A stretch of 18,379 nucleotides of DNA from Abditibacteriaceae bacterium (GTDB lineage Bacteria; Armatimonadota; Abditibacteriia; Abditibacteriales; Abditibacteriaceae), in NCBI GenBank assembly GCA_031425655.1, contig JANPJS010000327.1, forward strand, positions 1-18,379. Reading direction: 5' to 3'. The position numbers and the translations under genes are program-made. This document shows positions 1-18,379 of the stretch, in pieces; the stretch's first letter is position 1, and every line of letters starts with the position of its first letter. The notes below the pieces were generated by a model. It had not been told where the DNA came from, ran no database searches, and worked only from the letters and a program-made list of their open reading frames with translations.

Positions 1-104
1 CGATTGAAATCGGGGGCTACCGCTACGAAGTCCGCCTGCGCGGACTCGAAATTTAGTCCGCGAAGGCGGACTTTGTAAGCATAGCGCCCCATTTTAATGG
101 GGTG
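1..104. repeat. GTAG-type REPIN (inverted REP pair around a GAAGTCCGCCTGCGCGGACT core), truncated by the window start
   Basis: 1-20 reverse-complements to GTAGCCCCCGATTTCAATCG. The core cgaagtccgcctgcgcggact is identical to the copies near 10714 and 14136. The right arm is ATAGCGCCCCATTTTAATGGGG. Confidence 0.8.
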
Positions 105-243
105 AACACAGGCGAAGTTCTTAAGTTGATGCCTATGCGGCGAGAATCGCCATGCCCAACGGGTCATCTTTCGCGCCGGCTTTTATAATGTCAACTGCTA
201 AACCCGCCTATTTGAGCCGCGTAACAGCTCTAAACATAAACGC

Positions 244-3200
244 ATGACTATTTTCCATCGCATCATTGCCATATTGATGATTTTTTCGTCATCGGCGGCC
301 CGCGCCGACGCGCCCAAGTTCGCGCCGGAGCAGATTGAGTTTTTCGAGAAACGCGTGCGGCCCGTCTTGGCCGAGCAGTGTTATAGCTGCCACAGCACGC
401 AGTCGAAAAAGCTCAAAGGCGGCTTGCGACTCGATTCTCGCGCGGCCATTTTGCAGGGCGGCGACAGCGGCCCGGCCATCGTGCCCGGCGACCCGGACAA
501 AAGCCGTCTCATTACTTCGGTGCGCTACGCCCATCAGGATTTGCAGATGCCGCCCAAAGGCAAACTGCCGGACGCGCAGATTGCCGACATGGTGGAATGG
601 GTGCGGCAAGGCGCGCCGTGGCCCGCCGAAAAAGTTGTGACCACAAGCGCCGCCAACGATTTCAATCTCGCCAAGCGCAAAGCCGAATTCTGGAGCTGGC
701 AGCCGCCGCGCGCAGTGCCGCTGCCGAAAGTCAAAAACACCAAATGGAGCGCCCAGCCGATTGACCGCTTTATTTTGGCGCGGCTTGAACAAAGCAATCT
801 CGCGCCCGCACCGCCCGCCGAAGCGCGCGTGCTGCTGCGCCGCTTGAATTTCGACATCACCGGCTTGCCGCCGACCGCTGAAGAAAGCGAAGCCTTCGCC
901 AAAGACGCCATCGCCAACCGTCCTGCCGCCGTCGAGCGCGTGGTAGACAGACTGCTGGCTTCGCCGCAATTCGGCGAGCGCTGGGCGCGGCATTGGCTCG
1001 ACCTTGTGCGCTACGCCGAAACGCGCGGCCACGAGTTCGATTTCACCATCCCCAACGCATGGCAATACCGCGATTACGTGGTTCGCGCCCTCAACGCTGA
1101 CGTGCCTTACGATCAATTCACGCGCGAGCATCTCGCCGGCGATTTGCTGCCGGCGCCGCGCCTTTCGGCGAATGGCGCCAACGAATCCATTTTAGGCACC
1201 GGCTTCTGGTTTCTCGGCGAGGAAGTGCATTCGCCCGTAGACATTCGCGCCGACGAAACCGACCGATTGGACAACCGCCTCGATACGATGTCGAAGACTT
1301 TTCTCGGCATGACGGTGGCCTGCGCGCGTTGCCACGACCATAAATTCGACGCCATTTCGCAGCGCGATTATTACGCGATGAGCGGTTTTCTCATCAGCAG
1401 CAGTTATCGGCAGGCGCGCTTCGGCAGCATGGAAACCAACCGCGCCGTCGCCGCCGAATTGGATAAATGGCAGCAAACCGCGCGGCCCGCATTGCAAAAA
1501 GCCACCGGCGCGGCGCTGCAAAGCGGACTCGAAGGCGCGCCGCAATATCTGCTGGCCGCGCGCGAAGTTTTGGACGGCGCCGCGCCGGAGGCTGTCGCTG
1601 TAAAAACCGGACTCGACATAGCGCATTTGGCGCGTTGGAGCGCGGCGCTCAAAGCCGCGAAGCATGACGAAGCGCATCCTCTGAGCGCCTTCGCTGCGAC
1701 GACATTGGACGCGCCCGACACCGAGTTTGCGCGGCGTCGCGCGGCGTTGCTGGAGCGGTGGAACAAGCAAAAAGCCGAGTCGAGCAAGATTATCGCGCCG
1801 GAAAGCATCGTCGTGGATTACGCCCGGCCCGGAACGGGCGATTGGTTGCAGGACGGCTTCAGTTTCGGCGCGCGTCCGGCGCAATCCGGCGAGGCGATTC
1901 TTGGCAACGACGAAAAACCGCTGCTCGGCGTCGTCACGCGCAGCGGCGCGCGGCGCGGCGAAGCGTGGAAAAAACTGGCCGTGCAAGGCGCCGAACGCGA
2001 TGTCGGCGCGCTGGGCGTTTGGGAGCGCAGTGAGCAAACGCTGCGCACGCGCGACTTCACATTAAACGCCAGCAAGCTGTGGTATTTGGTGCGCGGCGGC
2101 GTGCGCGCTTACGCGGCGGTGGATTCGCACCTCATGGTGCAAGGCCCGCTGCACGGCGCATTACTGCGCGAATTCAAGGACGAAAACGGGGGCTGGCACT
2201 GGGTCGAGCAGCACCTCGCCGATTATCGCGGCCATCGTTTGCACGTCGAATTCAGCCCGCTGGACAAGGGCGACTTAACGATCGCGATGGTTGTGCAGTC
2301 CGACGCGCGCCCGCCTTTGCCTGCCCCGGACGAGGCGTTGCGCGCCGCGTTGGCCGATGAAAAAACGGGGTCGCCGCAGGCATTGGCAACTGCCCTTGCC
2401 GCTGCTTGGCAAAGCGTGGCCGAGCAAATGAAAAACGGCGCCATCGCGCCGAGCCACACGGCGATGGCCGATGCGCTGCTGCGCGAACAAGAGTTATTTA
2501 TCCCGCCGGACAGCGCGGCGAGGCGCGCTTTAACCGAAGCCGCGCGGCCTTTATTGGCGGAGCAGACCAAAATCACGGCGCGCATTCAGGCCCATTCGCC
2601 GACCGCGCCGGCCATGATGGACGGCAGTGGCATGGATGAATTTCTATTGATTCGCGGCCAGTCGAAAAACCTCGGCGGAGCCGTGCCGCGCCGCTTTCTC
2701 GAAGCCCTTTCCGGCGACAAAGCGCCGTCATTTCACGGTAGCGGGCGTTTGGAATTGGCGCAGCAAATCACCGCCGCGAGCAACCCGTTCACGGCGCGCG
2801 TGATGGTGAATCGCGTGTGGCATCACTTGTTCGGACGCGGCATCGTGCCGACGGTGGACAACTTCGGCGTGCTGGGCCAGCCGCCATCGCACCGCGAACT
2901 GCTCGATCATCTGGCGCTGCGTTTTTCGCGCGAACAAGGCTGGTCAATCAAAAAGCTCATTCGTGAAATCGTGCTGTCGAACGCTTACCAAATGGCGAGC
3001 GCACCCGCCAATGAGCGCACCGAAAGCGCCGATCCGCAAAACGTGCTGCTGCATCGCGCCAACGTCAAGCGCCTCGAAGGCGAGGCCATCCGCGACGCGA
3101 TTTTGGCAGCGTCGGGCCGCCTCGATTTAAAAATGGGCGGCGCGCCGGTGCCGGTTTATCTGACGGCATTTATGGACGGGCGAGGCCGGCCCGGCAACGG

Positions 3201-3603
3201 CCCGCAAGACGGCGACGGGCGGCGCAGCCTTTACATCGCGGTGCGGCGCAATTTCTTGCAACCGATGATGCTCGCCTTCGACACGCCGATTCCCTTCATC
3301 ACGATGGGCCGTCGCAACGTGTCTAACGTCCCGGCGCAGGCATTGATTTTGATGAATGACCCGTTCGTAGTCGGGCAGGCACAAGTTTGGGCGAAGAAAA
3401 CCGCGTCCATCGCCGACCCCGCCGAGCGCGTGCGTCAAATGTATCTCGCGGTCTTCGCCCGCCCACCCGCCGACGCGGAACTGGCCTCCGCACTGCAATT
3501 CATAACGGAGCAGACGAAACTCGACGATGGAAAGCCCGAAGCGGCGTGGGCCGATTTCGCGCACGTTTTGTTCAATGTGAAAGAGTTCGTTTACGTGAGA
3601 TAG
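244..3603 (+). CDS. Planctomycete cytochrome c (PSCyt1) / DUF1549 (PSCyt2) / DUF1553 (PSD1) domain protein, secreted
   Basis: Signal peptide; FFEKRVRPVLAEQCYSCH (CxxCH); IDRFILARL, LLRRLNFDITGLPP, FGERWARHWLDLVRYAET and CARCHDHKFD (DUF1549); ARVMVNRVWHHLFGRGIV, RRSLY and VPAQALILMN (DUF1553). Confidence 0.93.
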   Translation: MTIFHRIIAILMIFSSSAARADAPKFAPEQIEFFEKRVRPVLAEQCYSCHSTQSKKLKGGLRLDSRAAILQGGDSGPAIVPGDPDKSRLITSVRYAHQDLQMPPKGKLPDAQIADMVEWVRQGAPWPAEKVVTTSAANDFNLAKRKAEFWSWQPPRAVPLPKVKNTKWSAQPIDRFILARLEQSNLAPAPPAEARVLLRRLNFDITGLPPTAEESEAFAKDAIANRPAAVERVVDRLLASPQFGERWARHWLDLVRYAETRGHEFDFTIPNAWQYRDYVVRALNADVPYDQFTREHLAGDLLPAPRLSANGANESILGTGFWFLGEEVHSPVDIRADETDRLDNRLDTMSKTFLGMTVACARCHDHKFDAISQRDYYAMSGFLISSSYRQARFGSMETNRAVAAELDKWQQTARPALQKATGAALQSGLEGAPQYLLAAREVLDGAAPEAVAVKTGLDIAHLARWSAALKAAKHDEAHPLSAFAATTLDAPDTEFARRRAALLERWNKQKAESSKIIAPESIVVDYARPGTGDWLQDGFSFGARPAQSGEAILGNDEKPLLGVVTRSGARRGEAWKKLAVQGAERDVGALGVWERSEQTLRTRDFTLNASKLWYLVRGGVRAYAAVDSHLMVQGPLHGALLREFKDENGGWHWVEQHLADYRGHRLHVEFSPLDKGDLTIAMVVQSDARPPLPAPDEALRAALADEKTGSPQALATALAAAWQSVAEQMKNGAIAPSHTAMADALLREQELFIPPDSAARRALTEAARPLLAEQTKITARIQAHSPTAPAMMDGSGMDEFLLIRGQSKNLGGAVPRRFLEALSGDKAPSFHGSGRLELAQQITAASNPFTARVMVNRVWHHLFGRGIVPTVDNFGVLGQPPSHRELLDHLALRFSREQGWSIKKLIREIVLSNAYQMASAPANERTESADPQNVLLHRANVKRLEGEAIRDAILAASGRLDLKMGGAPVPVYLTAFMDGRGRPGNGPQDGDGRRSLYIAVRRNFLQPMMLAFDTPIPFITMGRRNVSNVPAQALILMNDPFVVGQAQVWAKKTASIADPAERVRQMYLAVFARPPADAELASALQFITEQTKLDDGKPEAAWADFAHVLFNVKEFVYVR

Positions 3604-3770
3604 GTTTCAGAACCCCATCCCCGGCCCTTCCCCTTGAAACGGCAAAGGGGAAGGGTGTCCCGCCGCTTTTGCTTTGAAAAAGTAATAATTTATCCGAAGC
3701 AAAAGGTGTTCCAACTCCCTTCCCCATTGCCGTTTCAAGGGGAAGGGCCGGGGATGGGGTTCCGAAATCT
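3602..3770. repeat. About 170-bp palindromic repeat (CCCTTCCCCTT..GGCAAAGGGGAAGGG family)
   Basis: Arms of about 54 bp (3602-3655 and 3717-3770) are near-perfect inverted repeats, with inner cttttgctt/aagcaaaag pairing. The arm sequence is shared with the elements at 8752 and 16690. Confidence 0.85.
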
Positions 3771-3788
3771 GTTAGTTTTAAACACATC

Positions 3789-5228
3789 ATGCACCACAAA
3801 AAAAATCCCTTTGCTCAACCGCTCAGCCGGCGCGAAATGCTGACGCGCTGCGCCAATGGCTTCGGCGCGCTGGCCTTGACGGCGCTCTTATCCGACCAAG
3901 CCTACGGCGCGGCGAACATGAAAAAAGCCAGTGGCCCGTTAGCGCCCAAAACGCCGAAGTTTCCGGCCAAAGCCAAAGCGGTAATTTTTCTTTATATGGA
4001 CGGCGGACCGTCGCAGGTAGACACCTTCGACCCCAAACCGCGCCTGACTGCCGAGAACGGCAAGCCCTTCGGAATGAAAATGGAGGCCACGCAGTTCAAC
4101 AACCGGGGCAGCACGCTCGGTTCGCCGTGGCAATTCAAGCAATATGGGCAAAGCGGGACGCCGGTCAGCGACTTGTTCCCATTTGTGGCGCAGTGCGTGG
4201 ACGATTTGGCCGTAGTGCGTTCGATGACCAGCAATTTCTCGGAACACACCAACGCCAACTATTTTTTGCACACCGGCACCGGACTTCAAGGGCGGCCCAG
4301 CATGGGCGCGTGGTGCGGCTACGGTTTGGGCAGCGAAAACGCCGATTTGCCCGGCTTCGTGGTGCTGAACGGCGGCCTGATTCCGCCCGGAGGTTTGGAT
4401 AATTTCAACAGCGGCTTTTTGCCTGCCGCGTTTCAAGGCTCGATTTTCAAAACCGGCGCCAATCCCGTCGCCAACGTCACGCCGACCGAAGCCAAACCGC
4501 AGCAACAGGCCGCAAAACTGGCTTTGCTGCGCCAACTCGATTCCGGCGTGATGGAGCGCATGGGCAAAAACGACGAGGTCGAAAGCGCCATCGCCAACTA
4601 CGAACTGGCGTTCCGAATGCAGTCCGCCGTGCCGGAACTGATGGATTTGCGCGGCGAAAGCGAGGCGACAAAAAAGCTTTACGCTCTCGATTCGCCCAAC
4701 AAACTCACCGCGTCTTACGGCGAGCAATGCCTTTTGGCGCGGCGCCTCGTAGAGCGCGGCGTGCGCTTTATCGAGCTAACCTGCCCATCCACGCCGGGTG
4801 CCGACCGCTGGGATCAGCACGGCAATTTGCGTGACCATCACGCTAAAAACGCGCTCAACGTGGATCAACCCATCGCCGGACTGCTGCGCGACTTGAAAAG
4901 CCGGGGCTTACTCGATTCAACACTGGTGGTTTGGGGCGGCGAATTCGGGCGCACGCCGTTCGCGCAGGGCACCGATGGCCGCGATCACAACCCGTTCGGC
5001 TTTTCGATGTGGATGGCCGGCGGCGGCATCAAAGGCGGCACGATTTACGGCGCGACGGACGAATACGGCTACAAAGCCGTCGAAAACAAAGTCACCATCC
5101 ACGACTTGCACGCCACGATGCTGCATTTGCTGGGCGTTGACCACACCAATTTGACGTTCCGCTTTTCGGGCCGCGACATTCGCCTCACGGACGTTCACGG
5201 CGAAGTCGTCAAAGACATTTTGACGTAG
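3789..5228 (+). CDS. DUF1501 domain protein with Tat-like leader
   Basis: SRREML twin-arginine-like motif; AKAVIFLYMDGGPSQVDTFDPKP, LLARRLVERGVRFI, WDQH, GEFGRTP, GRDH and DLHATMLHLLG. This family commonly neighbours DUF1549/1553 genes. Confidence 0.93.
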   Translation: MHHKKNPFAQPLSRREMLTRCANGFGALALTALLSDQAYGAANMKKASGPLAPKTPKFPAKAKAVIFLYMDGGPSQVDTFDPKPRLTAENGKPFGMKMEATQFNNRGSTLGSPWQFKQYGQSGTPVSDLFPFVAQCVDDLAVVRSMTSNFSEHTNANYFLHTGTGLQGRPSMGAWCGYGLGSENADLPGFVVLNGGLIPPGGLDNFNSGFLPAAFQGSIFKTGANPVANVTPTEAKPQQQAAKLALLRQLDSGVMERMGKNDEVESAIANYELAFRMQSAVPELMDLRGESEATKKLYALDSPNKLTASYGEQCLLARRLVERGVRFIELTCPSTPGADRWDQHGNLRDHHAKNALNVDQPIAGLLRDLKSRGLLDSTLVVWGGEFGRTPFAQGTDGRDHNPFGFSMWMAGGGIKGGTIYGATDEYGYKAVENKVTIHDLHATMLHLLGVDHTNLTFRFSGRDIRLTDVHGEVVKDILT

Positions 5229-5474
5229 TCAGACGCGCTGGAAGTGAGTCCGTAATCGTCACGCTCGTGTCGAGGCATCTCTATGAAAATCTCTAAAAAG
5301 ACTTCGGTGACGTGGTTCAAGTTAGCCCTGCCTCAGTTCAATCTTAATTCTTCGCTTTACGCAGTGGAGTGTGATAAGCGAAGAGCGACTTCGTCACTCT
5401 TTGCACCGCCTACCATAACCCACCGCGTAAGGTGAGTTAATTCTTCGCTTTAATTATTTCCCATTAAAATCTCA

Positions 5475-5692
5475 GAAGCTGTCTGAGAATTCGTCAAAGC
5501 CTCAAACCGAAGACTTTTCAATAGGACGCGGAGCTTCGCTTTCCTGCCCAGAGGGCGCCCGAAACGACTTTGAAGGCGCGGTTTTTCCGAAAGAAATCAG
5601 CGAAAATCAGCGCACAACGTCCGCGTAGCGAAGCTCCGCGTCCTATTGAAAGCGGCTCAACTCAGGATTGATAGCTATTCTCAGACAGTTTC
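5475..5692. mobile_element. MITE, 218 bp, IS5 (IS1031-group)-like ends
   Basis: TIRs gaagctgtctgagaat (5475-5490) and attctcagacagtttc (5677-5692) match 15/16. Flanks are TCA/TAA. There is an internal perfect 25-bp inverted repeat at 5516-5540/5627-5651. The IS family call is inferred. Confidence 0.7.
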
Positions 5693-5843
5693 TAAGGCTG
5701 CCTTTGCTTACTCGATTCGCTTCGCCCGTAACGCTTTCCATTGACAGCGACGACTTCATAAATCCAGAACCAATTATGGCCTTTATTAGGTCGGTGGAGC
5801 CATCATCATATTCTGGCGCAAATAGTGCATCTGTATTAGCATC

Positions 5844-6023
5844 ATGCGCCCTCTTGTTATATCTCTTCTCACCGCCGGCATTGGCTGGTCGGTTATCTGG
5901 AGTGACGGGTGCCGCGCCGATACCCACGATTTTACTCGTCATGCAGAGGCTAAGAAATTCTTCGAGAGCCTGGCGAGCAAGAACCCGAACGCCGTTTGTT
6001 ACGTGGAAGGCAAACCCCGGTGA
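5844..6023 (+). CDS. Possible 59-aa small protein (MRPLVISLLTAGIGWSVIWSDG...CYVEGKPR)
   Basis: Translated by hand; not in the ORF track. It is followed by a + strand terminator at 6077-6113 but has no clear RBS. Confidence 0.3.
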   Translation: MRPLVISLLTAGIGWSVIWSDGCRADTHDFTRHAEAKKFFESLASKNPNAVCYVEGKPR

Positions 6024-6076
6024 CAAACACTTGACTCCCTGCGTGCTTTCGCTTTCTTGACTTGGAAATAAACGGC

Positions 6077-6113
6077 AACAGGCCCGGCATTAATTGATGC
6101 CGGGCCTGTTTTT
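6077..6113 (+). terminator. Rho-independent terminator
   Basis: 14-bp perfect stem aacaggcccggcat/atgccgggcctgtt ending in a T-run on +. It may also serve the converging 716-aa gene. Confidence 0.75.
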
Positions 6114-6140
6114 CGCGGGAATCGTGTTCTGGCGTTTATT

Positions 6141-8291
6141 TTATATTTCTTCAATTCGCGCTTGAGCCGTTTCGACCAAGCGGTCGAACCAGCGGCCATC
6201 AGGCGAAACCAGCGGGAACCACCACGCCGTCGGACGATAATTCGTGTAGCGCAAACCGTCGCTGACCAGCATCGCATCGCGCGTGCGGCGCAGACGTTCG
6301 AGTTCGGCTTCGTAACGCAGTTCAGAGCGCGATTGGCGCGCAGAAGCGACTTCGGCGCTGCGTTCGAGCGCCAATTTTTCGCGCACTTTTTCTTTCGAGG
6401 TCGCGCGCAATTCGCGGGCGCGGCGGCGCAACTCGTTGATTTCGTCATCGAAGTGCCTGCGCCCATTTTCGAGCGCCGCGATTTGAGCGCGCAAGGCTTC
6501 GATTTCGCGTGCTTCGGCTTCAGACTGCTCGGTCGCGGCGGCGCGTTCTTCTTTGCTTGGCTTGCGGGGTTTGCCGGTTGCCGCGTCCATCGGCACTTCG
6601 CTCAGACGGCGCGATTGGCTTTCCTTGATGTCGAACAAGCGTTCGCGCAGCGGCTGCACGTTGGCGCGAAAATCCTGACCTTTAACCAACTCGATTTGCC
6701 CGGCGCGTTCGCTGTCCGCCGAAGCCGCAGCGCGCAGTTCGACGATTTCTTTTTCCAGAGCTTCGGTGCGCTGGTGCAAAGTGGAAATCGTGGCGTGCGC
6801 CACATTGTATTGGTCGCGCCGCACCGGCCATGCGCCGGCAAATTTATCGGAAAGCAAGGCCAAAAGTTCGCGCGGTGAGCGACAGTTTTTCAAAGCTTCA
6901 CGCAAGGCGTCCTGGGCATCGCAGACATCGCTCCAGCGTGCCGCGAATTCGCCCGCCGGCACATCGCGCCGGCCAAAAGCCGCTTCCAAATGCGGAGGCA
7001 GCGCGAAAACAGCGCGCGTTTCAGATAAAGCGTCCCACGTCGCATAGCGCAATCGCAACAGCGGATGCAATGGCAATTCGATGCCCGCAGCGCGTAGCGC
7101 GTCGTTCATTTTCTGCGTGCGCGAGGTATAACTCGACGCCTTTTCGTGAAACACGAAGATAAATTCGTGCGCCAGCATCGAAATCAGCGAGACCGCTTTG
7201 CCGACCAGTGCCACGTCTGGGCCGAGTTTGGCTTCGAGAGCGCAGGCTAATTTTTCGACCGAATCACAAGCGCAGTCGGCGATGACGATGCGCGTTTCGG
7301 TTTCGATGCTGAGCGTGCCGTCGTGCAGGCGCAGCGTGCCGCGCCCCTGACCGGGAATGACGACATCGAAAGGCAGCGCGCCGGGGCCGAATTGGTCGAG
7401 CGTATAAATACCGCTGCCACGCACCGCGTCGTCGTAGCAGCACCGGGCCGTTTCGCGCGTAGCCGGGTTGAGAAAGATGTCCACGAAGCGAAAACGCGGC
7501 AGCGACTGCGTTTCGCGGTTGAAGCGAAAAAGGCGCAGCGACGAACTCGTGGTGAGATTGCACGAACCGGTGCCGCGCACTAACGCCCAAAGTCGCGGCG
7601 TCAGCCAGCGATATAAATCGGAAAGCGTGCCCTCCGGCTCCTGCGCCAGATAATCCGAAGTCCAGCCAAGAATGCGCTGGGCAATTTCGCGCGCTTGCTC
7701 GGCGCACGCTTCGCAAAACGCCTCGTCGTCGCGCTGCGGCCATACGATGGCAAGGCTTTCGCGGACGGCCCATTCAATTTGTTCAATCAACTGCGGGCCG
7801 ATGTCGCGCAGTTTCACGTCGCCGGCGATCAGCGGACGCGGCTCGGTGTGAACCAAAGCGCGCCAGCCCCAGGCGTTGGTTTCGCGGTTCAGCAGTTCCG
7901 TCATGCCGCCGGGATAATCGCGCGCCACGCGGTCGAATTCCACGCCGTTAGCGGCCAAATTATGGCGCGTCGGCACGATTTCGCTGCCGAAAAGGCACGA
8001 AACTTCGCCCGCCGCGCTCCACAGGCCGCGCGTTTCGCCGTCGTTGTGCGTCAACAAAGCGAATTTCTCGGCGCGATCTTCGAGATGCGATAATTTGGCG
8101 AAATAATCGGTGTCGTGGACGGCGGCCATCATCGGTGTGCCGGGCGCGATGCCTTCCAACATCCGGCAAAACGCCGCTTTGGCGGGTTCGTCCCACAGCA
8201 CGGTCTGGCCCAAAGTCAGGAACGGCGTTTGCGGGAAGCGGGCGCACAGCGATTGAATCGCTAAGGCCGCCGAAGGGTGAAACTCGGACAT
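6141..8291 (-). CDS. Hypothetical 716-aa protein: alpha/beta N-terminal region plus long C-terminal coiled coil (possibly remote BshC-like)
   Basis: Long ORF with motif-like LGQTVLWDE, HDTDYF and GLWSAAGE segments, an E/R/A/L-rich coiled-coil region, and an aromatic tail YRPTAWWFP. Confidence 0.85.
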   Translation of the reverse strand: MSEFHPSAALAIQSLCARFPQTPFLTLGQTVLWDEPAKAAFCRMLEGIAPGTPMMAAVHDTDYFAKLSHLEDRAEKFALLTHNDGETRGLWSAAGEVSCLFGSEIVPTRHNLAANGVEFDRVARDYPGGMTELLNRETNAWGWRALVHTEPRPLIAGDVKLRDIGPQLIEQIEWAVRESLAIVWPQRDDEAFCEACAEQAREIAQRILGWTSDYLAQEPEGTLSDLYRWLTPRLWALVRGTGSCNLTTSSSLRLFRFNRETQSLPRFRFVDIFLNPATRETARCCYDDAVRGSGIYTLDQFGPGALPFDVVIPGQGRGTLRLHDGTLSIETETRIVIADCACDSVEKLACALEAKLGPDVALVGKAVSLISMLAHEFIFVFHEKASSYTSRTQKMNDALRAAGIELPLHPLLRLRYATWDALSETRAVFALPPHLEAAFGRRDVPAGEFAARWSDVCDAQDALREALKNCRSPRELLALLSDKFAGAWPVRRDQYNVAHATISTLHQRTEALEKEIVELRAAASADSERAGQIELVKGQDFRANVQPLRERLFDIKESQSRRLSEVPMDAATGKPRKPSKEERAAATEQSEAEAREIEALRAQIAALENGRRHFDDEINELRRRARELRATSKEKVREKLALERSAEVASARQSRSELRYEAELERLRRTRDAMLVSDGLRYTNYRPTAWWFPLVSPDGRWFDRLVETAQARIEEI

Positions 8292-8339
8292 ATTTGAAAC
8301 CTGATGTTTGTCTGCGGACTTTGCCGCGTTTAACGTCTC

Positions 8340-8431
8340 ATAGCGTTTCTCAGATTGAATGCAACATCAAAGTGCGAGCGGGACGTTTAAGATTCGCTTC
8401 GCAATGGTGCATCTTTTCTGAGAAACGCTAT
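8340..8431. mobile_element. Short MITE-like inverted repeat, IS630-like ends
   Basis: Perfect 15-bp inverted repeat atagcgtttctcaga (8340-8354) / tctgagaaacgctat (8417-8431), extending to 23/28. The expected TA TSD is imperfect on both sides. Confidence 0.5.
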
Positions 8432-8519
8432 CAGAAGTTTAACCGATGCCTTGTTTTCAAAAACATTTAATGAAAGTTCGCTACGCTGGATAACGGCCTT
8501 TTGGAAAGCGAATTTTACC

Positions 8520-8711
8520 ATGACCGAACTCTTGCGTTCGTATCTCAATTTGGAAGCGCGATTAAGCCGGTGGCGCGCCGAACACCCTCGCTTTACGCCC
8601 GAAGAAGCGCAAATATTGGACGAACTCGACGCGCTGTGGCAGCAATTCAACCGCCACGAATTGCTGTGGCTCGACCAATTTTTAAGTGACGAAAAACCTC
8701 GCGCGGCATGA
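8520..8711 (+). CDS. Small helical hypothetical protein, 63 aa (MTELLRSYL...DEKPRAA)
   Basis: ATG at 8520 downstream of GGAAAG; amphipathic helical pattern; directly followed by a hairpin. Confidence 0.6.
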   Translation: MTELLRSYLNLEARLSRWRAEHPRFTPEEAQILDELDALWQQFNRHELLWLDQFLSDEKPRAA

Positions 8712-8747
8712 AAAAAACCCGGCCAATCGCGTAGATTGGCCGGGTTT
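8711..8747. terminator. Probable bidirectional terminator between the 63-aa ORF and phoU
   Basis: 14-bp stem aaacccggccaatc/gattggccgggttt with an A7 run on the left (U-tract on minus) and TTT on +. Confidence 0.75.
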
Positions 8748-8751
8748 CTAA

Positions 8752-8908
8752 GAGGCAGTCTGAAAAGTCCCCTCCCCTTGCCGTTTAAGGGGAGGGTTAG
8801 GGTGGGGTTCTGCGGCTTTTTTAACCCCCTGCCCAGAGGGCACCCGCCACCCCTTCCCCTTGATACGGCAAAGGGGAAGGGAGTTACCAGCACTTTTCAG
8901 GCTGCTTC
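8752..8908. mobile_element. MITE, 157 bp, IS5 (IS1031-group)-like ends, TAA TSD
   Basis: TIRs gaggcagtctgaaaagt / acttttcaggctgcttc match 15/17, with TAA on both sides (8749-8751, 8909-8911). The body is nearly identical to 16690-16832 apart from a net 14-nt insertion. Confidence 0.8.
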
Positions 8909-8923
8909 TAAGGCGAAGACAAA

Positions 8924-9649
8924 TTATCCATTGGCGCCGTTGTGCTGCGCGGCTTCGGCTTGTGCGACCATCAAACCGTGGCCGTGTTCTTCGCGCGCTA
9001 AGGGCCGCATTTCGCCGGTTTCGACGTAGTAAATCTGCTCGACGATATTGGTGGCATGATCGGCCACGCGCTCCAACATTCGCGCCACCAGCAGCAGTTT
9101 CGTGGCTTGCTCGACCAACGACGGGTCTTCGCGCATTTTGTCCATCAATTCGATTTGCAGGCGGTCGCACAAATCGTCCACGGCGTCGTCGTCGCGCGCG
9201 ACTTGCACGGCGGCTTCGATGCTGTGGCTGATGAAAGCTTGCAGCGAATCGCCAACCATTTTGCGCGACAATTGGCCAAGCTGAGGAATATCAACCAAAG
9301 GCTTTAAAAATGATTGTCCGGCCATGCTGCGCGTGATTTTGGCGATGTCTACGGCGTGATCGCCAATGCGTTCCAAGTCAATCACGATGCGCATACTGGC
9401 GCCGATAACGCGCAAATCACGCGCGACCGGCTGCTGCAAAGCCAATAATTGCATCGAACGCGCTTGGATACCAAAAGTAATGTCGTCGGCGAAATCGTCG
9501 TCCTCGGCAACGTGTTTGGCCAAAGCCAAATCCTGTCGCACGAGGGCGTCCATCGCTTTGCCGATGGCTTCTTCGACAAAGCGTCCCAGCCGCAGCATAT
9601 CGCTTTGCAATTCGTCGAGTTGGTCTTCAAAAGTGCGACGTATAATCAT
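8924..9649 (-). CDS. phoU: Phosphate transport regulator PhoU
   Basis: LLALQQPVARDLR, DLERIGDHAVDIA and LERVADHATNI. The start is placed at ATG 9649 behind AGGAAG; the upstream in-frame extension is repeat DNA and pstB overlap. Confidence 0.96.
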   Translation of the reverse strand: MIIRRTFEDQLDELQSDMLRLGRFVEEAIGKAMDALVRQDLALAKHVAEDDDFADDITFGIQARSMQLLALQQPVARDLRVIGASMRIVIDLERIGDHAVDIAKITRSMAGQSFLKPLVDIPQLGQLSRKMVGDSLQAFISHSIEAAVQVARDDDAVDDLCDRLQIELMDKMREDPSLVEQATKLLLVARMLERVADHATNIVEQIYYVETGEMRPLAREEHGHGLMVAQAEAAQHNGANG

Positions 9650-9658
9650 ATCTTCCTT

Positions 9659-9728
9659 TTGGTATTGGGTGTTAGGTTTTGGGTTCTGGCGAAGTCCCCA
9701 ATACCTAACACCCAATACCCAACACCTA
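9659..9728. repeat. Inverted heptamer tandem array (CCYAAYA)n
   Basis: The run cccaata-cctaaca-cccaata-cccaaca faces its inverse. 9661-9683 and 9697-9719 pair at 22/23. Confidence 0.8.
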
Positions 9729-10547
9729 TTACCCAAACCGGCCCGTAATATAATCTTCGGTCTTCTTAACCGAGGGATCGGTGAAAATTTTCGAGGAGGC
9801 GTCCATTTCGACAAGTTCTCCGAGCAGGAAGAATGCCGTGGTGTCGCTGACGCGCGCCGCCTGCTGCATATTGTGCGTCACGATGACGATGGTGTAATCC
9901 TGTTTCAGTTCGCGCATCAATTCTTCGATTTTCAAAGTCGAAATCGGGTCGAGCGCCGAGCAGGGTTCATCCATCAAAATCACTTCGGGCTTGGTCGCCA
10001 GAGCGCGTGCGATGCACAAACGCTGCTGCTGGCCACCCGAAAGCGCCAGAGCGCTTTTTTTCAGATCGTCTTTGACTTCGCCCCACAGCGCGGAGTTTTT
10101 CAGGCTGGTTTCCACGATTTCCGTCAGATCGCTTTTGTTTTTGACGCCGTGCAGACGCGGGCCGTAAGCGATGTTATCGAAGATGCTCATCGGAAACGGA
10201 TTCGGCTTCTGGAAGACCATGCCGACACGCTGGCGCAATTCGACCACGTCCACGTTCTTGGCGTAAACGTCCTGACCTTCCAGCATCACATGGCCTTCGA
10301 TGCGCACATTTTCAATGAGGTCATTCATGCGGTTCAAGCAGCGTAAAAACGTGCTTTTGCCGCAGCCGGACGGGCCGATAAACGCCGTAATTGCGTTGGT
10401 GTCCATTTTCAGGCTAATGCCTTTGAGCGCCTGTTTCGCGCCGTAATGCAAATTCACATCACGGGCTTCCATCTTGACCGGGCGCTCTGGGGCCGCAGCG
10501 GCCCCGTTGGTTTTGGGCGCACCTTGCGCCACATTGGGTTTCATCAT
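9729..10547 (-). CDS. pstB: Phosphate ABC transporter ATPase PstB
   Basis: [55 protein letters not shown] and [10 protein letters not shown]. Confidence 0.98.
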
Positions 10548-10645
10548 AACAGGCCTATTCGCAAAATGCGGTCGAGTAAAAAGCGTTTATCTTGTTGAGT
10601 CTAACGTCTAAGAATGACAGGCGGCCTCCCCATTAATGGGGAAGC

Positions 10646-10843
10646 CAGGGAAAACGCATGAGAACTGCCCGGCGAATAAAATCGCGGCAACCACTTCCTG
10701 CCCAAAGGGCACCCGAAGTCCGCCTGCGCGGACTATTTTCTGAGTTTTTAGTCGCCGCAGGGCGACTTTGCCGCGTTGTTGCCGCGAATTTATTCGCCGG
10801 GCACTCAGGCAAGCCTCCGAAAAATCCTCATGCGTTTGCCCTG
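10646..10843. mobile_element. ISAs1-like MITE, 198 bp, 10-bp TSD, containing a REPIN
   Basis: TIRs cagggaaaacgcatgag (10646-10662) and ctcatgcgtttgccctg (10827-10843) match 16/17. The TSD atggggaagc/ctggggaagc matches 9/10. CAGGG ends with an approximately 10-bp DR fit the ISAs1 family. Confidence 0.8.
10666..10803. repeat. REPIN-like palindrome with GAAGTCCGCCTGCGCGGACT core
   Basis: Arms 10666-10691 and 10778-10803 pair at 25/26. The core is shared with 1-104 and 14102-14219. Confidence 0.85.
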
Positions 10844-10875
10844 CTGGGGAAGCCGCTTGATTGCTACCGGCGGAA

Positions 10876-11856
10876 TTACTTGCCGCCTTCTTTACGCATC
10901 AGACCGCCTAAAGTCACGTTGACCTGCGAGCCTTTGTTGCCGAAAATCGAGCCGGTCGCCTTCTTGTTGAAACGAGCCTGCGCCATGCGCACCAGACCGG
11001 AGGGCAGCGGCACATAGCCGACTTGCTTGCTCAACTTGGCCATGTTGGCCAGATAGTAACGCACAAAGCCGGCAACGTGCGGCTGTGCGGCTTTGGCTTT
11101 GTTGACATAAATGAACAGCGGGCGCGCCAGCGGTTTGTAAGTGCCCTTGTTCACGGCGTCAATCGAGGGCATTACGCCGTTGACCGCGACCGCATTCAGC
11201 TTATTCGAGTTCTCTTCGTAGTAAGCGAAACCAAAGTAGCCCAAACCGCCTTTATCGCGCGAAACGCCTTGCACGAGGACGTTGTCATCTTCGCTGGAAG
11301 TGAAGTCCGTGCGGCTGGCTTTTTCCTTGCCGTTGATGGCTTCGGTGAAGTAATCGAAGGTGCCGGAATCGGTTCCGGGGCCGTAGAGTTTCAAAGGAAC
11401 GCTGGGAAAACCGGCGCGCACTTGCGACCAGTTTTTCACGGTGCTGCCCGGCATCCAGATTTTTTTCAGTTCTTCGGTCGTGATGTTCTTGGCCCAGGTG
11501 TTCTGCTTGTTGACGACAATTGTCAGCGCGTCGAAGGCAACCGGCAATTCGATGAACTGGACGCCGCTTTTGACCGCGAGGGCGGCTTCGGAGGCCTTGA
11601 TGGGCCGCGAAGCGTTCGAGATGTCGGTTTCGCCGGGCGCAAACTTCTTGAAACCGCCGCCGGTTCCGCTTACGCCGACCGTCACGCGGATATTCGGATT
11701 CACTTTGCCGTATTCTTCGGCCACGGCTTCGCTGATGGGAAAAACGGTCGAGGAACCGTCAATCTTGATCGTTTGCGCCTGAGCGCCGCCGGCCAGACCT
11801 ACGGTCAAAGCCACGCCCAGCGCACTCGCGCCGAGCCATTGTTTGTTTACTTTCAT
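10876..11856 (-). CDS. pstS: Phosphate-binding protein PstS, Sec-cleaved soluble form
   Basis: IDGSSTVFP, GTGGGFKKF, ASRPIK, DSGTFDYF and SEDDNVLVQGV; signal ends AQA|Q. ATG 11856 was chosen because GGAGA lies just upstream; alternatives are 11868 and 11886. Confidence 0.95.
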   Translation of the reverse strand: MKVNKQWLGASALGVALTVGLAGGAQAQTIKIDGSSTVFPISEAVAEEYGKVNPNIRVTVGVSGTGGGFKKFAPGETDISNASRPIKASEAALAVKSGVQFIELPVAFDALTIVVNKQNTWAKNITTEELKKIWMPGSTVKNWSQVRAGFPSVPLKLYGPGTDSGTFDYFTEAINGKEKASRTDFTSSEDDNVLVQGVSRDKGGLGYFGFAYYEENSNKLNAVAVNGVMPSIDAVNKGTYKPLARPLFIYVNKAKAAQPHVAGFVRYYLANMAKLSKQVGYVPLPSGLVRMAQARFNKKATGSIFGNKGSQVNVTLGGLMRKEGGK

Positions 11857-11908
11857 TTTGTTCTCCATAATTTTCGCTTTCGCCACCGATGTGGTTTCGT
11901 CGCTTTAA

Positions 11909-11953
11909 AGGCTATGGCGCGAAGATTAAGGCGCGGTTAAGGCAAGGTTAAGG
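11909..11953 (-). promoter_or_regulatory. Predicted Pho-box promoter of pstS2-pstB-phoU
   Basis: CTTAACCT-N3-CTTAACCG-N3-CTTAATCT (TTAA at 11948, 11937, 11926), an 8-nt gap, then TAGCCT (11914-11909). Confidence 0.8.
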
Positions 11954-11990
11954 TTCACTGAAATACGGCCTAAGCCCACGAAGTAAGCAC

Positions 11991-12027
11991 AAAAAACAAA
12001 ACGCCGGCGCGATTTTTCGCACCGGCG
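11991..12027 (-). terminator. Terminator after pstA
   Basis: Minus strand reads cgccggtgcga-aaaa-tcgcgccggcg followed by TTTTGTTTTTT. Confidence 0.8.
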
Positions 12028-12051
12028 CAAGTGAATATGGAGAAGCGTTTT

Positions 12052-12981
12052 TCAAACTCTGCGGCTAAAGCGATAGCGCAGAACAATTGCCACGGCGTTA
12101 AGCACCAGCAATACCGTAAGCAGCACGATGATACCGGCAGCGGCAATCTCTTGAAAGGATTCCTGCGGTCGTCCCGTCCAGTTGAAAATTTGAATCGGCA
12201 GCGTGGTGAAGCCGTCTTTCAAGCCTTGCGGCACGAACGCGACGTAAGTTAGCGCGCCCATCATAATCAGCGGCGCGGTTTCGCCCATCGCGCGGGCCAA
12301 AGCCAAAATAACTCCGGTTAGAATGCCGGGCAGAGCGACCGGAAGCACTTGTCGGCTGATGGTGTGCCATTTGGTGGCGCCCAGAGCATACGAACCGTCG
12401 CGCAGCGAATTGGGCACGGCGCGCAAGGCTTCCTGCGCCGAAATGATGACAATCGGCAGCACGAGCAGGCCCAACGTTAAACCGCCCGATAAAACGCTGC
12501 GCTCGAAGTTGAGAATGCGCACGAACAACGCCAAGCCCAAGATGCCGTAAACGATGGACGGCACGCCGGCTAAATTAGCAATGTTCACCTGGGCAAAGCG
12601 CGCGAACTTATTGCGTTCAGAGTATTCTTGCAGGAAAATCGCGGCGCCGATGCCGACCGGGACCGAAAACGCCATGCACACCATCATCACATAAACCGAG
12701 CCGTAAATCGCCGATTTCACGCCCGCTTTTGCGGCAAAACGCGATGGAAATGCGTTCAGGAAGTCCCAGAGGCGCGTTTTCAACGGCGCAAAGCCTTCTT
12801 TGAAAATGCCCCACAGCAGCCACACCAACAGCACGAAGGCTAACATGGTGATGCTGAAACACAGAAATGCGAACAAGTTCGAGGAGAAATGCCGCCGTTT
12901 GAGCCGCGCCGAACTTTTCACCAGAGGCGCGTGTTTGATCGGGTTTGGGCTGGGTTGTGGAGAAAGGATTTCGCTTGCCAT
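12052..12981 (-). CDS. pstA: Phosphate ABC permease PstA
   Basis: NLAGVPSIVYGILGL, EALRAVP..SYALGATKW and ARAMGETAPL. The real start is ATG 12981, 5 nt after the pstC stop; the longer ORF overlaps pstC. Confidence 0.96.
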   Translation of the reverse strand: MASEILSPQPSPNPIKHAPLVKSSARLKRRHFSSNLFAFLCFSITMLAFVLLVWLLWGIFKEGFAPLKTRLWDFLNAFPSRFAAKAGVKSAIYGSVYVMMVCMAFSVPVGIGAAIFLQEYSERNKFARFAQVNIANLAGVPSIVYGILGLALFVRILNFERSVLSGGLTLGLLVLPIVIISAQEALRAVPNSLRDGSYALGATKWHTISRQVLPVALPGILTGVILALARAMGETAPLIMMGALTYVAFVPQGLKDGFTTLPIQIFNWTGRPQESFQEIAAAGIIVLLTVLLVLNAVAIVLRYRFSRRV

Positions 12982-12986
12982 AAAGA

Positions 12987-14009
12987 TTAATCGTATTTCT
13001 GCTGATATTTTTTCACCAGCGCGATGGAAGCGATGTTCATCACCACGGTAATGCAAAACAGCAGGAGGCCGACGGCGAAAATAGTCTGGTATTCCAGCGA
13101 GCCGTGCGGCACATCGCCCAGCGACACTTGGACGATGTAGCCGGTCATGGTTTGGATGCCCTTGAAGGGATTGGCGGTCAGAATCGGCGTGTTGCCGGCG
13201 GCAATCGCCACGATCATGGTTTCGCCGACCGCGCGAGAAACCGCCAGAATAAAGCTGGCCGCGATGCCCGACAGCGCCGCCGGCACCACAATTTGCGTCG
13301 AGACTTCCATTTTGGTCGCGCCCAGCGCATAAGCGCTTTCGCGCAGGCCGGCGGGCACGACGTGCAGCGCGTCTTCGCAAAGCGACGACACCAAAGGCAG
13401 CGTCATGATAGCGATGGCGATAGAAGCCGACATCGCGTTAAACGGCTCGACGACGAATTCGGGGTTGTTCAGCACTCTTTGCAGGAACGGCTCCATTTTC
13501 TGCAAAAGCGGCGTGATGAAGATTAAGGCAAAAAAGCCATAAACCACGGTCGGCACGCCGGCCAGAATTTCTAAAATCGGCTTCAACACGTTGCGAGCGC
13601 GCGGCGAAGCGTATTCCGACATATAAATCGCCGCCAGCAGCCCCATCGGCAACGCGAAGATGGCCGCGCCCGCCGCCACCAAAAAGGTGCCGCATACGAG
13701 CGGCAAAACGCCGTAAAAGTGCTTGCCGTTTTCATCGGCGATGAGCGGAGTCCACGCTTTGCCCAATAGAAAATCCGCCACCGAAATGCCGGCGTGCGTG
13801 AAAAACGGAATGCTGTCGGCGATCAACACGTAGATGATGCCGAACGTGGTGAGAACCGACACCGCCGCGCACGCGCCGAATATCCATTTGAGGATGATTT
13901 CGTTGAGACGGAACTTGCCGGTTAACGGAGTCGGCCCGCCGGAGCGCGTTGCGGCGCCGCTGTCAGATTGGGAAACGCTGCCTGCCATTGAAATGCTTTC
14001 TGCCGCCAT
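12987..14009 (-). CDS. pstC: Phosphate ABC permease PstC
   Basis: ILEILAGVPTVVYGFF, LRESAYALGATK and SRAVGETMIV. The start is placed at ATG 14009 with AAGGT upstream. Confidence 0.96.
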   Translation of the reverse strand: MAAESISMAGSVSQSDSGAATRSGGPTPLTGKFRLNEIILKWIFGACAAVSVLTTFGIIYVLIADSIPFFTHAGISVADFLLGKAWTPLIADENGKHFYGVLPLVCGTFLVAAGAAIFALPMGLLAAIYMSEYASPRARNVLKPILEILAGVPTVVYGFFALIFITPLLQKMEPFLQRVLNNPEFVVEPFNAMSASIAIAIMTLPLVSSLCEDALHVVPAGLRESAYALGATKMEVSTQIVVPAALSGIAASFILAVSRAVGETMIVAIAAGNTPILTANPFKGIQTMTGYIVQVSLGDVPHGSLEYQTIFAVGLLLFCITVVMNIASIALVKKYQQKYD

Positions 14010-14101
14010 AAAGAGACCTTTTGAGGATAACTGCGGAGACCGGGAAGGCGCCATTGAGCCGATCAAACGGCTCCTTTAATTAATCTATCGTGTTACCTAT
14101 C

Positions 14102-14219
14102 GAGTTCCCCCGATTGAAATCGGGGTCTAAGACTACGAAGTCCGCCTGCGCGGACTCTCCAATGAGCCGGCGCAGGCCGGCTTTGTCTGCGTAGACCCCG
14201 ATTTCAATCGGGGGAACTC
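14102..14219. repeat. GTAG-type REPIN between pstS1 and pstC
   Basis: Perfect 28-bp inverted repeat at 14102-14129/14192-14219, with GTAG at 14191 preceding CCCCGATTTCAATCGGGG. A possible outer shell spans 14083-14245 with TAATTA on both sides. Confidence 0.85.
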
Positions 14220-14248
14220 AAGCCTAAATTAGGTAGCAACTGAGTTAA

Positions 14249-15280
14249 TTAACCCGCCATCAATTCCGGCAGCGGCTTCTTTTTGGCGTCTTTGGCGGCA
14301 TACATGGTGCCGACAACACGATCATCGAAGCGCTTCATGGACGCGGTATAAAGGTCATCGGGCAGCGGCACATAGCCGACGTTTTTGACCAGTTCCTTGC
14401 CTTCGGTCAGATAAAACTTCACGAATTCCGCGACTTCGGGACGTTCGGCGGCCTTTTTCTCGATGTAAACGAAAAGCGGACGCGATAAAGGCTTGTATTT
14501 GCCGGTATTGACGCTTTCGGCGGACGGCTTGATGCCGTCAACCGTCACGGCTTTGAGCTTGGCCGCATTTTCTTCGTAATAAGCCAAGCCGAAATAGCCC
14601 AGAGCGCCTACGTCACGCGAAACGCCCTGCACCAAGACGTTGTCGTCTTCGCTGGACACGAAATCGGTGCGGCAAGCGTCTTCCTTGCCGTTAATGGCTT
14701 CCGTAAAGTAATCGAAGGTGCCGCTATCGGTTCCGGGGCCGTAAAGTTTGAGAGGTTTGCTCGGAAATCCGGCGCGCACCTGCGACCAATTGGTGACTTT
14801 GCTGCCCGGCTCCCAGATTTTCTTTAATTCGGCGACGGTCAGGTTGGTGGCCCAGGTGTTTTGGGGATTAACCACGACCGTCAAAGCGTCGTAAGCGACC
14901 GGCATTTCGATGTATTCGATGCCTTTTTCTTTGGCGGCCTTGTCTTCTTTGTCTTTAATCGGGCGCGAGGCATCCTGCAAAACGGTGTCGCCCGCGATGA
15001 ACTTTTTGAAGCCGCCGCCGGTTCCGCTCACGCCGATGGTGATTTTCAAATCGGGGTGCTTTTTGCCGAATTCTTCAGCGACCGCTTCGCTAATCGGGAA
15101 AACCGTCGAAGAGCCGTCGCCTTTGATGGTGCCCGTAAGTTTCGCGCCTGCGCTGCCACTACCTTCGGTCGAAGACGTTGAGCTGCCGCTTTCGCTGGGC
15201 GCTTGCCCGCCGCAGCCGGCTATCGCCAAACCGGTCGCAAAAACGCCGGCTACACCATATTTCCAAAACTGATTACGCAT
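14249..15280 (-). CDS. pstS: Phosphate-binding protein PstS, lipoprotein form
   Basis: Lipobox LAIAGC followed by an S/G-rich linker; DGSSTVFP, GTGGGFKKF and DSGTFDYF; GGAGG RBS. Confidence 0.96.
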   Translation of the reverse strand: MRNQFWKYGVAGVFATGLAIAGCGGQAPSESGSSTSSTEGSGSAGAKLTGTIKGDGSSTVFPISEAVAEEFGKKHPDLKITIGVSGTGGGFKKFIAGDTVLQDASRPIKDKEDKAAKEKGIEYIEMPVAYDALTVVVNPQNTWATNLTVAELKKIWEPGSKVTNWSQVRAGFPSKPLKLYGPGTDSGTFDYFTEAINGKEDACRTDFVSSEDDNVLVQGVSRDVGALGYFGLAYYEENAAKLKAVTVDGIKPSAESVNTGKYKPLSRPLFVYIEKKAAERPEVAEFVKFYLTEGKELVKNVGYVPLPDDLYTASMKRFDDRVVGTMYAAKDAKKKPLPELMAG

Positions 15281-15307
15281 TTGTCCTCCAGGAATCTTTC
15301 AGGGGAA

Positions 15308-15351
15308 ATGTTAAGAACTCAATATTAAGAAAACCTTAAGTCAATGATAAA
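15308..15351 (-). promoter_or_regulatory. Predicted Pho-box promoter of pstS1-pstC-pstA
   Basis: TTTATCAT-N3-CTTAAGGT-N3-CTTAATAT (11-bp period), an 8-nt gap, then TAACAT (15313-15308). Confidence 0.65.
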
Positions 15352-15365
15352 TTGAGGCGTATCTC

Positions 15366-15390
15366 GTAGGGGCGCAACAGGTTGCGCCCT
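15366..15390 (+). repeat. Solo GTAG REP
   Basis: GTAG directly followed by the palindrome GGGCGCAAC-AG-GTTGCGCCC. Confidence 0.7.
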
Positions 15391-15429
15391 CGTGTTACGC
15401 TCCATTCTGTTAAGGCTTTTAAGCACGCC

Positions 15430-15469
15430 AAAAGCGCCGCCGCCCTGACATGGAATAGGGCAGCGGCGC
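15430..15469 (-). terminator. Terminator after the phosphatase-fold gene
   Basis: 13-bp stem with one G-U pair on minus, followed by TTTT. Confidence 0.65.
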
Positions 15470-15493
15470 AACTTGGCAGACAGCGAACGAGAA

Positions 15494-16648
15494 TTATTTC
15501 GCCGCCGGTTTAGCCGACGCGATGGCCATCAACGATTGTGCAACATCTTCACCCAGCGGGGCATTGAGCGCCCACACCGTCGCACCGTTGGCACCGGCTT
15601 CATAGCCGATTTTCAGCGCCGGTTCATAGGAACCGCGAATCGCGGCTTCGGGCGTGGTTTTGCCGGCCACGATGTCGGCGCGCGTGGCATCGGACAACTG
15701 CCAGCCTTTATAAGCCGTCGTGGAGAAATCCTTCAACTTGGCTTCGTCGGCGCCTTTGAGCGTCATGCCGGCTTTTGCATAGGACATCGGCAGCGCCGAA
15801 ACGATATAAAGCGCGTCCGAACGCTCGGTCGGCAAATCCGTGGTGAACTTCGGCACCATCGCGCCGCCGGTTGTCAGCACCGCCACGCCGAAGCCTGCGG
15901 GATTAGCCACGCCTTCGCGTGTGCCCATCACGTCGCCAATAATGCCGTCCAACTCTTTGAATTGTTCCAGAGCCGCCGGGGTGTCTTTGGCGTTGAGCGC
16001 CCGCGCCAACAGCGTGTCGTGGACGACCAAAAAGAAGGGCTGGTCGTCCGCCGACAAGGTTTGCAGCGCGAGCGTAACCAATTCGGCGAAACCCGATTCA
16101 GTGTCGCCTTCACGATCCAGATTCCAGTTCAGCGCGTTGTCGGCTTGCAGCGCCAGCACTTTGCCTTTGATCTCATTATTCAGCGCTTCGACATCCATCA
16201 TGGCCGTGCCGCCCATGCCGGTTAATTGCTGCGCGGCGTCGCCCGCAGAAGCGCGGCCACCGCCGGCGATAATGTCGAATTTCGCGTCGCGCACCACGTT
16301 TTGCGCCGTGGTGTCGTAGAACAACGCGCCGGTTTTCAGAGCGTCGTCCGTGGTCACCAGGCCGGTTTTGTAGCCGTTGGCCGCCGCTGTTTTCAGCAGG
16401 CCTTTGAGGTTGAGCGGCGTGACATTGCCCGCCGCCATGCTTTTGCCGTTGGCTTTAAGTTCGTCGAAGGCCACGGTCGCGCCCTGCTCGTAGGCGGTTT
16501 TCAAGTAAACGCGGCCAAAATCAACGGCTTGCGGCGAAACGCCTTCGGCCACGACCAAGACCATCTGACGCGGTGCGGCCTGCGCCGTCTGCGCGAAGGC
16601 TATCGTCGCCATCGCGGTTACTGTCAATTTGTTGAGAACTTTACGCAT
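15494..16648 (-). CDS. Secreted alkaline-phosphatase (PhoA)-fold protein lacking most catalytic residues
   Basis: Signal ending AQA|A. PhoA scaffold motifs appear in order: QMVLVVAEGVS, GYKTGLVTT, DIIAGGG, FAELVTLALQTL, PFFLVV. Start ATG 16648 has AGGTGG upstream; the longer ORF runs through the MITE. Confidence 0.8.
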   Translation of the reverse strand: MRKVLNKLTVTAMATIAFAQTAQAAPRQMVLVVAEGVSPQAVDFGRVYLKTAYEQGATVAFDELKANGKSMAAGNVTPLNLKGLLKTAAANGYKTGLVTTDDALKTGALFYDTTAQNVVRDAKFDIIAGGGRASAGDAAQQLTGMGGTAMMDVEALNNEIKGKVLALQADNALNWNLDREGDTESGFAELVTLALQTLSADDQPFFLVVHDTLLARALNAKDTPAALEQFKELDGIIGDVMGTREGVANPAGFGVAVLTTGGAMVPKFTTDLPTERSDALYIVSALPMSYAKAGMTLKGADEAKLKDFSTTAYKGWQLSDATRADIVAGKTTPEAAIRGSYEPALKIGYEAGANGATVWALNAPLGEDVAQSLMAIASAKPAAK

Positions 16649-16689
16649 TGGTTGTCCACCTGATTTCAAAAATGCTTCGCTTGTTCTTA

Positions 16690-16832
16690 GAACCCGTCTG
16701 AGAAGTCCCCTCCCCTTGCCGTTTAAGGGGAGGGTTAGGGTGGGGTTCTGCGGCTTTTTTAACCCCATCCCCAACCCTTCCCCTTGATACGGCAAAGGGG
16801 AAGGGAGCCACCATCACTTCTCAGACAGTTTC
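16690..16832. mobile_element. MITE, 143 bp, IS5 (IS1031-group)-like ends, TTA TSD
   Basis: TIRs gaacccgtctgagaagt / acttctcagacagtttc match 15/17, with TTA at 16687-16689 and 16833-16835. Confidence 0.82.
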
Positions 16833-16834
16833 TT

Positions 16835-16891
16835 AAACAAAAGAAGGGGTGAGCCACGCTCTAAAAGGCACCCGGCTCATCCCTTTTGTTT
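16835..16891 (-). terminator. Hairpin/terminator after the porin gene
   Basis: aaacaaaagaaggggtgagcc / ggctcatcccttttgttt around an 18-nt loop; U-rich tail on minus. Confidence 0.6.
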
Positions 16892-18147
16892 TAGAAGGCC
16901 ACTTGGCCTTGCACACGTAACTCGGTTCGGTCGTTGCCGACGCCGCCGCCATCGCCCGCCACGCCCGTGCCATTCTGATGCACGATGTTGGCTTGAATCT
17001 TGGCGTTGTTGCCCTTGATGTAATAGTTCACACCAGCCGTGATTTGCTTGATCTCACCCGAAGTCGCCGGAGCCGCAGCGCCGCGACGCAGTTGAAAGGT
17101 GTCGTAACGCAACACGCCTTCGACTTTCGGAGTGAACAAGTAACCGGCGTGCGCATAATAGCCGCGCACATCGCGCGTGACATTCGGCGCCGGAGCGAGG
17201 CCAACGATAACCGAATCGCCCTTCAAATACTCAGCTTGCAAGGTCAGCTTGTCGCGCTTGTAGGCCGCGAAAGCGTTCATGACGCTGCGGTCAACGCCCG
17301 GCCCAACGTCGCCGGTGCCGCCGCTGATGCCGATGACCGTATCGCCCATATTTTTCGGACGATACATCAAACGACCGACGAAAGCTTTGTCATCTACGGC
17401 TGCCGTGCGGTTCTGGCGCTCGCCCAAACCGTTGAAAATGCCGAGTTCGTAGCCGAACTCATTGGCCGTTCCGCGCAAACGAATGCCGGTTTCGCGGATG
17501 TCGCCATAGCCGCCGCCCGACACGTCGCGCTGGCTGAACATCAAAGCGCGCTCAATGGTTTGAATGGCGCTGGACGACACCAAGTCGCCTTCGTAGCCGA
17601 TGGGAATTTTAAACTGGCCGGCGTCAATGAAAAGCGAGCCGGTGGGCTTCTGCTTCAGCATATAAGACAAAGCCAATTCCTGAAGCACGGTGCCGTTGGC
17701 GGGCAAATCCACGTTGCCGCCGCCGGCGGCTGTGGTGATGCGTCCGGGATTTTTAGCCGGGTCAATCATCACGGTGCCGGTCAGGCGCGGCGTGATGCGG
17801 CCCGTCAAGCGGATTTCAGCGCGGCGCAGACGAAAGGAATCAACCTGCTTGGCCGTAGCGGGCGGGCCGGGCAAAATATCTTCGCTAAAATAAGTGTCGC
17901 CGCGAACCTGTAACAAACCCGACACGGTCACGGGAAATTTCGAGGTCGCCGGAGTGCCGGCTTTGGCTGCCGCCTCGCTGGTCTTTTTCGCGTCGGCTTC
18001 CATCTTGTTCAAACGCTCGGACATATCGGCGATTTGCTGGCGCAACGCCGCCATTTCGCTTTGCTGCGCGTTGGCCGGCAGCGAGCTAACCATCATTGAG
18101 GCCACGAGGGCCACAGATACGCCTTTGACTGTTTTCAGTCGGTTCAC
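16891..18147 (-). CDS. Outer-membrane porin, OprO/OprP phosphate-selective porin-like
   Basis: Signal peptide and short coiled coil; SFRLRRAEIRLTG, DAGQFKIPIG, IER, LQAEY and TAGVNYY; C-terminal Phe; GTG start behind GGAGG; located in the pst cluster. Confidence 0.85.
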   Translation of the reverse strand: MNRLKTVKGVSVALVASMMVSSLPANAQQSEMAALRQQIADMSERLNKMEADAKKTSEAAAKAGTPATSKFPVTVSGLLQVRGDTYFSEDILPGPPATAKQVDSFRLRRAEIRLTGRITPRLTGTVMIDPAKNPGRITTAAGGGNVDLPANGTVLQELALSYMLKQKPTGSLFIDAGQFKIPIGYEGDLVSSSAIQTIERALMFSQRDVSGGGYGDIRETGIRLRGTANEFGYELGIFNGLGERQNRTAAVDDKAFVGRLMYRPKNMGDTVIGISGGTGDVGPGVDRSVMNAFAAYKRDKLTLQAEYLKGDSVIVGLAPAPNVTRDVRGYYAHAGYLFTPKVEGVLRYDTFQLRRGAAAPATSGEIKQITAGVNYYIKGNNAKIQANIVHQNGTGVAGDGGGVGNDRTELRVQGQVAF

Positions 18148-18238
18148 AAAAGTCCTCCTGCAAAATTTTTCGCCATGCTTTTACACCGCCCCCATCTTTC
18201 AGGGTCGGCGGCACTCGAAGACGGCGCTTATCGCCCAA

Positions 18239-18293
18239 ATTGTAATCTGTATGACTTAAAGGTTGGTTAAGGCGGCATTAAGACGAGGTTAAG
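18239..18293 (-). promoter_or_regulatory. Predicted Pho-box promoter of the porin gene
   Basis: CTTAACCT-N3-CTTAATGC-N3-CTTAACCA-N3-TTTAAGTC (TTAA at 18289, 18278, 18267, 18256), an 8-nt gap, then TACAAT (18244-18239). Confidence 0.82.
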
Positions 18294-18379
18294 CGCTGAA
18301 TTCTGAGAATCAGTCTCGAAATCCGGTATTGCGTTCAAAAACTTGATGCCTCTGTCATTCTGAGTCCTGCCCAGAGGGC

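Follow-up and report, generated by a model that had tools for sequence, protein, structure and literature searches.

A dispersed 16-nt hairpin module that replaces four host nucleotides in repeats of Abditibacteriaceae and other bacteria

Small dispersed repeats (SDRs) of Nostocaceae, the subject of a 2008 study by Elhai et al., are reportedly 21-27 nt in length, bear a hairpin, lie nested in tandem heptamers and mini-transposons and occur with both filled and empty alleles. Ever since these cyanobacterial repeats were described, the means by which elements of about 20 nt spread has been an open question. In the parts of the literature available, SDRs are reported among cyanobacteria to be confined to Nostocaceae, and SDR5 to insert precisely into HIP1 (PMC4390886, PMC5861425, PMC3116915, PMC2884548). 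For TnpA-REP, the available part of the report describes cutting at C|T (or C|A) and exact joining (PMC8266576). Of the described classes, SDRs, compared by description, are the closest to the module analysed here.

The window is the whole stretch of 18,379 nt (contig JANPJS010000327.1) from an Abditibacteriaceae bacterium, in which the original prediction saw a fixed 19-nt patch set into unrelated palindromic repeats. The copies, their hosts and the related empty repeats are as follows.

5543 to 5561, plus strand: module copy, comprising the kept target C (5543) and an 18-nt module (5544-5561), with a stray T at 5542; 4 nt replaced, net +15 when set against copies of its host that lie empty at other places in the genome
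8828 to 8846, plus strand: module copy that has no stray base; 18 nt (8829-8846) take the place of 4 nt, net +14
10697 to 10715, plus strand: module copy, loop variant AAA, with a stray T at 10696; net +15
18366 to 18379, plus strand: module copy truncated by the contig end, with a stray T at 18365 and a host REP half at 18354-18364; the same junction occurs in about 20 other places
16855 to 16874, plus strand: putative, probably an old decayed copy (12 of 19 positions) in a terminator loop of 20 nt, against 5 nt in congener G237
5516 to 5651, no strand: host REP doublet with a 25-bp perfect stem; in congener G266 the end of the orthologous gene carries the same host family without the module
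8746 to 8909, no strand: host mini-element of a C-rich hairpin family; the orthologous spacers of congeners G266 and G237 are without the mini-element
16684 to 16833, no strand: sister host mini-element, the empty allele for the 8828 site by alignment with that site
10666 to 10803, no strand: host REP doublet inside a terminator loop, which in congener G237 lacks the doublet
14102 to 14219, no strand: empty REP doublet; other members of its family carry the module at 7 distinct junctions, and the family flanks a RAYT-type gene on contig C12
1 to 113, no strand: second empty copy of the same REP doublet family

The three complete copies stand where they had been placed, one exact (8828-8846) and two with 1 mismatch (5543-5561 and 10697-10715), against 0.00 expected from 200 shuffles, and the copy cut by the window end is present as claimed. 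The sister repeat at 16690 does lack the module of the 8828 site, the comparison giving 18 nt in, 4 nt out and no duplication. The perfect 25-bp stem (5516-5540/5627-5651) stops 2 nt ahead of 5543, and the arm asymmetry noted for the REPIN at 10697 amounts to the net gain of 15. The patch is nevertheless not a fixed 19-mer: its first base is usually a kept host base, its left end varies with lineage and its invariant part is 16 nt. This invariant core, GCCCARAGGGCRCCCG, reads GCCC-ARA-GGGC-R-CCCG and consists of a 4-bp stem, a 3-nt loop and a 5-nt tail, preceded by a lineage-specific 5' leader of 0-3 nt. The mini-hairpin that had been predicted folds on both strands (-3.2 to -4.3 kcal/mol), but is little better than shuffles (z -0.2 to -2.2). 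The degenerate candidate at 16855-16874 is plausible, the orthologous terminator loop of G237 being shorter by the usual 15 nt, but unproven, as the stems differ too. Every copy in the window occupies an intergenic repeat, in a region of phosphate uptake (PhoU, ABC ATPase, phosphate-binding proteins, porin O/P). A scan of nine frames detected no mobility gene in the window, and Rfam and ARAGORN searches of it gave no matches.

Counted through the source genome (5.98 Mb in 327 contigs, 97% complete) at up to 3 mismatches, the module has 327 copies with sharp boundaries, in 269 distinct contexts. All four combinations of its two internal A/G variants coexist. Elsewhere in the phylum the exact pattern is present in 11 of 301 genomes; the core with one mismatch occurs in 23 of 26 genomes of the family, with lineage-specific leaders, some of these genomes having 1-3 copies, near control level. 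Among 29 genomes chosen for having a match, 11 Chloroflexota genomes carry 13-146 copies each and one Gemmatimonadaceae genome carries 10, with controls at 0 for both, while 7 have a single match, probably by chance. The module is also found in 20 viral contigs, twice in 6 of them, and, with further leaders, in at least 121 metagenome stretches, some of which are chance matches. The counts and conclusions given here make no use of genomes G310 and G315. One 16-nt core is kept across at least two phyla.

Alignment of filled with empty alleles bears out the view of a constant oligonucleotide in unrelated repeats and defines how it is joined to them. Empty alleles were found elsewhere in the source genome for 157 of the 269 distinct contexts, the other 112 having none. 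Relative to the empty allele the net gain is +15 in 119 of the 157, +14 in 17 and of another size in 21, the last being mostly phase slips of tandem repeats. In the usual event the target C is kept, the next 4 nt are erased and one non-inherited base appears 5' of the C, with no target duplication. The target base is C in 133 of 136 clean cases, in which the left-junction base is T in 77, A in 29, C in 27 and G in 0 instances. Host bases around the junction match the empty allele in 111-117 of 119, and the right junction is exact, often with 1-3 nt of microhomology. Among 97 distinct events the stray base is T in 42, C in 30, A in 22 and G in 3; it shows no dependence on either internal A/G variant (p=0.49 and 0.86) and does vary with the host base before it (p=0.007). 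At 13 of 83 sites the copies differ in their junction base, a difference for which later point mutations could be an alternative account. The end of the lost 4-mer is like the module end in 33 of 70 cases against 25% expected (p=9e-5).

In Chloroflexota, 42 filled/empty pairs from 98 sites, some of them ambiguous, give a net +15 in 29 and +14 in 7. The first base of the 19-mer there often equals the host base (A or G), so that a site is best taken to run from host through stray base, retained host base and a module of 16-18 nt back to host. The left junction shows more variation there, and the C rule is relaxed. It is very probable that this is a real mobile module that follows the junction rule given above.

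The sites lie predominantly in repeated DNA (143 of 202 distinct sites against 159 of 600 non-coding C positions, p=9e-29), and the host repeats include heptamer repeats and REP doublets, REPINs being the commonest hosts. Filled host repeats have multiplied by their own mobility, one event comprising 21 copies, and the enrichment in repeats may arise partly from tolerance and from this amplification of filled hosts. The idea that the process is targeted to structure is not supported, enrichment within inverted repeats being barely visible: perfect stems of at least 7 bp are found at 47 of 202 sites against 102 of 600 in the background (p=0.059), which is not a clear enrichment, and among 70 targets the C is unpaired in 28, in the 5' arm in 25 and in the 3' arm in 17. 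Non-palindromic sites are filled as well, with the same net size. A phage portal gene is one such case, filled in frame with net +15; two IS5 genes are filled, each serving as the other's empty allele, with net +15 and +14. IS110 and ISL3-like frames also stay open across the module, the latter presumably ISL3 from its motif. A net gain of 15 keeps the reading frame, and thus adds five residues to phage and transposase proteins. A further copy lies in the tRNA-Arg(TCG) gene of a tRNA array (contig C61).

The original prediction also held that copies always lie on the same strand. This is true of the four window copies (all plus) only; the genome has 158 plus and 169 minus copies, and the same-strand pattern is an accident of the window. 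Orientation shows no link to replichore either, the copies splitting 49:49 against contig GC skew in the source genome, and in G033 polarity amounts to 17 of 26 unpaired copies (p=0.17), assigned by hand from a weak 20-point skew sample. Polarity that is absent relative to the chromosome is, however, real relative to each host repeat. Across eight asymmetric host families 45 distinct junctions are forward and 0 reverse, a count that leaves aside two self-complementary families with 2 and 5 matches both ways. A leave-one-out site model would expect 29% reversed (P about 1e-5 for 30 targets), so sequence preference alone is insufficient to account for the fixed polarity.

The module shares with SDRs its very small size, dispersal, hairpin, nesting in other repeats, empty alleles and the want of a known mover. 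It resembles them too in high copy number (327 copies, 269 distinct contexts) and in its filled and empty alleles (157 of 269 with empties, the hosts including heptamer repeats and REP doublets). It differs in length (a 16-nt core, 17-19 nt with leader, against 21-27 nt) and, as far as the available parts of the SDR literature go, in residing in phyla other than cyanobacteria and in losing 4 nt and gaining 1 where SDR5 inserts precisely. A sample of 150 kb of Nostoc plasmid DNA, too small to decide the matter, contained no module. The module is an SDR-type micro-element, SDRs being compared by description, with a distinct junction (4-nt loss, added base) and in other phyla. It had not been recognised as a named element, and the literature searched holds no paper describing it, though the SDR source study may already record target loss. 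With the REP/REPIN-RAYT system, as the available parts of its reports describe it, the module has in common a short hairpin, high copy number and strand-specific behaviour, but it lacks a GTAG or CGTC tag, a flanking RAYT gene and exact C|T joins (PMC3116915, PMC8266576, PMC3733652). It is a passenger inside REPs of many families. MITEs and DDE insertion sequences are set apart from it by its asymmetric ends and target deletion and by its having neither terminal inverted repeats nor target-site duplication, and retrons or other RT-linked elements by the finding of no reverse transcriptase (RT) gene in the genome or beside the module.

We propose that the module is a non-autonomous mobile micro-element, copied into its hosts by target-primed synthesis with a template jump, and we place the probability of this reading at about 0.55. 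The target-primed route in particular is held more tentatively, at somewhat short of even odds. Target-primed reverse transcription by R2 retrotransposons produces one exact end and another that is ragged and carries untemplated bases, and it deletes a short piece of the target. The module shares these three traits, its exact junction being the one that would be primed, and differs from R2-type elements in being 16-19 nt, non-coding and bacterial, with no RT found. In the proposed scheme, a trans-acting nuclease would make a staggered cut on a strand-specific host intermediate and the host 3' end on the right would serve as primer on a short DNA or RNA template of the module. After copying, the polymerase would add one base without a template (on the new strand usually A) and join up again with the host on the left, the 4-nt overhangs being displaced. 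Overall this would be target-primed synthesis with template jumping, performed without a recognisable reverse transcriptase. Such a route appears the best fit to an exact right end, a ragged left end and a short deletion, and it is favoured by the recurrence of the net +15 in Chloroflexota, in the phage portal gene and in the IS5 genes (+15 and +14).

The main rival to target-primed copying, in our view an unlikely one, is that no synthesis takes place and an oligonucleotide made beforehand is attached by strand transfer or ligation; both 3' ends would attack with reversed stagger, target bases would be lost and the stray base would be repair opposite a damaged or abasic base. The constant deletion size and exact right end suit this account, as does the A-biased stray base on the new strand, A being favoured opposite an abasic base (the A-rule), and the account requires no RT, none having been found. 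On the other hand, Ku was found in 0 of 26 draft genomes, no candidate integrase was found adjoining the module, a donor of 16-19 bp is very short for a transpososome and the host base is mostly kept, not lost. Movement of the module as a tiny REP, by single-strand cleavage and joining of the HUH/RAYT kind, would explain why polarity is fixed within hosts, one host family does flank a RAYT-type gene, and the source genome holds 6 Y1_Tnp matches. This is nonetheless improbable: none of these 6 has a module within 1.5 kb, Y1_Tnp was not found in 8 of 21 module-rich draft genomes but was found in 4 of 5 without the module, the module carries no GTAG tag, and its 4-nt loss and gained base depart from the exact joins of TnpA-REP. 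The cross-phylum invariance of the core suggests a conserved template, and the RT-like junction pattern might be taken, with the RTs found in 13 of 19 other module-bearing genomes (not in 6 of 19, all drafts), to mean that breaks are filled with copies of a conserved master RNA made by a retron or another RT. We consider this highly unlikely, since in the source genome RVT_1 has no match and tblastn with 14 RT frames gave no match better than E 0.016, the 20 RT loci fetched contain no module-like sequence, the RTs found belong to unrelated classes, and the coexistence of four internal variant combinations fits copy-to-copy spread better than one master. The three sources first suggested (excision footprint, retron or RT patch, RAYT joining) each lack the gene link that they require, and no donor locus with an RT or RAYT was found beside the module.

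An excision footprint would make the module what a larger element, such as an IS110 inside it, leaves behind, and the IS110 lead proved productive. An unassembled IS110 in the source genome abuts a module half, and no other sequence, at each of the 20 junctions found (10 left, 10 right), with a PF02371 match at the C101 junction, and four module copies with a doubled AG core resemble IS removal scars. The IS110 copy in G266 matches DEDD PF01548 (E 2.6e-14) and Transposase_20 PF02371 (E 1.8e-8) and has subterminal inverted repeats and a CT core. Its upstream region is structured (fold z -4.55), and 9-nt and 7-nt segments on opposite sides of one hairpin match the two module sides; from a second hairpin no clean match of donor guides to the circle junction was read. 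In the available part of the IS621 report, IS621-type bridge recombinases likewise combine DEDD and Transposase_20 domains, a CT core, a structured upstream non-coding region, a 9-nt left and a 7-nt right guide and the use of an abundant repeat as safe harbour; they target REPs (PMC11208160), whereas here the targeted micro-element itself sits inside REPs, which adds a third layer of parasitism. That part of the report also has IS110 elements entering pre-existing targets by guide pairing, IS621 guides acting likewise, which argues against a footprint (PMC11208160). The IS110 query has matches in 6 of 19 module-bearing genomes and guides matching the module in G266 and G308 only, where IS110 also stands at a near-match site within another IS, without module halves (as for the copy in G266). 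Close IS110 relatives target other repeats, no other cargo was found between module halves in the source genome, and the exact sites of G033 include no element bounded by module halves. The part available of a preprint on half-match recombination describes no product like the 4-nt replacement (10.64898/2026.08.31.748434). The IS110 is a later parasite programmed to insert into the module, a tenant and not its maker; its tenancy confirms the module as a stable biological target and leaves the 4-nt replacement unexplained, and a footprint origin is accordingly very improbable. An adapter or assembly artefact is effectively refuted. Many copies do lie near contig ends, as is expected of any repeat, but the module recurs in dozens of independent assemblies (contigs of 3.8 and 4.7 Mb among them) and in related genomes (23 of 26 in the family, 11 Chloroflexota), with lineage-specific variants, a strict junction rule and a matching IS110 guide RNA.

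A divergent enzyme or a core repair activity may be what moves the module, or the mover may already have been lost. No gene was found bracketed by module pairs, no shared gene family is over-represented among 1867 frames adjoining module copies, and no master copy with conserved flanks was found among all 35 exact sites of the single-contig genome G033. No new candidate came from comparing 4007 proteins against 30 small loci and about 1.2 Mb of G313, roughly a quarter of that genome. Three gene families were rejected from their presence in draft genomes, in which 'not found' does not equal absence. For the four-helix bundle (PF05635), 5 of 21 module-rich genomes gave no match and 3 of 5 module-free ones did; DUF559 (PF04480) occurs in 23 of 31 genomes and was not found in module-rich G221 and G245; GxxExxY (PF13366) occurs in 28 of 31, module-free genomes included, and in 7 of 10 Chloroflexota. 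A second module obeying the same rule was also sought in the source genome, and the sole other candidate, a 14-nt word, is a repeat terminus.

The scar left by the module is unusually informative, combining a fixed deletion, an exact primed end, a non-inherited base and host-strand polarity, and the conserved 16-nt core offers both a defined substrate for pull-down and a genome-wide marker for tests of gene presence and absence. The IS110 retargeted onto it is a natural case of bridge-RNA reprogramming to a mobile safe harbour. A far broader reading, speculative and rather unlikely, is that an RT-independent DNA-writing system exists across bacterial phyla, in which a conserved enzyme would cut beside a target base and write a fixed 16-nt hairpin into the break, always at the cost of 4 nt and with an untemplated base added; it would act as an in-frame, five-residue mutagen of phage and transposase genes and as a general mover of SDR-like micro-elements. 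Nuclease genes that travel with the host repeats have high cross-phylum identity (GxxExxY 63%, four-helix bundle 59%, DUF559 51%), which suggests a possible route by which filled hosts could pass between phyla.

The IS110 element found within the module, the mobile hairpin micro-element under study, has relatives with similar ends in two Thermomicrobiales loci (L144 and L145). What these relatives occupy is not the module but a C-rich hairpin mini-element, so the IS110 clade has been retargeted between repeats. In the genome of the window, four module copies (contigs C119, C143, C244 and C302) carry a doubled AG core, possibly a result of imprecise IS110 removal.

Many different REP doublets in this genome are closed by a 14-nt word, which occurs 110 times and whose outer side is random sequence. 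This word looks like a terminus common to several repeat families. Its copies in the window are:

10830-10843, 14-nt word
10646-10659, minus strand, degenerate copy of the word

The host repeats around module sites also contain small, interchangeable GNA-type mini-hairpins, which lie on the opposite strand to the module as written in 31 cases and on the same strand in 16 (p=0.04).

GxxExxY, four-helix-bundle and DUF559 genes of this genome (C45:32813-33196, C74:24318-24701 and C144:463-894) may be mobile cassettes that produce the host repeat families. Against their Chloroflexia homologues the genes show 51-63% identity, a level exceeding that of most housekeeping genes in the sample.

The phosphate region of the window includes:

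6141-8291, 716-aa frame
10876-11886 and 14249-15280, a paralogous pair of genes for phosphate-binding proteins
11926-11952 and 18256-18293, TTAAG repeats at 11-nt spacing, upstream of phosphate genes

The 716-aa frame has no Pfam match. Three congeners conserve it, with a DNA identity of 69-73%, and its linkage to phoU is seen in two congener genomes (G266 and G237). The paralogues share 70% identity over 300 nt and the spaced TTAAG repeats are probably Pho boxes.

Elsewhere in the genome, one module copy sits in the sole tRNA-Arg(TCG) that ARAGORN detected across all contigs, a gene belonging to the following array:

C61:85-845, seven tRNA genes

A second tRNA-like insertion is present at a further locus (L437). 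Several contigs of the genome also carry a 29-nt CRISPR-like repeat (approximately 32 copies).
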